This document shows positions 1 through 64,000 of a stretch of DNA of 64,000 bases, one piece after another (within the stretch, counting starts at the first letter, position 1; each line of letters starts with the position of its first letter). The DNA comes from an uncultured Mesohalobacter sp. (GTDB lineage: Bacteria > Bacteroidota > Bacteroidia > Flavobacteriales > Flavobacteriaceae): NCBI GenBank assembly GCA_964577705.1, contig CAZOAD010000007.1, positions 2,621 through 66,620 on the forward strand. Direction: 5' to 3'. The position numbers and the translations under genes are program-made. Below the pieces are notes generated by a model. That model saw only the letters and a program-made list of their open reading frames with translations. It was not told the origin of the DNA and ran no database searches.

Positions 1-1274
1 GAATATCTCTCGTATAATTCAGTTTGATGTGACTCTAAACTCACATCACGGCCTTGAATATAGGCATGACTGATGATATTTCCCTTCATATCTAGTGCAT
101 CGCCTTCACTAACAAAAAGCGTGGCGTCTTTCCCTACTTCCAGCGACCCAATCTGATCTTCCATACCAAGAATTTTAGCGGTATTCAGTGTAATCATTTG
201 AACTGCTAATTCTTTATCGACTCCAAATGCTGCTGCAGTACCTGCGTAGAAGGGTAAGTTTCTGGAATTCATACGTTCCATACGTCCGCTTCCTTCCAAT
301 GCTACTAGCACTCCTGCATCGCTCAATAACTTGGGTAATTTGTAGGGCAGATCATAATCATCATCTTCAAAATTTGGATTGAGGTGTGTACGCTGCACCA
401 ATACAGAAATATCATTCGCTGCAAGCTCTTTGGCGACCTTATGCGCATGATATCCACCAACAATCGTCACTCTATCCAAATTCATTTTAGTTTTAAAACT
501 AATAACGTCTCTTATTTCCTTCTCCCCTTCCACATGAATAAAAAGTGCCTTTGACCCATCAAATAATCCAGCCATAGCTTCAAATTCTAAATCAGTGTCT
601 TTGGAGCCTGGAACGTATGCATTTGCATTGTTGAAGTAAGCAACCACCTCATCAATTTCACTGGTGTAGTCTTTATTCTTTTCCCATACTCTATCAGCAT
701 CGTACCAGTTTCCACTTCTGCGGAATCCTCTAGGCCAGTTCATATGAATAGCATCATCCTCTTTGATGACTGCATCTTCCCAGTTCCAGGCATCAAACTG
801 AACCACAGAAGAGGTTCCAGAAATACGTCCTCCCTGAGGCGTGATTTGTCCCATCAATACGCCGTTGGGTCTCATACTTTCTACAATTTTACTTTCAGCA
901 TTGTAGGCGATTAAACTTCTCACATGCGGAAGCATTTTACCGAGTTCATCCTCATCATTTGTAGCAGCAACAGCGTCGATTTCTACCAATCCTAAAGTCG
1001 CATTGGGTGCGATAAAGCCTGGGTAAACGTGTTTGCCACTGGCATCGATTTGCTGCCCTGTTGCCTTGGTCTGGTCGGTTCCAACGTAAGTGATCTTACC
1101 TTCTTCAAAAACGACAACAGAATTTTCTATAACTTCAGTATTTCCAATGTGAGCTGTTGCTCCCACTATTGAAATGGCCTGAGATTGTTTTGGAGCTGGT
1201 GTTTGCTGAGCCTGGCTAGAAAAAACCAAAGTAATGGCAATAAAACAGCTCGTTATTAGGTGTTTATAATTCAT
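1..1274 (-). CDS. Secreted amidohydrolase-family protein (3' end runs off the window), probably lacking the metal-binding HxH motif
   Basis: Not in the ORF track. Read manually from ATG at 1274: MNYKHLITSCFIAITLVFSSQAQQTPAPKQSQAISIVGATAHIG...GKHVYPGFIAPNATLGLVEIDAV...LNTAKILG...GSLEVGKDATLF. Starts 2 nt past the stop of the upstream gene. Confidence 0.85.
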   Translation of the reverse strand, partial: MNYKHLITSCFIAITLVFSSQAQQTPAPKQSQAISIVGATAHIGNTEVIENSVVVFEEGKITYVGTDQTKATGQQIDASGKHVYPGFIAPNATLGLVEIDAVAATNDEDELGKMLPHVRSLIAYNAESKIVESMRPNGVLMGQITPQGGRISGTSSVVQFDAWNWEDAVIKEDDAIHMNWPRGFRRSGNWYDADRVWEKNKDYTSEIDEVVAYFNNANAYVPGSKDTDLEFEAMAGLFDGSKALFIHVEGEKEIRDVISFKTKMNLDRVTIVGGYHAHKVAKELAANDISVLVQRTHLNPNFEDDDYDLPYKLPKLLSDAGVLVALEGSGRMERMNSRNLPFYAGTAAAFGVDKELAVQMITLNTAKILGMEDQIGSLEVGKDATLFVSEGDALDMKGNIISHAYIQGRDVSLESHQTELYERY

Positions 1275-1275
1275 C

Positions 1276-4263
1276 TTATTCGTGTATATGGTTAATATCA
1301 TCTAAACTATCACAATGAAGGTATTCCTTCTCTTTTTTCTTAATCGGTTGTGTTTTTAAGCCTTTATTTTTGGCCTTCATCATTTTATTGATTAAGAATT
1401 GTCTTTCTTTCTGAACTTTAGCTCTCATCGCCTTATCCTTTTCGATATCAAAGTAAACCACACCTTCAATGATGGTTTTTTCTGGTTTGGCGTAAATCGA
1501 TAGTGGGTCTGCATTCCAAAGCACCACGTCTGCATCTTTACCCTCTTTAATACTTCCTACTCTATCATCGATATGAAGTAATTTGGCTGGGTTAAGCGTA
1601 ACAAATTTCCAGGCCTCCTCGGCAGGAACTCCGCCGTATTTCATAGATTTCGCCGCTTCCTGATTAAGACGTCTTATCATTTCACCATCATCACTATTAA
1701 TGGCTACTGTAACTCCTTGATTATGCATAATCGCAGCATTAAAAGGAATAGCATCATTAACTTCGTACTTATAAGCCCACCAGTCACTAAAGGTCGAACC
1801 ACCAGCGCCGTGTTCTTTCATGATATCTGCGACTTTGTAACCCTCCAAAATATGGGTAAACGTATTGACTGTAAAGTCAAATTCTTCGGCCACTTTCATC
1901 AACATGTTGATCTCACTCTGAACATAAGAGTGACAGCTGATGTAGCGTTCTCCGTTAAGAATCTCCAATAAGGTCTCCATTTCATCATCATGACGATAAG
2001 GTTCGCCGGATGCTTTTTTCTCTCCGTAAGCTTTTGCCTGAGTGAAGTAATCTCTAAATACTTGCTCAACCCCCATTCTGGTTTGTGGAAATCTTGAGTT
2101 TCCGCCCCAGTTGGATTGTTTCACATTTTCACCCAACGCAAACTTGATGTGTTTTGGCGTATTGTCGTAAATTAAGTCTTCTGCATTCTCTCCCCACTTT
2201 AGCTTCAAAACTGCTGAGCGCCCACCGATAGGATTGGCAGAACCATGTAATAACTGAATACTGGTGACGCCACCAGCCAATGATCTGTAAATACTTATAT
2301 CGTCTGGGTCTACTGCATCTTCCATAGTGACTTCTGCAGAAGAATTGTGTCCTCCTTCGTTAATGGATGTTCCTGCAATATGAGAATGCTCGTCAATGAT
2401 TCCAGCAGTTAAATATTTACCAGTACCGTCGATGACCTCCGCTCTTCGGTCACTTAAATCCTTACCAATTTTATCAATTTTACCATCTTTGAGTAAAACA
2501 TCAGTGTTTTCTAAAGTACCGGCAGCTTCCCCTGTAATCACCGTAGCATTTTTAATCAAAAGGCGTTGAGGTTCACTTGAGGCCGAAGTTCTACCATAAG
2601 AAGAATTGGGATAAGTCATAGAGAGTAATTCCATCTTTTTATCATCCTTCTCCTCCTTCTCTTTGTCTTCTGAATCTGATTCTGATTGTTTTTTTGTAGC
2701 AGTGAAACTTGCCGTATTTCCATTACCTAAAATAGCTTTTCCTGTAAAATTGGATTGAAAAGGTTGGATTTTAGAAGTTAATATAGCATACTCTTCTTTA
2801 GAAGTGTCTGCATCACTTAAAACTAAAGTCATCCAGTCATCTTCATAGGTCAATTTAGCACCCAACTTTAAGGTGTCCAGCTTAACCTGAGCAGAAAATT
2901 TCCCAGACTTATTGTTGATCGTCAAATCGTGTTTTTTTCCATTCACCACTAAATCATAAGTCCCTGAAATATCGATGACATCTAAAGGTTCTAAACGGTG
3001 ACGATGACCTTGCACCCAATTTTCATAAATTTTGAACTCATCTTCAAACAACTCTTCAGAAGTGATGATAAAGTTTGCAAGTTTGCCTTTTTCCAAAGTT
3101 CCTATGAGGTCTGAAGCTCCAATGGCTTTGGCAGGCTGAGTTGTGATTCCCGCAAAGGCTGTCGTTTTATCTAATCCACGCTCTACAGCTTGTTTTAAGT
3201 TTTTAAGCAATTCTTCTGGAGATTTTAAACCTTTGGTCGTAAATGAAATATCCACACCATTTTCGGCTAGAATTTTAGCATTTTCTGGAGCGTATTGCCA
3301 GTGTTTCATCTCTCCCAAAGTTAAATACTCTCTCAAGAAGGGATCTGCCACATCGTATGCATCTGGAAATTTCAGGGGCAATACAAAATGCGCATTCATC
3401 ATTTTGAGGTCGTCAATTCTTTTATACTCATCACCAGAACCGATGATGGTGTATTGCACTCCAAATTGATCTCCAATTTTATCGGCTCTAAAGGCATCCA
3501 GATAATCATCTACAGAGAATAATTGTGGAAGATTCTTTTTGGCTAAATAAGCTTCAATGGCCAAATCTTTCTCTTCAATGATGCCATTTTCATAAGCTTT
3601 TGCATCGTGGTAAAATTGTCTCAACAATGCCGTATAGCCCATAATTGAACTAGGATAGGCCTGTCTAGACTGCTTACTTTTACTGAATTCATAATAAAAT
3701 GCAGACTGATCTTTAAGGAGGTTTTCATTGAAATTATCGCTTTCTACCAAGGCAAATAAAGCACCATTCCCTCTCATAAAACCATCGGTTATATGAGTAT
3801 TGACAGCTCCAAAACCTGCTTTACGCATGCTAGCAGCGGTTTTCTCATCAAACTCAAAATGAGATTTTGCGGATTGCTCGGGTCTCATGTGGTCGTTCCA
3901 ATAGTAGCCTTTTCGATTAGGATCGTATTGAGGTTGTGAGGATCGAGGTGCTGAAGCGATATCCTTGATACCGAAATCTGAATAGATTTCTATAAAAGAA
4001 GGATAGATGTGTTTCCCTTTTGCATCTATGATCACTGTATTTTCTGGAAGTTTTACATTTTTTCCAACCTCCACCACTTTACCATCTTTAAATAATAGAG
4101 TTCCATTATTTACAGTCTGGGATGGTGAGACATGAATGATGGCAGATTTTACTGCGGTGTAATTGCTTGTTCGTGTTTTTACACCTTTATTTTCAGGAAA
4201 ATAATCCTGAGCAAAAAGACCAAAACTCAACATGCAAAATAAAAGAAAGACGCTTTGTTTCAT
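1276..4263 (-). CDS. Secreted tandem (two-barrel) amidohydrolase-family protein
   Basis: Signal peptide; two amidohydrolase units (GKHIYPSF...GTLEKGKLANF and GKYLTAGIIDEHSH...GSIKEGKDADVVLW). Confidence 0.88.
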   Translation of the reverse strand: MKQSVFLLFCMLSFGLFAQDYFPENKGVKTRTSNYTAVKSAIIHVSPSQTVNNGTLLFKDGKVVEVGKNVKLPENTVIIDAKGKHIYPSFIEIYSDFGIKDIASAPRSSQPQYDPNRKGYYWNDHMRPEQSAKSHFEFDEKTAASMRKAGFGAVNTHITDGFMRGNGALFALVESDNFNENLLKDQSAFYYEFSKSKQSRQAYPSSIMGYTALLRQFYHDAKAYENGIIEEKDLAIEAYLAKKNLPQLFSVDDYLDAFRADKIGDQFGVQYTIIGSGDEYKRIDDLKMMNAHFVLPLKFPDAYDVADPFLREYLTLGEMKHWQYAPENAKILAENGVDISFTTKGLKSPEELLKNLKQAVERGLDKTTAFAGITTQPAKAIGASDLIGTLEKGKLANFIITSEELFEDEFKIYENWVQGHRHRLEPLDVIDISGTYDLVVNGKKHDLTINNKSGKFSAQVKLDTLKLGAKLTYEDDWMTLVLSDADTSKEEYAILTSKIQPFQSNFTGKAILGNGNTASFTATKKQSESDSEDKEKEEKDDKKMELLSMTYPNSSYGRTSASSEPQRLLIKNATVITGEAAGTLENTDVLLKDGKIDKIGKDLSDRRAEVIDGTGKYLTAGIIDEHSHIAGTSINEGGHNSSAEVTMEDAVDPDDISIYRSLAGGVTSIQLLHGSANPIGGRSAVLKLKWGENAEDLIYDNTPKHIKFALGENVKQSNWGGNSRFPQTRMGVEQVFRDYFTQAKAYGEKKASGEPYRHDDEMETLLEILNGERYISCHSYVQSEINMLMKVAEEFDFTVNTFTHILEGYKVADIMKEHGAGGSTFSDWWAYKYEVNDAIPFNAAIMHNQGVTVAINSDDGEMIRRLNQEAAKSMKYGGVPAEEAWKFVTLNPAKLLHIDDRVGSIKEGKDADVVLWNADPLSIYAKPEKTIIEGVVYFDIEKDKAMRAKVQKERQFLINKMMKAKNKGLKTQPIKKKEKEYLHCDSLDDINHIHE

Positions 4264-4274
4264 TGAAATTTGAT

Positions 4275-5348
4275 TTAAAGATTAACGGTTTGTTGTTGAT
4301 AATAGTTGACTAGAAGTGCAACTACGTAATTGTAACTCTCAATACCCTGAGGCTGGTTATTAACTTTTAAGTAATTGCCATAAACTGTTTCCATGATTAA
4401 TTCTACAGGACCCGTGTAGGCCTCCCAAAACTTTTGGACTTCTTTATAATTTTCCAAAACCCCTGGGTTGAGTTCTGCAATAAGAGCTTCCGATAAAAGA
4501 GGATCTTTTTTGTACATATCATTGAGACTATACTTTAAAGAAAAAGTTAAACCCGAATAGCGTAAAAATGCATTTTCATCTTGCATTGTAACAAGGGCCG
4601 CAATAAAATTAGCTTCATTTTCTTTGGAATAGCCTAACTGATGACCTATTTCATGAGCCATCGTTGTGGGCAATTTGTATTTCGGGATTTTATAATTGTA
4701 TTGGCCTTCATTGGTGAAAGGATTGACATATCCACTAAATCCAGCGTAAGAAAGTGGCAAAGAAAACAAAGACTTTTTAATATTTTCAACTCGATATGGA
4801 ATCTCCAAATCTTTATTAGTTGAATTTTTATAAGCCTCAAAAACCAATTTCTGAAGATCCGTTTGTTTAAACTCATACGTCACCTTCAAACTGTCATTAC
4901 TAACTAAATCTGAATGCAGCGCGTTAGTTTTCTGAATCAAATCACAGGTAAACTCATGTAATTCTTCTTTGGTATAGGCTGTTGAAATTCCTAAAGATTG
5001 ATGAAGAGGAAGTCGGTAGTAATTAAACCCCCAGAACAAGTGAAACAGAAAATAAATCAAGGATACAAACGCCAATGCTTCCAAAAGCCGCGTCCAAATT
5101 TTTCTTAGTTTACTTCTGATCAAATTTAGAATCCAATATAAAATAACGAGAACAAGCAGGGCATAAAAAACATCACCAAGTGAAAACGGAATCCAGGAGG
5201 TTAAATAATGTTGAAGTTGAGATAAAAATAAAAACAAGCCTTCACTGTAATAGGCTTCAACCCAATGCGGATGTTGTTTCAATACATAAATCAAAATCAA
5301 CTGAATCGGAAAAAATAAAGCAAGAACTTTTAAAGTGATTTTTTTCAA
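4275..5348 (-). CDS. DUF3810-family membrane protein with zincin HExxH motif
   Basis: N-terminal TM helices, WGFNYYR, GYVNPFTNE, AHEIGHQLG...ENEANF; TTG start. Confidence 0.8.
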   Translation of the reverse strand: MKKITLKVLALFFPIQLILIYVLKQHPHWVEAYYSEGLFLFLSQLQHYLTSWIPFSLGDVFYALLVLVILYWILNLIRSKLRKIWTRLLEALAFVSLIYFLFHLFWGFNYYRLPLHQSLGISTAYTKEELHEFTCDLIQKTNALHSDLVSNDSLKVTYEFKQTDLQKLVFEAYKNSTNKDLEIPYRVENIKKSLFSLPLSYAGFSGYVNPFTNEGQYNYKIPKYKLPTTMAHEIGHQLGYSKENEANFIAALVTMQDENAFLRYSGLTFSLKYSLNDMYKKDPLLSEALIAELNPGVLENYKEVQKFWEAYTGPVELIMETVYGNYLKVNNQPQGIESYNYVVALLVNYYQQQTVNL

Positions 5349-5444
5349 GTGACGGATAAATTATATTTAGAGGACTGGTATTGATCAAAACAATCCATAG
5401 AATCCAAACTTAACCAATTTATAAAAATACTCACATATTTATCG

Positions 5445-5452
5445 TAATTTTG
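5445..5452 (+). promoter_or_regulatory. Bacteroidota sigma-A -7 element upstream of purL
   Basis: TAATTTTG matches TAnnTTTG about 35 nt before the ATG. Confidence 0.5.
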
Positions 5453-5486
5453 AAGGCGTCAAAACACAACTCAAATCCATCAAGAA

Positions 5487-8400
5487 ATGATCATTTTCTT
5501 CAAAGCTGAATCGACGCACTACTACGCAGTTTCCATCGAAAAACGTCCAGACTACGAAACCATAAAAAAACTCAAATGGGTATTTGGCGATGCTCAATTC
5601 ATAGACGAGAAGCAGATTGATGGTAAGTTTGTAGGCCCCAGACAAGTTATGATCACCCCCTGGAGTACCAATGCTGTAGAAATTACTCAGAATATGGGTG
5701 TGGAAGGTATTGAGAGAATCGAAGAGTTTTTTGAAATCACGTCAGAAGAAAAGGAATTTGATAAGATGCTTTTTCAAAGTTATGATGGTTTAGATCAACA
5801 TATTTTCACCATCAATATTAAGCCAGAAGCTGTTCTGGAAATTGAAAATATCTCAGAATATAATCAGAAAGAAGGTCTTGCGCTGAATGACGACGAAGTC
5901 AGTTATTTAGAATCACTCTCAAAGAAGTTAGGTCGAAAATTAACCGATGCTGAAGTCTTCGGATTTTCACAAGTCAATTCTGAACACTGTCGACACAAAA
6001 TCTTCAATGGCACTTTTGTGATTGATGGTGAAGAGCAAGTAGAATCGCTCTTCAAAATGATCAGAAAAACGTCTGAAACTCATCCCAACAGCATTGTTTC
6101 GGCTTATAAAGATAATGTAGCTTTTGTAAAAGGCCCTCAAGTGGAGCAGTTTGCTCCTACTCGTCCAGACATAGCTTCAGAATATAAAAACACGCCTTTC
6201 GAGTCTGTCATTTCGTTAAAAGCAGAAACGCATAACTTCCCAACGACAGTGGAGCCTTTTAACGGGGCTGCGACGGGAAGTGGTGGCGAGATAAGAGACC
6301 GGCTAGCGGGAGGAAAAGGCTCTTTACCATTGGCAGGGTCTGCCGTTTATATGACGGCTTATCCTAGACTTACAGATAGTAAACCTTGGGAAAAAGCCAT
6401 ACCTCAAAGAGAATGGCTGTATCAAAGTCCGTTGGATATTTTGATAAAAGCTTCCAATGGTGCATCAGATTTTGGTAACAAATTTGGTCAGCCGCTCATC
6501 AATGGCTCACTTTTCACTTTTGAGCATGAGGAACACGACAGACTACTAGCCTACGATAAAGTCATTATGTTGGCTGGTGGTGTTGGCTACGGCAAAGCCG
6601 ATCAAGCTATAAAAGAAGTTCCTCAGAAAGATGACGACATCGTGATTCTTGGTGGAGATAATTACAGAATTGGCATGGGAGGTGCTGCGGTATCTTCTGC
6701 AGATACCGGTGAATTTGAAAGCGGCATCGAACTCAATGCTGTACAACGTTCCAATCCAGAAATGCAAAAAAGAGCAGCCAATGCGATACGCGCTATGGTC
6801 GAACTCGACCATAACCCCATCCGTTCAATCCATGACCATGGTGCTGGCGGACACCTGAATTGTCTAAGTGAACTTGTTGAAGATACTGGTGGACATATTG
6901 ATATCGATAAGCTTCCCGTTGGAGATACGACGCTTTCAGCTAAAGAAATCATCGGTAATGAATCTCAGGAACGTATGGGTCTTGTGATTGGAAAAAAGGA
7001 TTCTGAATTTTTAGAAAAAGTAGCTTTACGTGAGCGTTCTCCTATGTATCGGGTAGGAACTGTTACTGATGATCACCAGTTTATCTTCAAAAATTCCAAA
7101 ACACAAGAAAAACCTTTGGATCTCAAGCTAGAAGACATGTTTGGGAGTTCTCCCAAAACGATCATGACAGACCACAGGGTGGAAAGAGCTTATGCTAATG
7201 CTGAATTGGATTCAGAAAAAATTTATGAGTACACAGAACAATTGCTTCAACTGGAAGCTATTGCCTGTAAAGACTGGTTAGTGAATAAAGTAGACCGTTG
7301 TGTTTCCGGGCGAGTTGCCGTACAACAGACGGTAGGCTCTCTTCAAGTACCGCTCAACAATTGTGGAGTGGTCGCTTTAGATTATAACGGAAAGGAAGGG
7401 GTCGCTAATTCGATTGGCCACTCCCCAATTTCAGGTCTCATCGATCCTGTGGCAGGTGCAAAAAATTCCATTGCGGAAGCCTTGACCAATATCATCTGGG
7501 CACCTCTGGAAGATAATTTAACTTCAGTTTCTTTATCTGCTAACTGGATGTGGCCCTGTAACAATAAAGGAGAAGACGCAAGACTCTATGATGCCGTCAA
7601 AGCTGTATCTGAATTTGCCATCAACCTAGGAATAAATGTGCCTACAGGTAAAGATTCCTTGTCGATGAAGCAACGCTATAAAGACCAGGAAGTGCTTTCT
7701 CCAGGCACAGTAATTATCTCTGCGGCAGGACACTGCAACGATATTACCAATGTGATTGAACCCGTGTTTCAAAAAGATGGCGGATCGATTTACTATTTAG
7801 ATTTTTCTCAAGATGACCTAAAACTTGGAGGATCCGCTTTTTATCAATTATTGAATAAAGTGGGGAATGAAGCCCCATCAGTTCGACATGATTCGGAGTT
7901 CAAAAAGAAATTTGATGCCATTCAAAAATTAATTAAGCAACAGAAAATAGCTAGCGGTCACGATATCTCTTCTGGAGGCTTACTCACGACTTTATTAGAA
8001 TTGTGTTTTGCTGAAAATGAATTAGGCGCAGAAATCGATTTCAAAGCTTTTGGTGAGAAAGATATTTTTAAACTCTTATTTGCAGAGAATTCAGGGATTG
8101 TCTTTCAAGCCAATGCAGACCTGACCTCAGATTTTAAAGCACTTGATATTAAACCAGTATATCTAGGAGAGGTCAATTCTACAGGTAAATTATCAATTAC
8201 TCACGAGGACACAATGTATAGCTTTGATGTTGATACATACAGAAACCATTGGTTACAGACCTCTTATGAATTTGATAAGCATCAAAGTGGTGAAAAGAAA
8301 GCCAAAGAACGTCACGACAATTTTAAACACAATGGGCTAAAATTCAAGTTCCCAACTCATTTTGATGGAGAATTAAAACCCGTAGAAGGTAAACGCATTA

Positions 8401-9143
8401 AAGGAGCCATCATAAGAGAAAAAGGCTCCAATTCTGAGCGCGAAATGGCCAGAGCCATGCATCTGGCTGGATTTGACGTGAAAGATATCCATATGACTGA
8501 TTTGATGTCTGGAGCAGAAACTCTTGAAGATGTACAATTTATCGCAGCTGTTGGAGGCTTTTCTAATTCTGATGTATTAGGCAGTGCCAAAGGCTGGGCT
8601 GGAGCTTTCAAGTATAATGAAAACGCTAATCTTGCCTTACGTAATTTCTTCAACAGAGAAGATACCCTATCGCTTGGAGTTTGTAATGGCTGCCAGCTAT
8701 TTGTAGAGTTAGGTCTTATCACCCCTCATCATGAAGAGAAACCAAAAATGCTTCATAACGATTCAGGAAAATTTGAATGTCGCTTTACAGCTGTCACTGT
8801 TGCAGAAAGCAATAGCGTGATGCTAAAAAGTCTGGAAGGTTCAACTCTTGGTATCTGGGCAGCACACGGTGAAGGGAAATTTCATCTCCCTCTTAATGAA
8901 AGCGAGTACTGCATTCCTGCAAAATACTTTAGAGAAGAATTCCCTTGTAATCCCAATGGGTCGGACTATAATGCAGCTATGTTATGTGATGAAACAGGTA
9001 GACATTTGGTAATGATGCCTCACCTGGAACGGTCGACCTTCTCATGGAACTGGGCTCATTATCCTAAAGATAGAAAAGGAGATGAAGTTTCTCCCTGGAT
9101 TGAAGCCTTTCAAAATGCGAAACATTGGTTGGAAAACGCCTAA
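5487..9143 (+). CDS. purL: Phosphoribosylformylglycinamidine synthase (single-chain large PurL)
   Basis: NSEHCRHKIFN, KAETHNFPT, GATGSGGEIRD-like motif, IHDHGAGG; glutaminase GVCNGCQ and MPHLER. Confidence 0.97.
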   Translation: MIIFFKAESTHYYAVSIEKRPDYETIKKLKWVFGDAQFIDEKQIDGKFVGPRQVMITPWSTNAVEITQNMGVEGIERIEEFFEITSEEKEFDKMLFQSYDGLDQHIFTINIKPEAVLEIENISEYNQKEGLALNDDEVSYLESLSKKLGRKLTDAEVFGFSQVNSEHCRHKIFNGTFVIDGEEQVESLFKMIRKTSETHPNSIVSAYKDNVAFVKGPQVEQFAPTRPDIASEYKNTPFESVISLKAETHNFPTTVEPFNGAATGSGGEIRDRLAGGKGSLPLAGSAVYMTAYPRLTDSKPWEKAIPQREWLYQSPLDILIKASNGASDFGNKFGQPLINGSLFTFEHEEHDRLLAYDKVIMLAGGVGYGKADQAIKEVPQKDDDIVILGGDNYRIGMGGAAVSSADTGEFESGIELNAVQRSNPEMQKRAANAIRAMVELDHNPIRSIHDHGAGGHLNCLSELVEDTGGHIDIDKLPVGDTTLSAKEIIGNESQERMGLVIGKKDSEFLEKVALRERSPMYRVGTVTDDHQFIFKNSKTQEKPLDLKLEDMFGSSPKTIMTDHRVERAYANAELDSEKIYEYTEQLLQLEAIACKDWLVNKVDRCVSGRVAVQQTVGSLQVPLNNCGVVALDYNGKEGVANSIGHSPISGLIDPVAGAKNSIAEALTNIIWAPLEDNLTSVSLSANWMWPCNNKGEDARLYDAVKAVSEFAINLGINVPTGKDSLSMKQRYKDQEVLSPGTVIISAAGHCNDITNVIEPVFQKDGGSIYYLDFSQDDLKLGGSAFYQLLNKVGNEAPSVRHDSEFKKKFDAIQKLIKQQKIASGHDISSGGLLTTLLELCFAENELGAEIDFKAFGEKDIFKLLFAENSGIVFQANADLTSDFKALDIKPVYLGEVNSTGKLSITHEDTMYSFDVDTYRNHWLQTSYEFDKHQSGEKKAKERHDNFKHNGLKFKFPTHFDGELKPVEGKRIKGAIIREKGSNSEREMARAMHLAGFDVKDIHMTDLMSGAETLEDVQFIAAVGGFSNSDVLGSAKGWAGAFKYNENANLALRNFFNREDTLSLGVCNGCQLFVELGLITPHHEEKPKMLHNDSGKFECRFTAVTVAESNSVMLKSLEGSTLGIWAAHGEGKFHLPLNESEYCIPAKYFREEFPCNPNGSDYNAAMLCDETGRHLVMMPHLERSTFSWNWAHYPKDRKGDEVSPWIEAFQNAKHWLENA

Positions 9144-9146
9144 ATT

Positions 9147-9647
9147 ATGCTCACTAAAGAACAGCTTATTAAAAGGTTAAACTTAGAAAAACATCCGGAA
9201 GGAGGCTATTTTAAAGAAACCTACAGGAGCAAAATTTCTATATCTGGGTCTAGCTTACCTTCAAACTTTACATCTGATAGAAATGTATCCACCTGTATTT
9301 ACTTTATGTTAACTTCGGATGAATTTTCTGCCTTTCATAAGGTGAATCAAGATGAAGCCTGGCATTTTTATTTAGGAGACCCTATTTTACTTCATATCAT
9401 TTCTCCTGAAGGAAAGTATTCTAAAATCAAAATTGGAAACGATTTTTCAGCTGATGAAACACCTCAGTTTATAGTTCCGGCACATCACTGGTTTGCTGCA
9501 GAAATTGAAAATGTAAACGCTTTTGCACTAGTAGGCTGTACTGTTGCGCCAGGCTTTGAGTTTAAAGACTTTGAACTAGCCGAACGCCAGCACCTTCAGA
9601 AGAAATTCACTCAGCATAGCGAATTAATATCAAGACTCACCCGTTAA
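9147..9647 (+). CDS. Cupin_5 (DUF985) family protein
   Basis: LEKHPEGGYFKETYRS, FSAFHKV..DEAWHFYLG, LVGCTVAPGFEFKDF. Confidence 0.9.
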   Translation: MLTKEQLIKRLNLEKHPEGGYFKETYRSKISISGSSLPSNFTSDRNVSTCIYFMLTSDEFSAFHKVNQDEAWHFYLGDPILLHIISPEGKYSKIKIGNDFSADETPQFIVPAHHWFAAEIENVNAFALVGCTVAPGFEFKDFELAERQHLQKKFTQHSELISRLTR

Positions 9648-9657
9648 GTTTTTCCTT

Positions 9658-9825
9658 TTGAAAACCAAAGTTTGTGCTATTTGCCAGAAAGAGTTTGTAG
9701 TCCTGTATCGGATTCAGATTGAAAAAGGAAAAACTTGGATGTTTGCCTGTAAATCCTGTGTTGAAAAGCATCAGGATGAGCCTGACTACAAATATGGAGG
9801 CACCTGGAAGGGTAAGCGACATTAA
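9658..9825 (+). CDS. Small putative zinc-finger protein (55 aa), missed by the ORF track
   Basis: TTG start 10 nt after the cupin stop; MKTKVCAICQKEFVVLYRIQIEKGKTWMFACKSCVEKHQDEPDYKYGGTWKGKRH*; two CxxC pairs and a YxYGGTWK tail. Confidence 0.75.
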   Translation: MKTKVCAICQKEFVVLYRIQIEKGKTWMFACKSCVEKHQDEPDYKYGGTWKGKRH

Positions 9826-9974
9826 ATCTTAACACGCTTATTTCTAACTAAATGCATTTTTTATTAACATAGCATTTAGAAATTATAAAGTTTTCTCTTA
9901 AGTTACTCATAAGTCTTTTTTTGTCAGTTATTATTTCAATTAATTTGAAGTTTTACAAATCAAAAAATTAGTTA

Positions 9975-11111
9975 ATGAGACAACTTCTACTCGTATTGGT
10001 TTTTCTGCCAATATTTAGCTATAGTCAGGAAAAACCTGTAGTCAATATCGGTGGTGCTTTGAGATACAACTACCTGATCAGTTCCTGGGATTCTGATCAA
10101 AAAGATATCGGAGGTGATTTTGTTTATGATTTTTTTAGAGTCAACGCTGAGGCCTCTTATAAAGATGTGTATTTGAATGTAGAATACAGAGAGTATTCCC
10201 CAGATTTTGGTGGTGGATTCCTGAAACAAGGCTGGATGGGTTATAAATTTAATGAGAAGGAAGATATTCACATAGGATTAACACAGGTACCATTTGGCAT
10301 TCAAACCTATAACTCTCACAACTGGTTTTTTAACCTTACCTATTATGTAGGACTTGAAGATGATCATGATCTCGGAGTCAAATACATGAATATCGGAGAT
10401 AAATTTGAATATCAGCTCGCCTTTTTTAAAGGTTCTGAGCTATTTGATTTAGGGGGTGCCAGAGCAGTAGATCCTGAACGCTATGCTTACGATATAGTTG
10501 GGACCAATAAAGAGGTCAATCAGTTTAATGGAAAATTCATTTATAAAACAGGAGAGCAGTTCAAACAACGGTTTGGCTTTTCTGCTCAGTATGGTGGACT
10601 ATATAATATTGAAACTCAAGATATGGGAGATCACCATGCTCTTTCACTCCACCATGAAGTCGATTACAAGCGTTGGAATTTAAAAACGACTGTGCTTACA
10701 GCTAGACATAATCCTATGAATGCACCTGGGCAAAACAGAGATATTGTGAGAATGGGAGCCTATGGTTTCCCCTATGATGTCGCCTCAGACTTTGAGATGT
10801 ATACCGCAGCCATATCATACTCGCTTCCAGTTGATATAGGTCCCATAAGCAATTTACAGTTCTACAATGATTTTGGATATATGGACAAACAAGCTGAAGG
10901 ATTTACTAATACCGCTCAGAATGTGCTAGGCATGCTGGTCACCGCAGGAGACATGTATATCTACGTAGATTATGCGGCAGGCTATAACCATTCCTGGTTT
11001 GGTGGTGATTTCACCAACGAATTTGGAAGTGGAAAGCCCAATTTAGGTTGGGAGTCTAGGTTTAATATCAATTTCGGGTATTATTTCTTAACTGATAATT
11101 CATCGAGATAA
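9975..11111 (+). CDS. Outer-membrane beta-barrel (porin-like) protein
   Basis: Signal peptide; alternating aromatic beta strands (IGGALRYNY, GLTQVPFG, RFNINFGYYF); first gene before a BCCT transporter. Confidence 0.7.
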   Translation: MRQLLLVLVFLPIFSYSQEKPVVNIGGALRYNYLISSWDSDQKDIGGDFVYDFFRVNAEASYKDVYLNVEYREYSPDFGGGFLKQGWMGYKFNEKEDIHIGLTQVPFGIQTYNSHNWFFNLTYYVGLEDDHDLGVKYMNIGDKFEYQLAFFKGSELFDLGGARAVDPERYAYDIVGTNKEVNQFNGKFIYKTGEQFKQRFGFSAQYGGLYNIETQDMGDHHALSLHHEVDYKRWNLKTTVLTARHNPMNAPGQNRDIVRMGAYGFPYDVASDFEMYTAAISYSLPVDIGPISNLQFYNDFGYMDKQAEGFTNTAQNVLGMLVTAGDMYIYVDYAAGYNHSWFGGDFTNEFGSGKPNLGWESRFNINFGYYFLTDNSSR

Positions 11112-11135
11112 TTACAACAATTTAAAACACATTTT

Positions 11136-12743
11136 ATGTCAGAAAAAGTAACGAGAAGTGATGAAAAAAAATCGATTTTTGGCCTGGAAGTCAATGGTCC
11201 TGTTTTTTTCACCTCTGTCATACTAATTGTCGCCATGATCACCTTGGTGTTAATTTTCAGTGAATCTGCCGAGGAATTTTTTAATAAAGTTCAAACCAAT
11301 GTTTCTGAATTCGGAGGTTGGTTATATGTCTTAAGTGTAAATGTATTTTTAATTTTTGTCTTATTTCTCGCTTTTAGCAAATTTGGAAAAATCAGACTGG
11401 GCGGAAAAGACGCCGAACCCGAGTTTAAGACTTTATCCTGGTTTTCTATGCTCTTTAGTGCAGGAATGGGTATTGGCTTGTTATTTTGGAGTGTTGCCGA
11501 ACCCGTTACCCATTACGGTGCTCCACCCAATGCAGACCCCAATACGATAGATGCAGCCAAAGAAGCCATGAATTTTAGTTTTTTGCACTGGGGTTTTCAC
11601 CCCTGGGCTATTTATGCCTTAGTAGGATTGGCCTTGGCATTTTTTACCTATTCCAGAGGTTTGCCTTTAACCTTTAGGAGTGTTTTTTATCCATTCCTGG
11701 GAGATAAAATTTACGGAAGAACAGGAGATATCATCGATATTTTTGCTGTATTAGCCACCTTATTTGGATTAGCCACTTCTTTAGGTTTTGGAGTTCAGCA
11801 AGTGGCTGCAGGCCTGGAGCAAGTTTTCGGCATGTCTAGTGGTACAACTACTCAGGTGCTTCTGATTGCTGGAATTACAGCCGTCGCCACCATATCAGTT
11901 GTGCTTGGTGTCGATAAAGGCGTTAAGATTTTAAGTGAATGGAACATTAGGATTGCCGTTGTTCTATTAATCTTAGTATTGATTTTGGGTCCCACTCTAT
12001 TCGTTTTTGAAAGTTATTTAGAAAATTTGGGTAACTACTTTAGCAGCGTAGTCGAATTGTCTTTATGGAATGAAAGTTTTACTGGTGGCGATTGGCAGAA
12101 CGACTGGACTATTTTCTACTGGGGATGGTGGATCTCCTGGTCCCCATTCGTTGGAACCTTCATCGCCAGAGTTTCTAAAGGGCGAACCGTAAAAGAATTC
12201 ATTTTAGGAGTCTTAATTGTCCCTAGTTTGATCACCTTTTTCTGGATTACAGTTTTTGGGAATTCTGCATTAGACGCCATTATGGAAGGAAATAATGCTA
12301 TAGCAACTGCCGTAGATAACGATGTAGCGACAGCCTTGTTTGTGTTTTTTGAAGACTTTCCATTTACGATAGTTCTCAATGTCGTAGCTATCTTACTTAT
12401 TATGGGATTTTTCATCACCTCCTCAGATTCTGGTTCTTTGGTCATAGATAGCTTAACTTCTGGTGGGAAAATTGAAGCTCCAGTAGGACAGCGTATATTT
12501 TGGGCCGTTACAGAGGGTGCAGTAGCTGCCGTTCTTTTAATTGGTGGTGGTTTAGGAGCTTTACAAACAGCTGCTATTACCACAGGATTGCCCTTTGCGA
12601 TAATACTTCTTATCATGTGTTATTCGTTATATAACGGACTTAAAGACGAATCTAAAAAACACGAGAAACGAAAGGAAAGTGAGCAAAAAGAGGATTACGA
12701 AGAAATCGTAAGTAATATCATTAAAAAACGCACCAAAAAATAA
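11136..12743 (+). CDS. BCCT family (betaine/choline/carnitine) transporter
   Basis: SWFSMLFSAGMGIGLLFW, HWGFHPWAIY, WTIFYWGWWISWSPFVGTFIARVSKGRT. Confidence 0.95.
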   Translation: MSEKVTRSDEKKSIFGLEVNGPVFFTSVILIVAMITLVLIFSESAEEFFNKVQTNVSEFGGWLYVLSVNVFLIFVLFLAFSKFGKIRLGGKDAEPEFKTLSWFSMLFSAGMGIGLLFWSVAEPVTHYGAPPNADPNTIDAAKEAMNFSFLHWGFHPWAIYALVGLALAFFTYSRGLPLTFRSVFYPFLGDKIYGRTGDIIDIFAVLATLFGLATSLGFGVQQVAAGLEQVFGMSSGTTTQVLLIAGITAVATISVVLGVDKGVKILSEWNIRIAVVLLILVLILGPTLFVFESYLENLGNYFSSVVELSLWNESFTGGDWQNDWTIFYWGWWISWSPFVGTFIARVSKGRTVKEFILGVLIVPSLITFFWITVFGNSALDAIMEGNNAIATAVDNDVATALFVFFEDFPFTIVLNVVAILLIMGFFITSSDSGSLVIDSLTSGGKIEAPVGQRIFWAVTEGAVAAVLLIGGGLGALQTAAITTGLPFAIILLIMCYSLYNGLKDESKKHEKRKESEQKEDYEEIVSNIIKKRTKK

Positions 12744-12748
12744 AGCTT

Positions 12749-13609
12749 ATGAAACCAGTAAAAAATATTCTTGTAGGTCTGGATTTATCATCAATAGACG
12801 ATCAACTCATTGCATATAGCTCATTTTTTTCTGAGATGATCGATGTAGAAAAAGTCTACTTTGTACATAACATTAAGCGTTATGAAATCTCAGAATTACT
12901 TGAAAAAGAAATTGAAAACATAGATCTTGAAGAGGTTATTACAGAAGAACTAAGAGAAAAAATAGATCAGCATTTTACGTCTGAGATAGAATGGGATATT
13001 TTGATTTCTGATGATCCTTATACTGAATCTTTGATAAGCTACATTGTGAACAAATACAGTATAGACTTACTTATTTTGGGTAATAAGAATAATGAAAGTG
13101 GCTCAGGTATATTAGCTTTTAAGTTGTTGAGGACCATTCGTTGTCAATTTCTTTGGGTCCCTTCCAATTTTAAACCTAAAATGGATAAAATTTGGGTAGG
13201 AACCGATTTTTCTAATGCTTCCAAAAAATGTTTTGTATTTACAAATTATCTGGAATCCAAAGGTTCACTAGATGTAAAAGCTGTCCACGTTTATAGTTTG
13301 CCTATACATTTTTCTCCTTACGTCAATAACTCTAAAATTGAGCCTAAAATGGACTCTTATGTCGATAAGAAATTTGATAATTTCTTGAAAAAGGTAGACT
13401 ATTCAGGTTCTGTTCAAAGTTTCAAAATCCTTGGACGAGAAGCCAATATAGCAAGCAAATTAAAAAAAGAAGCCTACAAAAATGATGTTGACTTACTTGT
13501 AGTGGCCGATAAAGGATCGAACACCTTCTCCAATTTAACTTTAGGAAGTGTGACCGAAGATCTTTTCAACAGAGAATTAAGAATTCCATTACTCGTTGTA
13601 AAAGATTAA
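12749..13609 (+). CDS. Tandem universal stress protein (two USP domains)
   Basis: KNILVGLDLS...DLLILG and KIWVGTDFS...DLLVV...LGSVTE. Confidence 0.85.
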   Translation: MKPVKNILVGLDLSSIDDQLIAYSSFFSEMIDVEKVYFVHNIKRYEISELLEKEIENIDLEEVITEELREKIDQHFTSEIEWDILISDDPYTESLISYIVNKYSIDLLILGNKNNESGSGILAFKLLRTIRCQFLWVPSNFKPKMDKIWVGTDFSNASKKCFVFTNYLESKGSLDVKAVHVYSLPIHFSPYVNNSKIEPKMDSYVDKKFDNFLKKVDYSGSVQSFKILGREANIASKLKKEAYKNDVDLLVVADKGSNTFSNLTLGSVTEDLFNRELRIPLLVVKD

Positions 13610-13626
13610 ATTAGCTTAAAAAAAGT

Positions 13627-15336
13627 ATGTCTCGTTTTCCTCTAGTTGGTCTGCTTACGTTTTCTCTAATAAGCTTAATCAGTTGTGCCGAAAAGGCTTC
13701 AGAACAACAAAGTCCAGCTAACAAAAAAACTATAGCTGACTCTGCCATGGTTGTTTCTGCAAGAGAGGAAGCCTCAAAAATTGGCATACAAATTCTTAAG
13801 GATGGAGGTAATGCTTTTGATGCTATGGTGGCTACTGAGATGGCCTTAGCGGTGTGCTATCCTTTTGCTGGAAATCTCGGCGGAGGTGGTTTTATGGTTT
13901 ACAGAACCTTTGATGGAAAAATCGGAGCCTTAGATTACAGAGAAAAAGCACCTCTTAAGGCTAGTAAAACTATGTATCTGGATCAAAACGGAGAGCCCAA
14001 TCCAAAACTCAGTCGAGAAGGTAGCCTTGCTGTAGGTGTTCCTGGGACTGTTGCAGGCATGTTTAAGGTCAATCAGAAGTTCGGAACTTTATCAATGGCA
14101 AAGTTATTAAAACCAAGCATTGATTTGGCAAGACGAGGTTTTGTAATCACACAGAATCAGGCCAATATGCTTAATCGGTTTCAAGCTAAATTTCTTGAAG
14201 TCAATAAAGATTCGATCCTGTTTTCCAAAAAATTTAACCCTGGAGATACTTTAAAGAACGAAGCTTTAGCAAACACATTAACCAGGATTTCTCAAAATGG
14301 GATTTCTGAGTTTTATGGAGGTTCAACTGGAGAAATACTTATAGATTATATCAGCCAATATGGTGGTATTCTAAGTTTAAGCGACCTGGAGAACTACGAA
14401 GCTGTATGGAGAACACCTATTGTGTTTGACTACAAAAAACTAAAAGTTATTTCAATGCCACCTCCATCCAGTGGTGGTATTGTTTTAGGTCAGATATTAA
14501 AGATGCTCGAACCATATGACCTAAAAGGCTACGGACATAATTCAGCCAAGTATATTCAAGCACTTACAGAAGCCGAACGAAGAGCCTATGCCGACCGAAG
14601 TTTTTACTTAGGAGATCCAGATTTTATTGATATTCCAGTAGACAGCCTTTTAGATTCAGAATACCTCAAGCAGCGGATGATCAACTTTAGCTTTGAAGAG
14701 GCGACAGACTCAAAAGACATAGAACATGGTGAAATCCTTGGTTACGAAAGTGATGAAACCACCCACTACTCTATCGTAGACCAATTTGGAAACGCTATTG
14801 CAGCTACAACGACACTTAATGGTGCTTACGGATCAAAATTATTTAGTGATGAACTTGGTTTTTTTCTGAATAATGAAATGGATGACTTTAGTGCTAAACC
14901 AGGTGTACCCAATATGTTTGGATTGATTGGTGCAGAGGCAAATGCCATAGCTCCAGGAAAACGCATGTTGAGTTCTATGACTCCAACAATTGTAGAAAAA
15001 GATGGAGAGTTTTGGATGAGTGTAGGTACTCCGGGAGGATCCACAATTATAACCTCTGTACTTCAAACTATTCTCAATGTTTATGAGTTTGAGATGTCTA
15101 TGCAGGAAGCAGTTAACGCCCCTCGGTTTCACCACCAGTGGAAGCCTGATGAGATTACGTTCGAAACAATTGGCTTCAAGTCCGAACTTCTGGATTCTTT
15201 AAGTCAAAAAGAATATAAAGTGATTCAGCAGGAATCAAAAATCTTGGGAAAAGTAGATGGTGTTTTAGTACTACCCAATGGAAAATTAGAGGGAGGTGCA
15301 GACTATCGGGGAGATGATAAAGCGGTAGGATTTTGA
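13627..15336 (+). CDS. ggt: Gamma-glutamyltransferase (lipoprotein)
   Basis: Lipobox [25 protein letters not shown] (nucleophile Thr), [24 protein letters not shown]. Confidence 0.95.
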
Positions 15337-15476
15337 TTGTAAAATTTACAAGCAATTGAGTTTTAAATGAGTAACTCAATTTTTAAGGTTTTGGTAATAA
15401 TTAGTCGCTTTTAAATAATTTTTTTTAGAATTTAAAGGAAATATTTTCTATTTTGCCATAATCAAAATTCAAACAC

Positions 15477-17252
15477 ATGTCATCACTTAAACGCTTATTT
15501 GATTTCCCATATTACCAATTAGAAAATTATAATCTTAAAGACGCACTAGTAACTAAATACAATGGTGTTTGGAAGTCGACTTCTTCAAAAGAATATGTTG
15601 ACCAGGTTAATAAAATAAGTCGAGGTCTTTTAAGGCTTGGAGTTAAACCTAACGATAAAGTAGCTTTGATTTCCACCAATAACAGAACAGAGTGGAACAT
15701 CATGGATATTGGTATCATGCAACTTGGAGCTCAAGATGTACCTATCTACCCTACAATCTCAGAAGAAGATTATGCTTACGTTCTCAACCACAGTGAATCT
15801 GTATTTTGTTTTGTTTCCGATAAGGAAGTCTACGACAAGGTGATGTCTATAAAAGGTGAAGTAGAATCTTTGAAAGAAGTATATACTTTTGACCAAATAG
15901 AAGGAGCAAAAAACTGGACTGAAGTTCTTGATCTTGGTGAAGATGACAGTAATCAAAGTGAAGTCCAATCCTTAATGGACAAGGTTACCGAAAACGATTT
16001 AGCCACATTAATTTATACTTCTGGGACGACTGGAAGGCCTAAAGGTGTGATGCTTTCTCATAAAAACATAGCAAGTAATGCTATAAACAGTTCCACTCGA
16101 TTACCACTGGACAAAGGAAATGCTAAAGCTTTAAGCTTTTTACCTGTCTGCCACGTTTATGAGCGAATGCTTCAGTACATGTATCAGTTCAATGGGGTAA
16201 GTGTTTACTTTGCCGAATCTATTGAAACTATAAGTGATAACCTAAAAGAAGTAAAGCCAGAAGTCATGTCTGCAGTGCCAAGGCTTCTTGAAAAAGTGTA
16301 TGATAAGATCATAGCTAAGGGTACAGACCTCACTGGTATAAAGAAGAAATTATTCTTTTGGGCTGTAGAATTAGGTTTGAAATTTGAGCCTTACGAGCAA
16401 AATGGCTGGTGGTATGAAACCCAGTTGAAACTAGCCAGAAAATTGATTTTCGTCAAGTGGCAAGAAGCCCTTGGTGGAAACTTGAAAGTGATTGCTTCTG
16501 GAAGTGCTGCATTACAGCCTAGACTGGCAAGAGTTTTCAACGCAGCTGATATCAGAGTGATGGAAGGTTACGGTCTTACTGAAACTTCTCCGGTAGTTTC
16601 AGTCAATGATATGCGTGATGGCGGTTTTAGGATTGGAACTGTAGGTAAACCCATACCAGATACTGAAGTAAAAATTGCCGATGATGGCGAAATCCTAGTC
16701 AAAGGCCCTCAGGTGATGATGGGCTATTACAAGGACAAGGAAAAAACAGACGAAGTCCTTATTAACAATTATTTCCATACAGGTGATATTGGTGAAATTT
16801 GTAAAGATGGCTTCCTAAAAATCACAGACCGCAAAAAGGAAATGTTTAAAACCTCTGGAGGTAAATATGTGGCTCCTCAAATTATTGAAAACGTGATGAA
16901 ACAATCTCGGTTTATTGAGCAAATTATGGTGGTAGGTGAAGGTCAAAAAATGCCGGCTGCCTTAATCCAGCTTAATGAAGAATTTGTAAAAGATTGGGGC
17001 AAACGCAAAGGTCTCAAACTAGGTGATTCACTATCTGAAATGATCAAAAATCAAGACTTGATTAATCGTGTTCAAGAAGAAATTGATTTTTATAACCAGA
17101 AATTTGGGAACTGGGAAAAAATCAAAAAATTTGAACTCACTCCAGATGTTTGGAGCATCGAAGAGGAACACCTCACCCCCACTATGAAATTAAAAAGACG
17201 TGTGATAAAAGAAAAATATGTCCATCTCTACAATAAGATTTATTCAAATTAA
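15477..17252 (+). CDS. Long-chain fatty acid-CoA ligase (AMP-binding)
   Basis: IYTSGTTGRPKGVML, EGYGLTETSP, FHTGDIG, ITDRKKEMFKTSGGKYVAP, LTPTMKLKR. Confidence 0.92.
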   Translation: MSSLKRLFDFPYYQLENYNLKDALVTKYNGVWKSTSSKEYVDQVNKISRGLLRLGVKPNDKVALISTNNRTEWNIMDIGIMQLGAQDVPIYPTISEEDYAYVLNHSESVFCFVSDKEVYDKVMSIKGEVESLKEVYTFDQIEGAKNWTEVLDLGEDDSNQSEVQSLMDKVTENDLATLIYTSGTTGRPKGVMLSHKNIASNAINSSTRLPLDKGNAKALSFLPVCHVYERMLQYMYQFNGVSVYFAESIETISDNLKEVKPEVMSAVPRLLEKVYDKIIAKGTDLTGIKKKLFFWAVELGLKFEPYEQNGWWYETQLKLARKLIFVKWQEALGGNLKVIASGSAALQPRLARVFNAADIRVMEGYGLTETSPVVSVNDMRDGGFRIGTVGKPIPDTEVKIADDGEILVKGPQVMMGYYKDKEKTDEVLINNYFHTGDIGEICKDGFLKITDRKKEMFKTSGGKYVAPQIIENVMKQSRFIEQIMVVGEGQKMPAALIQLNEEFVKDWGKRKGLKLGDSLSEMIKNQDLINRVQEEIDFYNQKFGNWEKIKKFELTPDVWSIEEEHLTPTMKLKRRVIKEKYVHLYNKIYSN

Positions 17253-17268
17253 GAAGTAAACAGATAGC

Positions 17269-17297
17269 AAAGGAGTCTAATTTTAGGCTCCTTTTTT
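17269..17297 (+). terminator. Intrinsic terminator after the acyl-CoA ligase
   Basis: AAAGGAGTCTA-loop-TAGGCTCCTTT followed by a T-tract. Confidence 0.75.
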
Positions 17298-17339
17298 GCT
17301 TTATATCCATTTGGAATAAAATTTAAATTACTTTGCTAT

Positions 17340-18530
17340 ATGAATCCATCAGCTTCAGGTTGGCTACAAAAATGTTTGCATCGCATCAGCGAAACAGGTA
17401 TTCTTAAACTAAGTGATCAGGAATTCTATGCCTCTTTAAGAACTACGGGATTTATTTATGGATCTAGTCAAAGTGCTTTAATTCCATTAAATCCTACCCT
17501 AAAATATACCCAACAGGAGTTGGCTAAAATCAATCTCCTTGTCGCTTTAGTCTACATAGATCATAAGTTTTGTGAGGATCAGCCTACTCATGAAATCATA
17601 GATAGACTTTTAAAATTTTACGAATCACTTCATGCTCAAAAAGAATTTTTGAGTCCCATATTTAAATTCAAAACTAAATCTGAACAAAAACTCGAGCAGT
17701 TAATTCATAAAAGGGTACAAACCAATGAGGGCTTAATTCAAAAGAATTTCAGTCATCTCATCACCAATGCTTTATTATTCACAGATGTATTGACTTATAG
17801 AAAAATACTGATAACCTCGGTAAAACCTAGTGAATATGCTAAAATTTTGGAAGGATTAATAATGCAGACGGTTTTTCTGGCACTCGATCAAAAAACCTCT
17901 AAAGCTACTTACGACACTCTTATTTTAAAACTTTTAAAAAGTTCACTTCGTTACAATTACCCAATTCAAAAAGATGTACTGGAAACCACTGCGATCGATT
18001 ATAAAAATACTTTGGATCATTTGGGTAATCTGTATGTCTTCGACCTTGCCTGCATGGCCGTTTACAGCGATGAAGAAATTGAAATTAACGAGTTACAATT
18101 CATGAATACCCTGGGAGCTGACTTAAGTTTAAATGCTCATCAAATCAATACGAGTATAGAATTTCTATTCAATTTTGTCTCTGAACACAGAGAGAACATT
18201 GCCTATTTCCATTTTAGTAATCCGCTCAATCACTTTTACAAGAAAAATCAAAAGGCTGTACAGCTCTTATTAACCAGAAATAAAAACAGGCTTTACAAGG
18301 AGATTACACAAAGCAAAGAACTCGTTTATCTTATTTCTCAATCCACAAAGAGAGAGCTAAATGCTGATGAAAAATCAAAAGTAAAAACTCAACTTTATGA
18401 TATTTTCAAAAGCATTCCATCTCTGGCTATATTTGTATTACCTGGCGGTGGCGTTTTACTACCTATTGTTATTAAATTTATTCCTCAGCTGTTACCTTCT
18501 GCCTTTAATGAGAATAACGAAAAGGATTAA
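17340..18530 (+). CDS. LETM1-related protein (Flavobacteria type)
   Basis: MNPSASGW start; C-terminal DIFKSIPSLAIFVLPGGGVLLPIVIKFIPQLLPSAF, the LETM1-like PxLLPS motif. Confidence 0.75.
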   Translation: MNPSASGWLQKCLHRISETGILKLSDQEFYASLRTTGFIYGSSQSALIPLNPTLKYTQQELAKINLLVALVYIDHKFCEDQPTHEIIDRLLKFYESLHAQKEFLSPIFKFKTKSEQKLEQLIHKRVQTNEGLIQKNFSHLITNALLFTDVLTYRKILITSVKPSEYAKILEGLIMQTVFLALDQKTSKATYDTLILKLLKSSLRYNYPIQKDVLETTAIDYKNTLDHLGNLYVFDLACMAVYSDEEIEINELQFMNTLGADLSLNAHQINTSIEFLFNFVSEHRENIAYFHFSNPLNHFYKKNQKAVQLLLTRNKNRLYKEITQSKELVYLISQSTKRELNADEKSKVKTQLYDIFKSIPSLAIFVLPGGGVLLPIVIKFIPQLLPSAFNENNEKD

Positions 18531-18610
18531 TAACATTCCAAATAATGGATTAAAACAAGGATAAAAATTTTGATTAAAGTGATCATTAGATTCGGATTTA
18601 AGTTGTGAAA

Positions 18611-19456
18611 TTACTTCAGTTTAATGGATCCTCCAGACTTCGATCTATTCAAATCCAGTCGTCCTTTTGGTTCGTTATAATAGTAAACATCTCCTCCGCT
18701 GCTTGTAGTGGCGGTTAAGTCTTCAATGGGATAAACTGAAATCGAGGATCCTGATGAAGCTTTAGCGTTGACTTTTTCAGATTCAAAGCCTTTTGAATTG
18801 ATACTTGCACCACTAGAAGATCTTGCTTCAAATTCTTTAGTACTTCCTTCTATTTCAATATCAGATCCAGAAGAAGCTTCTGCAACAGTAGCAATAGCCG
18901 TCAATTTTACCTCTGCTGAAGATCCGCTGGAACTATCAACAGAGACATCATCCGCGTTTACAATGAGTCTAGCTTCAGATCCACTTGAAGTTTCCAGGTC
19001 TAAAGATTCAAGTTCCAAATCCAGATCAACTTCTGCACCACTAGATATATCTAAAACAAAATTATCAAAAGTTAAGACTTCTGGGGAATTTACTTCAGTT
19101 CCACTTGAAGCTTTCAGCAGAGCTAACTTTTCTGTGAAATAGATCGTAATTTGCTTAGCTCCTGCACTTGAAATTTGTTTTGAAGAACTAACTTTCAACC
19201 TTCCAGCTAAGTTCTCATATTCAAAGACTTCAAATAAATTTTCATTAGCTTCCACAACCATATAGTTTGAACTAGATGGCTCTAATGTAATGGTCCATCC
19301 CCTTTCTAGTTGAAGTTCATTAAAATCTTCGAGCATGATTTGTTCTGTAATCACTTGGCCTTCGCCTTTGATTTTATCAGGATAATTGATGTTGAATGCA
19401 CAACTGCTAAGTAAAAAAAAGGTGCCAAGAATGAGTGAGTAAGTAATTGTTTTCAT
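18611..19456 (-). CDS. DUF2807 / GIN-head beta-solenoid lipoprotein
   Basis: Lipobox LSSC; SSG repeats with about 19-aa period; third gene of a padR-pspC operon. Confidence 0.85.
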   Translation of the reverse strand: MKTITYSLILGTFFLLSSCAFNINYPDKIKGEGQVITEQIMLEDFNELQLERGWTITLEPSSSNYMVVEANENLFEVFEYENLAGRLKVSSSKQISSAGAKQITIYFTEKLALLKASSGTEVNSPEVLTFDNFVLDISSGAEVDLDLELESLDLETSSGSEARLIVNADDVSVDSSSGSSAEVKLTAIATVAEASSGSDIEIEGSTKEFEARSSSGASINSKGFESEKVNAKASSGSSISVYPIEDLTATTSSGGDVYYYNEPKGRLDLNRSKSGGSIKLK

Positions 19457-19461
19457 AAATT

Positions 19462-21033
19462 TTAGTTTTGAGTTGATATGGAGTCAATTTTAATTATGCT
19501 ATCTAAAGGTTTCCAGGTATTATCTTTGAAACCCAAATGGGTATTGTAATCTGAGGTTTTAAAATTTCTAATTCGGCTAAATTTCATAAGACTTTTATCT
19601 AAGTATACAATCTGACTCTCTGGAATATAAACTGTTACATCAACACTCACTTTCTGTTTTAAAAATTCTGGAGTTGTCAAAAAATAATTATCGAGTTTCA
19701 ACGTAGAATTTTCCAAAGTATATTTATAATCGACCAGAGAAGCCTCCTCCCTAGCCTTTGTTTCATTAATCCCAAAGCCTTTTTTAGTCACTCTTACTTT
19801 TAGCTGCTTATCATTGGATGTTCTGAACTTCACATAAACATTGGTGCTAAAGAGTCTTGAGTTATCCGCATCGTCTTTTACAATTTTTTGAGATTTCACC
19901 TGGTTGAAATCTTCTGAGTATAAAAGATTTGGGTTCATACCAATACTTAAGGTATCCTTTTCGTCTATGGCAAGTGTGTTTACTTCTACAAACTCTGCAT
20001 CCACACTTACTTCAAGTTCTTTTTTAACAGCTAAAGTAGTTATGATGATGATACATAAAATCCAAATCCCTATTAAGGTAATGTGGGTAATTTTACCAAT
20101 CGATTTTAAGTTTCTAAATAATAATTTTAAACTTAGAAGCATGAGGTAAAAGAAAGGTATAGCCGCAGACAAAAAGTATAAAATAACCTGAGACCAATAA
20201 GGAGCACCTAAAGAAAAGAAATCCATCTGATTGAAATCTCCAAGCTCAAAAATTGAAATGGTACCAAAACTGAAGAAAAAAATCAATAATCCTACCAATA
20301 TAAGGCTTGAAATAATTAAAAGGATAACCCCTAAAAACTTAGAAATAAATAAGCCTAATGCTTTTAGGACTTCTCCAAGGCCCTCAAAAAATTGGTTAAC
20401 ACCAGATTTGGTTCTTTTCCCATATTTGTCGTAATCAATATCTCCAACTTTATCAGCAAATTTTGAATAACTTTCTTTAACCTTTTTTTCAATATTGGTC
20501 AAATTGACGGGTTCACCTTGCATGTCTAACTTCTGAGCCGTAGTCTTTGCTGCCGGGATAACAATCCATAGAATCACATAAATAGCAACTGTAGCCCCAA
20601 AGGAGAAAAAAGCAGATATGACCCAAATCAACCTAATAAGTAATGTATTAAGACCTAGATAATAATTGAGCCCAGAAGAAACCCCACCTACATAATTTCT
20701 ATCTAAGTCACGGTAAAGCTTTCTCGAAGGTCTGAATTTTGAAGAGGATGTTGAAGTATCTTCGTCTTCATCAATTTTATATGCTTCTGGTTCACCCATA
20801 ATGGCAATCATATCATAAACTTGAGTAATAGATATTACTTGATTGACATGGGCCATAGACTCATTAAAAAGCTCAGCAATTCTCGCTTCAATATCTTGTA
20901 GAATTTCATCCCTACTTTCTTCTTTTGCTAAATAACTTTCAATAGTTTTTAAATACTTATCCAGTTTTATGAACGCATCTTCATCGATATGAAAAAATAC
21001 GCCTGCAAGATTAATGTTGATTGTCTTATTCAT
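19462..21033 (-). CDS. PspC-domain membrane protein
   Basis: MNKTININL N-terminus, DIEARIAELF, KLYRDLDRNYVGGVSSGL (PspC), several TM helices. Confidence 0.9.
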   Translation of the reverse strand: MNKTININLAGVFFHIDEDAFIKLDKYLKTIESYLAKEESRDEILQDIEARIAELFNESMAHVNQVISITQVYDMIAIMGEPEAYKIDEDEDTSTSSSKFRPSRKLYRDLDRNYVGGVSSGLNYYLGLNTLLIRLIWVISAFFSFGATVAIYVILWIVIPAAKTTAQKLDMQGEPVNLTNIEKKVKESYSKFADKVGDIDYDKYGKRTKSGVNQFFEGLGEVLKALGLFISKFLGVILLIISSLILVGLLIFFFSFGTISIFELGDFNQMDFFSLGAPYWSQVILYFLSAAIPFFYLMLLSLKLLFRNLKSIGKITHITLIGIWILCIIIITTLAVKKELEVSVDAEFVEVNTLAIDEKDTLSIGMNPNLLYSEDFNQVKSQKIVKDDADNSRLFSTNVYVKFRTSNDKQLKVRVTKKGFGINETKAREEASLVDYKYTLENSTLKLDNYFLTTPEFLKQKVSVDVTVYIPESQIVYLDKSLMKFSRIRNFKTSDYNTHLGFKDNTWKPLDSIIKIDSISTQN

Positions 21034-21370
21034 CGTTAGTTCTATTTTTTGATGTAATTTTTGTCACTGCATAACTCAATTCTGTCCAGGTTTCAGAAAG
21101 TTCGCTTAAAAACTCTTTCCCTTCATCTGTAAGTCCATAATATTTTCTTGGGGGCCCACCAGTTGACTCTTCCCATCGGTAGGTCAAAAGTTTGGCGTTT
21201 TTCAGGCGGGTTAATAATGGATAAATCGTCCCTTCCACTACAAGCAGTTTTGCAGATTTTAGGGTATCAAGGATTTCTGCAACATAGGCATCATCATGAC
21301 TAAGCACAGATAAAATGCAGTATTCCAAAACTCCCTTACGCATTTGGGCTTTAGTATTTTCAATTTTCAT
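21026..21370 (-). CDS. PadR-family transcriptional regulator
   Basis: AQMRKGVLEYCIL, EGTIYPLLTRL, GPPRKYY; overlaps the pspC start. Confidence 0.93.
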   Translation of the reverse strand: MKIENTKAQMRKGVLEYCILSVLSHDDAYVAEILDTLKSAKLLVVEGTIYPLLTRLKNAKLLTYRWEESTGGPPRKYYGLTDEGKEFLSELSETWTELSYAVTKITSKNRTNDE

Positions 21371-21395
21371 AATCTCCTGTTGAAATAATATATAA

Positions 21396-21436
21396 CAAAG
21401 ATATATCTTTTAAACACTACTTTGCAATGCATAGTA
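21396..21436 (-). promoter_or_regulatory. padR promoter (-7 TATCTTTG) with a palindromic operator over the -33 region
   Basis: The minus strand reads TATCTTTG at 21403-21396. TACTTTGCAATGCATAGTA (21418-21436) is a near-perfect palindrome. Confidence 0.6.
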
Positions 21437-21627
21437 ATATAATTTAACTTTTAATTAACAATTTAAAGAATGATATATATCTTTAAGAAGACGGAACACT
21501 GAGTAGTAACTGTAGGTTTAAGTGATTTCAAAAAAGCAGAATAATCCTAATATCAAATCAAATTAAGATTAAAAATGATTCTGAGATGAAATAATTGACT
21601 ACATTGGAGCATGTAAAAAAGCTTAAA

Positions 21628-22080
21628 ATGAAACTAACACCTTCTAAAATCAATTTGTTTTTATTTTCAAAATTACCCTCTGCCTGGCTTTGCGGAGTAA
21701 GATTAAAAACAATAAATGACAAAATTTGCATTACCACTGTTACTCACAAATGGATCAATCAAAATCCATTTCAAAGCATGTATTTTGCCGTACAAGCCAT
21801 GGCAGCAGAATTAAGCACTGGAGCCATTGTGATGAAAGAAATAAACGATAGTGGGGAAAAGATTTCGATGCTGGTTCAAGAAAATTCATCAGCTTTCCAC
21901 AAGAAAGCCAAAGGTAAAATAACTTTCACCTGTCAAGATGTAGATTTGGTTAAAGAACATATTAAAAGTTGCCTTTCAAATCCCGAAGGCCAGAAATTTT
22001 GGATGACTTCTATTGCAAAAAACGATAAAGGTGAACATGTATCGGAGTTTAAATTTCAATGGACTGTAAGAAAAAAATAA
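21628..22080 (+). CDS. DUF4442 / hotdog-fold thioesterase-like protein
   Basis: KLPSAWLCGVR, NQNPFQSMYFAVQAMAAELSTG. ATG at 21628 is preferred over the track's TTG at 21595. Confidence 0.8.
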   Translation: MKLTPSKINLFLFSKLPSAWLCGVRLKTINDKICITTVTHKWINQNPFQSMYFAVQAMAAELSTGAIVMKEINDSGEKISMLVQENSSAFHKKAKGKITFTCQDVDLVKEHIKSCLSNPEGQKFWMTSIAKNDKGEHVSEFKFQWTVRKK

Positions 22081-22200
22081 ATTAATAACAATTATTGATT
22101 TATTTAATGATCAATATCATAAATTATAAGCCTACAAATTATTATATTCACAAAAAGTTTTGAATGATAAAAATCTACTTAATTTTTAAAATTTTGAATC

Positions 22201-22395
22201 ATGCCTAGAGCAATGTTTGAGTACACTAAAGAAATTTTGAAAAAAGTAAGTTTTGATGCCAACTTATTTTGCAAAGAATTAAAAAAAGCTACAGAGTATC
22301 TACTCCCTTATGAACTTGATGAACTCAGAGACTTTATTTTAAGCCTGATGCAAAAAAATCCATCATTAAAGCAATGTATGGTCTATCTAGATTGA
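22201..22395 (+). CDS. Small conserved hypothetical protein (64 aa)
   Basis: MFEYTKEILKKVSFDANLFCKELKKA, a Bacteroidota-type small protein; AT-rich leader and a downstream hairpin. Confidence 0.7.
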   Translation: MPRAMFEYTKEILKKVSFDANLFCKELKKATEYLLPYELDELRDFILSLMQKNPSLKQCMVYLD

Positions 22396-22421
22396 TAGAA
22401 TAGAAAAATATAAATCATATT

Positions 22422-22458
22422 AAATCCATTATTTCAAATTTTGAAATAGTGGATTTTT
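22422..22458 (+). terminator. Hairpin / intrinsic terminator
   Basis: AAATCCATTATTTCAA / TTGAAATAGTGGATTT inverted repeat plus Ts. Confidence 0.6.
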
Positions 22459-22489
22459 CATTTATACTTACCTTTACTGAAAAAGTTTA

Positions 22490-23020
22490 ATGTCTAAAAT
22501 TACAGCCTTTACCGGATCAAATTCAGAAACCTCTATAAACGATCAACTTTTACAAACCGCTTTAAGTCTTTTAACTACCTCTGATGTTGATTATATAGAT
22601 TTAAAACTTCTGGAAGTTCCTATATATTCTGAACCTATTGAAAAATCTGACGGAATACCAAAATCCATTACTCAACTGAAATCTAAAATTGATGAAGCTG
22701 ATGCACTAATTGTTGCAGTTTGCGAACACAACGGCAGTATGTCTGCTTTTTTTAAGAATATAACTGACTGGTTATCGAGAAGTGATGCGAAGTATTTACT
22801 AAACAAGCCGGTTTTTTTACTCTCGACTTCTCCTGGTGCAGGAGGAGCAAAATTTAGCTTGGAATACACCAAAAATAATTTTCAAAAATTTGGAGGACAG
22901 GTAGTTCATCAGTTTAGCTTACCGCTTTTTAATGAAAACTTTTCTGATGGACAACTTGAAGACAAGTATAAAGAGCATCTCAAGTCACTGATTACAAATT
23001 TCGAAAATAGTTTAAAATAG
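22490..23020 (+). CDS. NADPH-dependent FMN reductase
   Basis: AFTGSNSETSIN, EHNGSMSAFFKNITDWLSR, LSTSPGAGG. Confidence 0.9.
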   Translation: MSKITAFTGSNSETSINDQLLQTALSLLTTSDVDYIDLKLLEVPIYSEPIEKSDGIPKSITQLKSKIDEADALIVAVCEHNGSMSAFFKNITDWLSRSDAKYLLNKPVFLLSTSPGAGGAKFSLEYTKNNFQKFGGQVVHQFSLPLFNENFSDGQLEDKYKEHLKSLITNFENSLK

Positions 23021-23022
23021 GC

Positions 23023-24330
23023 TTGAGAACTATAAAGACATTTCAAAAACCTGTTCTGCTAGATCAGTTTAAGCAAAAGTTGCTTCTCTGGGGTAATCGA
23101 TTTGAAGAAGTTATTTTTTTGGATTCCAACCAGAAGAAGCATTTGTATCAAGAATTTGAAGCAATGCTAGCTGTAGATGGCTTTACTGCCATAAAATCTG
23201 ATGAGCTTAATGCTTTTGAAAAGTTGGAAGAATATCAAACCACCACCAAAGACTGGCTTTTTGGATACTTGAGCTACGATTTGAAAAATGACACAGAATC
23301 CATCAGTTCTAGTAATGAAGACACCCTTCAATTACCTGAGCTATATTTTATACAGCCTAAGAAAATATGGCTTTTAAAGGAAGATGTTATCGAAGCCCAC
23401 TACTTGAAGATGGTAGATGACGAAATCGACGAAGATTATAATACAATTTCTGAAATTCAAATCAATAAAGCTCCTTATCAATGGTTAAGCTTTACTCCAA
23501 GATGGCAGAAGGAGGAGTATGTCGCTAAGGCAAAACAAGTCCTGGCTCATATTCAACGCGGGGACATCTATGAAGTTAATTTTTGCCAGGAATTTTATTC
23601 TAAAAACATCGAAATAGATCCTTTAGCGACTTTCAATAATTTAAATTCTATATCGAAAGCACCGTTTTCTTGTTTTTTGAAATTGGAACATTACCACGCC
23701 CTTTGCGCAAGTCCAGAACGTTTCCTAAGAAAACAAGGCCAGAAACTAATCTCCCAGCCCATTAAAGGAACGGCAAGGCGTGACCAGGAAAAAACTAAAG
23801 ATGATCAGCTAAAGTTGAACTTAAAAAACGATCCTAAAGAAATTTCAGAGAATATCATGATTGTGGATTTGGTTCGAAACGATTTATCAAGAACTGCAGA
23901 AAAAAAATCCGTGAAGGTGGAAGAGCTTTGCGAGATCTATTCTTACGAGCAAGTCCATCAAATGGTCTCTACGATTACATCAGAAGTAAAACCAGAATAT
24001 ACCGTTGCTGGAATTTTAAGAACTTTGTTCCCAATGGGAAGTATGACCGGAGCTCCCAAACGCTCTGCTATGGAAATCGCAGAAAACTATGAAACCACAA
24101 AGCGAGGTCTTTACAGCGGAGCTATTGGCTACATAACCCCAGATAACAACTTCGATTTTAATGTAGTCATTAGGTCATTACTTTATAATTCAGAAAAAAA
24201 ATACTTGTCATACATGGTGGGTAGCGCTTTGACATCACTAGCAAATCCAGAACTTGAGTATGAAGAATGCCTTATAAAAGGAAAAGCACTACAATATGTT
24301 GTTAATGCTACAACAGTTACAGAGAAATAA
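23023..24330 (+). CDS. pabB: Aminodeoxychorismate synthase component I (chorismate-binding)
   Basis: GDIYEVN, ASPERFL, PIKGT, ENIMIVDLVRNDL, FPMGSMTGAPK, RGLYSGAIG; TTG start. Confidence 0.85.
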   Translation: MRTIKTFQKPVLLDQFKQKLLLWGNRFEEVIFLDSNQKKHLYQEFEAMLAVDGFTAIKSDELNAFEKLEEYQTTTKDWLFGYLSYDLKNDTESISSSNEDTLQLPELYFIQPKKIWLLKEDVIEAHYLKMVDDEIDEDYNTISEIQINKAPYQWLSFTPRWQKEEYVAKAKQVLAHIQRGDIYEVNFCQEFYSKNIEIDPLATFNNLNSISKAPFSCFLKLEHYHALCASPERFLRKQGQKLISQPIKGTARRDQEKTKDDQLKLNLKNDPKEISENIMIVDLVRNDLSRTAEKKSVKVEELCEIYSYEQVHQMVSTITSEVKPEYTVAGILRTLFPMGSMTGAPKRSAMEIAENYETTKRGLYSGAIGYITPDNNFDFNVVIRSLLYNSEKKYLSYMVGSALTSLANPELEYEECLIKGKALQYVVNATTVTEK

Positions 24331-24363
24331 GGCAATAAAGCTTAATTTTGTGCTTTTGAAAAC

Positions 24364-25680
24364 ATGCAAAACCGTTTCCATAACCACATAAAATCTGAAT
24401 TTCCAGAATTACTGGTTAAGCCATTTATCATAGCCATAAGTGGCGGAGTAGATTCTGTGGTCTTGGCTCATTTATGTTCAAATTTAAAATTAGATTTCGC
24501 ATTAGCGCATTGTAACTTCAAATTAAGGGCAACTGAAAGTGAAAAAGATGCTGAATTTGTAAAAACTCTTTCTAAAAAATTGAATTGTAAGCTTTACAAT
24601 AAAGATTTTGAAACTAAACTTATTGCTGAAGAACAAAAAGAATCCATTCAGATTACAGCAAGACATTTGCGTTACCAATGGTTTCAACATTTAATTCAAA
24701 CTACACCTCACTCCTACCTACTCACTGCCCACCATCTTAACGACAGTTTGGAAACCTTCATTATCAATTTGAGCAGATCTACGGGAATTAAAGGTCTGAT
24801 TGGAATTCCAGGACATAATGACTACATCCGAAGGCCACTTTTAAAATTTAGTAAAGAAGAAATCAAAGATTTTGCTATTGAAAAGGATATAGAATGGAGA
24901 GAAGACCAAAGCAATGCAACCACTAAATATTTAAGGAATAAAATAAGACATCATATCATACCTGAATTGATGAAGTTGACTCCATATTTTCTAAACAACT
25001 TTGAATCCAGCCTCCAAAAATTAAGAGATTCTGACCTTCTCATAGAAGATTATACCAGTTTACTTTTCAAAACAATAGTGAGTAAAAAAGAAAACAGTTA
25101 CGAATTAGACATTGATAAGCTGAAGGGTTTTCCACACCAAAAAGCCATTTTATATCAATTACTAGAGAGCTTTGGGTTTACAGAGTGGAACGATGTGTAT
25201 CATTTATTGGATGCCCAGACAGGAAAGCGAGTCGAATCAAACACTCATCAATTGGTGAAAGACCGAGATAAATTAATTTTGTCTACACTTTCTACTAAAG
25301 TCTTTGAAACGATTAAAATCTACGAGGACCAGGTTGAGGTTGATGTAGACACTTTCAAATTGAAATTATTCAAAGTCAGTCAACTTGGCAATTTCAATCC
25401 AGGTGTGGCTTACTTTGATAAAGCGAAACTAAAGTTTCCCTTAAGTTTAAGAACAGTAAATAATGGAGATTCCTTTTACCCGTTTGGAATGAAAGGCAAA
25501 AAGAAACTGAGTGATTTTCTGAAAGATGAAAAAATTAGTCCACATCTAAAATCAAAACAGCTTTTGCTTTGCAATGGAAATAATGACATCATCTGGGTCT
25601 TAAATCAGAGGACAGACGAGCGTTATAAAGTAGAATCTTTAACTGAGGATATTCTCAAAATTGAAATTTTAAATGATTAG
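24364..25680 (+). CDS. tilS: tRNA(Ile)-lysidine synthetase
   Basis: AISGGVDSVVL PP-loop, TAHHLND, WREDQSN, RNKIRH, KKKLSDFLKD. Confidence 0.95.
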   Translation: MQNRFHNHIKSEFPELLVKPFIIAISGGVDSVVLAHLCSNLKLDFALAHCNFKLRATESEKDAEFVKTLSKKLNCKLYNKDFETKLIAEEQKESIQITARHLRYQWFQHLIQTTPHSYLLTAHHLNDSLETFIINLSRSTGIKGLIGIPGHNDYIRRPLLKFSKEEIKDFAIEKDIEWREDQSNATTKYLRNKIRHHIIPELMKLTPYFLNNFESSLQKLRDSDLLIEDYTSLLFKTIVSKKENSYELDIDKLKGFPHQKAILYQLLESFGFTEWNDVYHLLDAQTGKRVESNTHQLVKDRDKLILSTLSTKVFETIKIYEDQVEVDVDTFKLKLFKVSQLGNFNPGVAYFDKAKLKFPLSLRTVNNGDSFYPFGMKGKKKLSDFLKDEKISPHLKSKQLLLCNGNNDIIWVLNQRTDERYKVESLTEDILKIEILND

Positions 25681-27700
25681 ATCATATTTAGCATTCGTTT
25701 TTTCACTGCTTGTTTCGTTACAATCTTGGGCTCAATTTGGTTTTGAACAATCGGATAGCTCTTTAAACCCTTCGAGCTGGGAAGCTTCGGTCCAAAAGCA
25801 ATCTGGTGGTACATTTTTAGTTGTTATTTCCGCTAAAATTGACCAAGGCTGGCATTTACCCTCTCAAACTGAATTGAAAGAAGATGAAAACGGACCAATA
25901 CCTACTGAATTTAACTTTGAATATGATCCTGATGTTCTAGAGGAAATTGGTTCAACTCAAGAACCTAAAGGAATTACCAAGTTCGATGACATTTTTAAAA
26001 CAGATTTGACTTATTTTGAGAACGAAGCTACTTTTAAGCAAGAGTTTAAAGTAAATGCAGATCAAGGTTCACTTGACCTTGAAATTCTTTTCATGATTTG
26101 TAATGATGAAATGTGTCTTCCTCAAGATCAAAAACGCTTTAACTTTAGTATTGAAAATTCAGAATTAAAACTTACAGAAACCAAAGCTATCGAAATTAAA
26201 AGCAAGGATAAAGTGAGCACTGAAGCTTTAAAACTTGAACTAAAAGGAGAAAACGAATTCAAAATGAATTCAGAGGAAGAACAAGATAGTAATTTTACCA
26301 TTTTTCTTTTAGGTTTTGTTGGTGGACTCATCGCTTTACTAACGCCTTGTGTATTTCCAATGATTCCATTGACGGTTTCTTTTTTCACAAAAGGTGCTAA
26401 AACCAGAAAGCTAGGTCTTATCAACGCCATAATGTATGGAGCATTCATCTTTTTAATCTACCTATTACTCAGTTTACCCTTTCATCTCATTGATTCTGTA
26501 AACCCTGAAATTCTAAACAGTATTTCTACAAATCCCATTTTGAATATTGTGTTCTTCGTGATTTTTATTGTATTTGCCTTTTCATTTTTTGGGTACTATG
26601 AAATCACTCTCCCAAATTCATGGAGCAGTAAGCTGGACCAGAAAGCAACAAGCGTTGGAGGAATCATAGGGATATTCTTTATGGCACTTACCCTTGCCTT
26701 AGTCTCCTTTTCTTGTACCGGACCTATTTTAGGCTCCTTGCTAGGAGGATCGCTTACCGCAGACGGCGGAGCTACTATGCTGACTTTTGGAATGGGAGGT
26801 TTTGGGCTGGCTCTTGCCTTGCCTTTTGCCTTGTTTGCCTTATTCCCTAATTGGCTGAACTCCTTACCAAAAAGTGGTGGCTGGCTCAATACCGTGAAAA
26901 TTATTTTAGGATTTCTAGAATTAGGACTTGCCTTTAAATTCTTATCCAATGCAGATTTGGTTGAACATTGGGGAATTTTAAAAAGAGAAGTGTTTATTGG
27001 TATATGGATAAGTATAGGCATCGCAATGGTCCTCTATCTCTTCGGTAAAATACGGTTTCCCCACGACGGTTCTGTTCAAAAATTAGGTAAAGGAAGAATC
27101 ATTTTTGGGGTCTTCACTTTGGCCTTCGTGATCTATTTGGTTCCCGGACTTACGAATACATCAAGTGCCAATTTAAAACTATTAAGCGGCTTCCCCCCTC
27201 CACTATTTTATAGTGTTTACGAGAAAGAAACCGAAGGTCCTCTTGGATTAAAAGCTTATAAAGACTTTGAAGAAGGAGTACAAGCAGCAAAGCAAGAAAA
27301 TAAACCTATTCTATTAGATTTCACGGGCTGGGCCTGTGTGAACTGCAGAAAAATGGAGGAGCAGGTTTGGAGTGTTCCCGAAGTTTATGATATTATAAAA
27401 AACGATTACATTCTTATTTCTTTGTATGTTGATGATAAAGCAAAATTGAGTGAAGAAATGCAATTCAACTTTGAAAGAAGTAACGGTTCGGTCAAAAAAA
27501 TCAGAACTGTTGGAGATAAGTGGGCTACTTTCCAGACCCTGAATTTCAGAAACAATTCTCAACCTTATTATGTTTTATTATCTGGCGATTTGGATATTTT
27601 GAATGAAACTATTGCTTACGAACCTTCTTCCAAAGCCTATTTAAATTGGTTGAAGACTGGTTTGGAAAACTTCCTAAACAAAAAAGATAGAACTGAATAG
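25673..27700 (+). CDS. dsbD: Thiol:disulfide interchange protein DsbD
   Basis: N-domain CNDEMC, TM-domain LTPCVFP and FSCTGP, thioredoxin-like WACVNC. Confidence 0.9.
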   Translation: MIRSYLAFVFSLLVSLQSWAQFGFEQSDSSLNPSSWEASVQKQSGGTFLVVISAKIDQGWHLPSQTELKEDENGPIPTEFNFEYDPDVLEEIGSTQEPKGITKFDDIFKTDLTYFENEATFKQEFKVNADQGSLDLEILFMICNDEMCLPQDQKRFNFSIENSELKLTETKAIEIKSKDKVSTEALKLELKGENEFKMNSEEEQDSNFTIFLLGFVGGLIALLTPCVFPMIPLTVSFFTKGAKTRKLGLINAIMYGAFIFLIYLLLSLPFHLIDSVNPEILNSISTNPILNIVFFVIFIVFAFSFFGYYEITLPNSWSSKLDQKATSVGGIIGIFFMALTLALVSFSCTGPILGSLLGGSLTADGGATMLTFGMGGFGLALALPFALFALFPNWLNSLPKSGGWLNTVKIILGFLELGLAFKFLSNADLVEHWGILKREVFIGIWISIGIAMVLYLFGKIRFPHDGSVQKLGKGRIIFGVFTLAFVIYLVPGLTNTSSANLKLLSGFPPPLFYSVYEKETEGPLGLKAYKDFEEGVQAAKQENKPILLDFTGWACVNCRKMEEQVWSVPEVYDIIKNDYILISLYVDDKAKLSEEMQFNFERSNGSVKKIRTVGDKWATFQTLNFRNNSQPYYVLLSGDLDILNETIAYEPSSKAYLNWLKTGLENFLNKKDRTE

Positions 27701-27712
27701 TTCTATCTTTTT
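27680..27712. terminator. Bidirectional terminator between convergent dsbD and lysA
   Basis: AAAAAGATAGAACT-GAAT-AGTTCTATCTTTTT. Confidence 0.7.
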
Positions 27713-27740
27713 CTGGTGTTAATAAAATATTGAATTGATG

Positions 27741-28946
27741 TTATAAAGCTACTTCAAGCTGATTTCTGACTATATCATCAAAGGTTTCGCGTTGTCTTAT
27801 CAAATGAGCTTTACCTTTATGCCAAAGTACTTCCGGCGGTCTAAATCTTGAGTTATAATTGCTCGCCATAGAGTAACAATAGGCTCCAGCGTTTTTGAAA
27901 GCTAAAATATCTCCTTCGCTTATCTCAGAAATCATTTTATTGTTAGCAAACGTATCCGTCTCACAGATATAACCAACTACAGAGTAGAATCTTTTGTTGC
28001 GTTTAGGGTGAGAAATATTGATGATATCGTGTTTTGAACCATAAAACATTGGACGAACCAAATGGTTAAATCCAGAATCAATTTGAGCAAAAACAGTGGA
28101 AGTAGTTTGCTTTACAACATTAACTTTGGCTAAGAAAAATCCAGCTTCACTCACCAGGAATTTTCCAGGTTCAAATGCTAAAGTCAGCTCTTTACCATAA
28201 GACTTACAGAATTCATTAAAACGTTTAGTCAGTTTAGTCCCCAGCTCTTCCACATTGGTTTCGATATCTCCTTCAGAATAAGGAACCTTAAAGCCACTAC
28301 CAAAATCAAGAAATTCGAGATTTTGAAATTTAGCTGCTACATCAAAAAGTATTTCTGCTGCATGAAGGAATACGCCAATATCCAAAATATCGCTGCCTGT
28401 ATGCATATGTATGCCATTAATGGTCATTCCTGTATTTTCTACAATTCGCAAAACATGAGGCATCTGATGGATAGAGATTCCAAACTTAGAATCGATATGA
28501 CCTACAGAAATATTGGTATTTCCACCAGCCATTACGTGAGGATTAATTCTAATACAAACCGGAACTTGTGGATGCTTAGCACCAAATTGTTCAAGAATAA
28601 GCAAATTATCAATGTTAATTTGAACACCAAGTTCTACAGCTTCTTCCAATTCTTGCATGGAAACGCCATTGGGAGTGAAAATAATTTTGCCAGGATCGAA
28701 TCCAGCAGCTATTCCCAATCTCACTTCTTGTATCGAAACAGTATCCAACGCACTACCCAATTGATTGAACAGTCTAAGTATAGATAGATTTGACAATGCT
28801 TTTACCGCATAATGAAGACGCAGGTGTTTGACCTTTTTGAAAGCCTCCGTCAAGCGTTTGTATTGGCTGGTAATCTTTTGTGAATCATAAACATAAACGG
28901 GGCTACCGAATTCTTCAGCAACTTTTAAAAGGTCTGCGTGTGTCAT
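27741..28946 (-). CDS. lysA: Diaminopimelate decarboxylase
   Basis: HYAVKALSN (PLP Lys), SKFG, HMHTGS, EPGKFLV, GYICETD, GAYCYSMASNYN. Confidence 0.95.
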   Translation of the reverse strand: MTHADLLKVAEEFGSPVYVYDSQKITSQYKRLTEAFKKVKHLRLHYAVKALSNLSILRLFNQLGSALDTVSIQEVRLGIAAGFDPGKIIFTPNGVSMQELEEAVELGVQINIDNLLILEQFGAKHPQVPVCIRINPHVMAGGNTNISVGHIDSKFGISIHQMPHVLRIVENTGMTINGIHMHTGSDILDIGVFLHAAEILFDVAAKFQNLEFLDFGSGFKVPYSEGDIETNVEELGTKLTKRFNEFCKSYGKELTLAFEPGKFLVSEAGFFLAKVNVVKQTTSTVFAQIDSGFNHLVRPMFYGSKHDIINISHPKRNKRFYSVVGYICETDTFANNKMISEISEGDILAFKNAGAYCYSMASNYNSRFRPPEVLWHKGKAHLIRQRETFDDIVRNQLEVAL

Positions 28947-29207
28947 TAGTTTTTAAATTTAAAATAAGAGTGTTATGCCGATTAGAATTAAAATCAGCTA
29001 AAATAGTAAACATTAATGAATAAGGAATTACGCTATTAACTTAGGTTTTAGAGCGCATTTTTTTAAAATCTTTGAGCGTTTTCGCTTAAGGAGATTGAAA
29101 TACAAACCTTTTTTGAGGTGAGTTTTGTAGGATTTAAAAAGAAACCCGCAAAAATTAGCGGGAGATAATTGTTTAACTATAAATTGAAAAATAATCATAT
29201 CTAAATT

Positions 29208-29930
29208 TTAAGCATTATAATATTTACTTCTCCAAATGGCTGTATTGAAATTTTTACCTTTAGCAAATCCATAATAAAGGGCGATTCCACCAATCCATTT
29301 AAACATAAATATAAATAATAAAATGAATTCTGTAGTCAGGTTATCTTCACTCATAAAAAATCCGTTTGGGACTAGCATGGTGCATACCAAAGCAGATAAT
29401 AAGACAAAGCACATGAAATTTTCAAAAGTTTTGAAAGGCCACATCATAAGTCTACGGAAAGGACTTAAATCATTCCCCCATTTATGGATTAAATAATAAT
29501 AATCGTTGCCTATTGGAGCAAATAAAAGAGGATCGTCAGCATTTTCAAGTTTAAATAATTTAGAAGGAGCCATAATTTTAAAACCTTTTAAGTTGGTTTC
29601 GTGCTCTTCTTCTAGAGTTTTAATTTTTGAAATTGCTTCGTAAGGAAGCTTTCCCTTAAAGTATTTTGAATCTAAAAACCTAAGTCTGTAGTTAACACAA
29701 ATTTTTTCAATTTGATCAATATGATATATTTCACTGGATTGAAGTTTGTCGACGTCGAAATGATTGAAATCTGCAGCATCACCTGAATTCATTTCATCTA
29801 AAATTTGATCATTTCTATCATCAACTTGTTTAAGAACCTCATGAACCTGTTTCAAAATATCTTCATTGGAAGTAGTTTTGAATTTTGCTTTGTTCAACTG
29901 AGTTTTAAGGTTTGTTCTTGGAAACATCAT
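29208..29930 (-). CDS. Conserved hypothetical membrane protein
   Basis: 240-aa ORF; YRLRFLDS, APSKLFKLENADDPLLF, HKWGND; two C-terminal TM helices. Confidence 0.7.
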   Translation of the reverse strand: MMFPRTNLKTQLNKAKFKTTSNEDILKQVHEVLKQVDDRNDQILDEMNSGDAADFNHFDVDKLQSSEIYHIDQIEKICVNYRLRFLDSKYFKGKLPYEAISKIKTLEEEHETNLKGFKIMAPSKLFKLENADDPLLFAPIGNDYYYLIHKWGNDLSPFRRLMMWPFKTFENFMCFVLLSALVCTMLVPNGFFMSEDNLTTEFILLFIFMFKWIGGIALYYGFAKGKNFNTAIWRSKYYNA

Positions 29931-30028
29931 ATATCTTTTTCAACATTCAGCATAAAAGTAATAAGTAAGTTAAGTTGAAACAATAAGAGTTTGAAAATTT
30001 AACACCTATTAAGTATAAATTGAAGCAG

Positions 30029-30496
30029 TTAGTCCTTTTGATTCAGGCGTATAAAGTTGTAAACTCCTCTTCCTTCAGCAATTGGTAATTGTTCAGGATC
30101 ATCTTCTAGATAGCATTTCATATTAGCTACAAAGATTCTAGAACCCAATCTAAGCGTTCTGCCTTCAACAATTATTGATTTGGCATAAGCTGGTGAGAGA
30201 AAATCAACTCTTATGTCTATAGTTGCCATTTTATCTTTGATGGAACTCAGATGAGTTCCTCCTACAATTCCTCCAACAGAATCCATTACCGTAGTGATTA
30301 TACCTCCATGCCAGCGATTGGAACGAATATCACCAACTACCTCTGGTCTAAAAGGAACTTTTACTTTGACAAAATCCTTTTCTATATGAAGCAATTTCAA
30401 ACCCAAAAATTTGTGGATAGGCACAATTTCTTCTATCATTTTTTTTACAAAGTCGTCTTGTAAATCCATTGCCTTTATTTTGTAAAAAAATCCCAA
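30029..30496 (-). CDS. PaaI-family thioesterase (true start may be 30469)
   Basis: HGGIITTVMDSVGG, TIDIRVDFLSP hotdog motifs. Confidence 0.85.
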   Translation of the reverse strand: MGFFYKIKAMDLQDDFVKKMIEEIVPIHKFLGLKLLHIEKDFVKVKVPFRPEVVGDIRSNRWHGGIITTVMDSVGGIVGGTHLSSIKDKMATIDIRVDFLSPAYAKSIIVEGRTLRLGSRIFVANMKCYLEDDPEQLPIAEGRGVYNFIRLNQKD

Positions 30497-30534
30497 AGCA
30501 AATATAACTAAGGGATTAACTAGTCTTATGCTTC

Positions 30535-32961
30535 TTATCTTAAGCTAGCACCAAATTTAGTTTCAAATTGAGACTGTAATTTTTTCATCACTTTATCAAC
30601 TTGCTTATCAGTGAGTGTTTTCTTATCATCCATAAACTTGAACCGCAGAGCATAACTTTTTTTCTGCTCTGGGAGTTTATCGCCCTCGTAAACATCGAAT
30701 AAATCAACCCCTTTTAAAATTTTCTTATCAGTCTTAAATGCCAGCTCTTTTAAGTCATCAAATTTGACAGATTGATCTAATAACAAAGCAAAATCTCGTT
30801 GTGTTGAAGGAAATTTAGGAATTTCATTGACTTTCAATTGCTTTTTCTCAATTACATCCAAAACATTGTTCCAGTAGATATCTGCAAAAAGAACCTCTTG
30901 TTCAATATCAAAGTGATCTAAAACTGTGGATTTCACTCTGCCAAATTCAACAAGGGTTTTGGAATTTAATTTTCCGGTGAGTCCTTCAGAAATTGATTTA
31001 GATTCTACAGTGTGATACTCCAAATTCGACAATCCAAGTTTCTCGAAAACAAGTTCCAAATAGGCCTTCAAACCGAAGAAATTGGTTTTTTGTGGAGTTT
31101 CATTCCAAGACTCTGGAGACTTAGCACCAGTCAGAAATAATGACAGATGCTTGTATTCTTGAAATTCACCTTCAACTTTATGATAGGTTTTTCCAAATTC
31201 AAAAAACTTTAGATCTGTTTTTTTACGGTTAATGTTATAACTTACAGATTCAAGTCCAGAAAACAGCATCGACTGTCTCATCACACCTAAATCATTGCTC
31301 AAAGCATTCAGGATATCAACATTGTGCTCTTGCTTTAAGTCCTCTGCTAATTCCACGTAAGCTTTAGTCGTTAAAGAATTGGACATGATCTCAAAAAATC
31401 CCTGAGAGACCAATTGATCAGCTATCTTATTTTGAATCTTATAATCATCATAGATTGAAGAATTCGCTACAGATACATTGAATTTGCTATCAGATTCTAT
31501 GTTATTGTACCCATATACTCTTAAAATTTCTTCGATCACATCTACTTCGCGCTGGACATCAACTCTGTAAGCTGGAATGGTTAATCCAAGACCACTTTCA
31601 GATACATTGTTCACTTTGATGTCTAAAGAAGTTAAGATGGTTTTGATGACGCCAGTGTCGATTTCCTGTCCGATCAGTTGATTGATTTTATCAAAAGTTA
31701 AGAAGACTTGAAAATCTTCAATTTTCTTGGGGTAGAAATCGTCGATATCGCTAGAAACAACCCCACCTGCAATTTCCTGTATTAGAATCACGGCTCGTTT
31801 TAAGGCAAATTCTGTGATGTTCGGGTCAATTCCTCTTTCATAACGAAAGGAAGCGTCAGTATTAAGTCCGTGTCTTTTAGCTGTTTTTCTAATGCTCACT
31901 GGATTAAAGTATGCACTTTCAAGAAAAATTCCTGTTGTACTTTTGGTTACTCCAGAAGTTTCACCACCAAATACACCTGCCATACACAAAGGCTTTTCTG
32001 CATCGCAAATCATCAAATCATCTTCATGAAGTTCTCTTTCAACACCATCTAAGGTGGTAAATTTGGTTCCTGTTTTAAGGGTTTTTACTTCTATTTTATT
32101 GTTTTTGATTTTGTCCAAATCAAAAGCGTGAAGCGGCTGACCTAGTTCATGCAACACATAATTAGTAGCATCTACAATATTGTTTTTGGGGTTGATCCCT
32201 ATGGCTTTCAGTCTATTTTTTAACCAGTCTGGAGAATCTTTCACTTCCAATCCAGAAATCGTCACTCCGCAATATCTTGGAGCCAGTTCTGGTTGTTTTA
32301 CCGAAATAGAGACTCTTAAGCTTCTATTATCTACGTGAAAACTACTTATGGAAGGCGTATCCAACGCAATGTTAATTTCATTTTGAATTAATCCAGCTCT
32401 AAGATCCCTGGCAACTCCCCAGTGGCTCATTGCATCTGCACGATTGGGAGTGAGCCCAATTTCAAATACCTGATCTTTCTCAACTGAAAATACATTGTTT
32501 AGTGGTGTTCCAGGTATAAGGTGATCCCCTAAGACCATTATTCCCTCATGGCTTTTTCCAATACCAATTTCATCTTCTGCACAAATCATTCCTTCACTTA
32601 CCTCACCTCTTATTTTGCCCTTTTTGATGGGCCAAGGAGCACCTTTTTCATCATAAAGTGTCGTTCCAATAGTAGCTACAGGAACATTCTGTCCTTTGGC
32701 AACATTAGGAGCGCCACAAACAATGGATAGCAACTGCTCTTTACCCACGTTTACTTTCGTAATCTTTAAACGATCTGCATTAGGATGGGGTTCACAGGAC
32801 TCCACGTGACCAACGACAATTCCTTCAAGTCCTCCTTTTATGGATTCAAAAGCAGAAATTCCCTCTACCTCTAAACCCAAGTCTGTAAGTAAAACTTCAG
32901 TTTCTTCAGCTGTCCATTTAGTTTTCAGAAATTGTTTTAACCAGTTGTAAGAAATCTTCAT
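30535..32961 (-). CDS. pheT: Phenylalanine-tRNA ligase beta subunit
   Basis: MKISYNWLK, HPNADRL, VCGAPN, LTPNRAD, ELGQPLHAFD, FRYERG, C-terminal FDX-ACB domain. Confidence 0.97.
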   Translation of the reverse strand: MKISYNWLKQFLKTKWTAEETEVLLTDLGLEVEGISAFESIKGGLEGIVVGHVESCEPHPNADRLKITKVNVGKEQLLSIVCGAPNVAKGQNVPVATIGTTLYDEKGAPWPIKKGKIRGEVSEGMICAEDEIGIGKSHEGIMVLGDHLIPGTPLNNVFSVEKDQVFEIGLTPNRADAMSHWGVARDLRAGLIQNEINIALDTPSISSFHVDNRSLRVSISVKQPELAPRYCGVTISGLEVKDSPDWLKNRLKAIGINPKNNIVDATNYVLHELGQPLHAFDLDKIKNNKIEVKTLKTGTKFTTLDGVERELHEDDLMICDAEKPLCMAGVFGGETSGVTKSTTGIFLESAYFNPVSIRKTAKRHGLNTDASFRYERGIDPNITEFALKRAVILIQEIAGGVVSSDIDDFYPKKIEDFQVFLTFDKINQLIGQEIDTGVIKTILTSLDIKVNNVSESGLGLTIPAYRVDVQREVDVIEEILRVYGYNNIESDSKFNVSVANSSIYDDYKIQNKIADQLVSQGFFEIMSNSLTTKAYVELAEDLKQEHNVDILNALSNDLGVMRQSMLFSGLESVSYNINRKKTDLKFFEFGKTYHKVEGEFQEYKHLSLFLTGAKSPESWNETPQKTNFFGLKAYLELVFEKLGLSNLEYHTVESKSISEGLTGKLNSKTLVEFGRVKSTVLDHFDIEQEVLFADIYWNNVLDVIEKKQLKVNEIPKFPSTQRDFALLLDQSVKFDDLKELAFKTDKKILKGVDLFDVYEGDKLPEQKKSYALRFKFMDDKKTLTDKQVDKVMKKLQSQFETKFGASLR

Positions 32962-33058
32962 AATATATATCTAAGAAGCCGCAAAGATAACAATACGACT
33001 TAGCTCTTAAAATTTTTATTCCTCTAAAATTATAGTAAATTGAGCAAAAATTTTAAAC

Positions 33059-34396
33059 ATGAAAACGATACTTACTATTGCCTTTCTAGGCTTTTCAACC
33101 TTTTTTTATGGTCAAGTAGACACCAGAATTTATGATATTGTGGATGCTGTCTCGGCTGAGAAATTGGAATATTATGTTCAAAATCTAGTGGATTTTGGCA
33201 CTCGAAATACCTTTAGTGAAACCAAAAGCGATACCAGAGGGATTGGCGCTGCAAGGCGATGGATCAAATCCGAATTTGAAGAGATTTCTTCAAATTGCAA
33301 CAACTGCTTAGACGTCTTTTTTCAAGGCGAGACTGTAACCCCAGAAGACGGGAATAGAATACCTAAAACTGCAGAAATACTTAATGTGGTTGCTATACAG
33401 AAAGGGAAAAAATATCCAAATTCTTATATTATTATGAGTGGGGATATAGACTCAAGGGCATCAGACACTCAAGATTTTAAAACAGATGCTCCAGGTGCAA
33501 ATGACAATGCCACCGGTATGGCAGGAGCGATGGAAGCTGCCAGAGTACTTTCCAACTATGAATTCGATCATAGTATTGTTTATGTTGGTTTGAGTGGTGA
33601 AGAGCAGGGATTATATGGAGGTCAATTTTTAGCTAAATACGCCAAAGAAAACGACTGGAATATTATTGGTATTTTAAACAATGATATGATAGGAAATATT
33701 GAGGGAGTTGATGGCGTTATTGATAATAGAACGTTTAGAATTTTTAGTGAAGCTCACAATCCTACCGAAACCGACAGAGAACGACAAATGAAACGCTTTT
33801 ATGGAGGGGAAGTCGATGGCGCATCTAGACAATTGGCTAGATATGTTTACGAGACCACTAAAACCTACATGCCAGAGATGAATCCTATGATGATTTATCG
33901 CTTGGACCGTTTTGGCCGAGGAGGACACCATAAGCCTTTCAATGATTTGGGCTTTCCTGGCATTAGAATCATGGAAGCTCATGAAAATTATACTCAACAA
34001 CATCAGGATATAAGAACTGAAAACGGAATTGAGTATGGAGATGTGATAGAGCACGTCAACTTTGATTATGTTAAAAAACTTACGGCTGTGAATGCCATTT
34101 CGATGGCAAGTCTGGCTTGGGCTCCGCCTGCTCCTTATGAAGTTGCTATTGGCGGTATTGTAGAACCTTCAGTAAAACTGAAATGGCAACAAAGAAATCC
34201 TAGTGACGTTAAAGGCTACAAAGTATACTGGAGATCTACTACTTCGCCCACTTGGGATCATTTTAGATATGTAGAAAATGTTAGTGAACTTACTTTAGAA
34301 GGTATAATCATCGATAACTTTTTCTTCGGCATAGCTGCCGTTGACAATGATGGAAATGAAAGCGTGGTTGTGTTTCCTTCAAAAATATGGAGATAA
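33059..34396 (+). CDS. M28-family metallopeptidase with C-terminal FN3-like domain
   Basis: Signal peptide; GANDNATG, GEEQGLYG, NNDMIG; beta-rich C-terminus (GYKVYWR). Confidence 0.88.
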   Translation: MKTILTIAFLGFSTFFYGQVDTRIYDIVDAVSAEKLEYYVQNLVDFGTRNTFSETKSDTRGIGAARRWIKSEFEEISSNCNNCLDVFFQGETVTPEDGNRIPKTAEILNVVAIQKGKKYPNSYIIMSGDIDSRASDTQDFKTDAPGANDNATGMAGAMEAARVLSNYEFDHSIVYVGLSGEEQGLYGGQFLAKYAKENDWNIIGILNNDMIGNIEGVDGVIDNRTFRIFSEAHNPTETDRERQMKRFYGGEVDGASRQLARYVYETTKTYMPEMNPMMIYRLDRFGRGGHHKPFNDLGFPGIRIMEAHENYTQQHQDIRTENGIEYGDVIEHVNFDYVKKLTAVNAISMASLAWAPPAPYEVAIGGIVEPSVKLKWQQRNPSDVKGYKVYWRSTTSPTWDHFRYVENVSELTLEGIIIDNFFFGIAAVDNDGNESVVVFPSKIWR

Positions 34397-34414
34397 ATAG
34401 AACTTATAGACACT

Positions 34415-34452
34415 AAAAAAGGACTTATCCAATTGGATAAGTCCTTTCTTTT
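34415..34452. terminator. Bidirectional terminator between the M28 peptidase and tRNA-His
   Basis: AAAGGACTTATCC-AATT-GGATAAGTCCTTT, a perfect inverted repeat with A/T tails. Confidence 0.8.
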
Positions 34453-34453
34453 G

Positions 34454-34528
34454 GGTGGAAGATGGGGCTCGAACCCACGACCCCTGGTACCACAAACCAG
34501 TGCTCTAACCAACTGAGCTACATCCACC
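34454..34528 (-). tRNA. tRNA-His(GUG); G-1 encoded, CCA not encoded
   Basis: Minus strand: G GTGGATG TAGCTCAGTTGGTTAGAGC A CTGGT TTGTGGT ACCAG GGGTC GTGGG TTCGAGC CCCAT CTTCCAC C. A -7 box TAAATTTG lies at 34556-34549. Confidence 0.96.
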
Positions 34529-34620
34529 AGTTGTCTGTAAAGACGATGCAAATTTAATATAAAATTGCGTTCTACAAAATGATTTCAATAAATAAGAAGA
34601 AAATTATGCTTTCAAAATTA

Positions 34621-34654
34621 TAACCCATTCAATTCGCTAAAATTGAATGGGTTA
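34621..34654 (-). terminator. Hairpin downstream of the acyl-CoA synthetase fusion
   Basis: TAACCCATTCAATT / AATTGAATGGGTTA, 14-bp perfect arms. Confidence 0.65.
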
Positions 34655-34687
34655 TTTATTAGCTGAAATCTATAACTTGAGATTTTT

Positions 34688-37600
34688 TTATTCTTGATTC
34701 AAAAAAGGCTCAACTTTCTCTTTGATTTCTTCTACAATACTAGGATCCAATAAAGTTGATACATCTCCTATTTGACCTGCTTCACCAGAAGAAATTTTTC
34801 TCATAATTCTTCTCATAATTTTCCCGCTTCTTGTTTTTGGTAAACCAGAAACGAAGTGAATGCGATCTAACTTTGCAATTGGACCAATTTTACTAGAGAT
34901 CAGTTGATTGATTTCTTTGCTTAAGTTTTCTTTATTTCTGGATTCGCCATCATTTTTCAAAATCACAAAACCAGCTAAAGCATTTCCTTTTACATTATGG
35001 GGGAAACCAATAATAGCAGATTCAGCTACAGCTGGATGTTCATTGATCGCATCTTCAATAGGCGCTGTACCCAGATTATGTCCCGACACGATGATGACAT
35101 CATCTACCCTACCTGTAATTCTGTAGTAGCCCACCTCATCGCGAAGTGCTCCATCACCGGTAAAGTAAACATTTTTGAATGCAGAAAAGTAAGTATCCTT
35201 ATAGCGTTGATGATTTCCATAAACAGTCCTGGCCATACTGGGCCACGGATGCTTAATGCATAACCTTCCGGAAACCGAATTACCTTCAATTTCTTTTCCG
35301 TTTTCATCCATCAATGATGGCTGAATTCCGGGAAGTGGTAGTGTAGCATAAGTTGGCTTGGTTGGAGTCACGAAAGGTATTGGGGATATCATGATACCGC
35401 CCGTCTCCGTTTGCCACCAGGTGTCCACAATTGGGCATTTCTTCTTTCCAATATTTTCATTGTACCAGTTCCAAGCTTCCTCATTAATAGGCTCTCCAAC
35501 ACTTCCTAAAACTTTTAAAGAAGATAAATCATACGTATTGACAAATTCAATATCCTGTTTTGCAAGAGCTCGAATAGCTGTTGGAGCAGTATAAAACTGG
35601 TTAACTTTGTACTTGTCTACAATATCCCAAAACCTGCCATAATCTGGATAAGAGGGGACACCTTCAAACATCAATGTAGTTGCTCCATTGAGAAGAGGTC
35701 CGTAGACAATGTAGGAGTGTCCGGTAATCCAACCGATATCTGCTGTACACCAGTAGACATCATTTTCTTGATATTGAAATACATTTTTGAAAGAAAAAGC
35801 GGTATACACCATATATCCAGCGGTGGTATGAACCATACCTTTAGGTGTTCCAGTAGAACCGGAAGTATACAAAATGAAAAGCATGTCTTCCGCATCCATT
35901 ACTTCTGCCTCACATTTGTCATCGACTTGCTTTAATTCTTCATGTAACCAAAGGTCACGATTTTCAACCATTTCAATTTTTGAAAAAGTGCGTTTAGCCA
36001 CCAGCACACATTCTACTGAAGGTGTACTTTCCAAAGCTTCATCGACGATGCCTTTCAAATCAATGCTTTTGGATCCTCTGTAAGATCCATCTGAAGTAAT
36101 CACCATTTTACAGTCGGAGTCATTTATCCTTGAGGCTAAGGCTGAAGCTGAAAACCCGGCAAAAACGACAGAATGCACCGCTCCTGTCCTCGCACAAGCT
36201 AAGGTAGCAATCGCCAATTCTGGTATCATGGGTAGGTAAATGCAAACTCGATCTCCCTTCTGAATACCGTTTTTCTTCATCACATTTGCCATCTTATTCA
36301 CTCGCTTTGATAACTCAGCATAACTAATGTGAAGTGCTTCTTCGTCAGGATTATTGGGTTCCCAAATGATGGCTGTTTTATTGCCTCTTATATTCAAATG
36401 CCTGTCAATAGCATTTTCAGTGATGTTAAGTTGGGCGCCTTCAAACCAAGTTGCCTTGGCTTCTTCAGGATCCCATTTCAATACGGTATCCCATTTTTTT
36501 CTCCATTGAAAATTACGCTCTGCAATGGTGCTCCAGAAGTTTTCTGGGTCGTTTTGAGATATTCTATACACATCCATATACTTCGCCAGCGAATCGATGT
36601 TGTAGTAACTTTTGGTTAATGCCTTTAAAGATTGTGTCACCTGATTTTTATTGGTACTAAATGCCCCAATTTTTTGCTGACTGAAGGTTTCAATTATTTC
36701 ACTGATCACCATTGGATCTTCAATAGTTGACGGTAAACTATAAGGCTCGCCAGCTACAAGTTTTCTTAAGGTTCTTCGCAAAGTCTTACCACTTCGCGTT
36801 TTGGGGAGTCTTTTCACCATAACTACGTTTTTCAAGGCAGCAATGGGACCAATTTTATCTCTGACAAGTTGAATGATTTCAGTTTCCATTTTATAAGACT
36901 CGTAGTTTTCTTCGCCAGTTTTTGGAACTACGATGGCCAAGGGAACTTCACCTTTCAATTCATCATGAAGTCCAACTACAGCACATTCAGCAACAGAAGG
37001 GTGCTGAGACACCACTTCTTCTAAAGCTGCTGTAGAAAGCCTATGCCCGGAAACGTTGATCACATCATCTATTCTTCCTGTTATAAAAACGTAGCCCTCC
37101 TTATCGATATAACCGCCATCGCCAGAGAAGTAGTATCCTGGGAACTTACTCAAATAGCCGTTTTTATAACGTTCATGATTCTTCCATAGGGTTTGCATGA
37201 AACCAGGGGGCAGAGGTAATTTGGAACAAATGTAACCTTCAGTATTTGCTGGCAAAACCTCTCCATCTTCGGAGAGAACTTGAAGGTTATAGCCTGGGAC
37301 TGGTTTCCCTGCAGATCCTGGTATAACTGGTAAAGCATCCATACCCATGTAGTTAGCCACAATAGGCCAACCAGATTCTGTTTGCCACCAATGGTCAATA
37401 ACAGGAATTTTTAAATGTTTTTCTGCCCATTTCAAAGTAGTTTCATCACAACGCTCACCCGCTAAAAATTGATACTTAAGTGAAGAAATATCATACTTTT
37501 TGATAAACTTTCCTTCCGGATCTTCTTTTTTTATAGCTCTGAATGCAGTTGGAGCTGTGAACATTACATTTACTTTATGGTCTTCAATCACCCTCCAAAA

Positions 37601-38551
37601 GGCTCCAGCATCTGGTGTCTTTATGGGTTTGCCTTCATAGATAATCGTTGTATTTCTTTGTATCATTGGAGCATACACAATATAACTATGACCTACAACC
37701 CAACCCACATCGGATGCAGCCCAAAAGGTATCGCCAGGCTGAGTCCCATAGATATTTTTCATCGAATATTTGAGACCAACGGCATAGCCACCTGTATCTC
37801 TCACTACCCCTTTTGGAGATCCTGTTGTTCCTGAAGTATATAAGATATAAGACGGATCTTTGGATTTTAAAGGCACTGCATCTGCCGGTTTGGCTTTTTC
37901 AAGCAGTGATAAATAATCAATATCGTAAGGTTTTTGTTCAAATTCTACCCCCAGCTTTCTATTGAAAACTACCACTTTTTCAACCTTATGGATAGCCTTT
38001 TCAATAGCTTCATCCACCATAGACTTGTAAGCAATAAGTCTATCCACTTCAATTCCTGATGTAGCGGTAATGATGACTTTTGGTTTTGCATCATCAATTC
38101 TCATCGCCAATTCATCTGGTGCAAAGCCTCCAAAAACCACCGAATGTATGGCTCCTATTCTGGCACAGGCTAACATACTAAACAAGGAGTGAGAAATCAT
38201 CGGCATATAAATAATGACCCGGTCTCCTTTCTCTACACCCAGTTCCCTGAGTCCTCCTGCGAGTTTAGATACTTTTTCTAAAACCTCGTTATAGGTATAT
38301 TTCACCTGTTTTTGCCTTACCGCAGAGTCGTAGATAAGTGCCAATTCATCGCCGTACCCATCTTCTACATGTTGATCTATGCACAAGTAACTTAAGTTGG
38401 TTTCACCATCTGGGAACCAATGGTAAATACCTTCAGAAGTTTGCTCCATTGCTACAGTTGGTGCTTTAAACCACTTGATGTTCTTGGACTCTTGCATCCA
38501 AAATTCCTCTGGTTGTTCAATACTTTTTTGATAAGCTTCTTTATAATTCAT
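34688..38551 (-). CDS. acs: Tandem fusion of a PrpE-like propionyl-CoA synthetase (aa ~1-630) and acetyl-CoA synthetase Acs (aa ~645-1287)
   Basis: Two full motif sets: YTSGTTGSPKG / YTSGSTGTPKG, WVVGHSY / WITGHSY, DHWWQTESG / DTWWQTETGG, PKTRSGKT / PKTRSGKI. Single open frame. Confidence 0.92.
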   Translation of the reverse strand: MNYKEAYQKSIEQPEEFWMQESKNIKWFKAPTVAMEQTSEGIYHWFPDGETNLSYLCIDQHVEDGYGDELALIYDSAVRQKQVKYTYNEVLEKVSKLAGGLRELGVEKGDRVIIYMPMISHSLFSMLACARIGAIHSVVFGGFAPDELAMRIDDAKPKVIITATSGIEVDRLIAYKSMVDEAIEKAIHKVEKVVVFNRKLGVEFEQKPYDIDYLSLLEKAKPADAVPLKSKDPSYILYTSGTTGSPKGVVRDTGGYAVGLKYSMKNIYGTQPGDTFWAASDVGWVVGHSYIVYAPMIQRNTTIIYEGKPIKTPDAGAFWRVIEDHKVNVMFTAPTAFRAIKKEDPEGKFIKKYDISSLKYQFLAGERCDETTLKWAEKHLKIPVIDHWWQTESGWPIVANYMGMDALPVIPGSAGKPVPGYNLQVLSEDGEVLPANTEGYICSKLPLPPGFMQTLWKNHERYKNGYLSKFPGYYFSGDGGYIDKEGYVFITGRIDDVINVSGHRLSTAALEEVVSQHPSVAECAVVGLHDELKGEVPLAIVVPKTGEENYESYKMETEIIQLVRDKIGPIAALKNVVMVKRLPKTRSGKTLRRTLRKLVAGEPYSLPSTIEDPMVISEIIETFSQQKIGAFSTNKNQVTQSLKALTKSYYNIDSLAKYMDVYRISQNDPENFWSTIAERNFQWRKKWDTVLKWDPEEAKATWFEGAQLNITENAIDRHLNIRGNKTAIIWEPNNPDEEALHISYAELSKRVNKMANVMKKNGIQKGDRVCIYLPMIPELAIATLACARTGAVHSVVFAGFSASALASRINDSDCKMVITSDGSYRGSKSIDLKGIVDEALESTPSVECVLVAKRTFSKIEMVENRDLWLHEELKQVDDKCEAEVMDAEDMLFILYTSGSTGTPKGMVHTTAGYMVYTAFSFKNVFQYQENDVYWCTADIGWITGHSYIVYGPLLNGATTLMFEGVPSYPDYGRFWDIVDKYKVNQFYTAPTAIRALAKQDIEFVNTYDLSSLKVLGSVGEPINEEAWNWYNENIGKKKCPIVDTWWQTETGGIMISPIPFVTPTKPTYATLPLPGIQPSLMDENGKEIEGNSVSGRLCIKHPWPSMARTVYGNHQRYKDTYFSAFKNVYFTGDGALRDEVGYYRITGRVDDVIIVSGHNLGTAPIEDAINEHPAVAESAIIGFPHNVKGNALAGFVILKNDGESRNKENLSKEINQLISSKIGPIAKLDRIHFVSGLPKTRSGKIMRRIMRKISSGEAGQIGDVSTLLDPSIVEEIKEKVEPFLNQE

Positions 38552-38563
38552 AACTGTGTATTT

Positions 38564-38938
38564 TTAAGATTTTTGTATTATTAATTCACTTACAGTGCTA
38601 AGAAGTTTTTTCATAGAAAACGGTTTTTTGATGTAGGCTTTAGCACCGAGAGTCATGGCTTTATCTATATCGCTTTCTTTCTGTTTAGCACTTATTATAA
38701 CAGTTTGTGTTGTTTCCTTTAGAGTTTTATGCTGTTTCAGATGTTGTAAAACTTCGTAGCCATCCACTTTAGGCATCATGATGTCCAGAATGACCAAGTC
38801 AGGCTCCAGTTTTTCTGCAAGTGCAATCGCTTCTTCACCATCTCTAGCAATAAATACCTCATAACCATTTTTTCTCAACGTGTATTCTACAGCCATTATA
38901 ATATTAGGCTCATCATCTACAACTAGAATCTTTTTCAT
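38564..38938 (-). CDS. Stand-alone response-regulator receiver protein
   Basis: ILVVDDE, LDIMMP (phospho-Asp), IISA, YIKKPF; no output domain. Confidence 0.93.
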   Translation of the reverse strand: MKKILVVDDEPNIIMAVEYTLRKNGYEVFIARDGEEAIALAEKLEPDLVILDIMMPKVDGYEVLQHLKQHKTLKETTQTVIISAKQKESDIDKAMTLGAKAYIKKPFSMKKLLSTVSELIIQKS

Positions 38939-41631
38939 AGGTCTCGTTTTGGTAATTTAACAATCATTTCAGCACCAACACTTACATTGGATTCCGCATA
39001 TATTTCACCTTTATGCATCTCTACAATTTGTTTGCAAATCGCTAGTCCAAAACCACTTCCAATCGGTTTTTTAAAGGTTTGATTCTTGGATTGATAAAAC
39101 TTTTTGAAAATCAAATGAATATCTTCTTCTGGAATTCCCTTGCCATTATCCTTTATAATACATAAGATTTCTTCTGAATTTTCCTCCAGAAAGACTGTTA
39201 TGGTTCCGTTCTTATCTGGAACAAATTTTAATGCATTGGAGAGTAAATTAGTAAAAACTTGTAACATTTTACTATAATCAAATTCGATTCTAACACTGGG
39301 GTTAGAATTGAAACTCACCTCTATGTTTTTTCTTTCGGCTATGCTGCTAATCCCATGAATAGCATCTTCAATACAAGCATTCAAGCTTTGAGACTTCAAG
39401 GTCAATTCGTCTCTCCCAGATGCCATTTTTTCAAGATCTAGGATATCATTGATCAAAACATTTAAGCGTTCTGTATCTTGAATAATATTGCCTAAAAATT
39501 TCTGCTTTAGTTCCATCGGCATCTCCTCTCCTTCCGAAAGAACTTCCGAACTGGCTTTGATGGACGTAATTGGCGTTTTGAGTTCATGAGCCACCGTATC
39601 TAGAAAGTCATCTTTTAGCTGATCTTGAATTTTGAGCTCTTCATTGGCCAACTTCAGTTCTGAAGTCAGTTTGATTAATTTTTGAGATTGTTCTTCCAGT
39701 GACTTATTAACTGATATGGTTTCTCTGTTTTCTTCAAGAATTTTAAGGACTTCAACCAATGATACGGGCTTCTCTTTGGCCACATTAGAAATTAAAATTT
39801 TTGCAGAGGCGCTCCCCACTGCTCCAGTAAGTAAGCGTTCCGAAAAATTAATAAATCTCGCATCTGCAAGTTTATCCTCTGGATTTACGGCATAGCGTTT
39901 TCTAAAAACGCGCAAGGCTTTTTCTGCTTTCACTTGTCCAAGGAAACGAACCAATATATTTTGAATATCCTCAACGTAAGCTTCCCCTTTCCAGACGTAA
40001 GCATTTTCTTTAAGCTCAACAACCTTCTCTGTGTTTACAAACATTTCACCGTAATTACGCTCTCTGTAGTTTCCTTTTTTGATGACAGACAAAATTAGAT
40101 AAGCCCCGGTATTCAATAGTAAACTCCAGTACAAAGCATGGTTTACAGGATTTAAGAAATCTATACCAAAAAGCGTATAAGGTTTAAGCAGGCTATTTCC
40201 AAACAGTCCATTGGTTACAAACTGATTATTACTAAACACATTTTCAGTAAAAAATGGAAGTAAATACGTGAATACGATCATACACATTCCTAAACTAATC
40301 CCAACTTTAGAACCTAGAGCAGAGCCTCGATTCCAAAACATGCCAATGAAAAAACTTGGCGCTAATTGAGCGATAATCAAAAATGAAATGAGTCCAATCG
40401 AAAATAAAGACACCTCTGGATTGAATGACGCATAAAGTAAATAAGCCAGAATTATCGAACTAAAAACACTTACTCTCCTTATGTTTTTGATCGTTTTTTC
40501 ATTATTGAATGATTTTCTTTTAGTAAAGGTTTTGATAAATCCATAAGGGATGATAAGATTGTTACTGAGCATTGTAGAAAGCGCTACTGTAGAAACTACC
40601 ACCATAGAAATTACTGCTGAAAGACCTCCCAGAAAAACCATAACTGCTAGCCAATGATCGTTGAAATGCAAAGGAATAAGTAGAGTAAAATAATCTGCGT
40701 TGGCTTGCTCTCCCAGAATCAATAAGCCTCCCCAGGCTATAAAAATTACAAAGACGTTAAAGAGTAACAAATAAAGCGGGAATAGCCAAATTGAAGTTTT
40801 AAGCTGTTTTCGGTTACTGAATTCAACAACCGATGTTTGGAATTGGCGTGGTAATAAAAAAATGGCTAAAAATGAGAGTGCAATACTAAAATACCAGTTG
40901 ATTCCTCCACTTAATCCACTTAGTGTACTCAACTGCTTTACATCTAAACTGAGACTTGCCTGCTCATAAATATCTGAAGTGCCATCGAACACATAAAAAG
41001 TCACATAAATCCCCACTATGAGGAAAAAAGTCAGTTTCATGACAGATTCAGCTGCGACAGAAAACATCACTCCAGTTCTATTTTTGGAGGCATCTAAAGA
41101 TAGGGTCCCAAAAAATGAAGCAAATATTGCTAAAATCAAGGCAATGTAAAATGTGGAATCTGTAATTACAGAAGAACCTTCAATTCCTAAAGAGGAAGTA
41201 GTGACAATTTCAAATGTTTCAGAAATGGCTTTTAACTGAAGAGAGATATAAGGAATAATGCTGGCAGCACATACAATAGTAACTATTGCTCCAAGAGATC
41301 TACTGTTGCCATACCGAAGAGAAATAAAATCTGCTATGCTGGAAACATTGTAAACCTTAGACAATTGAATTATTTTTTTCAGTACAACAATCCATAGAGG
41401 AGCGGCTATAATTGGGCCTAAATAAATAGTAAGAAATTCTACTCCAGATTTTGCGGCCATACCAACGCTGCCATAATAGGTCCACGCTGAGCAATAGACA
41501 GCAAGCGAGAGTGCATAAACAGCTGGATGAGTCACCAGTTTTGATCCTTTATTTTTTTCAGCAAAAAAGGCGATGAGGAACAAAATTCCCAAGTAGATAA
41601 AAATGAGTGCTATAAGCCCAATTTTACTCAT
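38935..41631 (-). CDS. SLC5 (sodium:solute symporter)-STAC-histidine kinase, CrbS/CbrA-like
   Basis: YALSLAVYCSAWTYYGSVG, IADFISLRYG, PYISLQLKAI, FLLPRQF; STAC-like FSERLLTGAVGSASAKIL; HisKA AHELKTP; HATPase NLLSNALKF, DNGKG, GSGFGL. Confidence 0.92.
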   Translation of the reverse strand: MSKIGLIALIFIYLGILFLIAFFAEKNKGSKLVTHPAVYALSLAVYCSAWTYYGSVGMAAKSGVEFLTIYLGPIIAAPLWIVVLKKIIQLSKVYNVSSIADFISLRYGNSRSLGAIVTIVCAASIIPYISLQLKAISETFEIVTTSSLGIEGSSVITDSTFYIALILAIFASFFGTLSLDASKNRTGVMFSVAAESVMKLTFFLIVGIYVTFYVFDGTSDIYEQASLSLDVKQLSTLSGLSGGINWYFSIALSFLAIFLLPRQFQTSVVEFSNRKQLKTSIWLFPLYLLLFNVFVIFIAWGGLLILGEQANADYFTLLIPLHFNDHWLAVMVFLGGLSAVISMVVVSTVALSTMLSNNLIIPYGFIKTFTKRKSFNNEKTIKNIRRVSVFSSIILAYLLYASFNPEVSLFSIGLISFLIIAQLAPSFFIGMFWNRGSALGSKVGISLGMCMIVFTYLLPFFTENVFSNNQFVTNGLFGNSLLKPYTLFGIDFLNPVNHALYWSLLLNTGAYLILSVIKKGNYRERNYGEMFVNTEKVVELKENAYVWKGEAYVEDIQNILVRFLGQVKAEKALRVFRKRYAVNPEDKLADARFINFSERLLTGAVGSASAKILISNVAKEKPVSLVEVLKILEENRETISVNKSLEEQSQKLIKLTSELKLANEELKIQDQLKDDFLDTVAHELKTPITSIKASSEVLSEGEEMPMELKQKFLGNIIQDTERLNVLINDILDLEKMASGRDELTLKSQSLNACIEDAIHGISSIAERKNIEVSFNSNPSVRIEFDYSKMLQVFTNLLSNALKFVPDKNGTITVFLEENSEEILCIIKDNGKGIPEEDIHLIFKKFYQSKNQTFKKPIGSGFGLAICKQIVEMHKGEIYAESNVSVGAEMIVKLPKRDL

Positions 41632-41825
41632 TAATCTGAATATTTTTTAAGAATTAAAAAGGAAATACTTATGCCTAGCGCCCAAATGATGAAAATAAAG
41701 AAATATAACAACGGAAACCCCAGTACCGAAGAAACCTGGTTAAATGCAAAAATCAATGGTACATTGAACAACAAGATCAACCCAAAGCTCAAAAAAATAA
41801 GTTTTTGTTGATGTCTTTTTTTCAT
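41631..41825 (-). CDS. Small two-TM protein translationally coupled to the SLC5 kinase
   Basis: 64 aa, two hydrophobic helices (LFNVPL, LGFPLLYFFIF); TAATG stop/start overlap with the kinase. Confidence 0.75.
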   Translation of the reverse strand: MKKRHQQKLIFLSFGLILLFNVPLIFAFNQVSSVLGFPLLYFFIFIIWALGISISFLILKKYSD

Positions 41826-41855
41826 TTCTTAATATTAGATCTTGAAATTAATTAA

Positions 41856-41900
41856 AATTCAGAAGAGAGTGAGTACTTAGTTCCCACTCTCTTTTGAATT
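41856..41900 (-). terminator. Hairpin after the ActP-like symporter
   Basis: AATTCAGAAGAGAGTG / CACTCTCTTTTGAATT inverted repeat. Confidence 0.6.
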
Positions 41901-41911
41901 AATGAATTAAA

Positions 41912-43702
41912 TTAATGCTCAGTAGCTTCTCCTGCTCCGCTTGGTATTCTTATGTTTTCAACAATCTCCTGAACGTCCTGAGGTGTTTCTTTGGTGAATT
42001 GGCAAACGATAAGTGAAACCACAAAGTTTACAATCATAGCAATAGACCCGAAACCTTCTGGAGAAACTCCAAACCACCAGTCTTTTTCAGTACCACCACC
42101 AAAGAGATCAAATTTGAATTTCAGCATATAGAATAACATCAAACATACCCCTACAATCATACCTGAAACAGCTCCTTCTCTGTTCATTTTTTTATAGAAT
42201 ATACCCAACACAATTGCTGGGAAAAACGAGGCAGCCGCGAGACCAAAAGCTAGCGCAACTACTGCCGCTACAAAACCTGGAGGGTTAATCCCGAAATAAC
42301 CGGCAATAACTACTGCTCCAGTTGCCGAAAGACGAGCAGCTATTAATTCTCCTTTATCGCTAATGCTTGGCTTTATTATTTTCTTGATCAAGTCATGTGA
42401 AACAGACGATGAAATCACTAAAAGCAATCCTGCAGCTGTAGAAAGCGCTGCAGCCAAACATCCAGCAGCTACCAGAGCAATTACCCAATTTGGTAATTCT
42501 GCAATTTCAGGATTAGCCATCACCATAATGTCATTGTCTACATAGAGTTCGTTAGCATTATCTGATGGATTAGTTACTATTCGCTCTCCACTATTTCCCA
42601 ATGTACCTTCGGCAAATTCAGGAGTTTTCCCATCAATTGCTTTACCCCCATTTTTATTTGGTCCTAAATATTGAATTTTACCATCATTGTTTTTATCGGC
42701 CCAGCCTATTAATCCTAAACTCTCCCAATTGGTAAACCACTCTGGTAATTCTTCATAAGGCTTTTCACTAACCGTATCGATCAGGTTAAGTTTTGAAAAA
42801 ACAGATACAGCAGGAGCGGTGATGTAAAGTATTGCGATAAACAGCAAGGCATAACCAGCAGATTTTCTTGCATCTTTTACTCTTTTCACTGTGAAAAATC
42901 TTACAATGACATGAGGGAGTCCTGCAGTTCCTACCATAAGTGCTAAAGTAATAGCTATAACATCAATCATACTTTTGGAGCCATCTGTATATTTATTAAA
43001 GCCTAACTCTTGACTTAGCCCATCTAACTTATCTAAAAGATATACATCTGGTTGGCTAACTACAGTATCTCCCATACCTAACATAGGGATTGGATTTCCA
43101 GTAAGTTGAATAGATATAAAAATAGCTGGAACCATAAAGGCAAAAATCAACACGCAGTACTGAGCCACCTGAGTATAAGTGATACCTTTCATTCCTCCTA
43201 AAACGGCATAAAAAAGAACAATCACCATCCCGATGTAAACTCCGGTATTAATTTCTACTTCCAAAAATCTTGAAAATACGACGCCTACCCCACGCATTTG
43301 ACCAGCTACATATGTAAAGGATACAATAAGCGCACAAAAAACGGCAACAATTCTAGCGGTCTTTGAGTAATATCGGTCACCAATAAAATCGGGAACTGTA
43401 AACTTTCCAAATTTTCTGAGGTAGGGCGCCAACAATAGAGCTAGAAGCACATAGCCACCAGTCCACCCCATCAGGTATGTAGCACCATCATAGCCCATAA
43501 AAGCTATAATACCTGCCATCGAAATGAAAGAGGCAGCAGACATCCAGTCTGCAGCAGTAGCCATTCCGTTAGCGATTGGACCAACGCCACCTCCTGCAAC
43601 ATAAAAATCCTTAGTAGATCCAGCACGAGACCAGATGGCAATTCCGATGTAAAGTGCAAATGAGGCACCTACAATAATATAAGTTAATAGTTGAGCATCC
43701 AT
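41912..43702 (-). CDS. Sodium:solute symporter, ActP-like (acetate/monocarboxylate permease)
   Basis: FYVAGGGV, NGMATAADWMSAASFISMAG, GGMKGITYTQVAQY, GTAGLPHVIVRFFT, AAALSTAAGLL. Confidence 0.92.
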   Translation of the reverse strand: MDAQLLTYIIVGASFALYIGIAIWSRAGSTKDFYVAGGGVGPIANGMATAADWMSAASFISMAGIIAFMGYDGATYLMGWTGGYVLLALLLAPYLRKFGKFTVPDFIGDRYYSKTARIVAVFCALIVSFTYVAGQMRGVGVVFSRFLEVEINTGVYIGMVIVLFYAVLGGMKGITYTQVAQYCVLIFAFMVPAIFISIQLTGNPIPMLGMGDTVVSQPDVYLLDKLDGLSQELGFNKYTDGSKSMIDVIAITLALMVGTAGLPHVIVRFFTVKRVKDARKSAGYALLFIAILYITAPAVSVFSKLNLIDTVSEKPYEELPEWFTNWESLGLIGWADKNNDGKIQYLGPNKNGGKAIDGKTPEFAEGTLGNSGERIVTNPSDNANELYVDNDIMVMANPEIAELPNWVIALVAAGCLAAALSTAAGLLLVISSSVSHDLIKKIIKPSISDKGELIAARLSATGAVVIAGYFGINPPGFVAAVVALAFGLAAASFFPAIVLGIFYKKMNREGAVSGMIVGVCLMLFYMLKFKFDLFGGGTEKDWWFGVSPEGFGSIAMIVNFVVSLIVCQFTKETPQDVQEIVENIRIPSGAGEATEH

Positions 43703-43714
43703 AGTTTTGGTTTT

Positions 43715-43975
43715 TTATTCGTCGTATCCGTATTTTTTATCCAGTTTATTCATCAATCTTACGTACACGAAAATGAGAATTACGAATACATAAATTGAAC
43801 CTTGTTGTGCGAACCAAAACCCGAGTTTAAATCCTCCCAAAGTAAATTGATCGAGCCAGTCCTTAAAAAGAATTCCTGCTCCATAAGAGACTGAAAACCA
43901 AATACTGAGGAGTATGTATAAATACCTCACATTTTCTTTCCAGTAGGCTACTGCGTTTTTGTCTTTGTTTTTCAT
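43715..43975 (-). CDS. DUF4212 small subunit of the solute symporter
   Basis: YWKEN, GFKLGFWFAQQGSIYVF, MNKLDKKY. Confidence 0.9.
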   Translation of the reverse strand: MKNKDKNAVAYWKENVRYLYILLSIWFSVSYGAGILFKDWLDQFTLGGFKLGFWFAQQGSIYVFVILIFVYVRLMNKLDKKYGYDE

Positions 43976-43986
43976 TGTTTTAAGAT

Positions 43987-45204
43987 TTATAGGTATATCA
44001 TTGCTTGCAAATTAATTCTATTGGTAGTTTGTCCTAAAAAACGCTCATTCTGAAATTCCAAGGTTAACTTTGAATTATGACCATTCAAATAGGCATTGAT
44101 ACCCAGTCCAAATATTGTTCTATCTTGATTGGAGGCATCTATAAAAGTATGGTTGTAAGATGTATAAGGCTGAATTCGAGTAGAGGAAATAGATTTTGGC
44201 AACAAATATCCAAGATGAGCGTACAGCATTTCTCCTGAAGAATAAGGTCCCAAAAGGTAATTAGTTCCGTAGTCATTGGACTGAAATACAGCATAACCCG
44301 TTAAAGAAGAACCATTACTCCCAACTGGCGTGTCGTAAAAAACATCGGCTGCAAAGAGATTTACATTTTCTCCTGTAGGTTGATCATTATCAAGTATAAC
44401 GGAGCCATTGGGGTGATGAAAAAAACCAGCACCAATATTAAATATGCGTTGTGTACCCAAATAAGTTCCCACCTTATAAGGAAGAAAATTACTTTCCAGG
44501 TTGAAAAAATTATAAGCGAAATATCCCGTATAAGTTTTACCAGCTTCGGCTGTACCAAGAAGATTGGCTCCTTGATATGTTGCACTAGTACTCGAAAGGG
44601 ATCTAGCATCGAGACTATTTATTAGGGCTTCGTTGATGGCAACATTATATTGAAGCTTTCCAAAATTACCTTTGGCAAAGATTCCAATATGTCTTGCAAA
44701 TTGATCTGTAAGTCCTAAAGTGGCCCAGGACGCTCGATTATTGTCCAAGGTCATCAAGTTAAGTGTACCTTGTGAATTTAATCTTGATAAACCATTCCAG
44801 TAATGCAGTCCACCACCTAAAACATGCTGTTCTGTTACATTATACTGTGCCCAGGCATCGTGCATAAAAACTTGAGGAGCACCATCTGCACCAACTGGAT
44901 CCATATTGGTAGCATTTAAACTGTTGATGCCAATGTGAGTTAAAACAAGAAAATCTTTAGTGATTTGACCATAAACCAGCAGCCTTGCTCTTCTTAATTG
45001 AAAAGAAACATCCGCTTGGTCTTCTGGTCGAGAATCCGAATAATTGGCCTGGGCTTGAACCCAGGTTAAAATTCTGATGTACTTATTATCGTTGTCTTCA
45101 AACTTTATTTTGAAGCCTCCTTTATAATAAGGTGACCCTTGAGAAAAAGCATTATTACTAGATAACGCGATAATTAATACTAAAAATGTAATATAATGTC
45201 TCAT
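43987..45204 (-). CDS. Outer-membrane porin-like protein
   Basis: Signal peptide; FQLRRARL, MHDAWAQY, GLHYWNGLSR, GHNSKLTLEFQ; beta-strand C-terminus. Confidence 0.7.
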   Translation of the reverse strand: MRHYITFLVLIIALSSNNAFSQGSPYYKGGFKIKFEDNDNKYIRILTWVQAQANYSDSRPEDQADVSFQLRRARLLVYGQITKDFLVLTHIGINSLNATNMDPVGADGAPQVFMHDAWAQYNVTEQHVLGGGLHYWNGLSRLNSQGTLNLMTLDNNRASWATLGLTDQFARHIGIFAKGNFGKLQYNVAINEALINSLDARSLSSTSATYQGANLLGTAEAGKTYTGYFAYNFFNLESNFLPYKVGTYLGTQRIFNIGAGFFHHPNGSVILDNDQPTGENVNLFAADVFYDTPVGSNGSSLTGYAVFQSNDYGTNYLLGPYSSGEMLYAHLGYLLPKSISSTRIQPYTSYNHTFIDASNQDRTIFGLGINAYLNGHNSKLTLEFQNERFLGQTTNRINLQAMIYL

Positions 45205-45316
45205 CTCGTAACAAGTTTTTAATTTTTTACAGTATTCCTTACTGATAACTTGAAACGAACTTCAATCAATTTATTTGTTAAATAAAATACAATATATATT
45301 TGTGTAAAGAGTATAT

Positions 45317-45730
45317 CTAATCTTTAAACCGTTCCCATTTGATGACCATAAATTTATCACCAAGTTCAGTAACAATCATTCCAGAACCTTTGGTATTTTC
45401 TGAAGAGGAAAAATACTGGCCAAGCTCACTCTGACTTAATATCTTGTAGGTGGGATGCATATCTGTATTTTCAACCTTCTGTATATTGTACTTCTTAACC
45501 CAGTTCATCACACTCACATGAGAAATCCCTAAAATCCGCTCGATTTCACGATAAGTTAAGCCTTCCAAATAAAGCTGCAAAGCTTTGGTTACATAGTATT
45601 GATCGATCTTCTTCCCCAGCTTATTCACTGTAAAAAAGTAATTACAAGATTTGCACTTGTAGCGTTGACGGTCGTTTACAATACCACTTTTAACAATTTT
45701 ATCTGATTGACATTGCGGACAAAATTTCAT
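45317..45730 (-). CDS. IS1 InsA-like Zn-ribbon + HTH protein with a unique C-terminus; no transposase core
   Basis: CPQCQSDKIVKSG...QRYKCKSC ribbon; ALQLYLEGLTYREIERILGISHVSVMNWVK HTH. Confidence 0.8.
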   Translation of the reverse strand: MKFCPQCQSDKIVKSGIVNDRQRYKCKSCNYFFTVNKLGKKIDQYYVTKALQLYLEGLTYREIERILGISHVSVMNWVKKYNIQKVENTDMHPTYKILSQSELGQYFSSSENTKGSGMIVTELGDKFMVIKWERFKD

Positions 45731-45755
45731 ATATATTTATTTTGCATAAATATAT
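45731..45755. promoter_or_regulatory. Perfect inverted repeat abutting the start codon of the InsA-like gene
   Basis: ATATATTTAT-TTTGC-ATAAATATAT. Confidence 0.4.
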
Positions 45756-45818
45756 CAATTTAGCAACATATTATAAATGAATTTTAAAAAAACAAAAACA
45801 ATACAAGATTGGATAATC

Positions 45819-45853
45819 AAAAAACCCTGATTTAAAATTTCAATCAGGGCTTT
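45819..45853 (-). terminator. Terminator after bshB1
   Basis: CCCTGATT / AATCAGGG stem; the A-run reads as a U-tract on the minus strand. Confidence 0.7.
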
Positions 45854-45874
45854 AAAACTTGAAAAAGACGCTTT

Positions 45875-46591
45875 CTATATTAAATCAAATATAGAATTTA
45901 CAGCTGGATAACGCTCCACGGTGAATCCTTCTGCATGTTCAGTTCCGATAATTCTTCCGAGATTTCTAGCTCTGTAGGTAATGCTGTCAAAAAAGTTTGA
46001 ACTCGAAATAGGTGTTTCGGGTTCTTTGCTTTGGGTATCATAAAACTGAGTTTTATAAGCTTTAACACAGGCTAGCTTCTTATCCATAAAGCCTGTGATA
46101 TCCACTACCACATCAGGTTCTATTTCATACCATTGAATATAGTGGTAAACCAATTTTGGCCTCCACTCCTTTTGAGTATTCCCCTCACAAATGGTTTCAA
46201 TTTTCTTTAAGCCACTCAAAAAACAGGAATCACTTACAAGCTGACTCCCTTTTCCATGATCTATATGTCGGTCTCTTATCGCATTACATAAAATCACATC
46301 GGGCCTGTATTTTCTAATAACTTTGATGATTTCTAGTTGATGAGCCGTATTATTTGTAAAAAAACCATCGCTAAACTCAAGGTTTTTTCTCATGCTCACA
46401 CCAAGGATTTCCGCAGCTTTTTCAGCTTCTGCATCTCGGGTTTCAGCAGTACCACGCGTTCCTAGTTCGCCACGTGTCAGATCCAGAATTCCAACTTTCT
46501 TACCGTTGCTTATTTCTTTAGCTATGGTTCCAGAACAACTCAGTTCCACATCATCTGGATGAGCACCAATAGCCAATATATCTAATTTCAT
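45875..46591 (-). CDS. bshB1: Bacillithiol biosynthesis deacetylase (PIG-L family)
   Basis: AHPDDVELSCSG, DLTRGELGTRG, DRHIDH, KAYKTQF, AEGF. Confidence 0.9.
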   Translation of the reverse strand: MKLDILAIGAHPDDVELSCSGTIAKEISNGKKVGILDLTRGELGTRGTAETRDAEAEKAAEILGVSMRKNLEFSDGFFTNNTAHQLEIIKVIRKYRPDVILCNAIRDRHIDHGKGSQLVSDSCFLSGLKKIETICEGNTQKEWRPKLVYHYIQWYEIEPDVVVDITGFMDKKLACVKAYKTQFYDTQSKEPETPISSSNFFDSITYRARNLGRIIGTEHAEGFTVERYPAVNSIFDLI

Positions 46592-46594
46592 AAT

Positions 46595-48067
46595 TTACTT
46601 TTTTGTCAATTTTCTTATCTTGATATTGAAGGCAGCGAAGACCAAAGTTACAAATGGGCTTAAGTAATTGAATATGGCATAGAAAAAGTAATCAACCACT
46701 GGTACTCCTAAAACTCCGCTATGATAAGCGCCGCAAGTATTCCATGGAATCAATACTGAAGTTACTGTTCCAGAATCTTCCAGGGTTCGACTCAAATTTT
46801 CGGGAGCCAGTCCCTTCTTCTCATATGCTTTTGCAAACATCTTTCCTGGCACAACAATGGCCAGGTATTGGTCGGATGCAGTCAGATTTAAGGCCAAACA
46901 ACTCGAAACCGTACTGAAAAACAAACCAAACGTAGACGTAAATAGCTTTAACAAAGCTTCGCTTATTCGTTCTAAAGCTCCAATAGCATCCATAATTCCA
47001 CCAAAAACCATGGCACAAATAATCAACCAAATGGTTCCTAGCATTCCATACATGCCCCCTGCAGAAAACAAATCTTGTAAAGACTCATTTTCTGTAGGAA
47101 TAGAAATACTTACAGTAATCGAGTCTATGATTCCACGATAGGCCGTTTCAAAAGTAAGCACTTCTCCTCCTCCGATCATTTTTACCAGCTCAGGTTGAAA
47201 GACTAAAGCTGCTACAGCAGCCAGGAGTGTACCTAAAAGTAGAGCAATTAAAGGCGGAGTTTTCTTTACAATTAAGATAATAACTAAAACCGGAACTACA
47301 AATAGCCATCCGGATACATTAAAGGAAGATTCTATACTCCCTAGAATTTCGTTGGGATTGGTTTGACCTGACGTATCCAGATTTAAACCTATAATGATGA
47401 ATACAATTAAAGTCACAATAATAGTGGGGACAGTGGTAATTGTCATATATCTAATGTGTGTAAACAAATCTGTACCAGCCATTGCTGGAGCTAAATTTGT
47501 AGTGTCACTCATAGGAGATAATTTGTCACCAAAATAACCTCCAGAGAGAACTGCCCCTGCAGTCATCCCTACAGATACCCCAAGCGCTTCAGCTATACCA
47601 ATTAAAGCAATACCTACTGTTGCAGAGGTGGTCCAGCTACTTCCTGTTGCTATGGATATAACCGAACAAATTACGACGCATGCAGCTAGAAATATAGTGG
47701 GATTTAAGATTTGTAATCCATAATAAATCATGGTTGGAATAATACCGCTTAAAAGCCAAGTCCCGGCTAGTGCACCTACCATCAGCAAAATCAAAATAGG
47801 CTCGGTGGTAGATTTCACGTTCTTAGCTACATCTTCAATCATCGTTTCAAACTTGGCACCCTTGGAAACACCTACAATTGCTGCCACTGCAGCTCCCATA
47901 AGTAAGATAAACTGATTAGAGCCATTAAGTGAATCATCGCCATAAACGAAGACATTATAAGCCAACATCCCTATAAGGGCTATCACGGGAATTAAAGCTT
48001 GCCAAATACTTAGTCTTATTTTAGAGTTGGATAGTTCTTCTTCAGAAGCATTCAAGGAATCACTCAT
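46595..48067 (-). CDS. nhaC: Na+/H+ antiporter NhaC family
   Basis: TGSSWTT, GAVLSGGYFGDKLSPMSDTTNLA, LSRTLEDSGT, LIPWNTCG. Confidence 0.92.
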   Translation of the reverse strand: MSDSLNASEEELSNSKIRLSIWQALIPVIALIGMLAYNVFVYGDDSLNGSNQFILLMGAAVAAIVGVSKGAKFETMIEDVAKNVKSTTEPILILLMVGALAGTWLLSGIIPTMIYYGLQILNPTIFLAACVVICSVISIATGSSWTTSATVGIALIGIAEALGVSVGMTAGAVLSGGYFGDKLSPMSDTTNLAPAMAGTDLFTHIRYMTITTVPTIIVTLIVFIIIGLNLDTSGQTNPNEILGSIESSFNVSGWLFVVPVLVIILIVKKTPPLIALLLGTLLAAVAALVFQPELVKMIGGGEVLTFETAYRGIIDSITVSISIPTENESLQDLFSAGGMYGMLGTIWLIICAMVFGGIMDAIGALERISEALLKLFTSTFGLFFSTVSSCLALNLTASDQYLAIVVPGKMFAKAYEKKGLAPENLSRTLEDSGTVTSVLIPWNTCGAYHSGVLGVPVVDYFFYAIFNYLSPFVTLVFAAFNIKIRKLTKK

Positions 48068-48360
48068 ATCAAGGATTTAAAATCGACGTAATGTTACAAT
48101 TTTGTAATATATTTTACAAAACAAAGCTTGAGTTTTATGTAGGGCTATACCACAAAACATTCTTTTCTAAGAGGGCATTATCAAAAAAACTAACTTATCC
48201 AATAAATCCACTTCTGTTCCTAAGGAACTCTTTTTTAGCGCAAAAGAGTTCAAATGAAAACTAACTAAGAATTTAACAAGGATTTCAAGGGATTCAATTG
48301 CCCTTTGTGATAGAAGGTGTAAATTTGTAATACTTTATTTTAGAAATTAAAATTCGTTTT

Positions 48361-49767
48361 ATGAACACATACGATGTAGCCGTCATCGGCTCTGGACCTG
48401 GAGGATATGTAGCAGCAATACGTTGTGCCCAATTAGGTTTAAAAACTGTTATAATTGAAAAGTATGCAACCAAAGGAGGAACTTGTCTTAATGTAGGTTG
48501 CATTCCATCCAAAGCATTATTGGATTCCTCTCACCATTATGAGGATGCTATCAAAAATTTTGAAGAACACGGTATTGATATTTCAGGCGATGTAAAAGTC
48601 AACCTGGAAAACATGATGAAACGTAAGTCTGGTGTTGTCGATCAAACGACTAAAGGGATTGATTTCTTAATGGATAAAAACGATATTGAGTCTTTACAAG
48701 GAGTTGGATCTTTTAAAGATAAAACCCATATCATCGTTACCGATAATGACGGTAAAGAAACTGAAATTGAGGCTAAAAATACTATTATTGCTACTGGTAG
48801 CAAACCTTCTAGCCTTCCTTTTATTGACATAGATAAGGAGAGAATCATTACCTCAACTGAGGCTCTGTCTTTAAAAGAAATTCCAAAACACCTTATCATG
48901 ATAGGTGGTGGAGTAATTGGACTTGAATTGGGACAGGTTTACAAAAGACTTGGAGCTGAAGTTACGGTTATTGAATATATGGACCGAATCATTCCTGGGA
49001 TGGACAAAGACCAGAGCAAGGAATTGATGAAAGCCATGAAAAAGCAAAAGGCAAAATTCATGCTTTCTCACAAAGTAAAATCTGTAGAGCGCAAAGGCGA
49101 TGAAGTCATTGTAAAAGCAGATGATAAAAATGGAAAAGAAGTAGAATTTAAGGGCGATTACTGTCTGGTTTCAGTAGGTCGTAGACCTTACACAGATGGC
49201 TTAAATGCTGATAAGGCCGGTGTCGACATAAAAGATAACGGTAAAATAAAAGTGAATGAGAAGCTTCAGACTTCTGCCTCTAACATTTATGCGATTGGCG
49301 ATGTTATTGAAGGCTTAATGCTAGCTCACAAGGCTGAAGAAGAAGGCACTTTTGTAGCTGAAGTTATCGCAGGGCAAAAGCCACATATTGATTATAACTT
49401 GATCCCAAACGTAGTTTACACATGGCCTGAGGTTGCTTCAGTAGGAAAAAATGAAGACCAACTTAAAGATGAAAACATCGAATTTAACACTGGAAAATTC
49501 CCTATGCGTGCCTTGGGACGATCCAGAGCTAGTGGCGATGTGGATGGATTTGTGAAAATATTTTCAGACAAGAAGACCGACGAAGTTCTTGGCGTTCACA
49601 TGGTTGGTGCTAGGGTTGCAGATCTTATCGCAGAAGCAGTAACCGCTATGGAATTCCGTGCAAGTGCCGAGGATATTGCAAGAATGAGCCACGCTCACCC
49701 AACTTATGCAGAAGCTGTAAAAGAAGCTGCTCTTGCGGCGACTGGCGACAGAGCTCTACATATTTAA
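48361..49767 (+). CDS. lpdA: Dihydrolipoamide dehydrogenase
   Basis: GSGPGGY, GGTCLNVGCIPSK, GGGVIGLE, HAHPTYAE. Confidence 0.97.
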   Translation: MNTYDVAVIGSGPGGYVAAIRCAQLGLKTVIIEKYATKGGTCLNVGCIPSKALLDSSHHYEDAIKNFEEHGIDISGDVKVNLENMMKRKSGVVDQTTKGIDFLMDKNDIESLQGVGSFKDKTHIIVTDNDGKETEIEAKNTIIATGSKPSSLPFIDIDKERIITSTEALSLKEIPKHLIMIGGGVIGLELGQVYKRLGAEVTVIEYMDRIIPGMDKDQSKELMKAMKKQKAKFMLSHKVKSVERKGDEVIVKADDKNGKEVEFKGDYCLVSVGRRPYTDGLNADKAGVDIKDNGKIKVNEKLQTSASNIYAIGDVIEGLMLAHKAEEEGTFVAEVIAGQKPHIDYNLIPNVVYTWPEVASVGKNEDQLKDENIEFNTGKFPMRALGRSRASGDVDGFVKIFSDKKTDEVLGVHMVGARVADLIAEAVTAMEFRASAEDIARMSHAHPTYAEAVKEAALAATGDRALHI

Positions 49768-49789
49768 ATTTATAAATTGACTTAAAATC

Positions 49790-49820
49790 AAGCCGATATA
49801 GCAATGTATCGGCTTTTTTT
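49790..49820 (+). terminator. Intrinsic terminator after lpdA
   Basis: AAGCCGATA / TATCGGCTT followed by a T-tract. Confidence 0.8.
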
Positions 49821-49989
49821 ATTCTGATCCTGCCTTGCAAGGAAGGCAGTCAGTTTTGTGAAATAGCTTTGAAAAGCTAAAGCAGTTATCTTTAAGTTGA
49901 AGCTGAATTAATGCCCGGCACTAAGTTGGGTAGAGCTTAAATGTTTTCTAATAAAAGTCGTAAGTTTCGTTCACCTAAAGTATTCAAAC

Positions 49990-50691
49990 ATGAAAGTAGC
50001 TGGAATAGATTCTTGCCCACTGGGATGGATTGTCATTCTTTATGAACATAATAAACTCTCATTTGAAGCGGTAGAATCAATTGACGAATTGATAGAATTA
50101 CATCCAGACTTAGATAGGATTTTCATTGATATTCCTATCGGGCTATCCTCCAAAAAATTCACAAGATCCATCGAGTTTAAATTGAGAAAAGAGCTAGGCA
50201 ACAGATCTTCTACGATTTTTACCCCAGCCTGTAGGAAGGCAATTTATGCTGCCGATTACGACCAAGCCAGAGCGATAAATAAAGAAATTCTGGGAAAAAG
50301 TATTTCCATACAGAGTTACAATATTTCAAAAAAAATTAAAGAAGTAGATCAATTCTTGAAATCCAAAACTGAAGATTTAGAAATTTACGAAAGTCATCCA
50401 GAAATCTGCTTTAAATATTTGAAAGATTCGGAGGTCATTCAATCTAAAAAGTCAACTCAAGAAGGGTTCCAGGAACGATTCGAATTACTTCTTAAACATG
50501 ATTCAGAGTTTAAAAAACTCTATCACAGCATTACAGAAAAGTATCTGAAATCGAAAGTAAAGCCAGATGATATTCTGGATGCCATGGTGCTATGCGTGGC
50601 TAATTCAAAAAGCGATTTATTAGGACTACGATTTGTAGAAGATGAAAATAATGTAGACGATCAAGGCCTTTTTGTGAAAGTGGCTTATTAA
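49990..50691 (+). CDS. DUF429-family predicted nuclease (RNase H-like fold)
   Basis: AGIDSCPLGW, IDIPIGL, YESHPEICF, DDILDA. Confidence 0.8.
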   Translation: MKVAGIDSCPLGWIVILYEHNKLSFEAVESIDELIELHPDLDRIFIDIPIGLSSKKFTRSIEFKLRKELGNRSSTIFTPACRKAIYAADYDQARAINKEILGKSISIQSYNISKKIKEVDQFLKSKTEDLEIYESHPEICFKYLKDSEVIQSKKSTQEGFQERFELLLKHDSEFKKLYHSITEKYLKSKVKPDDILDAMVLCVANSKSDLLGLRFVEDENNVDDQGLFVKVAY

Positions 50692-50701
50692 AGATTTGTT
50701 A

Positions 50702-50883
50702 GATTGAGCATAGTCGAATCCTAATTTAAAGACGTTGATCATTAGAACTTCTCGACTGCGCTACCAACGAAGTTTTAGTATAAATTACTGATATTCAAAC
50801 TGTTTTGTTTAAGTTCGACCCCTTCGGCTATCGCTCTGGATAAACTGTGTCGAGAACCAACCACATCTCGACTCCGCTCGATG
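50702..50883. repeat. Cluster of degenerate, nested REP-like palindromic units (TCGACTnCGCTC core)
   Basis: GAGCATAGTCGAA (50706-18), TTCTCGACTGCGCT (50749-62), CCTTCGGCTATCGCTC (50821-36), GTCGAGAAC (50849-57), CATCTCGACTCCGCTCGATG (50864-83). Confidence 0.65.
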
Positions 50884-51003
50884 CTAAAACATATATTAAT
50901 CGTCACTATATATCAAATGAAATTCCAAAATTTACAGGGGGCTCGAAGAGATAATAATTTAATATTTGACTATCGATGTCCAGTTCAACTAAATACAGAC
51001 ATG

Positions 51004-51642
51004 CTAACGACCTGCTATAATATCCTGAAAAATAGGTTTGAAGCCAGATAGGAAGAATTCGATGGCGATGACCATTATAATAAGACCCATCAATCTCATC
51101 AACACATTATTCCCCGTTTGTCCGAGGAGTTTTATAATTTTTCCAGCACTTAGCAGTATGGCCAAGGTAAGACCCATCACCAGGATAATAGCACCAATAA
51201 GAACGGCTTGCATTTCAACAGATTGAGCATCTTCCATCATTACAATCGCATTGGTGATGGCGCCAGGCCCACAAATCATTGGGATTGCCAGTGGAGTGAT
51301 AGAAATATCGTTGACATAAGTTTTGATCTCTGCTTCCTGGACTTTTACTTTACCAAGTCTGGCTTGTAGCATGTCCATCCCCATCAAAAAGAAAATGATT
51401 CCCCCAACGACTCGAAAACTATTCACAGAAATCCCAAAAAATTTAAATAAAATCTGACCTGTAAAGGCGAAAATGATGATCGTTACAAAAGAAGCTATAA
51501 TCGCTTTTTTGGCAGTAGATTTTCTGCTAGCCTGATCCAAGTCGGATGTCATCGTCATGAAAATAGGCATTACTCCCAATGGATTGATAATAGTAAAAAA
51601 GGTAGTAAAGGATAAAATTCCAAAAGCGATTAACTCTGTCAT
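51004..51642 (-). CDS. MarC-family membrane protein
   Basis: IINPLG, FGISVNSFRVVGG, ITPLAIPMICGPG, RLMGLI. Confidence 0.92.
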   Translation of the reverse strand: MTELIAFGILSFTTFFTIINPLGVMPIFMTMTSDLDQASRKSTAKKAIIASFVTIIIFAFTGQILFKFFGISVNSFRVVGGIIFFLMGMDMLQARLGKVKVQEAEIKTYVNDISITPLAIPMICGPGAITNAIVMMEDAQSVEMQAVLIGAIILVMGLTLAILLSAGKIIKLLGQTGNNVLMRLMGLIIMVIAIEFFLSGFKPIFQDIIAGR

Positions 51643-51809
51643 TATTAGTTATTTATAGTCTGATTAAAATTTGCAAAAGTATTTTGAATTTTCTGATTGA
51701 CAATACCTATCTCTAGAAATATTAACAATTTTTTTTAAATAAAAACCCAGGCAACCTTCAGACTCAAAAAAGAGCACTCACTTACGTGTTTTATTCTTGA
51801 AAAAAGCCT

Positions 51810-51837
51810 ACGAAAACGTTTGAGTTTTTTACTTTTG
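51810..51837 (+). promoter_or_regulatory. gap promoter -7 box with an adjacent LacI/cre-like palindrome
   Basis: ACGAAAACGTTTGAGT (51810-25), then TACTTTTG (51830-37). Confidence 0.45.
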
Positions 51838-51865
51838 CCGAAAATTTTTAAAATTATACTTCGTA

Positions 51866-53314
51866 ATGAATCCATCTCAAGTTTATGAAAAAGAACTTTC
51901 CTTCCAAGCCGACAGACGTCGGGACTCGGTAAAGTTTATTAGTATCGTTAACGACCTTTGGTATGAAAAATCTATCGAACTCGTTTTGTTTAGAAATTCA
52001 CTTATCAACAAAAACGTGGGTGAAATCTTGAAACTTCATGAGTATGCAGGAAGATTTGTGGACAAACCCATTTCCATTTTCGATTCTACGGAAGTTGCAG
52101 AAGGCATCAAAAATCTAAACCTCCCACCGTCCAAGTTGGATATTGGGAAACTCACGTTTGAATATCTTCAAAACGGAAATAAAGATCAAAATGTGATGAG
52201 TTTCCTTTCCAATAAACTCAAAAAGGCAGAAGATTTCAATTCAATTACTCCTAAAGATGTAGTGCTTTACGGTTTTGGTAGAATTGGTCGCCTTATCGCC
52301 AGAGAATTGATGGCGAAAACTGGAAAAGGGAATCAATTGAGACTTAGAGCCATTGTTACCAGAGGAGAACTTAATCAAGAAGCTTTAGAAAAAAGGGCTT
52401 CATTACTTAAAAACGATTCTATTCACGCCGATTTTAATGGTACGGTACAAATTGATGTTGAAAATTCAGCTTTGATTATAAATGATACCACTGTCAAGAT
52501 GATTTCTGCTAATAAACCAGAAGACATTGATTATACCATATATGGCATCAATAAAGCATTGATAATTGATAATACCGGCGCTTTTAGAGATCAGGAAGCC
52601 CTTAACAGGCATCTTCAGTCTAAAGGCGCAGATAAAGTCTTGTTGACTGCTCCCGGAAAAGGCATTCCAAATATCGTTCATGGGGTGAACCATAAAAATT
52701 ACGATATAAAAAAACACTCCATTTTCTCAGCAGCATCTTGTACAACAAATGCCATAACACCAGTCCTAAAAGCTATTGAAGATAATTTTGGAATTGAACA
52801 TGGCCACTTAGAAACCATACACGCATACACCAACGATCAAAACCTGGTTGACAACATGCACAGCAAATACAGACGTGGTCGTGCTGCTGCACTCAACATG
52901 GTCATTACAGAAACCGGTGCTGGAAAAGCTGTTGCAAAGGCACTGCCTCAACTGGAAGGTAAATTAACTTCCAATGCTATTAGGGTTCCTGTTCCCAATG
53001 GATCTTTAGCGATTTTAAATTTGAATCTAAAAACAAAGACTTCAAAAGAAGCACTTAACGCCAAAATAAAAGAAGCAGCCTTAAATGGTGACTTAGTAGA
53101 GCAAATTAAATACTCGATTGATAATGAGCTTGTCTCATCAGACATTGTTGGGGTTTCAGCTCCAGCTATATTTGATAGCCATGCTACAATAACAGATGAA
53201 AACACTAATTCTGTCGTTCTTTACATATGGTACGATAACGAGTTTGGGTATAGCCATCAAGTCATACGGCTTGCAAAATATGTCTCCAATGTAAGGCGAT
53301 TTACATATTACTAG
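51866..53314 (+). CDS. gap: Glyceraldehyde-3-phosphate dehydrogenase, long form with N-terminal extension
   Basis: YGFGRIGR at about aa 134, AASCTTNA catalytic Cys, HAYTNDQN, WYDNEFGY. Confidence 0.93.
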   Translation: MNPSQVYEKELSFQADRRRDSVKFISIVNDLWYEKSIELVLFRNSLINKNVGEILKLHEYAGRFVDKPISIFDSTEVAEGIKNLNLPPSKLDIGKLTFEYLQNGNKDQNVMSFLSNKLKKAEDFNSITPKDVVLYGFGRIGRLIARELMAKTGKGNQLRLRAIVTRGELNQEALEKRASLLKNDSIHADFNGTVQIDVENSALIINDTTVKMISANKPEDIDYTIYGINKALIIDNTGAFRDQEALNRHLQSKGADKVLLTAPGKGIPNIVHGVNHKNYDIKKHSIFSAASCTTNAITPVLKAIEDNFGIEHGHLETIHAYTNDQNLVDNMHSKYRRGRAAALNMVITETGAGKAVAKALPQLEGKLTSNAIRVPVPNGSLAILNLNLKTKTSKEALNAKIKEAALNGDLVEQIKYSIDNELVSSDIVGVSAPAIFDSHATITDENTNSVVLYIWYDNEFGYSHQVIRLAKYVSNVRRFTYY

Positions 53315-53319
53315 AACAG

Positions 53320-53348
53320 AAAAAATCCTTAAGAAATTAAGGATTTTT
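53320..53348 (+). terminator. Terminator after gap
   Basis: AAAAATCCTTAA-GAAA-TTAAGGATTTTT. Confidence 0.7.
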
Positions 53349-53409
53349 ATTTTTCAATTTACTTCCTATTACATGCATTTTAAATACTTTTGCTGTAAAT
53401 TCTAGTTTT

Positions 53410-54021
53410 ATGAAATCTATACACTTTCTAATAGTTGCTTTGTTTTTCACAATCTTAACTTCTGCACAAGATACTTCAGAAGTAGAACAAGCTAAAGACC
53501 CTTCAGCCATTGAAGATCTTAGAACTGTTGTTGATGAATCTAACAATTATCAACAATACAAAGTGATTGAAAAAGTGGAAATCAATGCAGCGATCAAAAA
53601 AGTATTTTCAGAATTTGATCTTTTGACTGCTGAAATTTCAGAATTAAAGGACAGCATACAGTCTCAAGACAAACAAATTCAATCTCTGAAGAAAGAAGTT
53701 TCAGGTCTTAATACCGAATTGACGAATCTTCAAAGTGAAAAGGATGAGATTCAGTTTTTAGGGATGTCTTTAACCAAGTCAGCCTACAATCTCATGGTTT
53801 GGTCTATCATTGGTGTTTTAATAGCTCTATTGTTGTTTTTCATATTCAAATTCAACAGAAGTAATTTATTGACAAAAGAGGCGAAGCAAAATCTTAAAAA
53901 TCTTGATGCCGATTACGAAAACTACAAGCGAATTGCTCTAGAGAAACAGCAAAAATTAGGCAGACAACTTCAAGACGAAAAGAATAAAAATCAAAAATTG
54001 AATAAGGGCAATCAAAAATAA
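53410..54021 (+). CDS. Exported coiled-coil protein with a single TM anchor
   Basis: Signal peptide, YQQYKVI, heptad region, TM (VWSIIGVLIALLLFFIF), cytoplasmic coiled coil. Confidence 0.75.
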   Translation: MKSIHFLIVALFFTILTSAQDTSEVEQAKDPSAIEDLRTVVDESNNYQQYKVIEKVEINAAIKKVFSEFDLLTAEISELKDSIQSQDKQIQSLKKEVSGLNTELTNLQSEKDEIQFLGMSLTKSAYNLMVWSIIGVLIALLLFFIFKFNRSNLLTKEAKQNLKNLDADYENYKRIALEKQQKLGRQLQDEKNKNQKLNKGNQK

Positions 54022-55319
54022 TGTCTAAAGTTGAGAGTTTTTATGAGTTTTTGACAGAAGATGACGAGAACAGAATTTGTGAGTCTATCCCGGATTCTCA
54101 ATGCACCAACCTTCCAAAAAATTTTACTCTAAATATTTTCAACGGTAGTCTCACAAAACTTGCCGAAAAATTAATAAGTCCAGGGCTCACTTTACCCTGG
54201 ATTTTGAGTTTTTTAGGTGCCCCTCTTTTTCTTATTGGAATGCTTGTGCCTATTAAAGACGTAGGATCTCTCTTACCCCAATTATTGGTAAGTGGAAAAC
54301 TTAGAGAAAAAGAAAAAAGAAAACCCTATTGGGTTGGCGCTGGTCTTACACAAGGTATTTGCCTCTTTATTTCATCTATCCTACTTCTTGTTATTGAAAA
54401 TCAAGTTTTAGTGAGTTATGCTATAGTGGTTTTATTATTGATTTTCAGTATAGCTTCAGGGGTTGGCTCAGTAAGCTTCAAGGACGTTACAGGCAAAACT
54501 ATACCTAAAGGAGAAAGAGGACAAATGCTAAGCTATAGATCTACCTTCGGAGGAGCCTTAGCCTTGATTGCTGGTGGAGTTTTAGTTTTCTTTTTAAGAG
54601 GTGAAGAAAGTAAATGGCTTTATGTCCTATTGTTTGCAAGTGCTTCTATACTTTGGATCGTTGCCTCTATTATTTTTTCTAAAATAGAGGAACACTCTGG
54701 TGCAACAGAAGGAGGAAGAACACCTATCCAAGAACTGAAAACAGGAGCCTCACTTTTAAGAAAAGATACGTCTTACAGAAATTTTATCATCACCAGAGCT
54801 TTACTCATGGCTATTCCCCTGCTCAATCCATTTTTTATACTACTAGCTAAAGATGTGAGTCAGGAAAAATGGAATTACCTTGGCGTAATTATTATTATTG
54901 GCAGTTTGGCTCAAATCCTAAGCAGTCCATTTTGGGGTCGACTAGCGGATAAGTCTAGTTTACAGTTGATGCGGATTTCTGCTGCACTTTCTATTTTAAG
55001 TATTTTATATGCCCTGGTATTTGTTTATTTTGATAGTGAAGTCTTTAATTTTTTCTATTTCATGCCCGTCTTATTCATTAATGGTGTCGCATATTCTGGA
55101 GCCAGATTAAGCCGAAAAACATATATCATAGATTATTCGCCAGAAGAAGAAAGACCCACTTATGTTTCTGTAGCAAATACCTTAATTGGTTTATTTACAA
55201 TTGTTGCAGCTAGTTTTGGCTTGATCGCAGAATATTTTGGCTTAGCCTATCAGTTATGGTTTTTTCTATTGCTATTAGTTGCCTGTATCTTATTGAGCTT
55301 CACCCTTAAAAAAGTTTAA
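54021..55319 (+). CDS. MFS transporter
   Basis: About 12 TM helices, [32 protein letters not shown]. Confidence 0.85.
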
Positions 55320-55320
55320 C

Positions 55321-55998
55321 ATGAGAATTGATATCATCACCGTAGTTCCAGATTTATTAAAAAGTCCTTTTGAAGCCTCTATTCTTAAGAGAGCAATTGA
55401 TAAAGGATTGGTTGAAATTCACTTTCATAACCTGAGGGACTTTACCACTTCAAACTATAAACAAATTGACGATTACCAATATGGTGGCGGAGCAGGAATG
55501 GTGATGATGGTAGAGCCCATAGATAAGTGTATTTCAAAATTAAAATCTGAAAGAGATTACGATGAAGTAATCTATTTAACACCAGATGGCGAAGTACTTA
55601 ATCAAAACATGGCTAACACTCTCTCGTTAAAGGGAAACTTAATTATGCTTTGTGGCCATTATAAAGGTGTAGACCAGAGGGTGAGGGATTTATTTATTAC
55701 CAAAGAAATATCTATTGGGGATTATGTTCTTTCTGGTGGAGAATTAGCTGCAGCTGTTCTTTGTGATTCAATCATAAGGTTAATACCAGGGGTTTTAGGA
55801 AATGAGACTTCTGCATTGACAGATGCCTTTCAGGATAACCTGTTATCCCCTCCAATTTATACAAGACCCGCCAATTATAAAGGTCTTGAGGTTCCTGAAA
55901 TTCTGCTAAGCGGACATCAAAAGAAAATTGACAACTGGCGGGATGACAAAGCACTGCAAAGAACCAAAGACCGAAGACCAGATTTATTGGAAGAATAA
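55321..55998 (+). CDS. trmD: tRNA (guanine-N1)-methyltransferase
   Basis: [46 protein letters not shown]. Confidence 0.97.
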
Positions 55999-56030
55999 AG
56001 TATCCTACTTGCATAATTATTATTTTTGAT

Positions 56031-56038
56031 TACTTTTG
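56031..56038 (+). promoter_or_regulatory. -7 promoter element for rplS
   Basis: TACTTTTG, with a TTG about 20 nt upstream (56009-11). Confidence 0.6.
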
Positions 56039-56044
56039 CAATCT

Positions 56045-56084
56045 CTAAATCAACCTCTGACGAAATCCGTGAATGTTGGTTTAG
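56045..56084 (+). ncRNA. Probable L19 ribosomal-protein leader (L19-Flavobacteria type)
   Basis: Hairpin CTAAATCAAC / GTTGGTTTAG with an internal loop and inner ACG-AAATC-CGT, lying between the -7 box and the rplS ATG. Confidence 0.65.
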
Positions 56085-56106
56085 GTAATAGAAAAACTAA
56101 AATATA

Positions 56107-56457
56107 ATGGATTTAGTAAAGTTTGTTCAAGACGAGTTTGTAGAAAAGAAAGATTTTCCAAAATTTTCTTCTGGTGATACTATCACAGTTTACTACGAAA
56201 TCAAAGAAGGTCAGAAAACACGTACACAGTTCTTTAAAGGGGTTGTTATACAAGTGAAAGGATCTGGCGCATCAAAGACATTTACCATTCGTAAGATGAG
56301 TGGTACAGTAGGAGTTGAAAAGATATTCCCTATCAACATGCCTGCAATTCAAAAAATTGAAATCAATAAAAGAGGTAGCGTTAGACGTGCTAGAATTTAT
56401 TATTTCAGAAACCTTACTGGTAAAAAAGCAAGAATTAAAGAAAAAAGAACGAACTAA
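56107..56457 (+). CDS. rplS: 50S ribosomal protein L19
   Basis: GDTITV, TFTIRKMSGTVGVEKIFP, GSVRRARIYYFR. Confidence 0.98.
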   Translation: MDLVKFVQDEFVEKKDFPKFSSGDTITVYYEIKEGQKTRTQFFKGVVIQVKGSGASKTFTIRKMSGTVGVEKIFPINMPAIQKIEINKRGSVRRARIYYFRNLTGKKARIKEKRTN

Positions 56458-56477
56458 GTTCAATTTTCAAAACATAG

Positions 56478-56510
56478 AAACCTTCTCTCAATTACGAAAG
56501 AAGGTTTTTT
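56478..56510 (+). terminator. Terminator after rplS
   Basis: AAACCTTCT / AGAAGGTTT followed by a T-tract. Confidence 0.7.
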
Positions 56511-56614
56511 GTTTTTAACAGGTTTATAACCTTGTAAGCAAGGTCTATACGGCCTTATTTCTTTATATTTGAGAGGTTTAATTTCATATAAACAATTCAT
56601 AAAACAACACATAA

Positions 56615-58807
<2,193 letters not shown>

Positions 58808-58819
58808 GGAAATTATGGT

Positions 58820-58851
58820 AAAAAAAAAGCCTTCCGTTATGGAAAGCTTTT
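58820..58851 (-). terminator. Terminator after rpmE2
   Basis: AAAAGCCTTCC / GGAAAGCTTTT; the A-run gives a U-tract on the minus strand. Confidence 0.7.
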
Positions 58852-58872
58852 ACATATAAATAGCGGTTAAGC

Positions 58873-59133
58873 TTATTTTTCTTCCTTTTTAAATTTCTTG
58901 TACTTGTTTTTAAACTTATCAATACGTCCAGCACTATCAACAAGCTTGGTTTTTCCTGTGTAGAAAGGATGAGAGCTTCTTGAGATCTCAAGCTTAATCA
59001 AAGGATATTCATTACCATCTACTTCGATAGTTTCTTTAGTTTGAGCTGTAGACTTAGTTAAAAATACATCATCGTTAGACATATCTTTAAATGCTACTAA
59101 TCTATAATTTTCTGGATGTATTCCTTTTTTCAT
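58873..59133 (-). CDS. rpmE2: 50S ribosomal protein L31 type B (no Zn-binding Cys)
   Basis: [26 protein letters not shown]; -7 box TAAATTTG at 59172-59165. Confidence 0.95.
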
Positions 59134-59230
59134 CGTAACGTCTTTACTAATTTATTTCAGGTTGCAAATTTAACTAAAAGATTATATTACACAAACAAAT
59201 AATTGAATTATTAAAACAATATTTCAAAGC

Positions 59231-60229
59231 TCAAGATAAGAAGTCAGTTATGTACTTCTCAAGTTTTTCTGGCTGGTTAATAATTTGTGTTTCTATAGGT
59301 ATATAGAACAATTGGTCTGATTTCAAATTTGATTTCAAACGCATATAATCCTTTTGAGTAGTCAGGATTTTAGATTGCTTTTGAAGGGCTTCTAGCTCAC
59401 TTCTGGAAAACTCATGATGGTCTGGAAACTTCATATGGTCAAAGTTTTTATCCAAGGACTTCAAATGATTCACCAGTGGCTTGGGATTAGCAATACCCGT
59501 TACTAAAGTGAAGTCATCGAACTCAACTAACTTTTCCTTTTTAATCTCATCCGTAACAAATTCAGAATAGGAAATTGAAGAAAAAAGGAGTCTTTGATGG
59601 GTTTTAAGTTTGAGCTGACTAAAAATCTTTTTTTGCTCTTCGACGGAGAGTGTTGGTGGACATTTGGTTACTACAATAATTTGAGCACGCTTGGCTCCCG
59701 TCTGAAATTCTCTTAGATTTCCTGTTGGCAGGACAAAATCTTTGGTATATAGGTCACCATAGGTCGTTAATAATATGATTAAGCTTGGCTTTACTTTTCT
59801 ATGCTGAAAGGCATCATCGAGTAGAATCAGGTTTAGCTTAGGATGTTTTTTTAGCAATTCTGAAATACCCCTCTGGCGGTTGGCGTCTACAGCTACTGTA
59901 ATCTCAGGATAATTAGTCTTGAATTGAAGTGGCTCATCCCCTACCTCTGCTGTGGTGTGCTGAGAATCAACTTCTAGAAAGCCGCTCGTCGTTCGTTTAT
60001 AACCTCTACTAAGTGTAGCTAACTGGTATTTTTCTTTCAAAATTCTTATCAACAATTCAATCATAGGGGACTTACCTGTACCGCCTGTATTTAGATTGCC
60101 AACGCAGATAATGGGAATGGGATAGGACTTGGATGTGAAAATGCCAACGGTATAGAAAAAATTTCTCACAGACATGATGCAGCCGTAAATAACCGAAAAG
60201 GGAAAGAGTAAATATCTCAAGTATTGCAT
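59231..60229 (-). CDS. lpxK: Tetraacyldisaccharide 4'-kinase
   Basis: VGNLNTGGTGKSP, LSRGYKR, VGDEP, LDDAFQHR, FPDHH, TTQKD. ATG at 60229 is preferred over the track's 60286. Confidence 0.95.
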   Translation of the reverse strand: MQYLRYLLFPFSVIYGCIMSVRNFFYTVGIFTSKSYPIPIICVGNLNTGGTGKSPMIELLIRILKEKYQLATLSRGYKRTTSGFLEVDSQHTTAEVGDEPLQFKTNYPEITVAVDANRQRGISELLKKHPKLNLILLDDAFQHRKVKPSLIILLTTYGDLYTKDFVLPTGNLREFQTGAKRAQIIVVTKCPPTLSVEEQKKIFSQLKLKTHQRLLFSSISYSEFVTDEIKKEKLVEFDDFTLVTGIANPKPLVNHLKSLDKNFDHMKFPDHHEFSRSELEALQKQSKILTTQKDYMRLKSNLKSDQLFYIPIETQIINQPEKLEKYITDFLS

Positions 60230-60366
60230 GACTGCGAAATTATAATTTTTAAATTTATACCAAATTAATCGTAAACTTCTAATCAAAATATTTAGTAATG
60301 AAATAAATGTGTTTTAGATCGACATTTCGTAATTAAATTGAAAATTGAATTTTAAACAAATTTCTA

Positions 60367-61461
60367 ATGATTGTAAATGATTTTATTGAAGCTATTGAGG
60401 AACTTTCGCCTTCTTATTATGCTGAAGATTTTGACAACACTGGCTTATTGATTGGTGAAAAAAGCATGGAAGTGACCGGAGCCATGATCACACTGGACAC
60501 TTTGGAATCTGTAGTTGATGATGCCATAAGTTCTAATTGCAATCTAATCATCAGCTTTCACCCTATTATTTTCTCTGGTCTGAAAAAATTGAACCGAAAA
60601 ACATATGTAGAACGCGTTGTTCACAAAGCCATTAAAAATGACATCGCTATCTACGCCATGCATACAGCTTTGGATAATGTGTCTAACGGCGTGAATGGGA
60701 TGATATGTGAAAAATTGGGACTAACCAATACTTCCGTTTTAATTTCAAAACCAAAGACCATCAAGAAATTAACAACTTACGTTCCTAAAGCAAGTGCTGA
60801 AAATGTGAGAACTGCTTTATTTCAAGCTGGTGGAGGAAGCATTGGAAATTATAATTTCTGCAGCTTCAACATTGAGGGGATTGGTACTTTCAATGGAAAT
60901 GAAAAATCAAACCCCACTCTAGGTGAACCAGGTAAAACTCAGTTTGAAGAGGAGATTCAAATCAATCTAACGTTTTCGTCACATTTGGAAACGAAAATTC
61001 TAAAAGCTCTCTTTGAAAGCCATCCTTATGAAGAAGTAGCTTATGAAGTAGAGACTTTGGAAAATAATGATCAACACAGAGGAATTGGTATGGTAGGTGA
61101 ACTAGCTACACCACTCGGGATAACAGAGGCCTTATCTCATGTAAAAGAAGTTTTTAAAACCAAATTCATAAGGCATTCTCAACTTAATGATAAACCCATT
61201 AAACGCGTTGCGGTACTTGGAGGCAGCGGTGCATTTGCGATAGATAAGGCGAAAGCAGTTAGAGCAGACCTGTATATCACCGCAGATTTAAAATACCATG
61301 ACTTCTATAAAGCTGAAAATCAGATCATTTTAGCAGACATAGGGCATTATGAAAGCGAGCAGTATACAAAAGATTTAATACATGCTTATCTTACGAAAAA
61401 ATTCCCTAATTTTGCACTCGTTTTATCTAATATTAATACCAATCCAATTCAATACTATTGA
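60367..61461 (+). CDS. Nif3-like dinuclear metal center protein with PII-like insert
   Basis: DNTGL, FHPIIF, HTALD, HPYEEVAY, GHYESE. Confidence 0.92.
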   Translation: MIVNDFIEAIEELSPSYYAEDFDNTGLLIGEKSMEVTGAMITLDTLESVVDDAISSNCNLIISFHPIIFSGLKKLNRKTYVERVVHKAIKNDIAIYAMHTALDNVSNGVNGMICEKLGLTNTSVLISKPKTIKKLTTYVPKASAENVRTALFQAGGGSIGNYNFCSFNIEGIGTFNGNEKSNPTLGEPGKTQFEEEIQINLTFSSHLETKILKALFESHPYEEVAYEVETLENNDQHRGIGMVGELATPLGITEALSHVKEVFKTKFIRHSQLNDKPIKRVAVLGGSGAFAIDKAKAVRADLYITADLKYHDFYKAENQIILADIGHYESEQYTKDLIHAYLTKKFPNFALVLSNINTNPIQYY

Positions 61462-61463
61462 TT

Positions 61464-62246
61464 ATGGCAAAGAAAAAAGAGGTTACCGTAGAGCAGAAGT
61501 TAAGAGCTCTATACGATTTACAACTAATAGACTCACGTATTGACGAAATAAGAAATATGCGAGGTGAACTACCTCTTGAAGTTGAAGATTTGGAAGATGA
61601 AGTTGCAGGACTGACCAAAAGAATTGAGAAATTAGAGTCTGATCTTACGGTTACTGAAGAAAAAATTAAAGACAAAAAGCAATTCATAGTGGAAGCTGAA
61701 GCTATGATTAAAAAGTATAAAGGGCAGCAAGACAATGTTAGAAATAACAGGGAATTTGATGCTTTAACCAAAGAGGTTGAATTTCAGGAATTGGAAATTG
61801 AACTGGCTCAAAAACACATACGTGAATTTAGTGCTCAAATTGAGCATAAGACAGCTGTGATTGAAGAGACTAAGGAGAAATTAGCCGAAAGACAAAATCA
61901 CCTGGATCACAAAAAGTCTGAGCTAGACAACATCTTAAAAGAAACTGAAAAAGAAGAAACTGCTTTGACTGAAAAGTCTGAGAAATTCAAGAAAGACATA
62001 GAAGAGCGTTTGGTAAAAGCCTATACCCGAATTCGGAATAACGTGAAAAACGGTATGGCCGTAGTAACCATAGAACGTGGTGCTTCCGGGGGTTCATTCT
62101 TTACTATTCCACCGCAAGTTCAAGTTGAAATTGCAGCTAGACGTAAAGTGATCATCGATGAACACAGTGGTAGAATACTTGTAGACCAGGAACTCGCCAG
62201 AGAAGAAGAAGAAAAAATGGAAAAAATGTTTACCAAATTAGCGTAA
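61464..62246 (+). CDS. Coiled-coil + C-terminal ribbon protein (DUF164/CdsZ-like), Cys ligands absent
   Basis: LYDLQLIDSRID, NNREFDAL, long heptads; C-terminal ASGGSFFTIPPQ...DEHSGRIL. Confidence 0.85.
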   Translation: MAKKKEVTVEQKLRALYDLQLIDSRIDEIRNMRGELPLEVEDLEDEVAGLTKRIEKLESDLTVTEEKIKDKKQFIVEAEAMIKKYKGQQDNVRNNREFDALTKEVEFQELEIELAQKHIREFSAQIEHKTAVIEETKEKLAERQNHLDHKKSELDNILKETEKEETALTEKSEKFKKDIEERLVKAYTRIRNNVKNGMAVVTIERGASGGSFFTIPPQVQVEIAARRKVIIDEHSGRILVDQELAREEEEKMEKMFTKLA

Positions 62247-62266
62247 ACTTTAAAATATTTAAATGT

Positions 62267-62300
62267 AAAAGCTCAGGGTTAGTTCCTTGAGCTTTTTTTT
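62267..62300 (+). terminator. Intrinsic terminator
   Basis: AAAAGCTCAGGG / CCTTGAGCTTTT followed by a T-tract. Confidence 0.75.
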
Positions 62301-62369
62301 GTTCAAAAATTTAACTCGACCTTAATTTCTGTCACTTCTATTTACCACTACTTTTGAAATAAAAAACTC

Positions 62370-63020
62370 ATGAAATCTTTTTTTAGTTTAATTATGCTTT
62401 CCATCTTCTTTGTAAGTTGTGGGAAAGCACAAAATTCAGAATCCCCAAGTCAGATAGCATCTAATAATTATGATGATAACAAGTACGAAAGAGCTTATTT
62501 TGCGAGTGGGTGTTTTTGGTGTGTGGAAACTATATATGAAAGCGTAAAAGGCGTAGAAGAAGTTTTTTCCGGCTATTCTGGTGGACATACCAAAAACCCA
62601 ACTTACGAGTCTAGCAATACAGGTAGAACTGGTCATGCAGAAGCTGTAGAGGTCATTTACGATCCAGAGGTCGTTTCATTTAAGACATTGGTCGATGTCT
62701 ATTTTGGCTCACAGGATGTCACTCAACAAAATGGTCAGGGACCAGATATCGGTTCTCAGTACCGTTCCATTATTTTTTATCAAAATCCAGAAGAAAAGAA
62801 AATCATCGATCAAAAGATAGAAGCCCTTTCAAAAGACTACGATAGGCCTATTGCTGCAGAGGTTAAGAAATTTGATAAATTCTGGATGGCAGAAGAATAC
62901 CATCAGGATTATAAAATCAATAACCCCAACAATCCTTACATCAGAAATGTATCTGTCCCTAGGTTTACTCGATTTAAAGTGAGGTTTCCAGAACTCCTTA
63001 AGCCAAAATCAAAACGCTAA
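62370..63020 (+). CDS. msrA: Peptide-methionine (S)-S-oxide reductase, lipoprotein
   Basis: Lipobox FVSC; GCFWC, GYSGG, GHAEAV, QGPDIGSQYRS, AEEYHQDY; -7 box TACTTTTG at 62349-56. Confidence 0.93.
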   Translation: MKSFFSLIMLSIFFVSCGKAQNSESPSQIASNNYDDNKYERAYFASGCFWCVETIYESVKGVEEVFSGYSGGHTKNPTYESSNTGRTGHAEAVEVIYDPEVVSFKTLVDVYFGSQDVTQQNGQGPDIGSQYRSIIFYQNPEEKKIIDQKIEALSKDYDRPIAAEVKKFDKFWMAEEYHQDYKINNPNNPYIRNVSVPRFTRFKVRFPELLKPKSKR

Positions 63021-63022
63021 GT

Positions 63023-63068
63023 ATCAAAAAAAGCCGTCCCGAAACCAATCGGAACGGCTTTTTTTGAT
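63023..63068. terminator. Bidirectional terminator between msrA and the hydrolase
   Basis: ATCAAAAAAAGCCGT...ACGGCTTTTTTTGAT inverted repeat. Confidence 0.8.
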
Positions 63069-63082
63069 GTATTTAATGGCGT

Positions 63083-63916
63083 TTAACTCAAGAATTCAAG
63101 TAGCATTGAATTAAATTCTTCATGGTGAGTCATCATTAAACCATGTGGAGCCTTTTTAATAACTTCCAGTCTTGAGTTCTTTATCAATTCCTTAGCTTTT
63201 TTAGCTGAAGCTTCTAGTGGTACAATTTGATCTTCATCGCCGTGAACAATCAGTGTTGGAATATCAAATTTTTTGCAATCTGCTCTAAAGTCTGTTTTGC
63301 CAAAGCTATCCACACAGTCCAAAGTTGCTTTCCTTGAGCCCTGCATAGCAAGATTCCATGTCAGTTGTAATGTAGCATCGCTTATTCTATCCTCTTTTAA
63401 GGACTCATAATTATAGAAGTTCTTACCGAATTCTTTAAAGAAATGGGGTCTATCTTGTTTAATGCCCTCTTTCATGCCTTCAAAAACTGAAGCATCCACA
63501 GCATCGTTCTCCTCAGTTTTAAGCATAAAAGGAGTTACAGCAGACACCAGTACCGCTTTATCTATTAATGAGGTTCCATAGTTTCCAATATAACGAGCGA
63601 CTTCACCGCCACCCATAGAAAATCCTATCAGAATAACGTTCTCCAGCTTTAGTGTTTCTATGAGGTCTTTTAAGTCTTTGGCCAAGGTATCGTAATCATA
63701 TCCATTCCAGGGCTTTGAGCTTTCTCCAAACCCTCTTCTGTCGTAAGCAATCACCCTATAACCTTTATTGACTAGAGCCTCTACCTGGTATTCCCACATC
63801 ACTCTGTTCAATGGCCAGCCGTGAATTAAAACAATGGGTTGCCCAGACCCATAATCATTGTAGGCAAGTTTTATAGCTTTTGACTTTTCTAGTGATGATG
63901 TATTTAATTCGCTCAT
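63083..63916 (-). CDS. Alpha/beta hydrolase, non-heme chloroperoxidase/esterase type
   Basis: LIHGWP, YDRRGFGES, GFSMGGGE (Ser), HGDEDQIVP (Asp), APHG (His). ATG at 63916 is preferred. Confidence 0.9.
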   Translation of the reverse strand: MSELNTSSLEKSKAIKLAYNDYGSGQPIVLIHGWPLNRVMWEYQVEALVNKGYRVIAYDRRGFGESSKPWNGYDYDTLAKDLKDLIETLKLENVILIGFSMGGGEVARYIGNYGTSLIDKAVLVSAVTPFMLKTEENDAVDASVFEGMKEGIKQDRPHFFKEFGKNFYNYESLKEDRISDATLQLTWNLAMQGSRKATLDCVDSFGKTDFRADCKKFDIPTLIVHGDEDQIVPLEASAKKAKELIKNSRLEVIKKAPHGLMMTHHEEFNSMLLEFLS

Positions 63917-64000
63917 AAGTGTTTTATTTCTAAGATAAAACAAATCATAAAACTTATAATTGAATTAAATAAAGTTTAACCTAAACCTATTTCATAAAAA

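Follow-up and report, generated by a model that had tools for sequence, protein, structure and literature searches.

Does a single gene of this bacterium really encode two acyl-CoA synthetases in one chain, and if so, what might each half do and why would the link persist? A preliminary description of the window (the whole 64,000-nt stretch of DNA analyzed) had reported one uninterrupted 1287-aa frame with two full adenylation enzymes, and the open reading frame, the doubled Pfam matches and the active-site motifs all agree with it.

RESULTS

One frame encodes two adenylation modules with intact motifs

The frame at 34688-38551 (minus strand) is free of stops, encodes a protein of 144.3 kDa and lies in a window with zero N. 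AMP-binding, AMP-binding_C and ACAS_N each match the protein twice. Its parts are as follows:

34688..38551, minus strand: fused PrpE-like and Acs acyl-CoA synthetase, 1287 aa; conserved within the genus and beyond
36662..38551, minus strand: PrpE-like module, aa 1-630; pocket WVV/A364/W389; catalytic K589 at 36785-36787
36599..36661, minus strand: linker, aa ~631-651; short helix predicted with low confidence; conserved start codon absent
34688..36598, minus strand: Acs module, aa ~652-1287; pocket WIT/V1018/W1046; catalytic K1244 at 34820-34822

As first described, both halves carry a P-loop (YTSGTTGSPKG at 238-248 in the N half, YTSGSTGTPKG at 895-905 in the C half) and the motif PKTRSGK, whose lysines are K589 and K1244. 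Elsewhere their motifs diverge, with WVVGHSY, FLAGE and DHWWQTES in the N half versus WITGHSY, GSVGE and DTWWQTET in the C half.

Full-length homologues recur in relatives, a check that the description had called for. Among 41 genomes of the genus, the full fused frame is present in 22, two of them single-contig assemblies, and a fused junction in five more, while 12 have separate genes or acs alone. Across Flavobacteriales we collected 81 fused proteins, including named isolate records, and the catalytic motifs of both halves are intact in 68 of them.

An assembly or sequencing artefact, or an internal start yielding two proteins, would be the simplest alternative. Some database records consist of a 644-661-aa Acs half alone that starts in the linker, the linker holds a GTG (V638) and an ATG (M659), and two proteins, P0074 and P0084, were dropped because their near-identical internal duplications (96-97% self-identity) look artefactual. 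Here, however, the halves are just 38.6% identical in protein sequence and have a single 41-nt DNA stretch in common, which excludes a duplicated contig. A contig from run X3 spans 36484-36765, linker included, with 0 differences and 0 gaps, albeit from a run that is possibly the source sample and thus non-independent. With the isolate records and the 22 fused genomes of the genus, this led us to reject the artefact reading. A conserved internal start was also rejected, since neither V638 nor M659 is conserved; in 7 of 29 fused loci compared, no ATG, GTG or TTG occurs within 38 codons around the junction. The earlier remark that no Met stands where Acs would start therefore holds for a conserved start codon but not to the letter. 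We regard either form of this alternative as very improbable. RNA contigs of run X4, which had a small share, did not reach the linker, and a sigma-70 promoter scan, with a model unsuited to this bacterial group, stayed at chance level. Altogether, this confirms that the gene is a real, recurring PrpE-like/Acs fusion with both active-site motif sets intact.

The fused gene ends a transport and signaling locus

The fusion is the last gene of a porin/symporter/SLC5-kinase/receiver locus, at which relatives have separate adjacent prpE and acs genes. The other members are:

38564..38938, minus strand: stand-alone receiver protein, 124 aa, conserved upstream of prpE/acs
38935..41631, minus strand: SLC5-histidine kinase of CrbS/CbrA-like architecture, 898 aa
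41631..41825, minus strand: possible membrane micro-protein of 64 aa, adjoining the start of the kinase (open reading frame only)
41912..43702, minus strand: VC_2705-family sodium/solute symporter (ActP/MctC-related; TIGR03648, above cut-off)
43715..43975, minus strand: DUF4212 small symporter subunit
43987..45204, minus strand: porin-like outer-membrane protein (weak ExtI match, below cut-off)
45317..45730, minus strand: Zn-ribbon/HTH protein like the IS1 N terminus at the locus head, a possible regulator, in 10/18 mapped loci

No other Acs/PrpE-type gene was found in the genome (G000). Acetate kinase, PrpD and isocitrate lyase were not found in this 96% complete assembly and may be unassembled; genes for the mutase and carboxyltransferase of the methylmalonyl-CoA pathway are present. 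A methylcitrate-cycle link (prpBCD) is thus unsupported. The genome encodes a Sir2-type deacetylase, and a PF13607 search of it gave one weak match, in a frame whose 303 aa fall short of a PatZ-type acetyltransferase. The two acylation switches of the preliminary description are hypothetical.

The halves resemble propionate and acetate ligases

The preliminary assignment of the halves as PrpE-like and Acs stands. The C half scores over the AcsA cut-off (TIGR02188, 956.9 versus 724.95) and aligns over its full length to Salmonella enterica Acs (PDB 1PG4/2P2F, ~730 bits). It has the P-loop, A5, the A7 Asp, the A8 Arg/Gly and the A10 Lys, and retains WIT and the equivalents of V386, W414, R191 and K609 of the Salmonella enzyme, with an acetate-sized pocket (W941 I942 T943, V1018, W1046). 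According to excerpts of PMC8383264, the acyl pocket seen in Acs structures is lined by WIT, the Val and the capping Trp, and an excerpt of PMC10455477 describes the capping Trp as limiting chain length. Of the arginines of the CoA step, R825 (R191) is kept; whereas Salmonella Acs has R526 and R584, the C half has N1159 at the former position and a Ser near the latter, as do most free flavobacterial Acs (Asn in 81/97 free homologues). The C half, which unlike Salmonella Acs is the second part of a 1287-aa chain, likely activates acetate.

For the N half, the nearest solved structure is D. shibae PrpE 5GXD (757 bits versus 468 for Salmonella Acs; rmsd 1.5 Å over 577 columns, 54% identity), a propionate/acrylate-CoA ligase according to an excerpt of PMC5651017. 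The two have in common WVVGHSY, LAGE and DHWWQTE; catalytic motifs are intact, and the pocket is enlarged like that of 5GXD. Acyl-pocket residues differ between the halves as expected (W-V-V/A364 versus W-I-T/V1018) and are near-invariant in the 68 intact fusions. The PrpE models TIGR02316 and NF007815 score best, yet below their curated cut-offs (748 versus 955 and 689 versus 827), so we call the half PrpE-like rather than proven PrpE. Unlike PrpE, it is fused to Acs and found in a genome where PrpD was not found. Propionate is its likely substrate on this sequence evidence.

The first half might instead prefer acrylate, 3-hydroxypropionate, isobutyrate or methylmercaptopropionate, or duplicate acetate activation. 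The sub-cut-off scores leave room for this, and the enzyme of the nearest structure, which is titled as an acryloyl-CoA enzyme, forms acryloyl-CoA in vitro. We nevertheless consider it unlikely, as PrpE models score best, the capping Trp is kept and methylmalonyl-CoA pathway genes are present. Genomes that carry two full-length copies speak against redundancy with Acs: in the related genomes G776, G820 and G804, the Acs half is intact in one copy and the PrpE-like half in the other. Because these three genomes keep both copies, with mirror-image degenerate halves, under continuing purifying selection, the halves appear non-redundant, and they likely do different jobs.

The fusion is patchy but conserved where it occurs

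Outside the genus sample the fusion is patchy, with 3/301 genomes of a family sample (six full-length matches, three true fusions after inspection) and 5/401 of an order sample; a metagenome scan with P0073 gave zero fused frames. Alignment A1 omits P0080 (partial) and P0086. Against the six closest relatives, dN/dS, where computable, was 0.024-0.038 for the N half and 0.023-0.034 for the C half, showing that purifying selection acts on both. The protein varies most in its linker, which has a dN of 0.06-0.07 versus a dS above 1.3 among close relatives, and the fusion is kept across divergence down to about 52% identity. In G006 and G008, the PrpE half is deleted and the Acs half survives alone.

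Isocitrate lyase was found in 1/22 intact-fusion genomes versus 19/29 genomes with separate adjacent genes. Counted by genus, the contrast is 1/6 versus 11/17 (p 0.07), and unfused members of g1 and g352 are also without the enzyme: the association tracks genus.

We further investigated the origin of the fusion. At 35 loci with separate prpE-acs pairs, spacing runs from -8 to 266 nt, several pairs being in frame with a short gap, and free pairs nest among fused lineages in trees. In clade tests, which were quick trees on 26-39 chosen rows, the Acs half rejected a single simple origin with all fusions in one clade (AU p 0.008; mixture model p 0.006), the PrpE half did not (p 0.29), and the two halves combined gave a borderline result (p 0.049). 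These trees would fit at least two fusion events, or a single old fusion that was later re-split.

Full-length degenerate halves occur in three separate groups: Capnocytophaga (N half), Apibacter-type (N half) and Apibacter-type (C half). In the least saturated pairs, these halves have a dN/dS of about 0.07-0.09, compared with 0.02-0.06 in their intact partners. The N-degenerate paralogue that was modeled folds in the prediction (pTM 0.52, orientation not fixed). Retention of halves without catalytic residues hints at a possible non-catalytic role.

DISCUSSION

Tethered ligases as the probable reading, and the alternatives

We think it probable that the two halves of the fusion act independently, as CoA ligases tethered in one chain; the substrates, the independence of the sites and the physiology are what we infer here. 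The first half would activate propionate, possibly acrylate too, and the second acetate. Each would form an acyl-AMP, swing its small domain by ~140 degrees and transfer the acyl group to CoA, with the loose ~20-residue linker letting the small domain of the first half move. In AlphaFold2 models both halves fold (mean pLDDT 84) and the linker falls below 50; orientation is not fixed (pTM 0.51), a low value that, with an input alignment of 68 sequences, is compatible with an interface. Because acetate kinase, PrpD and isocitrate lyase were not found and the mutase and carboxyltransferase are present, acetyl-CoA would mainly be oxidized and propionyl-CoA would replenish succinyl-CoA via methylmalonyl-CoA. 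Fusion would set a 1:1 supply of both activities. The fixed stoichiometry proposed at the outset is, however, dispensable, since 12 of the 41 genus genomes have separate genes or acs alone, and relatives have lost a half or maybe re-split the gene.

Pure independence explains poorly why full-length degenerate halves stay under purifying selection. The modules could instead be coupled, one stabilizing or allosterically tuning the other, for example by sensing acyl-CoA, CoA or AMP, and so setting the acetyl-CoA:propionyl-CoA ratio. Such constrained halves in three groups, the predicted fold of the degenerate paralogue and K657, which lies where the Acs module begins and is shared by at least 90% of each fused clade versus 1% of free Acs, argue for this, as does DIP2, in which, according to an excerpt of PMC9342972, the ANL didomain is required even though one half may be degenerate. 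Yet neither model fixes an orientation, the fused-specific positions number just 11, several likely buried and equally well explained by shared ancestry, and the Acs half persists alone in two genomes. We hold coupling to be rather doubtful. The link could also be a neutral accident of adjacent co-regulated genes, kept without benefit since re-splitting needs a stop and a new start, a reading we consider a serious if lesser possibility. Close, sometimes in-frame separate pairs, the patchy fused state, the nested free pairs and the variable linker speak for it; persistence down to about 52% identity, the low linker dN and the rarity of isocitrate lyase in fused genomes, weaker when counted by genus, speak against it. 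A neutral accident would involve the same chemistry as tethered independent ligases and differs only on why the link persists.

Known systems and significance

The CrbS/CrbR (MxtR/ErdR) acetate/propionate regulon of Vibrio and Pseudomonas likewise brings together an SLC5-kinase, a symporter and acs, and in P. alloputida its regulator binds upstream of prpE as well. Here the genes form one co-oriented cluster with prpE and acs fused, and the neighboring response regulator is a bare 124-aa receiver without a DNA-binding domain. DIP2/Cmr2 of opisthokonts also has two ANL-superfamily modules per chain, but it is a eukaryotic FAAL-like domain duplication in DAG metabolism, whereas two different CoA ligases, both intact, are joined here; it may serve as an analogy for the dead-half relatives. 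Enzyme fusions usually join consecutive pathway steps. Propionyl-CoA synthase Pcs, which makes propionyl-CoA, fuses a ligase, a dehydratase and a reductase in this way; it (PDB 6EQO, 1850 aa) holds an Acs-type ligase within a larger fusion and weakly matches our protein. The fused ligases described here are unusual in being parallel and competing for ATP and CoA.

In the open-access literature that we searched, no paper on a PrpE-Acs fusion came up. Because databases name the protein just 'acetate--CoA ligase', metabolic models of Psychroflexus, Lutibacter and others would overlook its predicted second activity. The finding would matter only modestly if each half simply works on its own. More speculatively, and against our own expectation, physical coupling of the propionate and acetate modules may balance acetyl-CoA against anaplerotic propionyl-CoA where there is no glyoxylate shunt; either module could become a retained pseudo-enzyme regulator, seemingly at least three times, and the separate pairs of most flavobacteria would be re-split descendants. 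Within the family, the states form a complete natural series that comprises separate genes, the fusion, forms with one half deleted, and duplicated copies whose degenerate halves mirror each other. This series makes the origin of pseudo-enzymes and regulation between ANL modules directly testable, the same question that eukaryotic DIP2 poses.

A conserved fusion of PrpE-like and Acs enzymes

As the preliminary description had claimed, the gene at 34688-38551 (minus strand) is a single uninterrupted frame (1287 aa, 144.3 kDa) holding two full adenylation enzymes: Pfam matches AMP-binding, AMP-binding_C and ACAS_N twice each. The P-loop and catalytic lysine reported for each half are present (A10 lysines K589 and K1244), and both pocket motifs are intact. 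The halves share 38.6% identity and nearly no DNA, unlike two database proteins that we dropped as likely artefacts because their own halves are 96-97% identical. The linker has no conserved start codon and is crossed, with zero differences, by one contig from sequencing run X3, which may be the source sample. This is the sole Acs/PrpE-type gene found in the source genome. Homologues of ~1280 aa do recur in relatives, the full fused frame being present in 22 of the 41 genomes sampled from the genus. The fusion of two known enzyme types is real and conserved. It is apparently undescribed so far: the preliminary description knew of no characterised example, and the titles and opening parts of abstracts of the open literature showed us no paper on it.

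Distribution and selection

Homologue names assign the source genome to Psychroflexus. In five more genomes of the genus the junction is fused but lies on a contig that is broken or has gaps; the others have separate adjacent genes (three), acs alone (nine) or no match (two). Beyond the genus the fusion is rare, occurring in 3/301 genomes of the family sample and 5/401 of the order sample (the window's own counted), and in 14/251 of family f7, with two candidates scored per genome in these searches. A junction search returned 120 proteins among the matches listed, 83 of them ranked first with at least 97% of the query covered; source names include Psychroflexus, Brumimicrobium, Weeksellaceae, Lutibacter, Capnocytophaga and Apibacter. 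Removing one partial record and two internal duplications and adding the window's protein gave 81 fusions, with both halves intact in 68, a degenerate N half in 7 and a degenerate C half in 6. Among the six closest relatives, purifying selection acts strongly on both halves (dN 0.04-0.07 versus dS 1.5-2.4, rough ratios because dS is near saturation).

Four records (P0166, P0168, P0154, P0125) hold the Acs half alone, beginning within the linker; the P0168 contig equals in size that of full-length P0167, which suggests annotation truncation. Among P0089-P0121, many ligases of 780-860 aa that match half of the junction query have an extra DUF559/very-short-patch endonuclease-like domain (PF04480/PF18741) or, in P0095, NUDIX.

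Identity of the two halves

Taken by itself, the C half scores above the AcsA cut-off (957 versus 725). The N half scores best with PrpE models yet stays below their cut-offs (748 versus 955; 689 versus 827), and is PrpE-like in that sense. Its closest solved relative is Dinoroseobacter shibae PrpE, 5GXD (757 bits versus 468 for Salmonella Acs), which superposes on it at an rmsd of 1.5 Å; this enzyme goes under the name propionate-CoA ligase and forms acryloyl-CoA in vitro (PMC5651017, in extract). The pocket residues, W-V-V/A364/W389 in the N half and W-I-T/V1018/W1046 in the C half, are near-invariant across the 68 intact fusions. A Val-to-Ala exchange widens the pocket for propionate. Extracts of PMC8383264 and PMC10455477 describe an Acs acyl pocket lined by the WIT motif, a Val and a capping Trp, and a small domain that swings ~140 degrees from one half-reaction to the next.

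At the R526 position, the Acs half has Asn, as do 81/97 free homologues, which points, on sequence comparison, to a lineage trait and not to damage. Flavobacterial Acs also reads GHNLGTAPIE where Salmonella has GHRLGTAEIE (N1159 and P1164 in the C half). The missing Arg is catalytically important in the archaeal model enzyme, according to a source seen in extract, and flavobacterial enzymes may therefore have a different way of locking the thioester conformation.

Origin of the fusion

In 35 loci prpE lies directly ahead of acs, spaced by -8 to 266 nt; the share of in-frame pairs among them is biased, since many were retrieved for being in frame. Trees recover two fused groups, Psychroflexus-like and Lutibacter-like, whose linkers differ, with free flavobacterial prpE-acs pairs as one group nested among them. 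The Acs half rejects a single clade of all fused forms; the two halves combined give a borderline result, and the PrpE half does not reject it. The history is therefore either at least two fusions or one old fusion that was later re-split. Two genomes (G006 and G008, loci L021 and L022) are missing the upstream sensing/uptake cluster and the PrpE half; their remaining Acs, nested within the fused clade, has a new N-terminus that keeps linker-like sequence.

Degenerate halves and the relation between modules

Three Apibacter-type genomes of genus g360 (G776, G820, G804) carry two full-length copies apiece. In one copy the Acs half is intact and the N half is without the A7 Asp, A8 Arg and A10 Lys. 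In the other the PrpE-like half is intact and the Acs half is altered in the P-loop, capping Trp and G524-equivalent; because its Lys is kept, we grade this half as degenerate, not necessarily dead. Two further genomes (G765, G735) have the N-degenerate copy alone, and Capnocytophaga proteins lost N-half catalytic residues separately from the Apibacter type. In the Weeksellaceae-clade fusion P0040 the N half is at an early stage of decay (catalytic Lys to Glu, P-loop changed), possibly a fourth independent loss. Degenerate halves are still constrained: in the pairs with the least saturation, dN/dS is ~0.07-0.09 for them and 0.02-0.06 for their intact partners. The mirror-image pattern and the remaining constraint speak for distinct jobs of the two intact halves and make a structural or regulatory role for the degenerate halves possible. 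DIP2 offers a published analogy for degenerate-half fusions, as far as the extract of PMC9342972 goes.

AlphaFold2 gave a mean pLDDT of 84 for fusion residues 52-1251 (linker <50, pTM 0.51) and likewise 84 for the N-degenerate paralogue (pTM 0.52). Both halves are thus predicted to fold, and the arrangement between them is not fixed in the prediction, which is weak evidence either way on whether the modules are coupled to each other. Such coupling is a bold alternative that we consider rather unlikely; that the fusion is two tethered, independent ligases is the most likely reading, and a reasonably probable one. All 50 Foldseek matches listed are single-module chains, each over less than half of the model.

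Genomic context and metabolism

The fusion gene closes a co-oriented cluster encoding a Zn-ribbon/HTH protein, a porin, DUF4212, a VC_2705 symporter, an SLC5-kinase and a receiver. Features around it are:

34418-34447: hairpin of 13 pairs, after tRNA-His
34453-34527, minus strand: tRNA-His, directly downstream of the fusion
41631-41825, minus strand: possible hydrophobic micro-ORF (64 aa) in the symporter/SLC5-kinase gap, its stop abutting the kinase start
45317-45730, minus strand: the Zn-ribbon/HTH protein at the head of the locus (137 aa, IS1-like by score)

The hairpin could act as a terminator for both convergent units. Kinase and receiver sit ahead of the ligase gene(s), fused or not, in 12/18 mapped loci; the remaining six are degenerate copies sited elsewhere. 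The cluster resembles the CrbS/CrbR system, which activates acs and actP (PMC5715377, in extract) and whose regulator also binds upstream of prpE (bioRxiv 10.64898/2026.09.07.749794, in extract); in the present cluster, though, the regulator consists of a receiver only. The 137-aa protein, kept at the locus head in 10/18 mapped loci at 65-89% identity, may be the missing DNA-binding regulator.

In the source genome (96% complete) we found methylmalonyl-CoA mutase, carboxyltransferases and a Sir2 protein; acetate kinase, PrpD, isocitrate lyase and a PatZ-sized acetyltransferase were not found. Isocitrate lyase occurs in 1/22 genomes with an intact fusion versus 19/29 with separate adjacent genes, in 4/7 with degenerate copies and in 0/5 acs-only Psychroflexus. 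Its scarcity gives only a hint of a tie to the fusion, because the contrast counted by genus is 1/6 versus 11/17 (p 0.07), related genomes are not independent and the gene is missing from unfused Psychroflexus as well. In an organism without the glyoxylate shunt, propionate could be a source of the C4 units that are beyond acetate's reach.

Follow-up and report, generated by a model that had tools for sequence, protein, structure and literature searches.

The donation by a transposon of both a transcription factor and the sites to which it binds is a familiar idea from eukaryotes. Transposases domesticated as regulators include SETMAR and FHY3/FAR1 in eukaryotes and the TnpB-derived TldR in bacteria, and an exapted form of Cas12f is reportedly among the regulators that arose from catalytically dead mobile-element proteins. 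In the terminal repeats of the insertion sequence IS1, the inner part is the InsA-binding domain, while the tip is the cleavage determinant. InsA itself is described as binding both terminal repeats and repressing its own expression (PMC12428005). A second point of comparison is the CrbS/CrbR system, which is described as activating acs and actP in Gammaproteobacteria (PMC5715377). A term search of the main text of that paper gave no match for Bacteroid-, Flavobacter- or transposase, and a literature search conducted mostly outside subscription journals found no description of the domesticated IS1 ORF-A family treated here as a regulator.

The gene considered here lies in a window of 64,000 nucleotides (the whole stretch of DNA analysed, from contig CAZOAD010000007.1 of an uncultured Mesohalobacter sp.), and its features are listed in Table 1. 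Comparative analysis of this gene, referred to as the ORF-A gene, makes it quite probable that the ORF-A of a two-ORF IS1 element, having lost the catalytic half, now works as a host transcription factor for an acetate/short-chain-acid uptake locus, likely through boxes derived from its own terminal repeats.

Table 1. Position of the ORF-A gene, its candidate sites and the genes of the uptake locus within the window.
Feature	Positions	Strand	Remarks
Box 1	45751..45766	minus	Positions 5-20 of the IS1 left terminal repeat, without the GG tip; likely autoregulatory operator (candidate)
-7-like promoter octamer	45747-45754		Across the box 1/box 2 junction
Box 2	45732..45747	minus	Direct repeat, 19 bp after box 1
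Domesticated IS1 ORF-A (InsA-type) gene	45317..45730	minus	137 aa
Zinc ribbon	45644..45721	minus	Residues 4-29; four invariant Cys (C4xxC7/QRYxC26xxC29); domain search and model
Helix-turn-helix	45491..45601	minus	Residues 44-80; Pfam HTH matches and model
Remnant of first catalytic motif	45425..45430	minus	Asp replaced (S101); D in 3/119 loci, next Glu kept in 118/119
Former A7-A9 frameshift run	45395..45406	minus	Now broken
Segment homologous to un-shifted ORF-A tail	45338..45397	minus	Residues 112-131; part of predicted domain 91-134
Right box plus second TATA half-site	45291..45317	plus	Inverted and degenerate, directly 3' of the stop codon; candidate right-terminal-repeat remnant
Predicted porin-operon promoter	45256..45287	minus	-33 TTTT (45284-45287), 20 nt, non-consensus -7 GAAGTTCG (45256-45263)
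Porin-like gene	43987..45204	minus	First downstream gene in 112/119 loci
DUF4212 symporter small subunit	43715..43975	minus	
VC_2705-family sodium/solute symporter (SSS)	41912..43702	minus	
Conserved hydrophobic ORF	41631..41825	minus	64 aa, ahead of kinase
SLC5-fused histidine kinase	38935..41631	minus	CrbS-like architecture
Stand-alone receiver protein	38564..38938	minus	Phospho-acceptor residues intact
Fused propionate-CoA ligase-like (PrpE-like)/acetate-CoA ligase (Acs) gene	34688..38551	minus	

An earlier note, made from the bare sequence, had read a zinc ribbon, a helix-turn-helix (HTH) and a C-terminal segment in this ORF, and all three are present. The N-terminal ribbon, of the IS1/IS1595 type, matches NF050000 (NCBIfam) above cut-off, and the HTH is recognised both by Pfam matches and in the structure model. 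The IS1 transposase model NF033558 aligns with residues 4-126 at 82 bits, under its cut-off of 100, and a Foldseek search with the whole model yielded no match at E≤0.001; the sole fold matches of the whole model were to the HTH (up to Z 6.8). In one metatranscriptome (small word share), contigs lie on the neighbouring genes and none on the ORF-A gene, although contigs cannot show absence.

As first described, the gene sits directly upstream of the porin, DUF4212 and transporter genes in the same orientation, with 113 nt to the porin-like gene. The transporter had been called actP; it is indeed an SSS protein, but its best score is to the VC_2705-family symporter and it remains under the ActP cut-offs. 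This arrangement was followed across Bacteroidota in 119 loci (52 from genome searches and 67 that remained of another search once 13 duplicates or short flanks had been removed), related loci and lineages not being independent samples in this or any other locus and box count given here. Of 105 loci with 6 kb or more of flank, 103 have the SLC5 kinase and the lone receiver downstream of the ORF-A gene; two loci have the gene without the kinase. The transporter in between varies (SSS/DUF4212 in 97 loci, MFS in 19, an AceTr/SatP acetate transporter in L085), and the ORF-A gene keeps its place at the head of the cluster while transporters swap. Like the CrbS/CrbR system of Vibrio and Pseudomonas, the locus links an SLC5-fused kinase to acs and an acetate transporter (PMC5715377). 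Unlike that system, it has a receiver devoid of any DNA-binding domain, and the cluster is headed by a protein that derives from a transposase.

Several details of the locus deserve mention. The PrpE-like and acetate-CoA-ligase genes form a single ORF of 1287 aa here and of 1284 aa in L140, and are separate in most other genera. The membrane-type ORF that abuts the SLC5 kinase is conserved and matches no NCBIfam family; by analogy, it may be a small subunit comparable to DUF4212. In L030 (10256-11428) and L086 (8400-9701), the place of the porin-like gene is taken by an unannotated protein of 390-430 aa.

The ancestry of the gene can be traced through its mobile relatives. Many IS1 ORF-A proteins were retrieved when 1.84 billion representatives were searched with a profile. 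The closest, P0145, is the ORF-A of a two-ORF IS1 element and shares 55% identity with the window's protein over 130 aa without gaps. The catalytic DE motif is kept in 14 of the 83 loci examined. In these 14 IS loci, A7-A9 runs are present and InsB is encoded in the -1 frame, complete in 12 of them and truncated in L246 and L314. Both 26-bp terminal repeats, spaced about 740-770 bp, occur in ten, and several show 8-bp target duplications. A tree of 42 rows, rooted on single-ORF IS1 proteins and built without the divergent stand-alone proteins, unites the 13 family members in a single clade (100/100) with a long stem, within a 99/99 group that includes seven IS rows. At the level of sequence, these comparisons demonstrate that the ORF-A gene descends from a two-ORF IS1 element.

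On the other hand, the hallmarks of a transposon have gone, as the earlier note had stated for the DDE/InsB frame, the slippery site and the target duplication. In 118 orthologues, the median length of the -1 frame before a stop is 4 codons, an A-run of at least 7 occurs in 2 of these 118 as against 14/14 IS loci, and no target duplication was identified at the locus. Complete terminal inverted repeats starting with GG are also absent, the inner 16 bp being kept and the GG tip found in 0/116 left boxes and 0/58 right boxes. A search of the own genome for a full IS1 element found none.

The distribution of the gene is that of a host function. It is present in a single copy in its own genome, where the sole other match to the protein (25%) reads like the first ORF of an IS3-type element. 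Matches were obtained in 26/41 genomes of the genus, 17/151 of the family and 21/401 of the phylum, always with one orthologue per genome; the 17 in the family sample comprise 13 at ≥71%, one at 45% and three weak transposase matches. Orthologues across Bacteroidota share 59-94% identity. An example of a mobile relative is found in genome G584, where a match at 28%, resembling an IS1595-type transposase, is present in 14 copies. Seven within-genus pairs give dN values of 0.026-0.067 with synonymous sites saturated, indicative of purifying selection, and the identity of the ORF-A protein tracks that of the kinase (Spearman 0.67, n=101). Orthologues are neither multi-copy nor randomly placed nor followed by an InsB frame; they occur as single copies in a fixed context. 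Given one copy per genome, fixed synteny, low dN at saturated dS, nesting within two-ORF IS1 (99/99) and the loss of catalysis and of InsB, the domestication proposed in the earlier note is well supported. The database labels borne by homologues, "IS1 family transposase" or "transposase-like", would fit a recent or neutral IS1 remnant, a reading that retains practically no probability: it is refuted by the presence of one copy only, by strong purifying selection, by synteny conserved across orders and by the correlation with the kinase. The single-copy ORF-A gene is a host gene under purifying selection, and the widespread annotation as "IS1 transposase" is wrong for this domesticated family.

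The sequences that flank the gene are equally informative. Upstream, the conserved element is TGCTAAWWWNNTATA, which occurs twice, as two 16-bp boxes in direct orientation at a distance of 19 bp. In a training set of 32 loci from outside the genus, 29 pairs were found, all with this distance, and among held-out loci a 19-bp pair is seen in 67/67, versus 0-2 at the other spacings of 16-25. The spacing is retained even where the pair lies 49-100 nt from the start codon, and the pair in the window is the only one above threshold in its genome. The box matrix, which never saw an IS, matches best at left-repeat position 5 in 14/14 IS loci. This match has p≤0.003 in 11 of them and is weak in the three most distant; two pairs among the 14 are duplicates. 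Conversely, when a matrix is built from 21 ends of the most closely related intact IS1 elements, 45751-45766 comes top among the 5,785,660 positions of the genome. Significant matches to this matrix precede the gene in 116/119 loci, and its scores in 23 distant IS loci are ≤3.4. A repeat finder also reported 26-nt inverted arms around the ORF (45294-45319/45730-45755, 73%). The earlier note had seen no recognisable IS1 terminal repeat, yet the flanks do hold its inner part. From the matches of the IS-end matrix and the absent GG, the flanking boxes are read as remnants of IS1 terminal repeats whose inner part was kept and whose tips were lost.

The same note had drawn attention to a perfect 10-bp inverted repeat abutting the start codon. 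It exists (45731-40/45746-55), but its meaning as an operator is unsupported: a perfect inverted repeat of at least 10 bp is kept there in just 10/118 loci, and for 2,609 10-mers of the genome a perfect inverted partner lies no more than 10 nt away. Of the proposal that the gene was exapted as the transcription factor of the locus, the domestication and the presence of candidate promoter sites hold, while the palindromic operator must give way to a direct repeat with a 19-bp period. In this respect the locus also departs from the Gammaproteobacterial system, in which CrbR is described as activating at an imperfect inverted repeat (PMC5715377). In most loci, an octamer of the TATATTTA type lies across the border between the two left boxes. 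This arrangement points to autorepression, of the kind described for InsA. Box 2 may in part reflect promoter and ribosome-binding constraint.

Compared with InsA, the family shares the zinc ribbon and HTH, an ungapped identity that includes the post-slippage tail, boxes that correspond to the inner part of the terminal repeats, and a geometry suited to autorepression. Unlike InsA, it has no InsB, slippery run, catalytic Asp or GG tips, it is a single-copy gene under host selection, its left box is doubled at 19 bp, and its tail is conserved and predicted to fold.

On the other side of the gene, the AATATATATT that the earlier note placed at 45291-45300 before the porin gene is present. In the own genome, the right box has a matrix score of -3.1 and is recognised by its position; across the 119 loci, the inverted IS-end matrix is significant after the stop codon in 60. 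This box probably derives from the right terminal repeat. Alternatively, it may have arisen by duplication, which is conceivable because L100 has a direct-orientation pair there and boxes at acs occur in both orientations.

The predicted promoter of the porin operon lies beyond this box. The Bacteroidetes promoter consensus has been described as TTTG/TAnnTTTG (PMC2483708). Where the right box adjoins the stop codon (79 loci), a -7-like octamer was found in 71, matching the consensus in none of them and starting with G in 62; TTTK lies 19-21 nt upstream in 66, and the octamer is exactly 54 nt from the right box in 64. A weak promoter combined with a fixed upstream site suggests activation. A sigma-70 promoter scan at the locus remained at chance level, and no terminator was found. 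It could be argued that the ORF-A protein is an autoregulated repressor only, which dampens the locus, with the conserved sequence after the stop codon being mainly promoter and another factor providing activation. This view is consistent with the description of InsA as a repressor (PMC12428005), with the overlap between the second half-site and the -33 element, and with a right box that is weak in half of the loci. However, the main right box is placed upstream of the -33 element, at a fixed distance and not on top of it, and a consistently non-consensus -7 is the pattern expected of an activator-dependent promoter, so that we regard repression alone as unlikely, if still a serious contender.

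Box scores of at least 10 are reached upstream of the ORF-A gene in 105/110 regions, of the porin gene in 53/109, of acs in 7/74 and of other genes in 3/485; most acs promoters (67/74) are therefore boxless, whereas those of L092 and L086 are examples with a box. These few acs boxes, together with the lack of clear genome-wide enrichment of single boxes in the genus, point to a small regulon. A genus-wide count of the exact pattern did not clearly separate genomes with the gene from those without it. An excess in G584 was rejected as a sign of boxes, being due to an unrelated repeat of 165-190 bp; this non-coding, MITE-like repeat (L326-L334) has short terminal inverted repeats and at least 12 copies in the fetched regions, and a search of the own genome gave no match to it. 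In L094, L095 and L099, a second acs gene is divergent from the ORF-A gene and shares its upstream region, and L094 shows an additional box near this divergent acs.

The same boxes match the ends of intact IS1 elements, one of them on a Flavobacteriaceae plasmid (score 21.2), and InsA is described as suppressing transposition in trans (PMC12428005). Both points would agree with a protein retained to suppress related IS1 elements in trans, in which case its location within the acetate cluster would be a frozen insertion site. We consider this improbable, as the gene is lost along with the cluster, the linkage survives transporter swaps, boxes occur at acs promoters and no full IS1 was found in the own genome. 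Since boxes derived from the terminal repeats occur at the promoter of the ORF-A gene itself as well as at those of the porin gene and, in some cases, of acs, a regulatory role of the ORF-A protein at the acetate locus is likely.

The C-terminal segment has a different origin from the rest of the protein. Residues 112-131 align in register with the ORF-A tail behind the slippery run, the same DNA encoding the start of InsB in -1. Of 12 distinct IS tails scored with a profile of 74 distinct family tails, 11 give a higher score in the un-shifted frame than in that of InsB (shuffle p≤0.004 in 8/12); among further ORF-A proteins p<0.05 is reached in 20/32, one of them mis-anchored. AlphaFold2 predicts a beta-alpha-beta-beta arrangement for residues 91-134, with a pLDDT of 88 for the whole protein and 86 for the domain alone. 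According to these alignments, the segment is a descendant of the un-shifted ORF-A tail that is now conserved and predicted to fold. In the model, the first strand and the helix would derive from the segment around the catalytic motif and the hairpin from the overprinted tail. In a fold search with this domain alone, the best match (Z 5.0) was a small alpha/beta arrangement of a generic kind, which shows neither a known nor a new fold. Relaxation of this domain upon kinase loss is suggestive only, based on two loci that rank lowest and third lowest of 119.

The co-occurrence of gene and kinase bears on the signal to which the regulator might respond. Among the 35 good-quality genomes of the genus, 23 have both and 12 neither; in the family sample, the ORF-A gene is present in 13/13 kinase-positive genomes. 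Co-occurrence is thus near perfect in Flavobacteriaceae. In the phylum sample, 20/35 kinase-positive genomes have the gene, and 14 of the 15 that do not are outside the class; other classes keep the receiver without it, and loci from kinase-positive genomes devoid of the gene mostly still have a lone receiver. In such loci (L125-L139), the kinase or receiver is often adjoined by PAS-containing proteins, membrane-anchored DEDDh exonucleases or a sigma-54 response regulator. The receiver of the window is a stand-alone protein of 124 aa without a DNA-binding domain, and this lack of an output domain makes the ORF-A protein the obvious candidate output. A search of longer proteins showed no receiver fusion among the 18 matches listed, which is weak evidence. 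As a tentative proposal that falls somewhat short of an even chance, receiver and ORF-A protein could be direct partners.

The most plausible sequence of events would begin with the insertion of an IS1 copy upstream of the uptake genes. A deletion of about 330 bp of InsB would then have left the left repeat, ORF-A and the right repeat. The ORF-A protein would bind the tandem boxes and repress its own promoter, in the way InsA acts at the left repeat. From the inverted box, whose centre lies ~60 nt ahead of the predicted start, it would likely activate the weak promoter of the porin operon. In some lineages, it may act at acs promoters too. The new C-terminal domain might carry oligomerisation or a signal input, possibly from the receiver protein. 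In its most complete form, a whole IS1 would have become, at its site of insertion, the transcriptional output of a two-component system for acetate sensing, with the left repeat as autorepression operator, the right repeat as activator site of the uptake operon, and the by-product frame behind the frameshift as a folded domain receiving the signal of the receiver; we regard this full scheme as speculative and rather doubtful.

Like SETMAR, FHY3/FAR1, TldR and exapted Cas12f, the ORF-A protein would be a catalytically dead mobile-element protein reused in gene regulation, here as a candidate. Unlike them, it comes from a bacterial DDE-family element that was apparently reused in place, with its own ends as candidate operators, and, unlike in the RNA-guided cases, the proposed recognition is between protein and DNA. 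Each step of the donation can be read in bacterial sequence, with near relatives of the ancestral element extant at 55% identity. In this gene it can also be traced how a conserved domain that is predicted to fold arose in part from an overprinted frame. For acetate uptake in Bacteroidota, where no DNA-binding domain is attached to the receiver, the gene supplies a candidate regulator and an exact candidate operator.

Related modules were observed elsewhere. Many stand-alone ORF-A-like proteins (P0155-P0289, e.g., P0162, P0178, P0186, P0191, P0206, P0217 and P0232) have no catalytic motif and keep a tail-like hydrophobic segment. They could not be placed in an 80-row tree computed in quick mode, although their scatter over it hints at repeated independent domestications. 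In G469 (L055 and L056), two more stand-alone Zn-HTH genes of 117 and 99 aa lie outside the acetate locus, with no InsB seen downstream. Finally, a similar Zn-ribbon(-HTH) module is fused to regulators of the TetR and LacI families in P0126-P0128, P0135, P0136 and P0138.
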